From Malacoraja senta (lineage: Eukaryota), in NCBI GenBank assembly GCA_038087875.1, contig CM075995.1:7008001-7072000 (forward strand): DNA of 64,000 bases. The letters run 5' to 3'. Position numbers and translations under genes: made by a program. Positions 1 to 64,000 of the stretch are shown here, in pieces (position 1 is the stretch's first letter; the number at the start of each line of letters is the position of its first letter). Under the pieces are notes generated by a model that was not told where the DNA came from, ran no database searches, and saw only the letters and a program-made list of their open reading frames with translations.

Positions 1-1566
1 TTCACCCAGAGAGATGTGAATTTGTGGAATTCTCTGCCACAGAGGGCAGTGGAGGCCGATTCACTGGATGCATTCAAAAGAGAGTTAGATAGAGCTCATA
101 GGGCTAGCGGAATCAAGGGATATGGGGAGAAGGCAGGAACGGGGTACTGATTGTGGATGATCAGCCATGATCACAGTGAATGGCGGTGCTGGCTCGAAGT
201 GCCAAATGGCCTGCTCCTGCACCCATTTCCTATGAGACATATAACGAACCTCCATCCAAATTTGGAGATGCATAAGCTCACACAAACAGCTAGCAGGGTG
301 GCGCAGTGGTAGTGTTGCTGCCTTACAGCGCGTACAGCGGGCTTCCTGTTTCCACCCACGCTCCAAAGATGTACAGGTTTGTAGGTTAATTGCTTCGGTA
401 AAATTGTTAAATTGTCCCGAGTGTGTGTAGGATAGTGCTAGTGGGCCAGGTGATGGCTGGGCTGGGCTGGGTCGGGTCGGTGGGCCGAAGGTCCTGTTTC
501 CAAGCTGTATCTCTAACGTCTAGAATTCTAAAGTCTACAGTGAAAAGCCTTTTGTTGCACGCTAACCGGTCAGTGGAAAGACTGGACACGATTACAATCA
601 TGTGTGTCCACAGTGTACAGATATAGGATAAAGGGCTACAGAGAATGCTTTTAGTCTTTTAGACTTCTCAGTGTTGGTTACTCACTGGGGCCAAACAATG
701 GAGGGACCTTTTGATTGAATATGAAAAAAATAATTTAGTTTGATTTACTTTAATTTACAGATACAGCACAGAAACAGGCCCTTCGGCCCACCAGGTCCAC
801 GCCATCCAGCGATCACCCCGTACACTAGCACCATCCTACACACACGAGGGGCAATTTACTATTTTTATTGAAGCCAATTAACGTCTTTGCAGTGCGGGAG
901 GAAACCGGAGCACCCGGCGAAAACCCACGCAGGTCACAGGGAGAACGTACAAACTCCGTACAGACAGCACCCGTGGTCGGGATCGAACCCGGGTTCTCCG
1001 GTGCTGGGAGGCAGCGACTCTACCGCTGCGCCTCCGTGCCACTGCTTTGCACCTGGTTGACATTCACAAGGAACAGCAGATGCTGGATTACACCAAAGAT
1101 AGACACAAAGTGCCGGAGTAACTCAGCGGGTCAGGCAGCAACCCTGGAGAGCGTGGGAAGGCAATGTTTAGAGTCGGGACCCTTCTTCAGACTGATTGCC
1201 GGGCAGTGGGAAAGAAAGCTGCAAATGAGATTTTCATTTCGAAAAAGGTCCCGATCTGAAACAATGCCTTTCCATGTTCTCCACGGATGCTGCCAGACAC
1301 GCTAGTTATTCCAGCACTTTGTGTCTTTTTTTGTAAACCAGCACCTGCAGTTCCTTGGCTCCACTATCTAGAGTCTAACGGCCTGGAATATCGAGATGTG
1401 ACATTTAGTGATGAAGGAAAATGAGATGCTTATATCTTGACGGAAAAATTGGGAATTAGGTTTAATGTCATCTGTAATTGTTCTGCAGTGGTTGTCACTT
1501 ATACAAGAAGATGCCTGTCTATCTCCAGTTTTTGCTTCTTCACCCAAACACGAGAATTGAAATGGA

Positions 1567-1741
1567 ACACGCACACACATGCACACACTCACACATGCAC
1601 ACACACACACACACACGCGCACACATGCACACACGCACATGCACACTCACATACGTGCACAAATGCACTCACTCACATATGCACATACACACACTCACAT
1701 TCACACACACTCACACTCACACACACACACACACACACACT

Positions 1742-1772
<31 letters not shown>

Positions 1773-1911
1773 AAACACACTCACACAGCACACACACAAA
1801 CACACACACGCACACTCACACTCACACACACACTCACACACTCACACACACACACACTCACACACAAACACAAACACACTCACGAAGCATGCTCTCACTC
1901 ACACACACTCA

Positions 1912-1944
<33 letters not shown>

Positions 1945-2058
1945 ATTCACACACACACACACACTCACTCACACTCACACTCACACTCACACACTCACAC
2001 ACACACACACTCACACTCATTCACACACACACACACTCACACACTCACACACACTCAC
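1567..2058. repeat. Compound (CA)n/(CACACT)n microsatellite
   Basis: Directly visible; generates the spurious HT-rich ORFs. Confidence 0.98.
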
Positions 2059-2205
2059 GTATAGTTCCAGCCTTTCGCTAGGCCACAGCCTAAGTGACGG
2101 CAGGTCACTGAATGAACGACTCCGTTGCAGTTTGTCACAGAAGGTGTCCCGCAGAGCATCTATAAATGACAGCCGCAGCCTGTTTGCTGACGGCTTCAAG
2201 CATTT
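2059..2205 (-). CDS. RIPOR2: RIPOR2-like symmetric exon, 147 nt (KCLKPSANRLRLSFIDALRDTFCDKLQRSRSFSDLPSLRLWPSERLELY)
   Basis: Weak ccaag acceptor, TAC|gtgagt donor; RSRSFSDLPSLR motif; phase 0/0. Confidence 0.88.
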
Positions 2206-3419
2206 CTTGGATGCCAGAATTCACAGTTAATACATGTCATAAAGGGTTACCAGAAGCAGCGAAACACTTAAAAATGTCCATTATATAAAAAGGTCCAATT
2301 GAAGCATGTATACAGATGCGCCGCAGAAAGCATTTTATCGGGATGCATCGCAGCATGGTTTGGGAACAGCTTCATCCAAGACCGCAAGACATTGCAGCAA
2401 ATTGTGGACGCAGCCCAGACCATCACACAAACCAACGTCCCTTCCATTGACTCCATTTATACCTCATGCTGCCCTCGGCAAGGCCAGCAGCATTGTCTCT
2501 ACTGTCCCTGGAGTGTATAGGGTAGTGTTAGTTTAGCTTAGAAATACAGCGCGGAAACAGGCCCTTCGGCCCTGTAAGTCCGCACCGACCAGCGATCCCC
2601 GCACACTAACACTATCCTACACACCAGGGACAATTTACACTTATACCAAGCCGATTAACCTACAAACCTGTACGTCTTGGGAGGGTGGTAGGAAACCGGA
2701 GATCCCGGAGAAAACCCACGCAGGTCACGGGGAGGACGTACAAACCCCACGCAGGCAGCACCCGTAGTCGGGATCGAACCCGGGTCTCAGGCGCTGCAAG
2801 CGCTGTTAGGCGGCGACTCTACCGCTGCGCCACCGTGCCGCACTAAAGTGCGAGGGTCGCTGGTCGGTGCGGATCAGTGGACCGGAGGGCCTGTTTCCGC
2901 GCACTATTTCTAAACTAAACTAATCTGTGGAATTTATCTGTGGAATTCTCTGCCACAGAAGGTAGTTGAGGCCAGTTCATTGGCTATATTTAAGAGGGAG
3001 TTAGATGTGGCCCTTGTGGCTAAAGGGATCAGGGGGTATGGAGAGAAGGCAGGTACAGGATACTGAGTTGGATGATCAGCCATGATCATATTGAATGGCG
3101 GTGCAGGCTCGAAGGGCCGAATGGCCTACTCCTGCACCTATTTTCTATGTTTCTATGTTTCTATGTTTCTAAAGATGATCAGCCATGATCACATTGAATG
3201 GTGGTGCTGGCTCGAAGGGCTGAATGGCCTACTCCTGCACCTATTGTCTATTGTCTAAACTAAGCTAAACACAGCAACAAAAGACAGCAGTTAAACGCAG
3301 AAAACAAGGAAGGTTAGAACCTACAAACGGGCTACAGACACGCTCTTTAAATGGGGCTTATCTAGCGCTGGGCATAACAATTTGATCTTGACATCTTGTT
3401 AAGAGAGCACTTTACTTAC

Positions 3420-3549
3420 CCAGAAGGAGAAGGCTTCAAAGGTGGGAGTTTCCGGTGTACCCTGGCTGCATATGGAACTACGACGCTGGAGATTGGAGGC
3501 TTTGTGCAGATTGCCAGTGGACGGCGTCAGCTCCTCTTTATCGAATGGA
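3420..3549 (-). CDS. RIPOR2: RIPOR2-like exon, 130 nt ([44 protein letters not shown])
   Basis: atcttcag acceptor, TGG|gtaagt donor; [10 protein letters not shown] motif. Confidence 0.95.
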
Positions 3550-4374
3550 CTGAAGATAACACACTTCAAGAGTCAAGACTGGGGACTAGGTGGACTGATT
3601 GTCATTTATTCTCATTTGTCCCAGATACAACATTTAAATTCTTACTTGAAGCAGCACAACAGAATATGTGAACACAGTGCACTGTAAACAATATATTGAA
3701 CACACACATAATATATACGCACACATGTATATATTATGTTTGTGTGTGTATGTATGGGTCAGACTGAAGAAGTGTCTCGACACGAAACTTCACCCATTCC
3801 TTCTCTCCAGAGATGTTGCCTATTTCCTTCGCTCCATAGATGCTGCTTCACCCGCTGAGTTACTCCAGCATTTTTGTCTACCTTCGATTTTCCAGCATCT
3901 GCAGTTCCTTCTTAAACATGTTGCCTGTCTCACTGAGTTTCTCCAGCATTTTGTGTCTCTCTTCTATGTTCTTTCAAGTTCAGAGTTCAGAGATACAGCG
4001 CGGAAACAGGCCCTTCGGCCCACCGAGTCCTTGCCGACCAGCGATCCCTGCACATTAACACTATCCTACACGCACTAGGGACAATTTACACATGCACCAA
4101 GCCAATTAACCGACAAACCTGCACGTCTTTGGAGTGTGGGAGGAGACCTGAGATCCCGGAGAAAACCCACGCAGGTCACGGGGAGAACGTACAAACTCCG
4201 TACAGACGGCGCCCGTAGTCGGGATCGAACCCGGGTCTCTGGCGCTGTAAGGCAGCACTAACTCTACCGCTGCACCACCGTGGCCGCCTAACTAAAACTC
4301 AAAGCTAATTCCACAGTAGCTGAGATACACTGCGGACATTTCCGGGATAATAGCAATCAACGACCAATACTTAC

Positions 4375-4523
4375 TACCAGATGACCTCCAGGTTTAGCTT
4401 CACAGTTCCAAGGTCATTGACGTCCACGGCCACCATTTGAGGCTGGGTGGTGAACAGGTCTTTTGTTTCACAGGTGACACTGCCAACCAGGAGATGTGTT
4501 GCCAATCCCTTCAACTCTGATAC
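4375..4523 (-). CDS. RIPOR2: RIPOR2-like exon, 149 nt ([49 protein letters not shown])
   Basis: (TC)n tract plus gtccag acceptor, TA|gtaagt donor. Confidence 0.95.
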
Positions 4524-4628
4524 CTGGACAAAGAGAGAGAGAGAGAGACATTGGGTGGAGAAACAATGTCAACCTCCTTCAGGCTCGTCCTGAAGTCATG
4601 CCAAAAGTGATAGGAGCAGAATTAGGCC

Positions 4629-6116
4629 AGACCAGTTAGTCTAACATCGGTGGTACACAAAAATGCTGGAGAAACTCAGCGGGTGCAGCAGCATCTATGG
4701 AGCGAAGGAAATAGGCAACGTTTCGGGTCGAAACCCTTCTTCAGACTGGTAGTGACTAACATCGGTAGTGGGGAAACTGCTAGAGTTAGTTATTAAAGAT
4801 GGGATAGCAGCACATTTGGAAAGTGGTGAAATCATTGGACAAAGTCAGCATGGATTTATGAAAGGTAAATCATGTCTGACGAATCTTATAGAATTTTTCG
4901 AGGATGTAACTAGTAGAGTGGATAAGGGAGAACCAGTGGATATGTTATATCTGGACTTTCAGAAGGCTTTCGACAAGGTCCCACATAAGAGATTAGTATA
5001 CATACTTAAAGCACACGGTATCGGAGGTTCAGTATTGATGTGGATAGAGAACTGGCTGGCAGACAGGAAGCAAAGAGTAGGAGTAAACGGGTCCTTCTCA
5101 GAATGGCAGGCAGTGACTAGTGGGGTACCGCAAGGCTCAGTGCTGGGACCCCAGCTATTTACAATATATATTAATGATCTGGACGAGGAAATTGAATGCA
5201 ACATCTCCAAGTTTGCGGATGACACGAAGCTGGGAGGATGCTAGGAGGCTGCAAGGTGACTTGGATAGGCTGGGTGAGTGGGCAAATGCATGGCAGATGC
5301 AGTATAATGTGGATAAATGTGAGGTTATCCACTTTGGTGGCAAAAACAGGAAAGTAGACTATTATCTGAATGGTGGCCGATTAGGAAAAGGGGAGATGCA
5401 ACGAGACCTGGGTGTCATGGTACACCAGTCATTGAAAGTAGGCGTGCAGGTGCAGCAGGCAGTGAAGAAAGCGAATGGTATGTTAGCATTCATAGCAAAA
5501 GGATTTGAGTATAGGAGCAGAGGTTCTACTGCACTTGTACAGGGTCTTGGTGAGACCACACCTGGAGTATTGCGTACAGTTTTGGTCTCCTAATCTGAGG
5601 AAAGACATTCTTGCCATAGAGGGAGTACAGAGAAGGTTCACCAGACTGATTCCTGGGATGTCAGGACTTTCATATGAAGAAAGACTGGATAGACTTGGCT
5701 TGTACTCGCTAGAATTTAGAAGATTGAGGGGGGGATCATATAGAAACTTACAAAATTCTTAAGGGGTTGGACAGGCTAGATGCAGGAAGAATGTTCCCGA
5801 TGTTGGGGAAGTCCAGAACCAGGGGTCACAGTTTAAGGATAAGAGGGAAATCTTTTAGGACCGAGATGAGAACAAAAAATTTCACACAGAGAGTGGTGAA
5901 TCTCTGGAATTCTCTGCCACAGAAGGTAGTTGAGGCCAGTTCATTGGCTATATTTAAGAGGGAGTTAGATGTGGCCCTTGTGGCTAAAGGTATCAGGTGG
6001 TATGGAGAGAAGGCAGGTACAGGATACTGAGTTGGATGATCAGCCATGATCATATTGAATGGCGGTGCAGGCTCGAAGGGCCGAATGGCCTACTCCACCT
6101 ATTTTCTATGTTTCTA
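4629..6116 (+). mobile_element. CR1-clade (HER1-like) LINE, 5'-truncated, frameshifted RT
   Basis: [56 protein letters not shown]; (TTTCTATG)n tail; nested in a minus-strand CR1 3' end. Confidence 0.93.
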
Positions 6117-8247
6117 TTCGGCCCATCAAGTCTACACTGCCATTCAATCATGGCTGATCTATCTCTCCCTCCCAACCCCATTCTCCTCCCTTCTCCCCAT
6201 AACCCACAACACCCGTACTAATCAAGAATCTATCTATCTCTGCCTTAAAAATATCCACTAATGGCCTCCACAGCCTTCTGTGGCAAAGAATTCCACAGAT
6301 TCACCACCCTCTGACTAAATAAATTCATCCTCATCTCCTTCCTAAAAGAACATCCTTTAATTCTGAGGTCATAGCCACAAAATTAAAGGACGTTCTTTTC
6401 GGAAGGAGATGAGAAGGAATTTCTTTAGTCGGAGGGTGGTGAATCTGTGGGATTCTTTGCCACAGAAGGCTGTGGAGGCCAAGTCAGTGGATATATTTAA
6501 GGCAGAGATAGATAGATTCTTGATCGATTCTTACATCATTGACGTCAATTGGGTGTCAGAGGTTATGGGGAGAAGGCAGGAGAATGGGGTTAGAAGGGAG
6601 AGATACTGTAGATCAGCCGTGATTGAATGGTGGAGTAGACTTGATGGGCCGAATGGCCTAATTCTAGTCCTATCTCATGAACTTATGATCTGGAGAAAGC
6701 CCATGCAGTCACGGGGAGAACGTACAAACTCTGTGCAGACAGCACCTGTAGTCAAGATCGAACCCGGGTCTCTGACGCTGTGAGGCAGCTACTCTACCGC
6801 TGCGCCACCGTGCCATCCAAAGACGTACAGGTTTGTAGGTTAATTGGTTTTGGTAAAAGATATCGTAAATTGTCTCTAGTGTGGGATGGTGCTAGTGTAC
6901 GGAGATGGCTGGTCGGCACGGACTCGGTAGGGTATAGGGCCTGTTTCAACACTGTAAGTCTAACGTCTACCTAAAGAACATCCATTGAACGCACAGCGAT
7001 AAAAAATATACAGGATTCCTCAATGAGATCACGCTGAATTTATTGAAAACAGCCGGAGATGAGCAGAGACTCCTTCTAAGGAATTTTGAATCCTCCACTG
7101 ACGTTATATCGTCTGATAGCTTAAAAGGCAGTTACTTCAACCACAGAATGTATTGCTGTATTTCTGCAGTGCACTGATAAGAACATAGGGCCTGTAGCAA
7201 ATAATCGTTTAACGGCTTGATATTTTTTTCCCAATCGCAGCATCTAGCCTGCCTTTAAATTTACAGAAATAATTGGGTTACAGGGTGGTGCAGCGGTAGA
7301 GTTGCTGCCTTGCAGCGCTTACAGAGCCGGACACCCGGGTTCGATCCCGACTACGGGTGCTTGTGTGTTCGGAGTTTGTACGTTCTCCCCATTACCTGCG
7401 TGGGTTTTCTCCCAGATCTTCAGTTTCCTCCCACACTCCAAAGTTTGAGGGTTAATTGGCTTTGGTATAATTGTAAATTGTCCCTGGTGCGTGTAGGCTA
7501 GTGTTAATGCGCGGGGATAGCCGGTCGGCGCGGACTCGGTGGGCCGAAGGGCCTGTTTCCACGCTGTATCTCTAAACTAAACTACTCCAAAAAACTAAGT
7601 TGGGATTCCCTTCTCCCCCTCAACCCAAAAGGGGCGATCCTTAAGAGTGCTGTAGATAGGGTGACCAAGAAGGCTTTCAGCACGTTGGCCTTCATTAGTC
7701 AGTATTGAGTATAGAAGTTGGGAGGTCATGTTGTAGTTATATAAGACGTTAGTGAGGGCACCTTTGGAGTGTTGTGTGCTGCTTTTAGCACTATGCTATA
7801 GCAAAGATGTTGTCAAACTGGATGGACTGTCTCAAAAGTGAAAATGTTTTTCCTCATCTCAGTCCTAAAACCCCCTTATTCTTAAACTGTGTGGCCCCTG
7901 GTTCTGGACTTCCCCCAACATGGGAAACATTTTTCCTACATCTAGCCTGTCCGATCCCTTAAGAATTGTATTTGTTTGTATAAGATCTCCTCTCATCCTT
8001 CCAAATTCCAGTGAATATCTTTTTTGCTTTAGTCATAGAGTCATAGTGCAGGGAACCAGGCCCTTCAGCCCAACTAGCCCATGCTGACCAAGATGCCCCA
8101 TCTAAGTTTGTCTCATTTGCCTACATTTGGTCCATATCCCTCTAATCCTTTGCTATCCATGTACTGCAACCGTTTATTTCAATGTTGTTATAGTACCTCC
8201 TCCAGCAGCTCGTTCCATACACCCACCACCTTCAACGTGAAAAAAGT

Positions 8248-8565
8248 TGGCCAAGCTGGCCATCCGCGAGTCACGGCGCCAGGCGGAAGAGGGCTCTGTC
8301 CGAGCCAGCTGCCTGCCTCATTTCCGGGGTTACGTCCGCGCCCCGGGTCGTGTTGGAGAGGGACTGCGCCTTGTCCACGGGCACCCTGGGGGATTTCCGG
8401 GATCGTTGGACACCGCGGGAGGGTTGAATGCATCCTGGACAAGGATTGTATTGTAGTTGTTTTGTAGTTTACGTGATGTATCTGTTTTGTCTTGTACTAT
8501 GGTGGTGGGTTTCATTGTGTTGTAAATACTATTTTAATGTTTGAATAAATATTTTTGATTTTAAA
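8248..8565 (+). mobile_element. Tx1/L1-clade LINE extreme 3' fragment
   Basis: LAKLAIRESRRQA...FRGYVRAR, homologous to the 19.9-20.1 kb copy. Confidence 0.75.
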
Positions 8566-8689
8566 CAAATGTGAAAAAGTTGCCTCTCGGTTTCTTTTTA
8601 AATATTGTCCCACCCACCCCTAAACCTGTGGTTCCTGATTCCCCTACCTTGGGTAAAAGACTCCGTGCATTCACCCTGTCTGGTACCCT

Positions 8690-9198
8690 CATAGAAACAT
8701 AGACAGTAGGTGCAGGAGGAGGCCATTTGGCCCTTCGAGCCAGCACCGCCGTTCATTGTGATCATGGCTGATCATCCACAATCAGTAACCTGTGCCTGCC
8801 TTCTCCCCATACCCCTTGACTCCACTAGCCCCTAGAGCTCTATCTAACTCTCTTTTAAATTCACCCAGTGAATTGGCCTTCACTGCCCTCTGTGGCAGGG
8901 AATTCCACAAATTCATGACTCTCTGGGTGAAAACGTTTTTTTCTCATCTCAGTATTAAATGGCCTCCCCTTTATTCTAAGACTGTGGCCCCTGGTTCTGG
9001 ACTCGCCCAACATTGGGAACATTTTTCCTGCATCTAGCTTGTCCAGTCCTTTTATAATTTTATATGTTTCTATAAGATATCCCCTCATCCTTCTAAACTC
9101 CAGTGAATACAAGCCTAGTCTTTCCAATCTTTCCTCATATGACAGTCCCACCATCCCGGGGGTTAACCTCGTGAACCTACGCTGCACTGCCTCAATAG
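8690..9198 (-). mobile_element. CR1-clade LINE 3' fragment
   Basis: [31 protein letters not shown]. Confidence 0.88.
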
Positions 9199-9789
9199 AT
9201 CACCCTCGTCTTCCTGCGCTCTAGGAAATAACGTCCTCACCTGTTCAACCTCTCCCTGTAGCTCAGGCCCTTGAGTCCCGGGTCACATTATTGTATATCT
9301 TCATCGCACTCTTTCTAGTTTAACAGCATCCTTCCTAAAGGTGACTAAAACTGAACACAATACACGATATGTGGCCTCGCTAATGACTTGTACAACAACA
9401 TCTTTCTTTACCAGTGTTATCTGGCTGAGCGTTACCAGAGGCTTCTTCTGACTCATTTGCAACGAGTTTGGGGAACTTTGTCAAATTCTTGCGTCTTTTT
9501 GTGATGTTTTATTCCGTGTATTCATTTATTTAAACATCTGCACGTCTTTGCGGGCGTGGGAGGAAACCGGAGCACCCGGAGAAAACCCACGCGGTCACAA
9601 GGTATCGATTGTTATCTCCCCGTGTCCTTTCCGCTGACTGGTTAGCACGCAACAAAAGCTTTTCACCGCACCTCGGTACACGTGACAATAAATCAAACTG
9701 AACTGAACCGGGGAACGTACAAACTCCGCACAGCCCGACACCCGTAGTGGGGACAGAACCCGGGTCTTTGGCGCTGTGTGGTGGCAAGT

Positions 9790-10107
9790 GGGGGCAGCAC
9801 AGTGGCGCAGCGGTAGAGTTGCTGCCTTACATCCCTTGCAGCACCGGAGACCCGGGTTCGATCCCGACTACGGGTGCCTGTCTCTACGGAGTTTGTACGT
9901 TCTCCCCGTGACCTGTGTGGGTTTTCTCCGAGATCTTCGCTTTCCTCCCACACTCCAAAGACGTACAGGTTTGTAGGTTGATTGGCTTGGTATAAATGTA
10001 AATTGTCCCTACTGTATGTAGGGTAGCGTTAATGTGCGGGGATCGCTGGTCGGTGCGGGCTCGGTGGGCCGAAGGGCCTGTTTCCGCTCTGTATCTCTAA
10101 CCTAAAC
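9790..10107 (+). mobile_element. V-SINE (HE1-like)
   Basis: A box TGGCGCAGCGG, B box GGTTCGATCC, V domain, tail. Confidence 0.88.
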
Positions 10108-10197
10108 CTGCGCCACCCCAACATGTCTCAACTACCTCAATGAAAAGCAAAGTGGTCTCTGAGTAGCCCTGTGCTTCCACAAGTGTGTTTCACGCAC

Positions 10198-10323
10198 CTT
10201 AATAGAGAATAAATCATTAATGAGGGGAAAGAAAATGATATCTTCTCCGTCCCAGCTTTGTCGATCATTCACTTCAATCCTCCCTTTCAGTTTCCACTGT
10301 TGACGGCCATAACGCATAAAGAT
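10198..10323 (-). CDS. RIPOR2: RIPOR2-like exon, 126 nt ([42 protein letters not shown])
   Basis: Pyrimidine tract plus accaag acceptor, AAG|gtgcgt donor; visible in ORF 10132..10380. Confidence 0.95.
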
Positions 10324-11350
10324 CTTGGTAAAGATGGGGAGAAAGAAATAGATTAGTCTGCATGCAGGCGTACATTTCAAACTCCATTTCAGCGCTCAGT
10401 AAACAGCCTCACGTTCTGTTCTCACACCACCGGCCTCTCCGAGACGTGTCACCGTTCGATTAGCACCATTGATCATTCACAACAGGAACATCACTCGAAC
10501 TTGCAGGCTCAGCAAGTAAGTTAACGAGAAAAAAAATAATGTCGCAAAAAGCGCCAGACAGGGTTATTTTTACCATCGCGGAGCCGAGCTGACCCATTAT
10601 CACCTCAGCGAGGATCAATACGTCCTCTCAAAGGCAATTAGAGTCATAGTCACAGAGTCCTTGCCCAGGCCGACCAACATGTCCCATCTACAATGTTGGA
10701 GGGAAGAAACATAGAAAGCAGGTGCAGGAGTAGGCCATTCGGCCCTTCGAGGCAGCACCGCCATTCAATGTGATCATGGTTGATCATCCAAAATCAGTAC
10801 CCCATTCCTGCCTTCTCCCCATATCCCTTGATTCCTTTAGCCCCAAGAGCTAAATCTAACTCTCTCTTGAAAACATCCAGTGAATTGGCCTCCACCGCCC
10901 TCTGTGGCAGAGAATTCCACAGATTCACAACGCTCTGGGTGAAAACGTTTTTCCTCATCTCAGTTCTAAATGGCCTACCCCGTTATTCTTAAACTGTGTG
11001 ATCCCTGGTTCTGGACTCCCCCAACATGGGGAAAATTTTTCCTGCATCTAGCCTGTTCAATCCCTTAAGAATTTTCTCTAAGATTCCCTCTCATCCTTCT
11101 AAATTCCAGTGACTACAAGTCCAGTCGACCCATTCTTTCATCATATGTCAGCCCTGCCATCCCGGGAGCCTTTCAGGCTCCTGTGCCTTCTTCCCGATGG
11201 CAGGGTGAAACGAGTGTGCGGCCAGCAGTGGTGTGGGTCTCCGATGATGCTGGCTGCCTTTCTGAGGCAGTGTCATAGAGTGATACAGCGTGGAAGCAGG
11301 CCCTTCAGCCCAACTTGCCCGAGCCGACCAACATGTCCAATCGACACTAG

Positions 11351-14300
11351 TCAAGTCAAGTCAAGTCACTTTTATTTATATAGCACATTTAAAAAACAAC
11401 TCGTTGACCAAAGTGCTTAACGTTGGTATGAGAATAGTACCAATGTAAACCACTTTATCGGTATCGGAAAATGGCGGCGCACCTGAATGCAGCGGCTTTG
11501 CTCTCCCCCCGTGTGGATGTTGTTGTTTCTGTCTGTTTTGTCCGTTTGTCTGTGGACCTGCGACTCGAAATACAACCGGCAGGATCTTTTAAGGATTGGG
11601 ATGCGGTGTAGCGAACTAGAGATCGTGAGAAGCTCGCACAACGATTCTATCCCGCCAGAAATCACCCGCCCAGCGGAGTCCGAGTGGATCACCATACCGA
11701 ACGGACGGTGCGGGAGGCGGCGCAGACGGAGGCAGCAGAAGCGCGGTTGTCGAGCCGGCATTCACGCTAGGCTAAAGGAAGCTCCTTACAGACCGGCGCT
11801 ACCCAGCATTTCTTTGACGAACGCCCGACCGCTCAGCAGCAAGATGGACGAGCTGGAGCTGATCAATGAAGAAAATACAACTGTGCAAACCTGCTCGATT
11901 ATGGTGGTAACCGAGACCTGGCTTCACGCTGGGATCCCGGGTGAGGCCATTAGTCTGGTAGGTCGCACAGCACACCGGGCCGACAGGAGCAGTGACAGTA
12001 AGACCAGAGGAGGGGGGCTATGTATTTACTCTTATGACAAATGGTGCACAAATGTAAACGTTGTCGAGAGACATTGTTCACCAGACATACAGTTCATCAC
12101 ATTGAAATGCCGACCCTTCTATCTGCCGCGGGAGTTCACAGCTGTCGTTATTCTGGCTGTTTATATTCCACCAAGCATTAACGTCAAGCTAGCACTGAAC
12201 ACCCAGCTAGCATCAATCAACAAACTACAGACTGCGCACCCTGATGGGATTTTCATCGCGGCTGGAGACTTCAACCAGGCTAATCTAAAAACTGTCCTCC
12301 CTAAATTCCACCAGCAGGTCACGTGTCCGACGAGAGGTCAAAATACACTGGATCACGTATACAGCAACATCAAGGATGGATACAAAGCCTCCTCTCTCCC
12401 TCACCTCGGCCAGTCTGACCATCTATCACTCTTTCTCACCCCGGCATACAGACCTCTCATTATGAGAACTAATCCCAGCGTGAGAAACATAAAGACTTGG
12501 CCCGAGGGCGCTGCCGCCCAACTTCAGGACTGTTTTGAGCGCACCCAGTGGGATCTTTTTGTAAACCAGGACATACAAGAATACACATCCACAGTCATGT
12601 TCTATATACAGAACTGTATCAACAACGTCACTGTCGACAGGGAGGTCAGGTGCTATCCAAACAACAAACCATGGATGACCAGGGATGTCAGGAAGTTGCT
12701 GAGGGAACGCAACTCAGCCTTTAGATCTGGCAGTGATGAACTGTACAGCACTGCCAGATCTAAACTAAAGAGAGTCATTAAAGAGGCAAAGACAGCCTAT
12801 GGAAGAAGGTTAGAGGGGCATTTTAACGAGAGGGACCCTCGGCGTGTCTGGCAGGGCATTCAGCAACTTACCAACTACAAGGGCAAGGGGGGGGGGCGAC
12901 CATCAGCAGCAGTAACAACTCGCTAGCTGAGGAGCTCAACCACTTTTTCGCCCGTTTTGAGCTGAATGAGGCGGAGCCTGCACCTGCAGCCGCACCCGGC
13001 ACTGACGACCCGGCACTCACTGTGAGTACGGAGGATGTCAGAAGAGCACTCCGCAGGGTCAACCCCAGGAAGGCTGCTGGCCCAGATGGCATCCCTGGGA
13101 GAGTATTGCGGGACTGTGCAGACCAGTTAGCGGAGGTTCTTAGCGACATCTTTAACCTCTCTCTGTCAACGTGCACTGTCCCTAAATGCTTCAAGACTGC
13201 TACTATCGTGCCTGTACCCAAACAAACATCCATTACCTGCCTGAATGACTACAGACCTGTTGCTCTCACTTCAACTGTGATGAAGTGTTTTGAACGGCTG
13301 GTCCTGGCCCACATTAAGTCCTCACTCCCATCCACCCTGGATCAGCATCAGTTTGCATACAGAGCAAATAGGTCAACGGAAGATGCCATCAACATAGCTC
13401 TACATTCCGCACTGACACATCTGGAGCGCCCTGGCTCATATGCGAGGATGTTATTTGTAGACTTTAGTTCTGCATTTAATACCATCATCCCCAGCAGAAT
13501 GGTGGACAAACTGTCTGATCTGGGTGTCAATGCAAACACATGCAGATGGATTAAGGACTTCTTAACAGACCGCCCACAGCCTGTCAGGATGGGGTCCAAT
13601 TACTCCCCAGTCCTGACGCTCAGCACAGGAGCGCCACAAGGTTGTGTGCTGAGTCCCATCTTGTATACAATATACACTTATGACTGCACACCGACACACA
13701 GTACAAACAGGATCATCAAGTTTGCGGACGACACGACTGTGGTGGGACTGATACACAACAACGACGAGTCTGCCTACAGAGATGAAGTCCAAAAACTGAC
13801 TGTCTGGTGTACCAAAAACAACCTGGTACTCAACCCATCAAAGACAAAAGAACTGGTCGTTGACTTCAGGAGGAAGAGGAGAGAGGAACCTGCTCCTCTA
13901 TACATCAAAGGAGACATGGTGGAGAGAGTCACTGGCTTTAAATTCCTGGGAATAAACATCTCCCAGGACCTCAAATGGCAAATGAACACCGTCACTCTCG
14001 TGAAGACGTCACAGCAGCGGCTGTATTTCCTGAGGTCTCTGCGGAGAGCAAACGTCTCACAGCCGCTGCTGCTGTCCTTCTACCGATGCGCCGTGGAAAG
14101 TATCCTCTCCTATAGCATCCTGGTGTGGTTTGCTAGCTGCACTGTGGCTGAGAGGAGGGTGCTGCAGAGAGTTATAAAAACTGCACAGAGCATCACAAAC
14201 GCTCAACTGCCCTCCTTGGATGATATATATATAGGGCCCGATGCTTGCGCCGGGACACAAACATCAAGCAGGACACATCCCACCCTGCCAACCACCTTTT

Positions 14301-14778
14301 CACTCTGCTACCCTCTGGGAGGCGATTCGGGTCTCTGAAGGCTCGCACCGGTAGACTATAAAATAGTTTCTACCCATGTGCGATAAAATAACTTAATTCC
14401 AACAGACAACACTGGGGAAGCAAAATGTAATTCCAAGAAATGCAACATTCTTTTAAAATTCTTTTTAAATACTTATTTATTATTTTTACTAATAAGTGTA
14501 CATATGTGTCAATGGTTGTCGTGCTTGTATTTTTTTAACCGGAGGAGATGCAATGGAATTTCGTTGCACAGTATTGTGCAATGACAATAAACGTATTCAT
14601 TCATTCATTCATTCAGTATAACAAACAACAGTGGTTCATGGATTAAATACAAACATCACTACGTACATATAGTCCTTGCTCAGAGGACGTCAAGAAAGGC
14701 TTGGGAGTAGAGATGAGTTTTAAGTCTCGACTTAAAGGAATCGATGGAGGGGGCAATTCTGATGGGAAGAGGGATGCA
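11351..14778 (-). mobile_element. L2-clade LINE 3' fragment (11351-11439 + 14615-14778) split by the Rex1 insertion
   Basis: Minus strand encodes SIDSFKSRLKTHLYSQAF; tail agcactttggtcaac..aaatgtgctatataaataaa..(TTGAC)n. Confidence 0.75.
11440..14614 (+). mobile_element. Near full-length Rex1/Babar-clade LINE (single ORF: APE endonuclease + reverse transcriptase), frameshifted
   Basis: ORF 11487..12926 has APE motifs (VTETWL, GGGLCIY, AGDFN, LDHVY, SDH). ORF 13022..14338 has RT motifs ([42 protein letters not shown]). AATAAA plus (CATT)n tail; possible AGTA TSD. Confidence 0.92.
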
Positions 14779-15075
14779 GGTCCACAGTCCCACTTGCCTG
14801 CATTTGGCCCATATTCCTCCAAACCTGTCCTATCCATGTACATGTCTATTTGTTTCTTAAACGTTGAAATACGTTGCTCTGTCTCAAAGGAGGAGCTGAC
14901 ATTGGGGGGGGGGGGGACTGCCGGGAGGGGGATGGCGGAGAGAGAACAAAGGGGGACCCGGCGTGGGATACTTTGTAACTTTGTTAGCCCCCTTTACGTG
15001 GCGACTATTTGCATACCTTGGGAATGCAAGCAAAGAGTTTCACTGTGGGCTGTCACATGAGACAATAACGCATTT

Positions 15076-15535
15076 ATCCATCCATCCATCCATCCATCCA
15101 TCCATCCATTCATCCATCCATCCATCCATCCATCCATCCATCCATCCATCCTTCCATCCATCCATCCATCCATCCATCCATCCTTCCATCCATCCATCCA
15201 CCCATCCATCCATCCATCCATCCATTCACTAATCCATCCATCCATCCATCCATCCTTCCATCCATCCATCCATCCATCCTTCCATCCATCCATCCACCCA
15301 TCCATCCATCCATCCATCCATTCACTAATCCATCCATCCATCCATCCATCCATTCATTAATCCATCCATCCATCCATCCATCCATCCATCCATCCAGCCA
15401 TCCATCCATTCATTAATCCATCCATCCATCCATTCATTAATCCATCCATCCATCCATCCATCCATCCATCCATTCATTAATCCATCCATCCATCCATCCA
15501 TTTATAAATCCATCCATCCATCCATCCATTCATTC
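15076..15535. repeat. (TCCA)n tetranucleotide repeat
   Basis: Directly visible. Confidence 0.98.
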
Positions 15536-15571
15536 ACTTGGGTGACCAATGTCACAATTGAATCCGCTCAC

Positions 15572-15615
15572 CTCATATTGATCCCCTGGGCAAAGGCGTG
15601 CAAAGCCAGCTAAAC
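15572..15615 (-). CDS. RIPOR2: RIPOR2-like exon, 44 nt ([15 protein letters not shown])
   Basis: ctttgcag acceptor, GAG|gtgagc donor; highly conserved RIPOR motif. Confidence 0.95.
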
Positions 15616-15683
15616 CTGCAAAGTTGAAGGTAGACCAGGCCAAGAGTTAGAACTTCAAGACTGCATGGAACCAAGTTCAAAAT

Positions 15684-16080
15684 TCATTCATTCATTCATC
15701 GTCGTTGAAGACATTAGCGACGCAGTGGTGCCGGTTTCCAACGGGAACGGTGACGGACGCACCACACATCTCTGTCCTCCAGTTCCTGCGGACTTCCGCC
15801 GCTGGAAGTACAGGATTTTGGTGTGTGTGTGCTTTATCATCGTTCCTCAAAATGCCGTGTAGGACAGTGATCGCAACTTCTACTGAAGTGTGGATGGCCG
15901 TTGGCTCGCTAGGAGCTCATCCGCCCTTTGACAAGTCTTGATTTTGGTCCTGCTGGGGGTCCACAGCCCCCTCCTCACCCGGCAAACCAGGTGGGGGAGA
16001 TGGTTTAGTCGCCGACTATCCGACCATGGAGCAGGTAGCACGGGATCACATGGTACCCGTGGCGGGGGGAATCACCCCCC
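15684..16080 (-). mobile_element. Unclassified short retroelement (probably RTE-derived), (TGAA)n tail
   Basis: GC-rich structured 5' half, no ORF, microsatellite tail at 15684-15699. Confidence 0.45.
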
Positions 16081-17262
16081 GACCTGAATTGAAAACCTTA
16101 CATTTAAGCTGTTTGGAGTTTGGATCTCGGAATTTCAGCATGGAAGATAAATTGCAGCGAATTGTGGATGCAGCCCAGACCATCACACAGACCAACCTCC
16201 CTTCAATTGACCCCCATCTACAGCTCAGTCCATTCCCAGAATAAAATCCCAGCCTGCTCAACCTCTCCCGATAGCTCAGGCCCTCGAGTCTTGGCAACAT
16301 CCTCGTACATCGTCTAAATACATTTGTATTTCCACGCGAAAGAACTTTCCCAGAACAAATCAATATTACTGAGGAATCATAATCTTCATAGGTTCATAGG
16401 TGATAGGAGCAGAATTAGGCCATTCGGCCCATCAAGTCTACTCTACCATTCGATCATGGCTATCTGTCTCTCCCTCCTAATCCCATTCTCCTGCCTTCTC
16501 CCCATGACCCCTGACACCCTTCACAATTGTTGCCACTATTACTGAGCAATATAAACCTGCTTTCCTGATGCCAGGTGCAGCCCGGGATGGGCCAGGCAGC
16601 ATCTGTGGAAGGGAATGAACAGGCTATAGTTCGGGTCGGGACCATCAATACCGAAGAAGGGTCCTGATCCTTAACGTCGTTCATCAGTTCATAACTTCAT
16701 CTGTCACAGGAGCAGGATTAGGCCATTCGGCCCATCAGGTCCATTCTGCCATTCGATCGTGGCTGATCTATCTTCCCCTCTCAACCCCTTTCTCCTGCCT
16801 TCTCCCCATAACCCCTGGCACCCATACTAATCAAGAATCTGTCAATCTCCACATTAAAATGATCCACTGACTTGGGAAAAATGTGAATAATTCTTAGTAC
16901 AAGATAAAGCCAATAAAGTCCGATTATAGATAGTCAGAGGGTCTCCAATGAGGTAGATCGTAGTTCAGGACCGCTCTCAGGTTGTGGTAGGATGGTTCAG
17001 TTGCCTGATAACAGCTGGGAAGAAACTGTCTCTGGAGGTGTGCGTTTTCACACTTCTGTACCTCTTGCCTGATGGGAGAGGGGAGAAGAGGGAGTGGCCG
17101 GGGTGCGACTGGTCCTTGATTATGCTGCTGGCCTTGCCGAGGCAGCGTGAGGTGTAGATGGAGTCAATGGAAGGGAGTTTGGTTTGTGTGATGGTCTGGG
17201 CTGCGTCCACAATTCTCTGCAACTTCTTGCGGTCCTGGATGGAGCTGTTCCCAAACCGTGCT

Positions 17263-17858
17263 GTGATGCAGTTGTATAGGGCTCTGGTGAGACCACATCT
17301 GGAGTATTGTGTACAGTTTTGGTCTCCTAATTTGAGGAAGGACATCCTTGTGATTGAGGCAGTGCAGCGTAGGTTCACAAGATTGATCCCTGGGATGGCG
17401 GGACTGTCGTATGAGGAAAGATTGAAAGGACTAGGCTTGTATTCACTGGAGTTTAGAAGGATGAGGGGGGGATCTTATATAAACATATAAAATTATAAAA
17501 GGACTGGACAAGCTAGATGCAGGAAAAATATGCCCAATGTTGGGTGAGTCCAGAACCAGGGGCCACAGTCTTAGAATAAAGGGGAGATCATTTAAGACTG
17601 AGGTGAGAAAAAACGTTTTCACCCAGAGAGTTGTGAATTTGTGGAATTCCCTGCCACAGAGGGCAGTGGAGGCCAAATCACTGGATGGATTTAAGAGAGA
17701 GTTAGATAGAGCTCTAGGGGCTAGTGGAATCAAGGGATATGGGGAGAAGGCAGGCACGGGTTATTGATAGGGGACGATCAGCCATGATCACAATGAATGC
17801 CGGTGCTCGAAGGGCCGAATGGCCTCCTCCTGCGCCTATTTTCTAAGTTTCTATGTTT
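17263..17858 (+). mobile_element. CR1-clade LINE 3' fragment
   Basis: [13 protein letters not shown]...GYGEKAGTGY plus 3' UTR. Confidence 0.88.
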
Positions 17859-18280
17859 CTCTGATGCGTCCCGATATGATGCTTTCTCAGGCGCATCTGT
17901 AGAAGTCGGTGAGAGGTGTTGGGGACATGCCGAGCTTCCTAAGCCCTCTCAGGAACCAGAGGCGTTGGTGTGCTTTCAACTCGTGCTGCGTTTATGCAGC
18001 ACTCTGTGTTATGATCAAGTTTCCAGCATCTGCAGCTCCTTGGGGCACCCGAGTTAACTTTGTGTCCATGTTATTGATGGGGATAATTCCCAGTTGGAGA
18101 TAAACATCCAAAATACAAGCGAAAGGCTTTCTATTTTGGAGCAACGGTGATAGATATTAAACGTCAGAATTTCCATTTGAATTCAATTCACAACGCGCTA
18201 TTCCGAGTGCACCTAAAATAGTCCTTTACCCGCACAGCTAACAGCATCATTCACACCAATCTTGTCCGGTTATTACTTGC

Positions 18281-18344
18281 CTTTCATCTTAATGTGAAAT
18301 TCTCCAAGCAGTTTTCCAATTTCTACCTCCAGTGAACACAGCGC
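18281..18344 (-). CDS. RIPOR2: RIPOR2-like exon, 64 nt (ALCSLEVEIGKLLGEFHIKMK-G) with GC donor
   Basis: ttgtctcccag acceptor; donor AAAG|gcaagt; phase 1 matches the next exon. Confidence 0.9.
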
Positions 18345-18409
18345 CTGGGAGACAAAGAGGTTACTTTAGACTTTGGAGATGCAGCGCGGAAACAGGCCCT
18401 TCAGGGAAA

Positions 18410-18707
18410 GGGCGGCACGGTGGCGCAGCGGCAGAGTTGCTGCCTCACAGCGCCAGAGTCCCGGGTTAGACCCTGACCACCGGTGCTGTCAGTACGGAGT
18501 TTGTACGTTCTCCCCGTGACCTGCGCGGGTTTTCTCATGGATCTTCGGTTTCCTCCCACACTCCAAAGACGTACAGGTTTGTAGGTTAATTGGCTTGGCA
18601 GAAGTGTACATTGTCCCCAGTGTGTGTAGGATGGCGTTAGTGTGCGGGGATCGCTGGTCGGTGCGGACTTGGTGGGCCGAAGGGCCTGTCTCTAAACTAA
18701 ACTAAAC
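18410..18707 (+). mobile_element. tRNA-derived V-SINE (HE1-like), complete copy; representative of dozens of copies or fragments in the window
   Basis: A box TGGCGCAGCGG, B-box-like GGTTAGACC, central GAGTTTGTACGTTCTCCCCGTG..GGTTTCCTCCCAC..CCAAAGAC domain, GGGCCGAAGGGCCTG..(CTAAA)n tail. Confidence 0.88.
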
Positions 18708-18996
18708 ATTAAGTGTGTTTCAGTGGTCCACTGGAATAGCTAAGCTGAAGGTCAGCATTACAAAAACAGCCATACAAGATTATTCACATGTCCTCCACCT
18801 CAAACAGTGCCAGAATAGATTCTGAATACCATTGCCACAGCTACTGGCAATCTTTCATGCAACAAATCCCTGACAATTATTATCAATTGTTTTCAAGAGA
18901 GAGTTAGATTTAGCTCTTCGGGCTAACGGAATCAAGGGATATGGGGAGAAAGCAGGAACGGGGGACTGATTTTGGATGATCAGCCATGATCATATT

Positions 18997-19599
18997 GACA
19001 ATAGACAATAGGTGCAGGAGTAGGCCATTCGGCCCTTCGAGCCAGCACCGCCATTCAATGTGATCATGGCTGATCATCCACAATCAGTACCCCGTTCCCA
19101 CCTTCTCCCCATATCACCTGACTCCGCTATCTTTAAGAGCCCTATCTAGCTCTCTCTTGAAAGTATCCAGAGAACCAGCCTTCACCGCCCTCTGAGGCAG
19201 AGAATTCCACAGACTCACAACTCTCTGTGTGATAAAGTGTTTCCTCGTCTCCGTTCTAAATGGCTTACTCCTTATTCTTAAACTGTGGCCCCTGGTTCTG
19301 GACTCCCCCAACTTCGGGAACATGTTTCCTGCCTCTAGCGTGTCCAAACCCCTAACAATCTTATATGTTTCAATGAGATCCCCTCTCATCCTTCTAAATT
19401 CCAGAGTGTGCAAACCCAGCCGCTCCATTCTCTCAGCATTTGACAGTCCCGCCATCCCGAGAATTAACCGTAAACCTACGCTGCACTCCCTCAATAGCAA
19501 GAATGTCCTTCCTCAAATTAGGGGACCAAAACTGCACACAATACTCCAGGTGTGGTCTCACTAGGGCTCTGTACAACTGCAGAAGGACCTCTTTGCTCC
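18997..19599 (-). mobile_element. CR1-clade LINE 3' fragment
   Basis: ORF 19114..19500 and (ACAATAG)n tail. Confidence 0.88.
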
Positions 19600-19831
19600 T
19601 TGAATGACGGTGCTGGCTCGAAGGGCCGAATGGCCTACTCTTGCACCTCTTGTCTATGTTTCAATCCTCAACCCTCCACACTGCGGCATTCAGCAATAGA
19701 CACGTTTCTTTCTCCCTTCACCTTTCCTATGTACAAAATAGTATTAGGGCGGCATGGTGGCTCAGCGGTAAAGTTGCTGCGTTACAGCGCCCAAGAACCG
19801 GGTTCGATTCTGACTATTTTTTCATACATGA

Positions 19832-20430
19832 TGCTTTTATTCAGAACTAACAAAAATAGAAAGTAGTAACACGATCAAAGAATGCCTATATTGTCATTTT
19901 ACAAACAAAGTTATCAAATTAAAATATTAACATTTTTATCAACAATACAATCGACCTCCCGCGGTGACCAGCGTTCGCCGTCCAGGGACACGCGGGCACG
20001 GACGTAACCCCGGAAAAGGGGCAGGAAGCCGACCGCTGTGCGGCCGTCGACTGCCCGCTGCCTGGACCCGCGAATGGCCATCTTGGCCGGGCCCAGGAGC
20101 AGACCGACAGGGAGACCCCCCTCCTCCATCCCGACCTTCCCCCCTCTGTACCGGGTGCCCAAATATCAATAGCGTCGGACTAAAGTGGAGCCAAAACTTG
20201 AGGAGCAGCCCCTTCAGATATTCGAACAGGGGCTGCAACCTCTCACACTCCATGTAGACGTGGAACACGGTCTCTTCCTCGCCGCAGAAGTGACAGGCGG
20301 TGGACGAGTCCGTGAACCGGCTCAAGTACCTGTTGCAGGCCACGGCTTTGTGCAACACTCTCCACCCCAGGTCCCCGATGTAAAGGGGGAGGACTCCCTT
20401 GTAGAGAGACCTCCACTGGGGACCGCTCCC
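19832..20430 (-). mobile_element. Tx1/L1-clade LINE 3' fragment with zf-RVT-like zinc finger
   Basis: WRSLYKG..DLGWRVLH...CHFCGEEETVFHVYMEC; AATAAA near the 3' end. Confidence 0.85.
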
Positions 20431-20556
20431 CTTGATTCCGACTATGTGTGCTGTCTGTACTGGGCTTGTACACATGGGCAAGTTGGGCCGAAGGGCCTGT
20501 TTCTGTGCTGTACGGCACTAAGACTGCTGGTGGACTCATTAAAGTAAAGAACATAC

Positions 20557-20706
20557 CTCTGTGGTTTCTTTATAAGTCTTGATTATTTCCACCAGGCTTT
20601 CTCTGGTACTTTTCGTGGAAGGCGACATTTCAAAGGCCTGTTTCATCTTGGAGGCTCCGTCCCGTAGCCTTTTCATCATGCAAAATGTCTCGTACAACTC
20701 ATCCAC
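20557..20706 (-). CDS. RIPOR2: RIPOR2-like exon, 150 nt ([50 protein letters not shown])
   Basis: cccttggcag acceptor, GAG|gtatgt donor; visible in ORF 20539..20739. Confidence 0.95.
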
Positions 20707-23700
20707 CTGCCAAGGGAACAGGAGTGAAAAATCCTTCAATCAAATTCAACGCTCGCATTTGTATCAACACGACTGGAATATGAAAAACAGGGATGTAATG
20801 CTGAGCCTCTAGGAGGCGCTGGTCAGGCCACATTTGGAGTACTTCGAGCAAATTTGATCCCCGTATCTGAGGAAGGATGTGCCGGCTCTGGAGAGGGTCC
20901 AGAGGAGGTTTACAAGAATGATCCCAGGAATGAGTGGGTTAACATATGATGAGTGTTTGACAGCACTGGGCCTGTACTCGCTGGAGTTTAGAAGATTGAG
21001 GGGGGACCTCATTGAAACTTACAGAATAGTGAAAGGCTTAGATAGTGTGGATGTGGAGAGGATGTTTCCACTGGTGGGAGAATCTAGGATCAGAGGTCAC
21101 AGCTTCAGAATTAAAGGGCGCTCTTTCAGAAAGGAGTGCAGTTAATCTGTGGAACTCATTGCCACAGAGGGCTGTGGAGGCCAAGTCAGTGGATATTTTT
21201 AAAGGAGAGATAGACTAATTCTGGATTAGAACAGATGTCAAGGGTTATGGGGAGAAAGGCAGGAAAACCCACCAGGAAAATGAGATTAGGAGGCAGAGAT
21301 CAGCCATGATTGAATGTCGGAGTAGACTCGTTGGGCTGAATGGCCTAATTCTACTCCTCTAACTTGTGAACGTGTTGAGTTTTGGTCACCCTGCCACAAG
21401 AAGGCTGTTTGTTTATGTAAACCAGCATCTGCAGTTCCCTGTTTCTCGCTTTTATGTTGCCTATCTTTATATGGATCTTTAGCCGCAACTTGCAAGGGCG
21501 GCAGAGTCGCTGCCTCACAGCGCCAGAGACCCGGGTTCCATCCTGACCACGGGTGCTGCCAGTACGTTCTCCCCGCGACCTGCGTGGGTTTTCTCCGAGA
21601 TCTTTGGTTTCCTCCCACACTCCAAAGACGTGCAGGTTTGTAGGTTAATTGGCTTCAGTAAAATTGTAAACCTGTCCCTATGTGCGTGGAGCACAGTGTT
21701 AGCGTACCAGCTTATGGCACGCCGGCATGACTGTGTTGGCTTTTGGTCACCCTGCCACGGGAAAGGGTGCAGAGAAGACGTTGCCAGCACTCAAGGGCCT
21801 GAGCTCTAGGGAGGAGGATGAGGGGTGATCTTATAGAGGTGTACAAAATCATGAGAGGAATAGATCGTATCGACACACAGGGTCTCTTGCAAACAGAGGT
21901 TATGGGGAGAAGGCAGGAGTTTAGAGTGGAAGAGGGTTAAGAGGGGAAGATAGATCAGCCATGATTGAATGGCGGGGTAGACTTGATGGGCCGAATGGCC
22001 TAATTCTACTCCTATCACTTATGACCTTATGACTGGGTTTCCGCGCAGTATCTCTAAGGTCTAAAAGATTGCATTTCTATACCACTCGGTTAATTCTCAG
22101 TGGTTAAAGTCTCTCAAAGAATGGGTCGACTGGGCTTGTATTCACTGGAATTCACAAGGATGAGATGGGATCTTATAGAAACGTATAAAATTCTTAAGCG
22201 ATTGGACAGGCTAGCTGCAGGAAATATGTTCCCGATGTTGGGGGAGTCCAGAACCAAGGATCACAGTTTCAGAATAAGGGGTAAACAATTTAGGATTGAG
22301 ATGTAGACGGCACGGTGGCGCAGTGGTAGAGTTGCTGCCTTACAACGAAGGTTCAGCGCCGGAGATAAGGGTTCAATCCCGTCTACAGGTGCTGTCTGTA
22401 CAGAGTTTGTACGTTCTCCCCATGACTTGCGTGGGTTTTCTCCGAGATCTTCGGTTTCCTCCCGCACTCCAAAGACGTGCAGGTTTGTAGGTGAATTGGC
22501 TTGGTGTAAATGTAAAAATTATCCCCAGTGTGTGTAGGATAGTGTTAATATGCGGGGATCGCTGGTCGGCACGCACCCGGTGGGCCGAAGGGCCTGTTTC
22601 CGCGCTGTATCACTTACGTAACTAAATGAGCAAAAACCTTTCGACCCAGAGAGTTGTGAATCTGTGGAATTCTCTGCCACAGAAGGCAGTGGAGGTCAAT
22701 TCACTGGATACATTCAAGAGAGCGTCAGATTTAGCTCTTAGGGCTAATGGAATCAAGGGATATGGGGAGAAAGCAGGAACGGGATACTGATTTTGGATGA
22801 TCAGCCATGATCATATTGAATAGAATAAAGGGGAGGTCATTTAAGACTGAGGTGAGAAAAAACTTTTTCACCCAGAGAGTTGTGAATATATGGAATTCCC
22901 TGCCACAGAGGGCAGTGGAGGCCAAGTCACTGGATGGATTTAAGAGAGAGTTAGATAGAGCTCTAGGGGCTAGTGGAGTCAAGGGATATGGGGAGAAGGC
23001 AGGCACGGGTTATTGATAGGGGACGATCAGCCAATGAATGGCGGTGCTGGCTCGAAGGGCCGAATGGCCTTCTCCAAGCACCTACTTTCTATGTTTATAT
23101 GTTTCTATGAATGGCGGTGCTGGCTCGAAGGGTCGAATGGCTTACTCCTGCACCTATTTACTATGTAACCCGCATTTAGTCTTCCCGGCTCAACAAATCT
23201 TCATGGTAGAAAAGAACTCACACGAGTTTAACCCATGAAATGGTAAACATGGCAGAAGTGGAAGTTAAATGAATCATTTTGGGTTTTTCAAATGACCACA
23301 GATGATGGGGTAAAGCTGTCACTAGACCACTAAACGTGGATCCAGCACAGGAAATGAAATAATGTGGAACTTAATTAGATCCTCTCATCAAGCAGCTGAA
23401 ATGTTACGAAATAAGTGTCTTTTTTAAAAATAACTTTTTTCAGGCCAATTTTAAAACATGATCTAAGCTGGCAATCCTGGGCTAAACTATTGAAGAATTA
23501 TACAGTGTGAGCAGGCACAAAGCCTGTCAGTGTAGTAGATAGTGATGAAGGTACATGGAACAGAAACTAATACAGCACAAGCACTGGCCCTTCGGCCCAC
23601 ATTGTTCAGTTTGCTGCAGTGAAACGGCGCGGAAACAGGCCCTCCGGCTCACCGAGTCCGCGCCGACCAGCGATCCCCGCACATTATCACTATCCTACAC

Positions 23701-25551
23701 ACACCAGGGACAATTTACATTTACACCAAGCCAATTCACCTACAAAACCTGTACGTCTTTGGAGTGTGGGAGGAAACCGAAGATCTCGGGGAAAACCGGC
23801 GCAGGTCACGGGGGGAACGTACAGACTCCGTAAGGACGGCACCCGAAGTCGGGATGGAACCCGGGTCTCTGGGGAAGTAGGGACAATTAACAATTTTTCA
23901 AATGTCATAGTGCCTCTACTTTAGACGTTACATGGTGCATGGTACATTTACATGGTGTGATACATGGATAGGACAGGTTTAGAGAGATATGGGGAACTTA
24001 CAGGCAGGTGGGACCAGTGTTGCTGGGACATGTTGGCCTGTGTGGGCAAGTTGGGCCGAAGGGCCTGTTTCCACGCTGTATCACTCTATGACTCTATGAC
24101 TTTAGGGATATTGGTAATTCGGCCCCACCGTGTCTGCACCGACCAGCAATCCCCGTACACGAGCGCTATCCAACACTCTTGGGAAAATATACAAACTTTA
24201 CCAAAGCCAAATAACCTACAAACCTGCACGTCTTTGGAGCGTGGGAGGAAACCGGAGCACCTGGAGAAAACCCACGCAGTCACGGGGAGAAGGTACAAAC
24301 CCCGTACAGACAGCACCCGCGGTCAGGATGGGACCCGGGTATCTGGCGCCGTGAGGCAGCAACTCTACCGCTGCGCCACCGTGCCGCCCATGTCCGTGAC
24401 AACATGATGCCAAGATAGGCTAATCTCATCTGCCTGGACATGACCCATCACCCTCCATTCCCTACATATCCATGGATCTATCTAAAAGTGTGGTAAACAC
24501 CACTATTGTATCCACCTCCCCACCACGCCAGGCAGCACGTTCTAGACAACCTCTGGCCTCTGGAAAGAAAGCTTGCTCTGCACATCTCCTTTGAACTTTC
24601 CCCCCCATCCCCTCACCCTAAAGCTAAGGCCTTCAGCTCCGACCACAACTACACACAAACCTCCAAACACGGCCTAACCACAGTCACTCTCACAGCTCCG
24701 GGGACCCGAGTTCGATCCTGACCACGGGTGCTGTCTGTACGGAGTTTGTACCTTCTCCCCGTGACCGCGCCTATTACAAATTAACCTACGTCTTTGGGGT
24801 GTGGGAGGAAACCGGAGCACCCGGAGGAGACCCGAACAGGTCACGGGGAGAACGTGCAAACTCCGTACAGACAGCACCCGTGGTCAGGATGGAACCCGGG
24901 TCTCCGGCGCCGTGAGGCAGCAACTCTCAGTATAAAAGCAGAATAAATACATTGATACATTAAAAAAAACTGCGATCCTTCACATTCATTCTGCATTTAT
25001 ACTGAGAATGGAGGTTCTTATTCTTAATGGCAAAGTTGGCTCATCTCATGTAAGCCCAATCTCATGTAAGCCCATCTCATGTGACTGTCATATGAGGAAA
25101 GATTGAAAAGACTAGGCTTGTATTCTCTGGAGTTTAGAAGGATGAGGGGGAATCTTATAGAAACATATAAAATTACAAAAGGACTGGACAAGCTAGATGC
25201 AGGAAAAATGTTCCCAATGTTGGGCGAGTCCAGAACCAGGGGCCACAGTCTTAGAATAAAGGGAAGGCCATTTAAGACTAAGGTGAGAAGAAACTTTTTC
25301 ACCCAGAGGGTTGTGAATTTGTGGAATTCCCTGCCACAGAGGGCAGTGGAGGTCAAATCACTGGATGGATTTAAGAGAGAGTTAGATAGAGCTCCAGGGG
25401 CTAGTGGAGTCAAGGGATATGGGGAGAAGGCAGGCATGGGTTATTGATCGGGGATGATCAGCCATGATCGCAATGAATGGCGGTGCTGGCTCGAAGAGCC
25501 GAATGGCCTCCTCCTGCACCTATTTTCTATGTTTCTATGTCATGACAAAGA

Positions 25552-26385
25552 AGGCAGACACAAAATGCTGGAGTAACTCAGCGGGACAGGCAGCATCTCT
25601 GGAGAGAAATGGGTGTCGTTTGGGTCGAGACCCTTCTTCAGACTGAGTGTCGGGGGAAAGAGGTATGGAAGGGTAAGGTGTGAAAACGAGACAGCAAAGG
25701 GGACGATGTTCAAGGAAAATGTAGAGTAGATCATTGTTAGCGAGGGGAAGTTGACAACGAAGAATACAAAAATAAAATGTAATCAGGAGGACAGTCAGAC
25801 TGGTCGGAGAACTAGGATGGAAGTGGGTTGGAGAGGGAGGGAAAGCAAGGGTTACTTGAAGTTGGAGAAGTCAATGTTCATACCGCTGGGGTGTAAGCTG
25901 CCCAAGTGAAATATGAGGTGCTGTTCCTCCAATTTGTGCTGGGCCTCACTCTGACAGTGGAGGAGGCCCAGGACAGAAAGGTCAGTGTGGGAATGGGAGG
26001 GGGAGTTAAAGTGTTTAGCAACCGGGAGATCAGGTAGGTTTAGGCGGAGGTGTTCAGCCAAACGACCGCCGAGTCTCGCTGATATACGGGAGTCCACGCC
26101 TGGAACAGCGGATACAGTAGATGAGGTTGGAGGAGGTGCAAGTGAACCTCTGTCTGCCTCACCTGAAAAGACTGTCGGGGTCCTTGGATGGAGTCGATGG
26201 GGGAGGTAAAGGGACGGGTGTTGCATCTCCTGCGGTTGCAGGGTGAGAATGCCTGGGGTGGGGGGTGGTTTGGGTGGGAAGGGATGAGTTGACCAGGGAG
26301 TTGCGGAGGGAACAGTCTCTGCAGAAGGCGGAAAGGGGTGGGGATGGGAAGATGTGGCTAGTGGTGGGAATCCGTTGGATGTGCC
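25552..26385 (-). mobile_element. Penelope-like element 3' part (GIY-YIG endonuclease C-terminus + terminal repeat)
   Basis: GRLAEHLR..PVAKHFNSPSHS..LSVLGL..RKLEEQHLIF-like..GSLHPSGMNIDF; followed by the agtctgaagaagggtctcgaccc terminal repeat. Confidence 0.85.
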
Positions 26386-27287
26386 TCACTAAAAGGGATT
26401 GTCGGGGTCCTTGTACCGACATGTAACGACAAAGTTGTTTGTAGCTTGGCTGTGAAATTGGATAATTGCAAGTACTCGACAAGGGGGAGGAGGCACGGTG
26501 GCCCAGCGGTAGAGTTGCTGCCTTACAGCACTTGCTGCGCCAGAGATCTGGGTTCGATCCCGCCCAACGGGTGCTGTCTGTACAGAGTTTGCACGTTCTC
26601 CCCGTGACCTGCGTGGGTTTGCTCCGGGATCTTCGGTTTCCTCCCCCACGCTCCAAAGACGTACAGGTTTGTTGGTTAATTGGCTTGGGTTTGCAGACAA
26701 TAGACAATAAACAATAGGTGCAGGAGTAGGCCATTCGGCCCTTCGAGTCAGCACTTATACTCGATATAAGTGTAAATTGTCCCTAGTGTGTGTAGGCTTG
26801 TATTAAAGTGCGGGGGTCGCAGGGCGGCGCGGACTCGGAGGGCCGAAGGGCCTGTTTCCGCGCTGTATCTCTAAACTAAACTAAACTAAACCGTAGATAC
26901 AAAATGCTGGAGTAACTCAGCGGGACAGGCAGCATCTCTGGAGGGAAGGAACGGGTGACGTTTCGGGTCAAGACCCTTCTTCAGACTGATGTCAGGGGAG
27001 TGGGCGGGACAGAGATAGAATGTAAGTCGGAGACAGTAAGACTGGTGGGAGAACTGATAAGACGAAGGGGATGGAGAGAGAGAGAGAGGGGTGTGAATAT
27101 TGAAAGCTTACACCCCAGCAGAATGAACATTGACTTCTCTAACTTCAAATAGCCCTTGCTTTCCCTCTCTCTCCATCCCCTCCCTCCCCCCCCTTCCCAG
27201 TTCTCCCACCAGTCTTGCTGTCTCCGACTTACATTCTATCCATGTCCCGCCCACTCCCCTGACATCAGTCTGAAGAAGGGTCTCGAA

Positions 27288-27790
27288 GATTACGGAGAGT
27301 CGGTTTGTCAAGGAGGACCCTCTCGAACTCTCGCTCTCGCACAGTAGAGAGCATGCTGACCGGTTGCATCGTGGCTTGGTTCGGCAACCTGAGCGTCCAG
27401 GAGCAGAAAAGGCTGCAAAAAGTAATAACCACTGCCCAGTCCATCATCGGCTCTGACCTCCCTACCATCGAGGGGATCTATCGCAGTCGCTGCCTCAAAA
27501 AGGCTGGCAGTATCATCAAGGACCCACACCATCCTGACCACACACTCATCTCGGGTAGAAGGTACAGGTGCCTGAAATCTGCAACATCCAGGTTCAGGAA
27601 CGGCTACTTCCCCACAGCCATCAGACTATTAAACACAACTTCAAACAAACTATGAACTATAACAGCCTATTGCACTTTATCTGTGTATATATATATTCTA
27701 TGGTATATTCTGTTGTGCTGATGCAAGGCAAGAATTTCATTGTCCTATCTGGGACACATGACAATAAACTCTCTTGACTCTTGACTCTTG
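27288..27790 (+). mobile_element. Rex1-type 3' fragment inserted into a Penelope terminal repeat
   Basis: ORF 27305..27655 (TVESMLTGCIVAWFGN...KDPHHP); (CTCTTGA)n tail; host motif split as tctcga|...|tcttgacccgaaac. Confidence 0.8.
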
Positions 27791-29138
27791 ACCCGAAACG
27801 TCACCCATTCCTTCTCTCCAGAGATGCTGCCAGTCCCGCTGAGTTACTCCAGCATTTTGTGTCTACCTTCGATTTCAAGCAGCATCTGCAGCTCTTTCCT
27901 AAACTAAGCTGTTGCCAGTCATTGGCAATTTCTACCACGTCTTACACCATTTCCTCTCAGCCACGGCCTGCTTCCTGTCACTAACTGTGCTGGTGACATT
28001 TGTTCCTTTGGTCAGGCATGTTCACTATAGATACGGCCGATGTGAATCTTACACAACGCAAGTTGTTGCCACATCCTACAAGCATCGCTATTCCCAATTC
28101 TCAAAGTCAAGGGAGGGTCAAGCAGATTGTGGCAATCCAAGCCGAGAATTTCAAGGAGTGCAGGCAATGAAATTTTATTTTTTTAATTCGCTTTTTAGTT
28201 TGGGTTTGGTTCAGTTTATTGTCACGTGTACCGAGGTACAGCGAAAGGCTTTTGTTGGGTGCTAACCAGTTAGCGGAAAGACAATACATGATTACCATCG
28301 AGCCATTTTTACAGTGTATAGATACATGATAAGGGAATAACTTTTAGTGCAAGGTAAAGTCCGATCAAGGATAGTCCGAGGGTCACCAATGAGGTAGATA
28401 GTCGTTTAGGACCGCTCTCTGGTTGGGCTAGGATGTTTCAGTTGCCTGACAGCAGCTGGGAAGAAACTGTCCCTGAATCTGTGGTTTTAGAGATACAGCC
28501 GGAATCAGGCCCTTCGGCCCATCGAATCCGCGCCGACCAGCAATTACCCTTTTGCACTAGTTCTATCCTACACACTAGGGACAATTTACTGAAGCCAATG
28601 GTCCTACAGACTCGCTCGCCTTTGGAATTAAACTTTAGACTTTACAATAGACAATAGACAATAGGTGCAGGAGTAGGCCATTCGGCCCTTTCATAGATAC
28701 ATAGATACATAGCAAATAGGTGCAGGAGTAGGCCATTCGGCCCTTCGAGCCTGCACCGCCATTCAATATGATCATGGCTGATCATCCAACTCAGTATCCC
28801 GTACCTGCCTTCTCTCCATACCCCCTGATCCCCTTAGCCTTTCGATCCAGCATTCATGGCTGATCATCCACAATCAGTACCCCGTTCCCGCCTTCTCCCC
28901 ATATCTCCTGGCTCCGCTATCTTTAAGAACTTTAAAGATACAGAGTGGAAACAGGCCCTTCGGCCCACCGCGTCTGCTCCGACCTGCGATCAGCCCGTAC
29001 ACTAGTTCTATCCCACCCACACAAGGGACAACTTACAGATGCTACAAATAACCTACAAACCTGCGCGTGTTTGGAATTTGACTTTAAGCTTTAGAGATAC
29101 AGATTTTTAGTTGAGACGGTGCCAATATCTATATTTAC

Positions 29139-29192
29139 CTTGCTGATGTGGAACTCCAGCCTCCTCTTGTATCTTTCTATAGCTTTGATTTG
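29139..29192 (-). CDS. RIPOR2: RIPOR2-like exon, 54 nt (QIKAIERYKRRLEFHISK)
   Basis: ctctctctgcag acceptor, AAG|gtaaat donor. Confidence 0.95.
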
Positions 29193-31036
29193 CTGCAGAG
29201 AGAGAAGCAAATGTCTCATTAGACATCGCAACCTAACAAAAGGGGCAGAAGAGTAAATCACACTGATTGATCGAAAGGCGCAGCTAGAAACAGGCCCTTC
29301 TGTCCAGCAAGTCCATGCCGACCACTAGATCACCCATTTACACGAGATCGATCTGATCACACCTTTGCATCCACTCCCTACACACTAGGGGCAACTTACA
29401 CCTCTTGCTCGAGTCTCTTGCCCAGAGTGGGTGAATCTGGGACGTAGGTTTAAGGTGAAGGGGAAAAGATTTAATAGGAATCTGAGGGGTAACTTTTTCC
29501 ACACAAAGGGTGGTGGATGTGTGGAACAAGCTGCCGGTGGAGTTCGTTGAGGCAGGGACTATCGCAACGTTTTTTGTACTATTGAAACAGGTCCTTCAGC
29601 CCTACTTGCCCACGCCAACCAACATGCCCCATCTACACTAGTCCCACCTGCCTGCGTTTGGCCCGTATCCCTCTAAACCTGTCAAAATGTTTCTTAAACG
29701 TTGGGATAGTCCCAGCCTCAACTACCTCCTCTGGCAGCTCATTTCATACACCCACCACCCCACCACCCTTTGAGTGAAAAAGTTACCTCAGGTTCCCATT
29801 AAATCTTCCCCCCTCCCCACCTTAAATCCATGTCCTCTGGTTCTCAACTGGTGGCCTTGCTGAGGCAGCGTGAGGTGTAGATGGAGTCAATGGAAGGGAG
29901 GTTGGTTTGTGCGATGGTCTGGGCTGCGTCCGCAATTCTCTGCAATTTCTTGCGGGTCTTGGATGGAGCAGTTCCCAAACCAAGCTGTGATGCATCCTGA
30001 TAAAATGCTTTCTACGGCGCAGCTGTAGGAGTTGGTGAGAGTTGTTGGCGACGAGCCGAACTTCCTATGCCTTCTCGGGAAATAGAGGCGTCGGTGTGCT
30101 TACTTGGCCATGGCTTCAATATGGGCAGTCCAGGAGAAGTCTTGGATGGGGCTGATCTCAAAACCATGCTGGTGAACGTACAGTTATTCAGCAGTTACTG
30201 TCGGTCAGAAGGAATGCTCAGTGCTACACTTCCGCAGTGCTATCTCCTGTGGCCAGATCCTACAACTTGACTCGCTTCCTGCCCAGGCAACCAGGAGTCA
30301 TCAGGAGACAATCAGGAGGTCACACCCTTACAATTAAAGGACGTACCTTTGGGAAGGAGGCGAGGAGGAATTCCTTTAGTCAGAGGTTGGTGAATCTGTG
30401 GAATTCATTGCCACAGACGGCAGTGGAGGTCAAGTCGGTGGATATTTTTAAGGCAGAGATAGGTAAGATTCCTGATTAGTACGGGTGTCAGGGGTTATGG
30501 GGATAAGGTAGGAAAATGGGGTTAGGAGGGAGAGATAGATCAGCCATGATTGAATGGCGGTGTAGACTTGATGGGCCGAATGGCCTAATTCTGCTCCTAT
30601 CACTTATGACCTTAGGAGTTATAGACTTCTCCGTTCAAGAGTGTGTGGTTGGCCTTGTTGGTATAAGTGTATAGGAATATTACACTGAGATAGTATACAT
30701 GTTAATTTACTTTAATGGCAGAGTGGACTTGATGGGCTGAATGTTCTTATTCTGCTCCTATCCAATGAATATGAGCTCAGCGGGACAGGCAGCACCTCTG
30801 GAGAGAATACTCTGGTCGAGCAGCGGTAGAGTTGCTGCCCAACAGCGCTTGCTGTGCCGGAGACCCGGGTTCGATCACTACTACGGGTGCTGTCTGTACG
30901 GAGTTTGTACGTTCTCCCTGTGACCTGCGTGGGTTTTCTCTGAGATCTTCGGTTTCCTCCCACACTCCAAAGACGTACAGGTTAGTAGGTAAATTGGCTT
31001 GTATCAATGTAAATGTGTGTAGGATGGTGATAATTT

Positions 31037-31362
31037 CTTTAGTTTAGTTTAGTTTAGAGATACAGCGCGGAAACAGGCCATTCGGCCCACCGAGTCCGCG
31101 CTGACCAGCGATCCCCGCACATTAACATTATCCTACACACACTAAGGACAATTTTACACATACACCAAGCCAATTAATCTACAAACCTGTACGTATTTGG
31201 AGTGTGGGAGGATACTGAAGATCTCGGAGTAAACCCACGCAGGTCACGGGGAGAACGTACAAACTCCGTACAGACAGCACCCGTAGTCGGGATCGAACCC
31301 AAGTCTCTGGTGCAGCAAGCGCTGTAAGGCAGCGACTCTACCGCTGCGCCATTGTGCCGCCC
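31037..31362 (-). mobile_element. V-SINE (HE1-like), complete
   Basis: Same tripartite structure on the minus strand. Confidence 0.88.
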
Positions 31363-31650
31363 TAATGTTAATGTGCGGGGATCGCTGGTCGGTGCGGGCC
31401 CAGTGTGCCGAAGGGGCCTGTTTCCGCGCTGTATCTCTAAACTAAACGAAACTAAAGAAGGAGTGGGTGACGTTTCGGGTCGAGACCCTTCTTCAGACTG
31501 ACGTTTCGGGGTAACAGGGGAGCACACCTCCGATACACCAGAATATTCTGGGTCACGATGCCATGAAGCAAGATGCAATGTCACACTGCACAACGCCATC
31601 GAAACAAAGTCTCATCCCACAGATGAAAGAGTCACACTGTGATCACCCAC

Positions 31651-31674
31651 CTTATCGAGTTCATACATAATACC
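31651..31674 (-). CDS. RIPOR2: RIPOR2-like 24-nt microexon (GIMYELDK)
   Basis: ttttcttcacag acceptor, AAG|gtgggt donor; fills the G-x-x-Y-x-L-D-K segment between flanking exons. Confidence 0.9.
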
Positions 31675-31757
31675 CTGTGAAGAAAAGACATGAGTATTAC
31701 TTGAAAATCAATAACAAACTGCAGAAGCTAGAAATAAAAACAGAAAATGCTCAAATT

Positions 31758-31895
31758 TCTTCTTCTTCTTCTTGCGTGCACAGCCTAAAGTTGTAGGACA
31801 ACTTGGTCTATTTGATCTTATTTGATTGTGCTCGCCGGGTTGGTTGCATTCGTCGAAACAGGGCGGACCACATGAAGGTTGCAATCTCCCACCCC
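31758..31895 (-). mobile_element. Second copy of the HDV-like-ribozyme-headed short retroelement
   Basis: Flanked by direct repeat CTCAAATT (31750-31757 / 31896-31903); (GAA)n tail. Confidence 0.8.
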
Positions 31896-34141
31896 CTCAA
31901 ATTACTTCAAATTACTCAAATACAAAAAGGGTTCCGAGAAGATTTACGAGGATGTTGCCAGGACTTGAGGGTCTGAGCTATAGGGAGAGGTTGATGCACA
32001 CAGTCTCTTGCCCAGACAATGAGAATCGAGGACCAGAGGGCATAGGTTTAAGGTGAAGGGGAAGAGATTTAATAGGAATCTGAGGGATAACTTTTTTACA
32101 CAAGGCGTGGTGGGTGTATGGAACGAGCTGCCAGAGGAGGTAGTTGAGGCTGGGACTATCCCAACGTTTAAGAAACAGTTAGACAGGTACATGGATAGGA
32201 CAGGTTTGGAGGGATATGGGCCAACAGCAGGCAGGAAATGTAGTTCCTGGATTGTGCTGATCTCAGGCAGTCAGTTTGGGCAAGGTGGGCCGAAGGGCCT
32301 GTTTCCACACTGTATGAGACACAATAATGTCATCCATTTTGTTAAGGCGAGTGAGTGTGGGTTGCGTGGAGAGAAATCGCACAAAGGGTGGTGGGCGTAC
32401 CGAACGAGCTGCCAGAGGGGGTGGTTGAGTCGGGGACTATCCCAACGTTTCAGAAACAGTTAGCCAGGTAGGTGGATAGGACCGGTTTGGAGAGTTATGG
32501 GCCAAACGCGGGGCAGGTGGGGCATGTTGGGTGTGGACAAGTTGGGCCGAAGGGTGATTACGCGCGAGGGTGATTTTCATTTTTACCGATACCAATTAAC
32601 CTACAATACATGCACGTGTGGGAGGAAACCGATGATCTGGGACTGTCATATGCTGAGAGAATGGAGCGGATGGGCTTGTATAGCTCAGGCTCTCAAGTCC
32701 TGGCAATATTCCCACAAATCCTCTCTGCACTCTCTCCATCTTATCTGCGTCCTTTCTATAGCAGGGTGGCACAACACTCCAAATGCAGCCTCGCCAACTT
32801 CTTGTGTAACTGTAACATAACAGAAGTCTGAAGAAGGGTCTCGACTTCGGGTTTGTATACTCTGGAGTTTAGAAGGATGAGAGGTTATCTTAATGAAACA
32901 TATAAGATTATTAAGGGTTTGGACACGCTAAAGGCAGGAAACATGTTCCCGATGTTGGGGGATTCCAGAACCAGGGGCCACAGTTTAAGAATAAGGGGTA
33001 AGCCATTTAGAACGGAGACGAGGAAACATTTTTTCTCACAGAGAGTGGTGAGTCTGTGGAATTATCTGCCTCGGAGGGCGGTGGAGGCTGGTTCTCTGGA
33101 CGCTTTCAAGAGAGAGCTAGATAGAGCTCTTAATGGTAGCAGTCAGGGGATATGGGGAAAAGGCAGGAACGGGGTACTGATTGGGGATGATCAGCCATAA
33201 TCACATTGAATGATGGTGCTGGCTCCAAGGGCCAAATGTCCTACTCCTGCGCCTATTGTCTATTGTCTATTGTCTTGCAGACGGCACCCGAGGTCAGGAT
33301 CGAACCCGGGTCTCTGGCGCTGTAATGGCAGCAACTCTAACGCTGCGCCACCGTGCCGCCGATGTGTTCGAAGCAGATACTTTAGTAGCATTTAAGAGAC
33401 TTTTGGATAGCTGCATGGAAATGAAGGGAATGAAGGGATCATGGGTTATGTTTAGGCAGCTAAGTGTCAGTCTTGGCATCATGTTCGGCACAGAGGTTGT
33501 GGGACGATTCTTGTGTCCTATCCTTGTGCTGTACTGTTCTACATTCAATGTGCTACATTCCAGGAAGACACAAACAAAATTGCTGGAGTAACTCAGCGGG
33601 TCAGGCAGCATCTCTGGAGAGAAGGAATGGGTGACGTTTCGGGTCGAGACCGTCAGACTGAGAGTCAGGGGAGAGGAGAAGGGAGAGGTATAGATAGCGA
33701 TATAGGGAGATGTAGAACATCCTCGCAGGTCACGGGAGAATGTACAGTCAGCGCCCGTGGTCGGGATCGAACCCGGGAATAAGGAGTAAGCCATTAAGAA
33801 CGGAGACGAGGAAACACTTTTTCTCACAGGTGGTGAGTCTGTGAATTCTCTGCCTCAGAGGGCGGTGGAGGCCCGGTTCTCTGGATGCTTTCAAGAGAGA
33901 GCTAGATAGGGCTCTTAAAGTTAGCGGAGTCAGGGGATATGGGGAGAAGGCAGGACGGGGTACTGATTGGGGATGATCAACCATGATCACATTGAATGGT
34001 GGTGCTGGCTCGAAGTTGCCGAATGGCCTACTCCTGCACCTATTGTCTATTGTCTATTGTCTATTGTCTCCAGCGCCGTAAGGCAGCAAATCTACCGCTG
34101 CGTCACCGTGCCCGCCAGCGTTTTACCTGGACCTCACTCAC

Positions 34142-34220
34142 CAATCTGGAGGTGCCTCTCAGGTCGTGCAGCTGAATGGTCAGCTTGTCCAACTCTGCCT
34201 GGTTCACTTCCAGGTACTCC
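34142..34220 (-). CDS. RIPOR2: RIPOR2-like exon, 79 nt (EYLEVNQAELDKLTIQLHDLRGTSRL)
   Basis: tttacacag acceptor, TTG|gtgagt donor. Confidence 0.93.
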
Positions 34221-34313
34221 CTGTGTAAACGACAAAGCACAAGCTGTTTGCAACGGCAAATAGAACCTACTTTCAATGGACGCGACCCACCTTTAGACTG
34301 CTCGGATCATTCG

Positions 34314-34567
34314 AGGGCCTGTCCCACTTGGCGATTTTTTTCGGCGACTGCCGGCGTCATATCAGGGTCGCCAAAAGGTTTTGAACATTTCAAAATCCAA
34401 CGGCGACTAAAAAAATGTTGCGACACTTGAGAAAACACCGCGCGTCAATACGTCATCACGCCGTGTAGCCGCCGTGTCATACGTCATCACGCCGCATCAC
34501 GCCGCGTATTTTTCGGTGACCTGATACGTCAGTCAATGACGCTGTCAGTCGCCGAAAAAATCGGCAA
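34314..34567. mobile_element. Harbinger/PIF-like MITE, right tip lost
   Basis: AGGGCCTGTCCCACT left end; subterminal inverted repeat gattttttcggcgactg / cagtcgccgaaaaaatc. Confidence 0.6.
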
Positions 34568-35115
34568 TCAACATGGGGAACATTTTTCCTGCATCTAGCC
34601 TGTCCAATCCCTTAAGAATTTTATATGTTTGTCTAAAATACCCTCTCATCCTTCTATTTTCCAGTGAGTACAAGCCCAGTTGACCCATTCTTTCATCGTA
34701 TGTCAGTCCCACCATCCTGGGAATTAACCTGGTGAATCTACGCTGCAGTCCCTCAATAGCAAGAATTGTAATCATGTATGGTCTTTCCGCTGACTGGTTG
34801 GCGCACAACAAAAGCTTTCCACTGCACCTCGGGACAGGTGACAATAAACTAAAGATAGACACAAAATGCTGGAGTAATTCAGCGGGACAGGCAGCATCTC
34901 TGGAGAGAAGGAATGGGTGACGTTTCGGGTCGAGACCCTTCTTCAGACTGAACTAATGATGCTGCCTGTCCCGCTGAGTTACTCCAGCATTTTGTGTCTA
35001 CCTTCGAATTAAGCCAGCATCTTCCTACACATCCTGACAATAAACTAAACTGGGATTGAATTGCCGGTCATTAATCTTTAGTGTGGGGAAGGAGATAATA
35101 TTCATAATTTCTTAC

Positions 35116-35271
35116 ATTAATCCCCTCTTCAGCACCTCATACATTTCATCCATCCTCTTTGGATGTACGTCCTTTGGCATGCTGTTGTTCTTGTGGGCCG
35201 AAATGTTCATTTTCTTCAATTTTCCCTGCGGTTTTTTGAGGATTCCGTTATTTCCAACGAAGGAGTGACTC
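35116..35271 (-). CDS. RIPOR2: RIPOR2-like exon, 156 nt (SHSFVGNNGILKKPQGKLKKMNISAHKNNSMPKDVHPKRMDEMYEVLKRGL)
   Basis: tttcccatcag acceptor, AT|gtaaga donor; phase 2/2 fits neighbours. Confidence 0.93.
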
Positions 35272-35377
35272 CTGATGGGAAAGAAATTGGAATGAAATGG
35301 GCCATAGTCTCACAGCGTGGAAACAGGCCATTTGGCCCAACTTGCCCACACCGACCAACATGTCCCAGCTACAATTG

Positions 35378-35797
35378 TCACACACACACTCATGCACACA
35401 CGCATGCTAGCACGCAAACACAGACACACACATACGCGCACACACACACACGCGCACACACACACGCGCACACGTGCACACGCACACACACCCACACGCA
35501 CACACACATAGGCGCACACACACATAGGCGCACACACACACGCACACACACACGCACGCACACACACACACCCACACACACGCACGCACACACACACACC
35601 CATACACACACACACGCCCACACGCACACACACACACCCACATGCACACACACATACGCGCACACACACACGCACACACACACACCCATACACACACACG
35701 GCCACACACACACACACATATACACACGCCCACACGCACACACACCCACCCACACGCACACACACACACCCACCCATACGCACACACGCGCACACAC
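35378..35797. repeat. Degenerate (CA)n/(CACG)n microsatellite
   Basis: Directly visible. Confidence 0.97.
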
Positions 35798-38700
35798 CTC
35801 ATTGAAATGTACAGAACAGTGAAAGGCTTGGATAGAGTGGATGTGGAGAGGATGTTTCCACTGGTGGGAGAGTCTAGGAACGGAGGGCACAGCCTCAGAA
35901 TTAAAGGACATTCTTTTAGGAAGGAGATGAAGAGACATTTCTTTAGTCAGAGGGTGATGAATCTGTGGAATTCTTTGTCACAGAAGGCTGTGGAGGCCAA
36001 GTCAATGGATATATTTAAAGCAGAGATAGATAGATTCTTGATTTGTACGGGTGTCAGAGGTTATGGGGAGAAGGCAGGGGAATGGGGTTAAGAGGGGAAG
36101 ATAGATTGAATGGCGGAGTAGTCTTGATGGGCCGAATGGCCTAATTCTACTACAATCACGTGTGACCTTATACATACACACGCACCTGCAAATGCAAGCG
36201 CACACACACACACACACACACACACACGCGCGCGAGCCTGTGCTTGCCCCAAATCCCTCTAAACCATGTATGTCCCTCCAATCCAGGTACCTGTCAAAAT
36301 GTTTCTTAAGCGTTGGGATAGTCCCTGCCTCAACTACCTCCTCTGGCAGCCCTTTCCATACACCCACCGTCCTTCATATAAAAAAAGTTGCCCCTCAGGA
36401 TCCTATTAATTTCCCCCCCTCAAATTTATGTTAATGTTCTCTGGTTCTTGAATTCCCTACCCTGGGCATTTACCCGATCTATTCCTCTTATGATTTTGCA
36501 TACCTTGATAAGATCACCCCTCATCCTCCTGCGCTCCAAGAAATAAAGTCTTAGCCTTAAGTCCTAGACTTAGGTCTCTTAGTCCATTAAGTACAAAGCA
36601 ATTTTATCAAGCACAAAATAATTTTGTTCGTCCACACACATGGTAACGTCGACATAACATCGTAAATTCAACTAGCACTCGAAGGCTAGCGAGCAAAGCT
36701 GCCTGAGATATACCAGAATGAAGCCTCAATCACAGGGTATTAGCTACAAGCAGAGGTTGGAGAATCTTGGATTGTTTTCTCTGGATTTTCAGAGGCAGAA
36801 GGGAGGTCGATAGACGTATACATAGTTGTGAGATGCATAGAGAGGGTAGACAGTCAGAACCTTTTCCCCAGGGTTGTAAAATATCAAAGACTATAGGCCA
36901 TAGCTTTAAGGCGAGAGTCTTAAAGCTAAACATTTTGACACGTTTCAAGTCTGGGATAAATGGGAAGGTGCAATGATACAGTGAAGAAAAAAAGTGAATC
37001 AGAGCAGCTGTAATTAGAAATTAATTATAATACACTAACACATGAATATTAATGAATAATATTTGATCTTAGTCTCTAATTTGAGAGAAGACTTCCTGCC
37101 AGAGCTTGGTTTGGGAACAGCTTCATCCAAGATGAGAAGAGATTGCAGAGAATTGTGGACGCAGCCCAGACCATCGCACGGTCCAACCTCCCTTCCATTG
37201 ACTCCATCTACACCTCACGCTGCCTCGGCAAGGCCAGCAGCATAATCAAGGACGAGTCGCACCCTGGCCGCTCCCTCTTCTCCCCTCTCACATCAGGCAA
37301 GAGGTACAGAAATGTGAAAAACCACACCTCCAGATTCAGGGACAGTTTCTTCCCAGCTGTTATCAGGCAACTGAACCGTCCTACCACCAACTAGAGAGCG
37401 GTCCTGACCTCCCTTCTACCTCATTGGAGATCCTTGGACTATCTTTAATCAAACTTTATTGAACATTATCTGTGGAAGTTGGTGAGAGTAGGGTTGGGGA
37501 CATGTCGATCTTCCTCAGCCATCTAATTTGTCCGTCCTTTGGAATTGAACTGGTTTGGACTGGATCGGAGAATAAAAAGGGTTGTGAGAATGGGTTCTTG
37601 AGACCTGGTGGGCCCAAGGGCCTGTTTCCATGCTGTATGGCAAGAGGGGTAAATTAAAAAAGATACGATACAATACGATAGAACTTTATTTATTCAAGGA
37701 GGGAAAGCGATCTGCCAACATTCATAACAACACAACTTACATGAAACATGAAATTAAAGAGTGGAAAGATTGGGGAGGAGTGGGGGTGGGGGGGGGGGAG
37801 AGTCAGTCTACCCCACGACAGAAGGAGGAGAAGTTGTACAGTTTGGTAGCCACAGGGAAGAAGGATATCCTGTGGCTTTCTGTCCTGCATCTTGGTGGAA
37901 CCAGTCTGTTGCTGAAGGTGCTCCTCAGGTTGACCAGTGTGTCATGGAGGGGGTGAGCTGTATTGTCCAGGATGCTCCACAGTTTGAGGAGCATCCTCCC
38001 CCCCAAGACCAACCTCCCATGAAAAGAGATGTGAGGGTTAATTTTTTAATAAACTGAGAGACTGTTGGTGCCTGGAATGCGCTGCCAATGGTGGTGGTGG
38101 AAGCAGGCACGACAGTTGCGAATTTCACCGAAGCCGATTTGCCGACAAACCTGTACGTCTTTGGAGTGCGGGAGGAACCCGGAGCACCTGGAGGAAACCC
38201 ACGCAGGTCACGGGGAGAAGGATCGGACTTTACTGGCTTTACCTTGCACTAAACGTTATTCCCTTATCATGTATCTGTACACTGCGAATGGCTCGATTGT
38301 AATCATGTATTGTCTTTCTAATGACTGGTTAGCACGCAAACAAATGCTTTTCACTGTACCTCGGTACACAATAGACAATAGACAATAGGTGCAGGAGTAG
38401 GCCATTTGAATCCTTCGAGCCAGCACCGCCATTCAATGTGATCATGGCTGATCATCCCCAATCAGTACCCCGTTCCTGCCTTCTCCCCATATCCCCTGAC
38501 TCTGCTATCTTTAAGAGCCCTATCTAGCTCTCTCTTGAAAGCATCCAGAGAACCTGCCTCCGCCGCCCTCTGAGGCAGAGAATTCCACAGACTCACCACT
38601 CTCTGTGAGAAAAAAGTGTTTCCTCGTCTCCTTTCTAAATGGCTTACCCATTATTCTTAAACTGTGGCCCCTGGTTCTGGACTCCCCCCAACATCGGGAA

Positions 38701-39315
38701 CATGTTTCCTGCCTCCACGTGTCCAAGCCCTTAACAATCTTATATGTTTCAATGAGATCCCCTCTCATCCTTCTAAACTCCAGAGTGTACAAGCCCAGCT
38801 GCTCCATTCTCTCAGCATATGACAGTCCCGCCATCCCGGGAATTAACCTTGTATACATGTGACAATAAACTAAACTATATTAAAATAAACAAGTCTAAAC
38901 AAAACTAAACTAAATGAAACCAAACAAAATTAAGCCTGAAACAAAACAAAAATGAAAACTAGTCTGAAACTAAACGCAAAAAAAAAGTTTTCGCTGTACC
39001 TCAGTAAACATCATAGTAAACTGAACTAAACTAAACCTGAAACTTCAAAACATACAAACTCCGTACAGACAGCACCCATAGTCAGGATCGAACCGGGGTC
39101 TCTGGCGTCCTGAGGCAGCTACTCTAGCGCTGCGCCACCGTGTCTGTGTGTGTAAAGAGGCTCCACGATCTGAGAGTTGCTGCCTTACAGCGCTGGCAGC
39201 GCCGGAGCCCCGGGTTCGATCCCGACGGCAGGTAAATAGTTTGTACGTTCTCCCCTTCAGGCTATTGGGAGAAGGCGGGAGAATGGGGTTGAGAAGGAAA
39301 GATAGATCAGAGGTA

Positions 39316-39452
39316 GGGGTGGAGGATTGCAACCTTCACGTGGCCCGCCCTGTTTCGACTAATGCAATCAACTCGACGTGCACAAACGGAAGATCACATA
39401 GAACAAGTTGTCCAACAACTTTAGGCTGTGCGCGCCATACGCAAGAATAAGA
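39316..39452 (+). mobile_element. Short non-autonomous retroelement headed by an HDV/CPEB3-like ribozyme fold, (GAA)n-like tail
   Basis: Flanked by direct repeat AGATCAGAGGTA (39304-39315 / 39453-39464); 5' 54 nt fold as a nested double pseudoknot; second copy at 31758-31895. Confidence 0.8.
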
Positions 39453-39689
39453 AGATCAGAGGTAGACAAAAAATGCTGGAGAAACTCAGCGGGTGAGGCA
39501 GCATCTATGGAGAGAAGGAAAGGGATAGGCTTTTTTCGAAACTCTCTTCAGCCATGATTGAATGGCCGAGTGGACTAGATCGGCCAAATGGCCTCATTCT
39601 GCTCCGAGACGATATGACCTCCTGCGTTTTCCTGGGGTGCTCCGGTTTCCTCCCACGCTCCAAAGACATGCGGGTTCAAAGAATCATAG

Positions 39690-40302
39690 AAAGATAGAAA
39701 ATAGGTGCAGGGAGTAGGCCATTCGGCCCTTCGAGCCTGCACAGCCATTCAATATAATCATGGCTGATCATCCTACTCAGTATCCTGTACCTGCCTTCTC
39801 TCCATACCCCCTGATCCCTTTAGCCACAAGGGCCACATCTAACTCCCTCTTAACTGAACTGGCCTCAACTACGTTCTGTGGCAGAGAATTCCACAGATTC
39901 ACCACTCTCTGTGTAAAAAATGTTTTTCTCATCTCGGTCCTAAAGGATTTCCCCTTTATCCTTGAACTGTGACCCCTTGTCCTGGACTTCCCCAACATCG
40001 GGAACAATCTTCCTGCATCTAGCCTGTCCAACCCCTTAAGAATCTTGTAAGTTTCTATAAGATCCCCCCTCAATCTTCTAAATTCTAGCGAGTACAAGCC
40101 GAGTCTATCCAGTCCTTTCTTCATATGAAAGTCCTGACATCCCCAGGAATCAGTCTGGTGAACCTTCTCTGTACTCCCTCTATGGCAAGAATGTCTTTTC
40201 CTCAGATTAGGAGACCAAAACTGTACGCAATACTCCAGGTGTGGCTCACCAAGACCCTGTACAACTGCAGTAGGAACCTCCCTGCTCCGATACTCAAATC
40301 CT
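39690..40302 (-). mobile_element. CR1-clade LINE 3' fragment
   Basis: ORF 39777..40124. Confidence 0.88.
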
Positions 40303-40475
40303 TAAATAGGTTAATTGGTTTCCGTATATTGTCCCCAGTGTGCGTGTGAGATAGTGCTGGCGGGCGGGGTGATCGCTGGTCGGCGCGGACCCGGCGGGCC
40401 GAAGGGCCTGTTTCCCGCGCTGTATCTCTGAACTAAACTGAAGGAAAGAGTTTACAAGCGAGGCTCCATACGCAC

Positions 40476-40599
40476 CTGGACCTTCTCTCCTGCTGTGTGC
40501 TGAAGCCAGCGAAGGACTGGCTTCTAATGATACCGTTGGGGCCACCAGGGGAAGAGGGAGATCCTGCCGACATGATGACTGGAGACCTGGCCGAGATTT
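40476..40599 (-). CDS. RIPOR2: RIPOR2-like exon containing ATG at 40573 (..[40 protein letters not shown])
   Basis: Long T-rich tract plus gagcag acceptor; donor AG|gtgcgt; motif [15 protein letters not shown]. An alternative acceptor at cggccag (exon start 40586) is possible. Confidence 0.9.
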
Positions 40600-40837
40600 C
40601 TGCTCGAAAGAAAAAGAAAAAAAAACACAACTGAGCAAACACTAGCGGCTAGGAGTGGTCTCACGTTCCCGTCACCGCTATAATCCACGCTACCAATGCC
40701 GGTGGTCGAATAACCGCCCCCCCCCCCCCCCCCCGACCAAAGTGGTGCAGTATCAGTTCAGTATATTGTCACGTGGACCGAGGTACAGGAACCCAGTCAG
40801 AGAAAGACTGAATTATGAAGAAGGGTCTCGACCCGAA

Positions 40838-41362
40838 AGGAAAAGACATTCTTGCCATAGAGGGAGTACAGAGAAGGTTCACCAGACTGATTCCTGGGAT
40901 GTCAGGACTTTCATATGAAGAAAGACTGGATAGACTCGGCTTGTACTCGCTAGAATTGAGAAGATTGAGGGGGGATCTTATAGAAACGTACAGAATTCTT
41001 AAGGGGTTGGACAGGCTAGATGCAGGAAAGATTGTTCCCGATGTTGGGGAAGTCCAGGACAAGGGGTCACAGTTTAAGGATAAAGGGGAAATCCTTTAGG
41101 ACCGAGATGAGAAAACCATTTTTTCACACAGAGAGTGGTGAATCTGTGGAATTCTCTGCCACAGAAGGTAGTTGGGGCCAGGTTCATTGGCTATATTTAA
41201 GAGGAGTTAGATGTGGCCCTTGTGGCTAAAGGGTTCAGTGGGTATGGAGAGAAGGCAGGTACAGGATGAGTTGGATGATCAGCCATGATCATATTGAATG
41301 GCGGTGCAGGCTCGAAGGGCCAAATGGCCTACTCCTGCACCTATTTTCTATGGTTTTCTATG
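40838..41362 (+). mobile_element. CR1-clade LINE 3' fragment (same subfamily as 39690-40302, inverted)
   Basis: ORFs 40815..41099 and 41020..41229. Confidence 0.88.
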
Positions 41363-44300
41363 AAACGTCAGCCATTCCTTCTCTCCAGAGGTGCTGCCTG
41401 TCCCGCTGAGTTACTCCAGCGTTTTTGTGTCTGTCAGAGAAGAGACTGCACATGACTGCAATCAAGCCACACGGTGTGTAGATACACGATGAGGGAATGA
41501 CATTTCGTGCAAGGTAAAGCCCGATCAAGGATAGTCCGAGGGTCACCAATGAGGTAGATGGTAGTTCAGCACTGCTCTCTGGTTGTGGTAGGATGGTTCC
41601 GTTGCCTGATAACAGCTGGGAAGAAACTGTCCCTGAATCTGGAGGTGTGCGTTTTCACACATCTGTAACCTCTTGCCTGATGGGAGCGGGAGAAGAGGGA
41701 CTGGCCAGGGTGTGGCCTGTATCTCAGGGTAACTCAGTGGGTCAGGCAGCATCTCTGGAACTAGTCATCTTGAGCCAGGCACCAGCTCCCAGAAACCCCC
41801 TCGTACCAAAGGCAGACACAATAAGCTGGGGTAACCCCCCCTCCCTCTTGGCGGTGCTGGCTCGAAAGGGCCGAATGGCCTGCTCCTGCACCTATTGTCT
41901 AGTGTCTTATTGCAACTCAGCGTCTCTTGAGAAAAGGAATAGGTGACGGTTCGGGTTGGAAACCTTCTTGAGTCTGAAGTCTGAAGACCCTTCTCGAGGC
42001 TGAAGAAGGGTCCCGACCGGAAACGTCACATTGCAGGTGGGGACGATTGTGGCTGCGATATGTTGGTGGGTGTGAGCAAGATGGGCCGAAGGGCCTTTTT
42101 TCCAGGCTGTATCACCCTTGTTTCCACTAGTGGGAGAGTTCGGAACCAGAGGGCACAGCCTCAGCGTAAAGGACGCACCTTTAGAATTTCTGTGGAATTC
42201 ACTGCCACGGACGGCTGTGGAGGCCAAGTCAATGGGTATTTTTAAAGCAGAGATTGATAGGTTCTTGATTAGTGCGGGTGTCAAAGGTTATGGGGCGAAG
42301 GCAGGAGAATGGGGTTTGAGAGGGAAAGATAGATCAGCCATGATTGAATGGGAGAGCAAACACTGTGGGCCTAATTCTGTTCCTAATGTCTTATTGATCT
42401 TATGATCTAGAAGATCATTTAGTTTAGTTTAGTATTGTCACGTGGGCTGTGGTACAGCGAAACAGCCATGATTGCATGGCAGAATAGACTAGATGGGCCG
42501 AATGGCCTAATTCAGCTCCATGTCTTATGAACTTGTAATGCAATGATCTGGATAGAATGAACATATAAGATTATTAAGGGATTGGACACACTAGAGGCAG
42601 GAAACATGTTTCCCGATGTTGGGGGTGTCCCAGAACCAGGGGCCACTGTTTAAGAATAAGGGGTAAGCCACTTAGAACGGAGATGAGGAAATAACTTTTT
42701 AACCCAGAGAGTTGTGAATCTGTGGAATTCTCTGCCTCAGAGGGCGGTGGAGGCAGGTTCTCTGGATGCTTTCAAGAGAGAGCTTGATAGGGCTCTTAAA
42801 GATAGCGGAGTCAGGGGATATGGGGAGAAGGCAGGAACGGGGTACTGATTGGGGATGATCAGCCATGATCACATTGAATGGTGGTGCTGGCTCGAAGGGC
42901 CGAATGGCCTACTCCTGCACCTTTTGTCTATTGTCTATTGAACAACTTTGAATAATTAGAATTGCAAAAATTTGACACGTGTCAAGTCTGGGATAAATGG
43001 GAAGGTGCAACGATACAGTGAAGAAAAAAAGTGGATCAGAGCAGATGTAATTAGAAATTGATTATAATACACTAACACATGAATATTGATGAATAACATT
43101 TGATCTTAGCCTCTCATTTGAGAGAAGACTTTCTGCAGAGGCTTGGTTTGGGAACAACTTCATCCAAGACGACAAGAAATTGCAGAGAATTGTGGACGCA
43201 GCCCAGACTATCGCACAAACCACCACCCTTCCATTGACTCCATCTACACCTCACGCTGCCTCGGCAAGCTCAGCAGCATAATAAAGTACGAGCCCCACCC
43301 CGGCTACTCCTCTTCTCCCCCTCCCATCCAGGCAAGAGGTACAGAAGTTGTGAAAACACACACCTCCAGATTCAGAGACAGTTTCTTCCCAGCTGTTATC
43401 AGGCAACTGAACCGTCCTACCACCAACTAGAGAGCTCCTTTCTACCTCCCTTCTACCTCATTGGAAGATCCTTGGACTATCTTTAATCAAACTTTATTGA
43501 ACATTATCTGTGGAAAGTTGGTGAGAGTAGGGTTGGGGACATGTCGAACTTCCTCGGCCATCTAATTTGTCCGTCCTTTGGAATTGAAACTCGTTTGGAC
43601 TGGATCGGAGAATATAAGACAATAGACAACAGACAATAGGTGCAGGAGTAGGCCATTTGGCCCTTCGAGCCAGCACCACCATTCAATGTGATCATGGCTG
43701 ATCATCCCCAATCAGTACCCTGTTCCTGCCTTCTCCCCATATCCCCTGACTCTGCTATTTTTAAGAGCCCTTAAGGGGTTGTGAGAATGGGTTGTCGAGA
43801 TTTGGCGTGGACCTGGTGGGCCCAAGGGCCTGGTTCCATGCTGTGTGTCCATGACAACTATGTTTACTGCTCGGTACTAACTCCCATTCACTGGCAATGT
43901 TATCCCTTGACCACCTTGGCTGAATCTGTTTGCAATAATCTTGGAGAAAGAGCTTGAAGGTGAGAGGGGCAAAGTTTAAAGGAGATGTAAATGAGGAAAC
44001 AGGTTACAAGGCAATGGTCGGGAGGGGTGCGTTCACACACAGAGGGAGAAGAGGGAGTGTCCGGGGTGGGGCTCGTCCTTGATTGTGCTGTTGGCCTTGC
44101 CGAGGCAGCGTGAGGTGTGGATGGAGTCAACGGAAGGGGGGGTTGGTTTTAGCGTGACGGTCTGGGCGGGCTGCGCTCACAATTCTCTGCAAGTTTGATC
44201 ATTTCATTAGCAAGGAGGAAACTCTGTGTACCGCAGTCTTGCAACAGTTGAAGCTGCAACAACACATGCGTGGCAGAGTCGACACAAATGCGCAGGTGCA

Positions 44301-44621
44301 CTCGTGCCAGATTGAGACACAATGCACAAGTTTAGTTGAAGTTTGGTTTTAAGACAGGCACAAAATGCTGGAGTAACTCAGCATCTCTGGAGAGAAGGAA
44401 TGGGTGACGTTTCGGGTCGACACCTTCCCTCCAGACCATCAGTTTAGTTAGTTTCGCTTAGTATAGTTTGCTTCATAGAGTCATAGAGTCACACAGCATG
44501 GAAACAGGCCCTTCGGCCCAACTTGACCGCACCGGCCAACATGCCCCCACCTACACTAGACCCGCCTGGCTGCGTTTGGCCCATATCCCTCTAAACCTGT
44601 CGTATGCATGTACGAATACTT

Positions 44622-45153
44622 AGATACATAGATACATAGAAATAGGTGCAGGAGTAGGCCATTCGGCCCTTCGAGGCCTGCACCGCCATTCAATATGATC
44701 ATGGCTGATCATCCACTCAGTATCCCGTACCTGCCTTCTCTCCATACCCCCTGATCCCTTTAGCCACAAGGGCCACATCTAACTCCCTCTTAAATATAGC
44801 CAATGAACTGGCCTCAACTACCTTCTGTGGCAGAGAGTTCCAGAGATTCACCACTCTCTGTGTGAAAAAGTTTTTCCTCATCTCGGTCTTAAAGGATTTC
44901 CCCCTTATCCTTTAGCTGTGACCCCTTGTCCTGGACTTCCCCAACATCGGGAACAATCTTCCTGCATCTAGCCTGTCCAACCCCATAAGAATTTTGTACG
45001 TTTCTATAAGATCCCCCCTCAATCTCCTAAATTCTAGCGAGTATAAGCCAAGTCTATCCAGTCTTTCTTCATATGAAAGTCCTGACATCCCAGGAATCAG
45101 TCTGGTGAACCTTCTTTGCACTCCCTCTATGGCTATAATGTCCTTCCTCAGAA
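44622..45153 (-). mobile_element. CR1-clade LINE 3' fragment
   Basis: ORF 44912..45121. Confidence 0.88.
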
Positions 45154-45962
45154 TCCATGCTTAGTTTAGTTTAGGTTAGTTTAGTTGAGAGATGCAGCGC
45201 GGAAACAGGCCCTTCGGCCCACCGAGCTCGCCCTGCCGACCAGCGATCCCCGCACATTAACGCTATCTACACCCGCTAGTGACAATTTATAATGATACCA
45301 AGCCAATTGACCCACAAACCTGCACGTCTTTGGATTGTGGGAGGAAACCGCAGCACCCGGAGAAAACCCAACGCAGGTCACGGGGAGAGCGTGCAAACTC
45401 CGTACAGACAGCACCCATAGTCGGGGACGGACCCGGGCCTCTGGCGAGAGTTGGTGAGGCAGCAACTCTACCGCTGCACCACCGTGTACTGAGTTCAGTG
45501 AAGCAGCTTTTGTTGCGTGCTGAGCAGTCAGCGGAAAGACAATACGTGATTACAATCGAGCCATTCACAGAGCACAGATAGATACATGATAAAGGGAATA
45601 ACGTTTAGTGTAAGATAAAGTCCAGTAACATCCAATGAGGTAGATAGTAGCTCGGGACTGCTCCCTAGTTGTGGTAGGATGGTTGAGCTGCCTGCATGGA
45701 AACACACCCTTTGCACTAAATGTTGCACCCTTTCTCGTTCACCTTTGCACCGTGGATGGCTCGATTGTATTCAAGAGAGAGTTAGATAGGGCTCTTAAAG
45801 AGGTAGCGGAGTCAAGGGATATGGTGGGAAGGCAGGAACGGGGTACTGATTGGGGATGATCAGCCATGATGACAGTGAATGGCGGTGCTGGCTCGAAGGG
45901 CCGAATGGCCTACTCCTGCACCTATTGTCTATTGTATTCATGCATTGTCTTTTTGACTGGAT

Positions 45963-46372
45963 TCTCCTTAGGCCCCCTTCGTCGTGGCTGACCATGGGTG
46001 TCTCCAGCGTGCTATTCCCTATATGGAGGACGCATGTGCGTGACTTTATTTAACGTGGGGAGGCTGGTGCACAGACAGCCTCCCTTGACAGATCCGGGTC
46101 AGGATCCAGTAGCATGAAGTCCAAGACGACCGGAGACCCTTTTCTGCTGCAGCCTTCGTCCGCCTTCCCAGCCGTTGTGACGCTCCACTAAGGTCAGCTA
46201 TCGTCCTCCGCCTGTTCCACCGTTGAGGTCTTGGTTGGATTGCTCTCTGTCCGAAACCTCCCCTCGACCTTACCGCCATGGGTGGCCCTACCAGGAGCAT
46301 AGCTCCAGGCGGCATCGCTCTCAGGATCTCAGGAGACAAGCTTCTCCACCACGACAAGGTGACAATCCACGG
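45963..46372 (-). mobile_element. Non-autonomous RTE-derived element (RTE 5' UTR fused to a short 3' end)
   Basis: Starts GGATTGTCACCTTGTCGTGGTGGAGAAGCTTG..GCTCCTGGTAGGGCCACCCATGGC, recalled as typical of RTE/Rex3/BovB 5' UTRs; no ORF; interrupts another repeat (tgactgg|..|ttagcac). Confidence 0.6.
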
Positions 46373-46960
46373 TTAGCACACAAACAAAAGCTTTTCACCG
46401 TATCTCGGTACAAGTGACAATAATAAACTGAACAAAACTAACTAAGAAATAGGGTTGAGGTAGGTCAACCACGATTGAATGTTGGAGCACTCGATGGGCT
46501 GAATGGCCTAACTCAGTCTTACCGAGCCCATGCCGACCATCAATCACCCATTCACATTATTTCCATGTTATCCCACTTTCGTATCCACTGACTACACACC
46601 AGGAGCATTTTACAGAAGCCAATTAACCCACAAATCCACCCGTCTTTGGGAAGTGGGAGGAAACCGGAGCACCCGGCAAAATGTCACACGGAGAACCTGC
46701 AAACTCCACACAGACAGCACTGGAGGTCAGAATCAAAGCTGGGTCTCAGACGCTGTGAGGCAGCGGTTCTGTCAGCTGCACTACTGTGCTGCACAGGAGT
46801 CTGAAAGCCGTGACCACCAGGATGAAGAATCGCTTCTTCCCGGCAACACCAGGGAGCACCACGGCATGGATTGGGATCAGCTCCATCCAAAGCCGCAATA
46901 AATTGTAGAGAATTGTGGACACAGCCCAGACCATCACACAAACCAACCTCCTTTCCATTG

Positions 46961-47156
46961 AAGATAGGCACAAAACGTTGGAGTAACTCAGCGGGACAGG
47001 CAGCATCTCTGGAGAGAAGGAATGGGTCTGAAGAAGGGTCTCAACCCGAAACGTCACCCATTCCTTCTCTCCAGAGATGCTGCCTGTCCCACTGAGTTAC
47101 TCCAGCATATTATGTCCATCATCGACATAAACCAGCATCTGCAGTTCCTTCCTACA
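46961..47156. mobile_element. Penelope-derived inverted terminal-repeat pair enclosing a hammerhead core
   Basis: 46979-47027 is the reverse complement of 47056-47104 (1 mismatch), enclosing CTGAAGA-A-GGGT ctca ACCC-GAAACGTC. Confidence 0.8.
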
Positions 47157-48769
47157 CGTAAAGGTAGGGATGTTATGTTACAGCTGTATAAGTTTTAATT
47201 TACAGCACTTTATTATTGCCTTTGCATTGACTCCATCTACACCTCACGCTGCCTCGGCAAGGCCAGCAGCATAATCAAGGACGAGTCGCACCCCAGCCAC
47301 ACCCTCTTCTCCCCTCTCCCATCGGGCAAGAGTTGGAGAAGTGTGAAAACTCACACCTCCAGATTCGGGAGCAGTTTCTTCCCAGCTGTTATCAGGCAAC
47401 TGAACCATCCTACCACAACCAGAGAGCAGTGCTGAACTACTATCTACCTCGTTGATGACCCCCGGACTTGATCGGACTTTACAGGCTTTACCTTGCACTA
47501 AACGTTATTCCCTTATCATGTATCTGTACACTGTTACTGGATCGATTGTGATCGTGTTTTGTGCTTCTGCCAACTGATGTCAAGGACCAGTCTCTCCTGC
47601 CATGCAACCGGGAGGATGGAGCCGGCGATGACGGCGGACGGGAGAGGCGAGGAGTGAGGCCGGAGGAGAGGAGAGGGAAGCGGGGTCTGGCCCACCGTGC
47701 CCTCAAAGGTCGGCTGCGGGAGGCTCCCACCCCCCGGGGAACAAAGGTGGATGGGCGAGGAGAGGAGAAGGACGTGGGGTCGCTGGTCGACCAAGGAAGG
47801 CAACGGCTGGAGGCCCTGCAGTAGCCTGGGGCTTGCCTGGATCGGGCACCGCTCATAACAACTGGAGCGCGGACTTTGGAAAGTTCACAATTTCTCGCAG
47901 CAGAAATAGGCCATTCGGAACATCAAGTCTACTCCGCCATTCAATCATGGCTGATCTATCTCTCTCTCTCAACCCCATTCTCCTGCCTTCTCCCCATAAC
48001 CCCTGACACCCGCACTAATCAAGAATCTAGCAATCTCCGTCTTAAAAATATCCACTGACTTGGCCTCCACAGCCGTCTGTGGCAAAGAATTCCACAGATT
48101 CACCACCCTCTGGCAAAAGAAGTTCCTCCTCATTTCCTTCCTAAAGGTAGGTCCTTTTATTCTGAGGCGGTGCTCCCTGGTCCTAGACTATCCCAAAAGA
48201 TGGCGCCTCTCACAAGCGGGCTCAGTGGACCACTTCTGCGCACTTGCTAATCGGGGATTGGTGGGTCAGGCAATACTCTACTGAACAGTTTGTAAGATAA
48301 AGAATATCAAAGTGTTAGCATTTCACACACGTGGCTATAAAATCATCCTGGAACTATCATTAAATTAGCAGCAGCATACGTTCTCATCCCTGGACTTGTT
48401 TCCTGCCATGAAAATAAAGTGGGCTGAAAATCAAGAGCAAAAGGAAATATAATAAAATACTCGACCAACATTAGTAATCGCATTGTATGTTCTTCAGATG
48501 TGTCCATGGATAACTATTTATTCCATCCATCTACATTACTGCTTGCTTACACCACATAAGATCTGTAGCCTCCTTTTGCTCTGGTATTTTATTTAAATCA
48601 CATGTTTAATCGATAATGTTTTATTATTAATGTTTAATGTTTTATGTGTCATTCCTAACTGTCACTGTACGTCATGTTGTCACTTGTGGGCAGAGCACCA
48701 AGGCAAATTCCTTGTATGTGAATATACTTGGCCAATAAAATTATTAATTATTCATTATTATTGATTATT

Positions 48770-49243
48770 ATTCCCGGGATGGCGGGACTGTCATATGCTG
48801 AGAGAATGGAGCAGCTGGGCTTGTACACTCTGGAGTTTAGAAGGATGAGAGTGGATCTCATTGAAACATATAAGATTGTTAAGGGCTTGGACACGCTAGA
48901 GGCAGGAAACATATTCCCGGTGTTGGGGGAGTCCAGAACCAGGGGCCACAGTTTAAGAATATGGGGTAAGCCATTTAGAACAGAGACAAGGAAACACTTT
49001 TTCTCACAGAGAGTGGTGAGTCTGTGGAATTCTCTGCCTCAGAGGGCGGTGGAGGCCGGTTCTCTGGATGCTTTCAAGAGAGAGCTAGATAGGGCTCTTA
49101 AAAATAGCGGAGTCAGGGGATATGGGGAGAAGGCAAGAACGGGGTACTGATTGGGGATGATCAGCCATGATCACATTGAATGGCGGTGCTGGCTCGAAGG
49201 GCCGAATGGCCTACTCCTGCACCTATTGTCTATTGTCTATTGT
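48770..49243 (+). mobile_element. CR1-clade LINE 3' fragment
   Basis: ORF 48728..49150 from IPGMAGL onward; (CTATTGT)n tail. Confidence 0.88.
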
Positions 49244-50223
49244 CTTATATTCTCCGATCCAGTCCAAACCAGTTCAATTCCAAAGGACGGACAAATTAGA
49301 TGGCCGAGGAATTTCGACATGTCCCCAACCCTACTCACCAACTTCCACTGATAATGTTCAATAAAGTTTGATTATTATTAAGAGATTGGTGCAGAATGAG
49401 GCCATTTGGCCCATCAAGTCTACTCCGCCATTCAATCATGGCTGATCTACCTCTTCCTCCCAACCTCCTATCTCTTTCTCCCACTTTCTCCCCATAACCT
49501 CCGAAACCCGTACTAATCAAAAAAGGGAAGGTAGACACAGAATGCTGGAGTAACTCAGCGGGACAGGCAGCATCTCTGGGGAGAAGGAATGGAGGATGTA
49601 TCGGGCCGAGACACTTCTTCGGACTTTCCTAGAAATCTAGTCAAGAAAGGGAATGAATTATATGGAAAGACATCGCAGAGATCTTTAAAATGCATTTAGT
49701 CTCAATCTTCAATTGATCATTTGATTTTTTTCCTTTTTGTTCTGCAATTGAATTAAATTTACTTTTAAACCCAGTTAAACCAAGCTGACTGGTTATAGAC
49801 GGTTTACTGGTTGCAGCAGTAGATTTGTTGCCTTACAGCGCCAGAGACCCAGGGTCGATCCTGACTACGGGTGCTGTCTGTACGTAGTCTGTACGTCTTC
49901 TCCGGGTGCTCCGGTTTCCTCCCACACTCCAAAGACGCGCAGGTTTGTAGGTTAATTGGCTTCGGTAAAAATTGTCAATTGTCCTTCAGGGTGTGTAGGA
50001 TAATGCTCGTGCGCGGGGATCGCTGGCCGGCGCGGACTCGGTGGGCCGAAGGGCCCGTTTCTGCGCTGAATCTCTAAACTAATCTACACGAAAGACTGGT
50101 GGGGAGAGGATAGGGAACTCAGCAAGGAAACGGGTCCTTTGAACCACCGAGTCCACGCCGACCGTCGATCACCCATTCACGCTAGTTTATATTATCCCAC
50201 TTTCGCATCCACTCCCAACACCG

Positions 50224-51412
50224 ATGCTGTTCATCGACTATAGCTCAGCATTTAACACCATTATCCCCTCAAAACTGATCACCAAACTCAGCGACCTGGG
50301 CATCAACCCCTCCCTCTGCAACTGGTTACTGGACTTTCTAACCAACAGACCCCAGTCTGTTAGGTTGGACAAGCACACCTCTTCAACCCTCACCCTGAAC
50401 ACCGGCGTTCCACAGGGCTGTGTGCTGAGCCCCCTCCTCTACTCCCTCTTCACCTACGACTGCACACCTGTACATGGTACTAACACCATCATCAAGTATG
50501 CAGATGATACAACGGTGATTGGCCTCATCAGCGACAACGATGAGTCGGCCTATAGGGAGGAGGTTCAGCTCCTAGCAGCATGGTGCGCTGACAACAACCT
50601 GGCCCTTAACTCCAAGAAGACCAAGGAGCTCATTGTAGACTTCAGGAAGTCTAGGGGCGGCACGCACACCCCCATCCACATTAACGGGACGGAGGTGGAA
50701 CGTGTTTCCAGCTTCAGGTTCCTGGGGGTCAACATCTCTGATGACCTATCTTGGACCAACAATACCTCAACTCTGGTCAAGAAGGCTCACCAGCGTCTCA
50801 TCTTCCTGAGGAGACTAAAGAAGGTCCATCTGTCTCCTCAGATTCCGGTGAACTTCTACCGCTGCACCATCGAGAGCATCCTTACCAACTGTATCACAGT
50901 ATGGTACGGCAACTGCTCTGTCTCCGACCGGAAAGCATTGCAGAGGGTGGTGAAAACTGCCCAACGCATCACCGGTTCCTCACTCCCTTCCATTGAGTCT
51001 GTCCAGAGCAAGCGATATCTGCGAAGGGCGCTCAGCATCGTCAAGGACTGCTCTCACCCCAACCACAGACTGTTTACCCTCCTCCCATCCGGGAGGAGCT
51101 ACAGGTCTCTCCGCTGCCTGACCAGCAGGTTCAGGAACAGCTTCTTCCCGGCGGCTGTTACACTACTGAACTCTGCACCTTGGTGATTGCCAGTCACCCC
51201 CCCCCCCCCCAGGACACTCCTTCTCCCAGTAAAAATTGCACTACTGCTACTGTATGTACATATATATATATTTTACTGTTCATTATTCTGTGTTCGCTCC
51301 TCTGGGTGAGATGCAAACTGCATTCCGTTGTCTCTGTACTGTACACTGCACAATGAAAATTAAAGATTGAATATGAATCTGAATCTGAATCTGAATCTGA
51401 ATCTGAATCTGA
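50224..51412 (+). mobile_element. 5'-truncated Rex1/Babar LINE with intact RT C-terminal ORF (320 aa) and (TCTGAA)n tail
   Basis: [37 protein letters not shown] motifs. Confidence 0.92.
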
Positions 51413-51987
51413 ACACACCAGGGATAATTTACAGAGGCCAATTAACCGGCTGGTTCTGTTCTGTAGTTTTTGCACAATCCGCAGGCATTGCCACTGTACT
51501 TGTATGTGTATGTGACAAATAAAGTTGACTTGACTTGAGGCCTGCACGTCTTCGGGCTATGGGAGGAAACCAGAGCACCCGGAGGAACCCCACTTCGTCA
51601 CAGGGAGAACGTGCAAACTCCACACAGACAGCACCCGAGGTCAGGATCGAGCACGGGTTCCCTGGCGCGGTGGGGAGCAACTCTACCAGCTGAGCCACCG
51701 TCCCACCAGGAAAAGCATTCTGTCCTGCTACTGCAGTCAGTATGAAGAAGGGTCATGAAGTCAAGGGATCTTGTAGAAACATATAAAATTCTTCAGGGAT
51801 TGGACAGGCTAGATGCAGGAAAAATGTTCCCGATGTTGGGGGGGGGGGAGTCCAGAACCAGGGGTCACAGTTTAAGAATAAGGGGAAGGACATTTAGGAC
51901 TTCACCCAGAGAGTTGTGAATCTGTGGAATTCTCCGCCACAGAAGGCAGTGGAGGCCAATTCACTGGATGTTTTCAAGAGAGAGTAA

Positions 51988-52344
51988 AGGGCCTGTCCCA
52001 CTAGAGGAGTTTACCCTAGAGCTCTCCCGAGTTTAAAAAAAAAATCAGACTCGTGGTAAGTACGTAGAATGTACGTAGTGGGAACGTCGGAGCTCGGGAC
52101 GTCTCTTAACGGCTCGTAACGCTAACGGCAGGTACTCGGGGAAAGCGGTAAGCTCGTGAAGTTTTTTCAACATGTTGAAAAATGTCCACGAGAGCCCTGA
52201 GTACCTACGAGCGGCTATTACTTTGAGTCCTGAAAAGCGCTATATAAATAAAATCTATTATTATTATTATTATTACCGTAATTCTCCGAATCAGGGGAAA
52301 CTGGGGAGAACTCTAGAGTTACCTTGTACAGTGGGACAGGCCCT
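51988..52344. mobile_element. Harbinger/PIF-like MITE
   Basis: Perfect 15-bp TIR AGGGCCTGTCCCACT; TWA flanks; interrupts a CR1 at gagagag|TTA|gattt; carries an internal L2-type tail (about 52221-52275). Confidence 0.75.
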
Positions 52345-54814
52345 TTAGATTTAGCTCTTAGGGCTAACGGAATCAAGGGATATGGGGAGAAAGCAGGAAT
52401 GGGGTATTATAGACAATATGTGCAGGAGTAGGCCATTCGGCCCTTCGAGCCAGCACCGCCATTCAATGTGATCATGGCTGATCATCCACAATCAGTACCC
52501 CGTTCCTGCCTTATCCCCTGTCTCCACTATCTTTAAGAACCCTATCTATCTCTCTCTTAATTTTGGATGATCAGCCATGATCGCATTGAATGGCGATACT
52601 GGCTTGAAGGGCCGAATGGCCTACTCCCGCACCTATTTTCCATGTTTCTGTGTCATGAGTGATGGGAGCAGAATTAGGGCATTCGGCCCATCGAGTCTAC
52701 TCCACCATTCGGGCATGGCTGAACTATCTCTCCCTCCCAGGCCCATTCTCCTGCCTTCTCCCCATAACCCCCGACACCCGCACTAATCAAGAATCCATCT
52801 ATCTCTGCCTTAAAGGGTGTAAACTCCAATCTTAGACATAGACATAGACATAGAAAATAGGTGCAGGAGGAGTCCATTCGGCCCTTCGTGCCAGCACCAC
52901 CATTCATTGTGATCATGGCTGATCGTCCCCAATCAATAACCCGTGCCTGCCTTCTCCCCATATCCCTTGATTCCGCTAGCACCCAGAGCTCTATCTAACT
53001 CTCTCTTAAATCCATCCAGTGATTTGGCCTCCACTGCCCTCTGTGGCAGGGAATTCCACAAATTCACAACTCTCTGGGTGAAAATGTTTTTCCTCACCTC
53101 AGTCTTAAATGGCCTCCCTTTTATTCTAAGACTGTGGCCCCTGGTTCTGGACTGGCCCAACATTGGGAACATTTTTCCTGCATCTAGCTTGTCCAGTCCT
53201 TTTATAATTATTATCTTTGCCCGCCCATTCCCTCCACATGTGCTTTAAAAAAAATAAAATCTGCTGAGTTCCTATAGCACTTTGCGTTTTGCTCTAGTTT
53301 GCAATTTGGATGTTTTTATGAGTTATTTAAGAAAGGTCTCTTTGACCCACAACTCACAAGAGCCAGTAATGTCACTTCATAATTAAATGCACCCATTGTT
53401 CCATGGACTGCAGCATGTGATAAAGACCAGCTACCAGGCAGGGATTGGTGCTTTAGTGACATGAGCAAGATAAATCATCTCAGGGCAATGTAATAGAGCC
53501 GGTTTAATCGTCCACCCCTCTGTCAGCTGATAATAATGGCCGCGACAACAAAAAGGGCTGCACGGTGGCGCAGTGGTAGACAATAAACAATAGACCATAG
53601 GTGCAGGAGTTGGCCATAAGGCCCTTCGATCCAGCACCGCCATTCAATGTGATCATGGCTGATCATCCCCAATCAGTACCCCGTTCCTGCCTTCTCCCCA
53701 TATCCCCTGACTCCGCTATCTTCAAGAGCCCTATCTAGCTCTCTCTTGAAAGTATCCAGAGAACCGGCCTCCACCGCCCTCTGAGGCAGAGAATTCCACA
53801 GACTCACAACTCTCTGGGTGAAAAAGTGTTTCCTCATCTCCGTTCTAAATGGCTTACCCCTTATTCTTAAACTGTGGCCCCTGGTTCTGGACTCCCCCAA
53901 CATCGGGGAACATGTTTCCTGCCTCTAGCGTGTCCAAACCCTTAATAATCTTATATGTTTCAATAAGACCCCCTCTCTTCCTTCTAAATTCCAGAGTGCA
54001 CAAGCCCAGCCGCTCCATTCTCTCAGCATATGACAGTCCCGCCATCCCAGGAATTAACCTTGTGAATCTACGCCGCACTCCCTCAATAGCAAGAATGTCC
54101 TTTCCTCAAATTTGGAGTTTCTGCCTCTCAACGGCAGAGACCCGGGTTCGATCCTGGCTACGGGTGCTTGTCTGTACCTTCTCCCCGTGACCTGCGTGGG
54201 TTTTCTCCAGGTGCTCCGGTTTTCTCCCACACGCCAAAAAATTCAATCCTAGCTGATCGATCTCTTCCCTCTACACCCCATTCTCCTGCCTGCTGAGAAA
54301 TCACCATCTATGGGTGATGGGTGGTGATCAGGAGGTGCTGGTTTGTTGTGAGATAAATGCAGGTTACCATGACCTTGATATCCCGCACAACCCTATCCTA
54401 TCATCCCAACTGTCCTAGCAACAACTTTGGGGTGGCACATAGTGCAGCGGTAGAGTTGCTCCCGCTTTTTGTGTCTACCTTCGGTTTAAACCAGCATCTG
54501 CAATTCCTTCTAAAACTAAACTAGACCCTAACCTGGAGCAGGAATCCCACACAGTCACAGGGAGAACGTGCAAATTCCAAACAGACAAAACCCTAGGTCG
54601 AGATCGAATTGATTAGTAGGACTGGATGTTACAATCCCTAAGATTTTCACTACAATTGATATTCTTGGTATGACCACTGGGTGATTTTGCTACCAATCAG
54701 ACACATCTTCAGTTGTGTACCTCAACGTCACTGGGTGTTTCGGCCTTTTATCACAAGACACCCTCAGTCGAGGCAGGCCCACCGCAGGGTGATCAGCCCT
54801 GGGTGTGTGTCTTA

Positions 54815-55306
54815 AAGGCCTGTCTCACGAGTCTGCGGTCATTGGCGGCGAAACGGGAAGAATCTACCGCTCCTGGGCCGCCATAGACCGCGCACTCGGT
54901 CAAACGCACAATTCCGGGGCCGTGCGGCATTGTTCCCAACACCGCACGGTGCTAAAATAAAACCAACACTGTTCAAAAATATGTCCCTACCGCCACAGCC
55001 TCCGCTAGTGAGTCACGTGTGCGGCACGGCCGCCGCCACAGCCACCGCTACAGCGCCGCGATCAGGACGGCCGCCGCCACGGCCCCTCAGATCCAAAATG
55101 ACGTCATCGCAGTCGGCCCGCCCTTTTTTTTAACTTACCGCAAGCACGTGGGACCAGCCGTATATTTAAATCACTCGGCCCCCGCGCAGCATCCGTGCGG
55201 CGCTCCCGTGGCATAGGCTCGGCGCTCTCGCCGTTGCCGTGCGGTCCACTCTACAGGCGAAGCCGCGCTTCACCGCCGATGACCGCAACACCGTGAGACA
55301 GAGCCT
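54815..55306. mobile_element. Harbinger/PIF-like MITE, CpG-rich
   Basis: Imperfect TIR of about 38 bp (aggcctgtctcacgagtctgcggtcattggcggcgaa / ttcaccgccgatgaccgcaacaccgtgagacagagcct); TWA flanks. Confidence 0.7.
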
Positions 55307-55613
55307 TTACGGTTAGCCTCTAGATAGTCACGTGGCAGCCCAGACAGCATCTTTCCTCTTCAGCCACAGCCAGTGACGGCTCCGTTCGGCGGCATTGGCA
55401 AGTTTCTTTTATTGCCCTCCTTTGTGCCTGCCCTCTGACTCCTACTTCCCTCAGGGGCCTTGCGGTGGAACTGGCTACAAAGCCCCTGCACCCCACCTCC
55501 ACTGGACACACCCTTACCCTCCAACCTCTCTCCTCTGCCTCTGCTGCACGGTTTGAATATCGAAGCTTATTTCCCTTTCACAAGCCCAACCTTGGTCATG
55601 AAATTGCTCATGA

Positions 55614-55813
55614 NNNNNNNNNNNNNNNNNNNNNNNNNNNNNNNNNNNNNNNNNNNNNNNNNNNNNNNNNNNNNNNNNNNNNNNNNNNNNNNNNNNNNNN
55701 NNNNNNNNNNNNNNNNNNNNNNNNNNNNNNNNNNNNNNNNNNNNNNNNNNNNNNNNNNNNNNNNNNNNNNNNNNNNNNNNNNNNNNNNNNNNNNNNNNNN
55801 NNNNNNNNNNNNN
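55614..55813. other. Assembly gap (200 N)
   Basis: Run of N of fixed size; typical scaffolding placeholder, true size unknown. Confidence 0.99.
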
Positions 55814-56772
55814 CGACAAGAAGAGTGTCACGGTGGCGCAGCAGCAGAGTTGCTGCCTTACAGCGAATGCAGCGCCGGAGACCCGGGTTCCATCCCGACT
55901 ACGGGGTACTGTCTGGACGGAGTTTGTACGTTCTCCCCTTGACCTGCGTGGGTGGGTTTTCTCTGAGATCTTCGGTTTCCTCCCACACTCCAAAGATGTA
56001 CGGGTTTGTAGGTACATCGGCTTGGTAAAAATGTAAAAATTGTCCCTAGTGGATGTAGGATAGTGTTGATATGCGGGGATCGCTGGTCGGTGTGGACTCA
56101 GTGGGCCGAAGGGCCTGTTTCCACTTTGTATCTCTAAACTAAAAAAACTAAACTAAACTAAATGTAATTGCGCGGGGATGCCAGCATGTTTGAGCTCCAT
56201 TGCTGGACCTTATCTGTGCTGAACTAGAGGTGGGCCCATTCACTATAGGATTCACTGATATCTTGTTGAAGGGCCTGTTTCCGCGCTGCATCTCTAAGCT
56301 CTAAGTGTAGCTTTAAGGTGAGATGGGCAAAATGTAACCGAGATGTAAGGGGCAAGTTTTTAAGTTCATAAGTAATAGGAGTAGAATTAGGCCATTCGGC
56401 CCATCAAGTCTACTCCGCCATTCAATCATGGCTTATCAATCTTTCCCTCTTAACCCCATTCTCCTGCCTTCTCCCCATAACCCCTGATACCCGTACTAAT
56501 CAAGAATCTTATCTATCTCCGCCTTAAAAATATCAAGTGACTTGGCCTCCTCCGCACTCTGCAGCTTTTCACTGTACCTCGGTATGTGTGACAATAATCT
56601 ACACTGTCTCCCCATGCCGATAATGTCAACACTAATGCTCTCTCTCTCTCCCTCTCCAATGCCTTACGAATTATTCTGCTTCAAATATTCACCTAGTTGT
56701 TTCTCAAAGAACCAATGGCCCAGTAATCAACCTTCCAAGTGGAAGAACATAGAATATGGATCAGTACAGCAC

Positions 56773-57310
56773 AGTACAGTTTTGGGCTCCTAATTTGAGG
56801 AAGGACATCCTTGTGATTGAGGCAGTGCAGCGTAGGTTCACGAGATTGATCCCTGGGATGGCGGGACTGTCATATGAGGAAAGATTGAAAAGACTAGGCT
56901 TGTGTTCACTGGAGTTTAGAAGGATGAGGGGCTATCTTATAGAAACATATAAAATTATAAAAGGACTGGACAAGCTCGATGCAGGAAAAATGTTCCCAAT
57001 GTTGGGCGAGTCCAGAACCAGGGGCCACAGTCTTAGAATAAAGGGGAGGTCATTTAAGTCTGAGGTGAGAAAAAATGTTTTCACCCAGAGAGTTGTGAAT
57101 TTGTGGAATTCCCTGCCACAGAGGGCAGTGGAGGCCAAGTCACTGGATGGATTTAAGAGAGGGTTAGATAGAGCTCTAGGGGCTAGTGGAGTCAAGGGAT
57201 ATGGGGAGAAGGCAGGATTGGGGACGATCAGCCATGATCACAATGCATGGCGGTGCTGGCTCGAAGGGCCGAATGGCCTCCTCCTGCACCTATTTTCTAT
57301 GTTTTCTATG
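56773..57310 (+). mobile_element. CR1-clade LINE 3' fragment (more than 20 further copies in the window are not listed)
   Basis: ORF 56756..57364. Confidence 0.88.
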
Positions 57311-57505
57311 AAAGGCCCTTCGGCCCACAATTGCCATGCTGAACATGATGCCAAGTTAAACTAATCTCTGTGTCGGAAGGAACTGCAGATGCTGGTTTAA
57401 AACCGAAAATAGACACAAAAAGCCGGACTGACTCAATGGGACAGGCAGCATCTCTGGAGAGACCCATTCCTTCTTTCCTGAGATGCTGCCAGTCCTGCTG
57501 AGTTA

Positions 57506-57892
57506 AGGGCCTGTCCCACGAGCATGCGACTGCATGCGTCAAGCGCGACCAAACCGGAAGCGGGGGCCGCGCGGAGGTCGAGTGAGTGACGTGAAGTTCG
57601 AGAGATGTCCGCGGGAAGTTCGCACGTGACGTACGGCGTCAAGACGCTGCGTACGGCGTCGAGGCGGAGCGTACGGCGTCGAGGCGGCTGCGGGCCGACA
57701 GGCCGTTGCCGCGCGGAATTTTTGAACACGGTCAGTTTTTCGGAGCCCCGCGCGATGTCGGGACCAGCTCCGCACAACTCCATAACGGCTCCGGCGATCG
57801 AAGTGGGACCGGCCCCGCGAGGCCGTACGGCTCAAGCGACCACGTTAGGGCGCGCTTGCCGCATGCAGTCGCATGCTCGTGGGACAGGCACT
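57506..57892. mobile_element. Harbinger/PIF-like MITE, CpG-rich
   Basis: About 42-bp TIR AGGGCCTGTCCCACGAGCATGCGACTGCATGC..; TWA flanks; interrupts a Penelope terminal repeat at gag|TTA|ctcc. Confidence 0.78.
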
Positions 57893-59270
57893 TAACTCCG
57901 GCTTTTTGTGCCTATCTCTGGGTTGCACTCTATCATTTTCTTTGCTGTGAGATTTCACTGTATCTCGGTACGCATGTCAATAAACTTAGCCGTAATTTAC
58001 CCTCGCCAGTATAACGACATTGCTCGCTGCTCTTCATTTCACCCCTTGGTCCTGGCGGTGTTCAATTGCAAAACAGCTGCGCAAAATTAATCCACTCTCC
58101 TAACGAGTTACAGCAACGGGTTCGTTCCTCTTTGCCACTCGCAGAGGTTTGCACAGAGCATGAGAACGGAAATCGCGGTTGACTTTACCTGACCACAAGC
58201 CAACCCCACCCTTGCACCGAAGCCCCACACTAGATTTTGTTTTACAGTGTAAGGGATTGCTTCACGATCACGCGATGTTCCCAATATTCCCAATCATTTA
58301 ATGTTCACTACTACTCAATGTTCACTATTGCTCAATGTCTACTATCACCCAACGTTCCCATTGCTCACTATGTTCACGAGAGGTTAATTTCCGGGATGGC
58401 GGGACTGTCATATGCTGAGAGAATGGAGCGGCCGGACTTGTACACTCTGGAGTTTAGAAGGATGAGAGGGGATCTTATTGAAACATATAAGATTATTAAG
58501 GGTCTGGACACGCCAGAGGCAGGAAACATGTTCCCGATGTTGGGGGAGTCCAGAACCAGGGGTCATAGTTGAAGAATAAGGGGTTGGCCATTTAGAACGG
58601 AGACGAGCAAACACATTTTCACCCAGAGAGTGGTGAGTGTGTGGAATTCTCTGCCTTTGTTGCAGCACGACAGAATGTATTCAGGTGTGCTGCAGCAAGA
58701 AAGAATTTCATTGTCCTATTTGGGACACATGACAACAAACTGCGTACAGACAGCACCCGTAGTCGGGGACGGACCCGGGCCTCTGGCGAGAGTTGGTGAG
58801 GCAGCAACTTTACCGCTGCACCACCGTGTACTGAGTTCAGTGAAGCAGCTTTTGTTGCGTGCTGAGCAGTCAGCGGAAAGACAATACGTGATTACAATCG
58901 AGCCATTCACAGAGCACAGATAGATACATGATAAAGGGAATAATGTTTAGTGTAAGATAAAGTCCAGTAACATCCAATGAGCTAGATAGTAGCTCGGGAC
59001 TGCTCCCTAGTTGTGGTAGGATGGTTGAGCTGCCTGCATGAAAACACACCCTTTGCACTAAATGTGGCACCTTTTATCGTTCACCTTTGCACCATGGATG
59101 GCTCGATTGTATTCAAGAGAGAGTTAGATAGGGCTCTTAAAGGTAGCGGAGTCAAGGGATATGGTGGGAAGGCAGGAACGGGGTACTGATTGTGGATGAT
59201 CAGCCATGATGACAGTGAATGGCGGTGCTGGCTCGAAGGGCTGAATGGCCTCCTCCTGCACCCATTGTCT

Positions 59271-60439
59271 AAGGTACCACATAAGAGATTAGGATACAAA
59301 CTTAAATCACATGGTATTGGGGGTTCAGTATTGATGTGGATAGAGAACTGGCTGGCAAACAGGAAGCAAAGAGTAGGAGTAAACGGGTCCTTTTCACAAT
59401 GGCAGGCAGTGACTAGTGGGGTACCGCAAGGCTCAGTGCTGGGACCCCAGCTATTTACAATTTATATTAATGATCTGGATGAGGGAATTGAAAGCAACAT
59501 CTCCAAGTTTGCGAATGACACTAAGCTGGGGGGCAGTGTTAGCTGTGAGGAGGATGCTAGGAGACTGCAAGGTGACTTGGATAGGCTGGGTGAGTGGGCA
59601 AATGTTTGGCAGATGCAGTATAATGTGGATAAATGTGAGGTTATCCACTTTGGTGGCAAAAACGGGAAGGCAGACTATTATCTAAATGGTGGCCGATTAG
59701 GAAATGGGGAGATGCAGCAAGACCTGGGTGTCATGGTACACCAGTCATTGAAAGTAGGCATGCAGGTGCAGCAGGCAGTGAAGAAAGCGAATGGTATGTT
59801 GGCCTTCATAGCAAGAGGATTTGAGTATAGGAGCAGGGAGGTTCTACTGCAGTTGTACAGGGTCTTGGTGAGACCACACCTGGAGTATTGCGTACAGTTT
59901 TGGTCTCCAAATCTGAGGAAGGACATTATAGCCATAGAGGGAGTGCAGAGAAGGTTCACCAGACTGATTCCTGGGATGTCAGGACTTTCATATGAAGAAA
60001 GACTGGATAGACTTGGCTTATACTCGCTAGAATTTAGGAGATTGAGAGGGGATCTTATAGAAACGTACAAAATTCTTATGGGGTTGGACAGGCTAGATGC
60101 AGGAAGATTGCTCCCGATGTTGGGGAAGTCCAGGACAAGGGGTCACAGCTTAAGGATAAGGGGGAAATCCGTTAAGACCGAGATGAGGAAAAACTTTTTC
60201 ACACAGAGAGTGGTGAATCTCTGGAACTCTCTGCCACAGAGGGTAGTTGAAGCCAGTTCATTGGCTATATTTAAGAGGGAGTTAGATGTGGCCCTTGTGG
60301 CTAAAGGGATCAGGGGATATGGAGAGAAGGCAGGTACGGGATACTGAGTTGGATGATCAGCCATGATCATATTGAATGGCGGTGCTGGCTCGAAGGGCTG
60401 AATGGCCTCCTCCTGCACCTATTGTCTATTGTCTATTGT
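59271..60439 (+). mobile_element. CR1-clade LINE, 5'-truncated, uninterrupted ORF2 C-terminus (catalytic FADD reads FAND)
   Basis: ORF 59190..60347 from KVPHKRL onward; (CTATTGT)n tail. Confidence 0.93.
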
Positions 60440-60792
60440 CACTCAATGTTGCAGTGTAGGGGATTGCTTCACAGCCACACAATGTTTTTGACCACCCTAT
60501 CACCCACTTTCAAGGAGGTGGCTTTCAAGACTGTATTAAACTGACAGCCTGGTTGGGATGTTGGGAAGTGCGAGGGAAGATGGCCAAGCACCTGGTTTAA
60601 GCGGCGGCGAAGACGCATATGGAGTATTTGTACAGTTCGAGTCACCGCATTACAGGAAGGATGTGGAGATTCTGGGGAGGGTGGGGAGGTGGTTTACCAG
60701 AATGCTGCCTGGGTTAGAGGGTGTTAGCTGAAGGTTGGACAGCATCAGATTGTTCTCTCTGGAAATCCAGAGGTTGAGAGGAGAACTGAGAG

Positions 60793-61732
60793 AAAGTCAA
60801 GAGTGTTTTATTGTCATATGTCCCGGACGGGACAACAAAATTCTTACTTGCTGCAGCACAACAGAATAAGTGAATATGTAAACGTTGTATATAATGGGGA
60901 AAAAAAAGAAAAAGTTCAATAAATAACAAATATGGTGCAAATAACAAATAATAATATAGTCTTTTGCAGTTCAGAGCTCAGAGCTTATACGTTGTGTTTA
61001 ATAGCCTGATGGCTGTGGGGAAGGAGCTGTTCCTGAACCTGGACATTACAGTTTTCAGGCTCCTGTACCTTCTTCCTGATGGCAATGGTGAGGTAAGTGT
61101 GTGGCCAGGATGGTGTGGGTCCTTGATGATTTTGGCTGCCTTTTTGAGGCAGCGACTACGATAGATCCCTTCGACGGTGGGGAGGTCAAAGCCGGTGATG
61201 GACTGGGCAGTGGGCACAACTTTTTGTAGTCTTTTTCGCTCCTGGACGTTCAAGTTGCCGAACCAGGCTACGATGCAACCAGTCAGCATGCTCTCTACCG
61301 TGCACCTGTAGACGTTTAGGAGAATCCTCTTCGACATGCCGAATCTCCGTAATCTTCTCAGGAAGTAGAGTCACTGATGTGCCTTCTTTACAATTGCATC
61401 GGTGTGCTGGGTCGAGGAAAGATCTTCTGATATATGCACGCCCAGGAATTTGAAGTTATTGACCCCCTCCACCATCGTCCCGTTGATATAAACAGGATTG
61501 TGGGTCCTCATCCTTCCCCTATTAAAGTCCACAATCAGTTCCTTGGTCTTACCGATGTTGAGAGCCAGGTTGTTGTGCTGGCACCATTTGGTCAGTCGGT
61601 CGATCTCACTTCTATACTCTGACTCATCCCCATCTGTGATTCGTCCAACCACAGTGGTGTCATCGGCGAACTTGATGATGGAGTTTGCACTATGACCGGC
61701 TACGCAGTCATGAGTATAGAGTGAGTACAGCG
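60793..61732 (-). mobile_element. 5'-truncated Rex1/Babar LINE
   Basis: ORFs 61371..61652 and 60978..61337 ([25 protein letters not shown]); 3' UTR ending in a ctcttgact-type tail. Confidence 0.9.
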
Positions 61733-61769
61733 GGGGGGAAGGGGGGCAACCAGTACATACAGTTATGCA

Positions 61770-61986
61770 ATTGATTGATCGATTAACTGACTGATCGATT
61801 GATTGATCGATTGATCGATTGGCTGATTAATTAATTGATTGATTGATTGATCAGTCGATTGATTGACTGACTGATTATTTAATCAATAAACAAATTGATC
61901 GATCGATCGATTGATTGATTGATTGATGGATGGATCGATTGAATGGGTCGGATGGGTCAGTCGTTCAATCCATCGATCGATCGATT
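61770..61986. repeat. Degenerate (GATT)/(GATC)n repeat
   Basis: Directly visible. Confidence 0.9.
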
Positions 61987-64000
61987 GTTAAAAGACACGA
62001 CATGGAAACAGGCCCGTCACCCCCTCAGGCCCACTCTGCCCACTGATAACCAGTTTACACTAGTTCTATGTTTCTTATCCATTTTCTCATCCACTCCCTT
62101 TAAGTTTGGTTTTGTTTAGTTCAGTCCAGCCCCTTCTTGTCAGATGTATCAAGCGTATAGTGGAAAGCTTTTGTTTGTTTAGTTTAGAGATGAAACAGGC
62201 CCTTTCGGTCCAGCGGGTCCGCGCCGACCAGCGATCCCCGCACATTAACTTTATCCTATACCCACTAGGGACAAATTTTACATTTACCAAGCCAATTAAC
62301 CTACAAACCTGTGCGTCTTTGGAGTGACAATAGACAATAGGTGCAGGAGTAGGTAATTTAAGAGGAAACCGAAGATCTCGGAGAAAACCCACGCAGGTCA
62401 CGGGGAGAACGTACAAACTCCGTACAGACAGCACCCGTAGTCGGGATCGAACCCGGGTCTCCGGCGCTGCATTCGATGTAAGGCAGCAACTCTACCGCTG
62501 CGCCACCGTGCCGGTTACTAACCAGTCAGTGGAAAGACTATACCAGATTACAATCAAGCTGTCCACAGTGTGTGGGGAAAGAGTACAACATTTAGTGCAA
62601 GATAAAGTCTGGTTAAAGAGAGTTCAAAGGTTTCCAATGAGGTGTCTGGGAGGTCAGGACCACAGCCTAGCTGATGGTGTTTAACAGAGCATCTAATGTC
62701 ATGTTTTTTGTTAAAGTGGGAGTGCCTAAAATTTGTCTTTTTCAAATGTACTTGTATTATTTCAGAATTTAAATAAATGGCATCTAGAGTTTCACCAAAA
62801 AATAAAAATAAAAATCCTGACTACAGGTGCTGTCTGTATGGCGTTTGTACGTTCTCCCCGTGACCGCGTGGGTTTTCCCTGAGATCTTCGTTTTCCTCCC
62901 ACACTTCAAAGACGTACAGGGTTGTCAGTTAATTGGCTTGGTATCAGTTCTAAATGGCCTTCCCCTTATTCATAAACTGTGGCCCCTGGTTCTGGACTCC
63001 CCCAACACTGGGAACATGTTTCCTGCAACTAGCGTGTCCAATCCCTTAAAAATGTTATGTTTCTATAAGATCCCCCTCATCCTTCTAAATTCCAGTGAAT
63101 ACAAGCCCAGTCGCTCCATTTTTTAAATCATATGACAGTCCCGCCATCCTGGGAATTAACCTTGTGAACCTACGCTGCACTCCCTCAATAGCAAGAATGT
63201 CCTTCTTCAAATTAGGAGACCAAAACTGCGCACAATACTCCAGGTGTGGTCTCACCAGGGCTCTGTACAACTGCAGAAGGACCTCTTTGCTCCTATATTC
63301 GATTCCTCTTGTTATAAAGGCCAACATGCCATTAGCTTTCTTCACTGCCTGTTAATGTGCGGGGATCGCTGGTCGGTGCGGACTCGGTGGGCCGAAGGGC
63401 CTGTTTCCGCGCTGCATCTCTAAACTGATCCAGAAGAAACCCACGCAGGGAGAACGTGCAAACTCCGTGTAGACAGCACCCGTAGTCAGGATCGAACCCG
63501 GGTGTCTGGCGCTGTAAGGCAGCAACTCTACCGCTGCGCCACCGTGCCGCCCTTTCCTAGCAACCATAAATCATCAGCTGCTGTGTGTGAATCCTGCTGC
63601 GACTTAGAAAGTTTGAAATGAATGGATTAAATATATACTACAGTTTACGAGGAGGTTGCCAGGACTAGAGGGTCTGAGCCATTTGCCATACAGTCACACC
63701 GATAAAAAGCAACAAGACACATAAAAGACATTTTAACATAAACATCCACCACAGTGACTCCTCCACATTCCTCACTGTGATGGAAGGTGAAAAAAAAGTT
63801 CAATCTCTTCCCTTCTGTAATTACATCCTTTATGACGAGTGTAGATGACATGTGCATGTACCTTTAACATAGTGACCTCACCACTACTAACCACTCCCCA
63901 CATCACTAGTATAATTACAACCTTCCCACCCAGTGCTCGCTCTCTGGTTCCGGTGACAGACCACGAATAGCTAGGGCAGTAAAGTATGTGTATCATGAAT

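What the first reader, a model, noticed from the sequence alone, without database searches (positions are those of the whole stretch)
39304..39464. A ~138-nt SINE-like retroelement that begins exactly at G1 of a minimal CPEB3/HDV-like ribozyme
Seen: two copies (39316-39452 + and 31758-31895 -), each with its own target-site duplication (AGATCAGAGGTA; CTCAAATT) and a GAA-type tail, with no tRNA A/B boxes and no ORF. The first 54 nt parse into the HDV fold: P1 GGGGTGG/CCGCCCT (7 bp, G1-U wobble), 2-nt J1/2, P2 GATTGCA/TGCAATC, P3 ACC/GGT, L3 TTCACGT, GT after P1 (P1.1), a vestigial P4 (TTCGA), and J4/2 CTAA or CGAA holding the putative catalytic C. Each copy has private defects: a P3 A-C mismatch here, and a P2 mismatch plus CpG-decayed L3 in the other. 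Their consensus is fully paired. In both copies the TSD ends immediately before G1, the HDV cleavage position. Established: L3 UUCACGU, P1 followed by GU, and J4/2 CGAA are features of the mammalian CPEB3 ribozyme, and HDV-like ribozymes process the 5' ends of R2, some RTE and trypanosome L1Tc/ingi elements. Inference: this is a promoterless parasite that excises its 5' end from read-through host transcripts by self-cleavage and borrows a LINE RT. The CCATACGCAAGAAG end recalls ingi/Vingi termini (from memory). An almost P4-less CPEB3-like ribozyme mobile in a vertebrate genome would also bear on the origin of the CPEB3 ribozyme.
Basis: partly seen in the sequence, partly recalled or inferred. 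Interest (0 to 1): 0.88.

Follow-up and report, generated by a model that had tools for sequence, protein, structure and literature searches.

The report
Ribozyme-headed mini-copy of Vingi retrotransposon
This 137-base repeat is a shrunken, protein-less copy of a long jumping gene of the Vingi type, and it keeps that gene's front end, which folds like a very small self-cutting RNA; the design is known from parasites and flies but appears not to have been described for this clade.

Summary
Observation confirmed. Both copies and their target-site duplications are real and belong to a dispersed family (4,298 exact head matches, 7,520 tail matches genome-wide). It is not a free-standing SINE: it is nt 1-79 plus the last ~45 nt of a 3.1-kb single-ORF LINE (endonuclease + reverse transcriptase, no RNase H; Vingi architecture) found in the same genome, which spawned at least three independent ~135-nt deletion derivatives, all keeping the head. 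The 54-nt head fits an HDV-like nested pseudoknot lacking P4. Three other Vingi-type families in this genome and three from metagenomes start with different sequences in the same fold (110 of 112 pairs kept, two-sided changes at 12 of 16 positions; hand-parsed). Cleavage is untested, and 'promoterless' is unsupported (L1Tc has ribozyme and promoter in one head). The architecture is known (NARTc, RIME, R2 SIDE). New, as far as searches reach: ribozymes across Vingi, a P4-less one mobile in a vertebrate genome, and a CPEB3-like core. The scan's earlier notes held nothing related.

The parts
39304..39315 (+). left target-site duplication of copy A (12 nt), ends immediately before G1
39316..39452 (+). 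copy A, full-length 137-nt non-autonomous element, subfamily A; antisense in an intron of a RIPOR/FAM65 gene
39316..39369 (+). predicted 54-nt HDV-like ribozyme: P1 39316-22/39345-51, P2 39325-31/39363-69, P3 39332-34/39342-44 (A-C mismatch in this copy), L3 39335-41, P1.1 partner 39352-53, 5-nt loop in place of P4 39354-58, J4/2 39359-62
   Evidence: sequence; family parse; Rfam sub-threshold match on a sister copy
39359..39359 (+). putative catalytic C (nt 44 of the element), first base of J4/2
   Evidence: C at this position in 7 of 7 families parsed; role inferred from HDV-like ribozymes (PMC10879173 passages)
39370..39394 (+). rest of the parent LINE's 5' end (to nt 79)
39395..39407 (+). 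13-nt junction, partly a tandem repeat of the preceding bases; not found in the LINE
   Evidence: comparison by eye
39408..39452 (+). parent LINE's 3' end (last codons, stop codon at 39422-39424, 3' UTR) and AAG-repeat tail
39453..39464 (+). right target-site duplication of copy A
31896..31903 (-). 5' target-site duplication of copy B (8 nt)
31758..31895 (-). copy B, subfamily B, sense in the same gene, ending 83 nt upstream of a candidate 24-nt exon (31651-31674); head 31842-31895, putative catalytic C at 31852
31750..31757 (-). 3' target-site duplication of copy B

Best explanation
The element is a short internally deleted, non-autonomous derivative of a Vingi-type LINE (here V1). SHOWN: it consists of V1's first 79 nt and last ~45 nt; V1 is a dispersed ~3.1-kb single-ORF element with APE endonuclease, RT and a C-terminal Cys/His motif and no RNase H; copies carry ~11-nt duplications and an AAG tail, and begin at G1. 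SHOWN BY COMPARISON: the head fold (P1, P2, P3, P1.1, J4/2 C) is kept by compensatory change across unrelated Vingi-type families. INFERRED: when any transcript runs through a copy, the head folds as an HDV-like nested pseudoknot and cuts 5' of G1, giving a defined 5'-OH end and shedding upstream host RNA; the 3' ~45 nt is bound by V1 protein supplied in trans, which nicks target DNA and reverse-transcribes the 137-nt RNA to its end (target-primed reverse transcription), so most copies are full length and can be re-expressed. In the parent LINE the same head probably also serves cap-independent translation, since the first in-frame ATG lies inside it. The family looks mostly quiescent: pattern-chosen copies are 3-4% from their subfamily majority and every V1 copy read is broken.
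For: Bipartite origin: tail-chosen loci L091 and L117 are 5'-truncated LINE ends sharing the tail; walking upstream gave L185 with the same head; Pfam PF14529 + PF00078, no RNase H family on 4 segments; nearest proteins ~1,000 aa with the same two domains on 3.1-3.5-kb contigs. Independent derivatives: 111 heads with LINE-type continuation; of 20 fetched, 11 are nt 1-96 fused to the tail, 3 are nt 1-91 fused to the tail, 5 are one further junction in a duplicated segment, 1 is interrupted. 5' ends; loose ends pile up at G1 in 4 of 4 public runs laid, from 4 coded organisms; 25 of 30 tail-chosen loci carry the head; no 5' transduction above control among 22 copies without an exact duplication (2 hits vs 4 of 76). 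Fold: 110 of 112 pairs kept over 7 families, two-sided change at 12 of 16 positions including the single P1.1 pair (C-G to U-A in V4); only the true pairing of 5,040 strand permutations reaches this; own-genome families alone 63 of 64. A strict descriptor hit once in 77 metagenome loci (307,775 nt, both strands), 56 nt upstream of a Vingi-type ORF, and nowhere in the window. Rfam's best match at each head tested is an HDV-class ribozyme (6 of 6). The three head positions that differ between subfamilies (J1/2, a U-G to U-A pair in P1, second base of J4/2) are all compatible with the fold. Precedent with cleavage shown: L1Tc/NARTc, SIDERs, R2 SIDE.
Against: All Rfam scores are below gathering (23.9 vs 35 bits for V1). 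The helix boundaries were set by hand (three rows were mis-set and corrected), on 7 families, so the count leans to the model. Of 18 metagenome loci reaching the ORF start, only 1 passed even a relaxed descriptor; the others were read by eye, were decayed, truncated or more distant elements. P4 is replaced by 5 nt and P1.1 has one Watson-Crick pair, so V1 may be slow; single-strand folding gives no support (z -0.04 to 0.73; it cannot model pseudoknots). Only 12 of 25 tail-chosen copies keep a perfect core and both window copies fail the strict descriptor. A fixed 5' end is equally expected from an internal promoter. No intact V1 was found (40 or 150 best candidates scored per search). No labelled Vingi reference was available for a tree.
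Confidence: 0.8

Rival explanations
1. Same bipartite origin, but the 5' end is made by an internal RNA polymerase II promoter in the head (as Pr77 in L1Tc); the P4-less V1 fold is a weak or dead relic of the clade's ribozyme. The two functions can also coexist.
For: L1Tc's first 77 nt are promoter and ribozyme at once; bipartite LINEs are thought to be pol II transcripts driven from the 5' extreme (PMC5786205 section 23); some trypanosomatid heads with adequate folding did not cleave; V1 has lost P4.
Against: A DNA promoter does not need compensatory pairs; V1 keeps every core pair and the J4/2 C, and subfamily changes respect the fold; natural P4-less HDV-like ribozymes cleave (PMC10879173 passages).
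Confidence: 0.13
2. The fold is kept for a non-catalytic job (binding of the LINE protein, protection of the 5' end, or translation initiation), not for cutting.
For: First in-frame ATG lies inside the fold in V1, V2 and V4; R2 heads bind protein, aid translation and protect the 5' end (PMC6765202, PMC13708176 passages).
Against: The short element has no protein to translate yet keeps the core; the invariant J4/2 C and G1 pair sit exactly at the element's 5' boundary, as cleavage predicts.
Confidence: 0.05
3. One reading: an independent SINE-like parasite with its own captured ribozyme that borrows an unrelated LINE's RT.
For: Short derivatives outnumber the LINE greatly (25 vs 2 of 30 tail-chosen loci); no intact V1 was found, and younger families V2 and V3 (97-98% identical copies) could in principle have mobilised late copies.
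Against: The head is 88-94% identical to V1's own 5' end and the tail is V1's 3' end; several separate deletion junctions exist; short copies and V1 copies are of similar divergence.
Confidence: 0.02

Closest known systems
NARTc (from L1Tc) and RIME (from ingi), and SIDERs, of trypanosomatids (PMC3185411, PMC4035085; passages read)
   Same: Short non-coding element = 5' head + 3' end of an APE-type LINE of the Ingi group; head is an HDV-like ribozyme starting at +1 with a single-pair P1.1; dispersed; cleavage shown for NARTc and several SIDERs.
   Different: Sister clade (Vingi, no RNase H); animal host; 137 nt; 54-nt head without P4 against 77 nt with P4; AAG tail instead of poly(A); promoter and cleavage untested here.
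R2 SIDE and R2/R1 SIDE of Drosophila (PMC3414825; abstract and outline seen)
   Same: Internal deletion joining a 5' ribozyme to a LINE 3' end, spread by the parent's reverse transcriptase.
   Different: R2 is a site-specific element of rDNA with a restriction-like endonuclease and its SIDEs are rare; this family is dispersed, in thousands of copies.
Non-autonomous Vingi derivatives such as those of hedgehog Vingi-1_EE (Kojima 2011, not held; known through PMC5786205 passages and section 23)
   Same: Bipartite internal-deletion derivative of a Vingi LINE.
   Different: No ribozyme was attributed to Vingi there: six clades are listed as having one (R1, R2, R4, RTE, Ingi, LOA).
Mammalian CPEB3 ribozyme, Rfam RF00622
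   Same: Best Rfam match for V1, V2 and two metagenome heads; same 38-nt spacing from G1 to P1.1, same L3 in V1 and L347, same GU after P1; 22, 28 and 26 of 38 positions identical to the Rfam consensus for V1, V2 and L347 (counted by eye).
   Different: 15.8-25.2 bits against a gathering score of 35; CPEB3 is single-copy, has P4 and is fixed in one intron; V3 and V4 heads match other HDV models better.
Minimal HDV-like and theta ribozymes (PMC10879173; passages read)
   Same: HDV fold lacking P4, catalytic C first in J4/2.
   Different: Those were ~99% confined to gut phages and tied to tRNA ends; this one heads a retroelement in an animal genome and arose by P4 loss within Vingi, since V2-V4 keep P4.

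Membership tests
Bipartite non-autonomous LINE (SIDE/NARTc type) | 5' end and 3' end both taken from one autonomous LINE, ORF deleted | tested here: met
Bipartite non-autonomous LINE (SIDE/NARTc type) | marks of target-primed reverse transcription (duplication, simple tail, dispersal) | tested here: met
   76 of 98 copies vs 58 of 1,000 controls
Bipartite non-autonomous LINE (SIDE/NARTc type) | mobilised in trans by the parent's protein | not testable with these tools
   inferred from the shared 3' end; no intact V1 found
Vingi clade (parent LINE V1) | single compact ORF with APE endonuclease and RT | tested here: met
   on a broken copy read in three frames; intact relatives ~1,000 aa; definition from PMC13708176 passage
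Vingi clade (parent LINE V1) | no RNase H domain (separates it from Ingi) | tested here: met
   no RNase H family on 4 segments at E<=0.1; none among the Pfam lists of the 120 relatives shown
Vingi clade (parent LINE V1) | RT groups with named Vingi elements in a tree | not testable with these tools
   no relative carried a clade name; Repbase and Dfam not available
HDV-like ribozymes | 7-bp P1 opened by G1, P2, 3-bp P3, L3, P1.1 in nested double pseudoknot | tested here: met
   (hand-set parse, covariation across 7 families)
HDV-like ribozymes | catalytic C at first position of J4/2 | tested here: met
   7 of 7 families
HDV-like ribozymes | cleavage site G1 coincides with the element's 5' end | tested here: met
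HDV-like ribozymes | Mg2+-dependent self-cleavage lost in the C-to-U mutant | not testable with these tools
   needs a bench assay
Rfam RF00622 CPEB3 ribozyme | score at or above gathering (35 bits) | tested here: not met
   23.9 bits on an intact sister copy; nothing at gathering in the window
SINE in the strict sense | head derived from tRNA, 5S, 7SL or snRNA with pol III promoter | tested here: not met
   head is the LINE's 5' end; no tRNA; no such Rfam match

The most novel reading that the evidence does not exclude
HDV-like ribozymes are a clade-wide part of Vingi 5' ends, in a subtype with the CPEB3 spacing, L3 and single-pair P1.1, and the mammalian CPEB3 ribozyme is the surviving head of an ancient Vingi insertion (Vingi traces exist in the human genome, X12_LINE, PMC5753468 passage). 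The element described here would then be a living-scale model of how such ribozymes are scattered through vertebrate introns, thousands at a time, including the smallest natural version in an animal. Against it: the core is short and functionally constrained, so likeness may be convergent, and R2/RTE/Ingi heads were not compared here.
Probability: 0.25. Interest if true: 0.8.

Novelty: new variant of a known kind. Interest (0 to 1): 0.52.

Why it matters
Kojima 2018 lists four clades that throw off bipartite non-autonomous LINEs (RTE, Ingi, Vingi, R2), notes that three of them have 5' ribozymes, and leaves open whether the link is real or sampling bias. A ribozyme in Vingi makes it four of four and suggests why: a head that defines its own 5' end survives deletion of everything else. 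Vingi-1 UTRs are being used in RNA gene-writing platforms and the 2026 review attributes a ribozyme only to R2, so a self-cleaving Vingi 5' UTR bears on template design. The 54-nt P4-less head, with thousands of natural variants, is a ready test set for minimal HDV catalysis and for whether intronic copies cut host pre-mRNA (copy B lies in sense just upstream of an exon). It also gives a testable origin for the CPEB3 ribozyme. None of this is categorically new biology.

Tried and rejected
Rfam at gathering score over the window: nothing. Single-strand folding: no excess stability, uninformative for a pseudoknot. Earlier scan notes: four unrelated phage notes by sequence and none by place. I first read the V3 head as twister-like; Rfam and further copies showed it is HDV-like and that I had mis-set its 5' end. 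I first took subfamily A as much younger than V1 and in need of another driver; its near-identical copies were chosen as best hits, and the 3 pattern-chosen A copies are 3.4% diverged like the rest, so this was dropped. Search for 5' transductions: none above control. Public runs cannot show expression or RNA ends because all are contigs and RNA status is mostly guessed. Cluster members gave no clade names. Scripts and the last part of 90 had errors, corrected in 38, 85 and 92. Heads in L273 (long insertion in L3), L320, L322 and L327 (decayed kin of L347) were left out of the pair count. Literature: Vingi+ribozyme gave 6 papers, Vingi+HDV 2, Vingi+retrotransposon 37 (listing only); none seen attributes a ribozyme to Vingi or describes this family; searches added background or nothing. 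Kojima 2011, Ruminski 2011 and Webb 2009 are not held; they, their supplements, patents, Repbase and Dfam could already hold the family or the Vingi ribozyme.

Full report
Observation. The two copies, their duplications and the helix parse are in the window as described. The window is a repeat-rich piece (about 46 kb masked) of a 1.94-Gb animal genome and covers introns and exons of a RIPOR/FAM65 gene on the minus strand (PF15903 on 5 of 5 candidate exons tested, 2 above the curated cut-off). That the host is a skate or ray is my recollection from the flanking repeats, not a tool result. Copy A is antisense to the gene, copy B sense.

The family. Exact patterns give 4,298 head and 7,520 tail matches, 0 in controls; allowing for 3-4% decay I estimate about 10,000 copies (inference). 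Of 30 loci picked only by the tail, 25 have the head, 2 are LINE ends, 2 are tail only and 1 is rearranged. Exact duplications of 7-20 nt (median 11) flank 76 of 98 distinct copies against 58 of 1,000 controls, and 64 of 76 end within -1..+2 of G1; most of the other 22 show duplications with a mismatch on inspection and no 5' transduction above control. Four subfamilies appear, 2.9-4.0% diverged in pattern-chosen copies. Twenty-three public runs from 13 studies and 9 coded organisms hold the sequence; in the 4 laid, heterogeneous loose ends pile up just before G1 (446, 74, 67 and 8 contigs). These are contigs and say nothing on expression.

The parent. Loci L091 and L117 share the tail but continue upstream into a reading frame ending in a Cys/His motif. 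Walking upstream reached L185, about 3.05 kb, which begins with the same head, 8 nt short, and carries one broken ORF with PF14529 and PF00078 and no RNase H. Its nearest proteins are ~1,000-aa endonuclease-RT proteins on 3.1-3.5-kb contigs. This is the Vingi architecture as defined in PMC13708176 (passages); no named reference was available for a tree. The short element is V1 nt 1-79, a 13-nt junction and V1's last ~45 nt. Other junctions exist: among 20 of 111 heads with LINE-type continuation, 11 fuse nt 1-96 to the tail, 3 fuse nt 1-91, 5 are one further junction inside a duplicated segment, 1 is interrupted. Repeated survival of head plus tail at ~135 nt says these two pieces are what transposition needs. 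All V1 copies read are broken and 82-97% alike.

The ribozyme. Copies of one young family cannot show covariation, so I used other families. A protein search found three more Vingi-type families in the genome, 46-54% identical to V1 in the RT. Their 5' ends differ in sequence but parse into the same fold with P4 present, as do heads upstream of Vingi-type ORFs in metagenome contigs. Over 7 families and 16 pair positions, 110 of 112 cells pair, 12 positions show two-sided change, including the single P1.1 pair, and the J4/2 C is invariant; only the true assignment of 5,040 strand permutations reaches this. The parse was set by hand and corrected once, and only 1 of 18 metagenome 5' regions passed a relaxed descriptor, the rest being read by eye or lacking a head. 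The strict descriptor is specific: 1 hit in 77 loci, at the expected place, 0 in the window. Rfam's top match at all 6 heads tested is an HDV-class model, always below gathering. Twelve of 25 tail-chosen copies keep a perfect core; the two window copies do not. Folding energies add nothing.

Mechanism. Shown: bipartite origin, retrotransposition marks, 5' end at G1, conserved fold. Inferred: self-cleavage frees the element from read-through RNA and V1 protein copies it in trans (0.8). A promoter in the same head is not excluded and has precedent (PMC3185411, passages). In V1, V2 and V4 the first in-frame ATG lies inside the fold, in line with the translation role proposed for such heads (PMC6765202, passages).

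Comparison. The design equals NARTc, RIME and SIDERs (PMC3185411, PMC4035085; passages) and R2 SIDEs (PMC3414825; abstract). Bipartite Vingi derivatives are known, but Vingi is not among the six clades credited with a ribozyme (PMC5786205; passages and section 23; PMC4494074 passages), and a 2026 review mentions ribozymes only for R2 (all 6 places read). HDV-like ribozymes in a vertebrate (lamprey) are known (PMC8256844 passages); P4-less ones were reported almost only from phages (PMC10879173 passages). A 2026 ribozyme survey has no mention of Vingi, skate or shark (passages). Searches behind the claim of absence. Three key papers were not held, and no supplement, patent, Repbase or Dfam entry was seen; any of them could remove the novelty.

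Verdict. Real, well explained, a new variant of a known kind. Interest 0.52. The boldest reading left open, descent of the CPEB3 ribozyme from a Vingi head, I put at 0.25.

Noticed in passing
V1 LINE loci L124-L246 (for example L188, L207, L213): Head-containing V1 copies are mostly 5'-inverted (twin-priming pattern): 19 of 29 rows (two colinear rows are duplicates; the set was chosen for having a head). The inverted piece usually runs to within ~10 nt of G1 and is often joined across a 1-2.8-kb deletion.
   Followed up: partly
window 4375-40599, minus strand: Exons of a RIPOR/FAM65 gene (PF15903); copy B lies in sense 83 nt upstream of a candidate 24-nt exon at 31651-31674, an arrangement like the intronic CPEB3 ribozyme, though this copy's core is damaged.
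   Followed up: partly
L253-L272, L370-L387: Three further Vingi-type families (V2, V3, V4), copies 95-99% alike with open frames up to 986 aa, each with its own HDV-like head and its own tail; whether they have short derivatives was not checked.
   Followed up: partly
L256 and L258, head nt 9: In V2 the ORF starts at an ATG at nt 9 and reads through the whole predicted ribozyme.
   Followed up: no
position -1 of 98 short copies: T precedes G1 in 52 of 98 copies, with A enriched at -2 (37 of 98); it is usually part of the duplication, suggesting a weak target preference, and T also precedes many V2-V4 heads.
   Followed up: no
window 39376-39383 and 39427-39434: The LINE-derived 5' part and 3' UTR carry complementary 8-nt stretches that pair in predicted folds of an intact copy, and the junction creates a 7-bp hairpin at about 39405-39421; function untested.
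   Followed up: no
L273:420-570: A metagenome Vingi-type head appears to have the HDV fold with a long insertion in L3 (read by eye).
   Followed up: no
protein P0002: An unnamed 1,019-aa protein is 72% identical to V1 while the genome's other families are 46-54%; host unknown, possibly a sign of horizontal transfer or simply a related fish.
   Followed up: no
L350-L352, L364, L365; L353 and L358: Single insertions seen many times with identical flanks on different contigs, i.e. inside amplified or duplicated segments; such copies inflate pattern counts slightly.
   Followed up: no
window 11487-14338 (+) and 55600-55820: A nearly complete two-frame endonuclease-RT LINE of another clade, and a run of N.
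   Followed up: no
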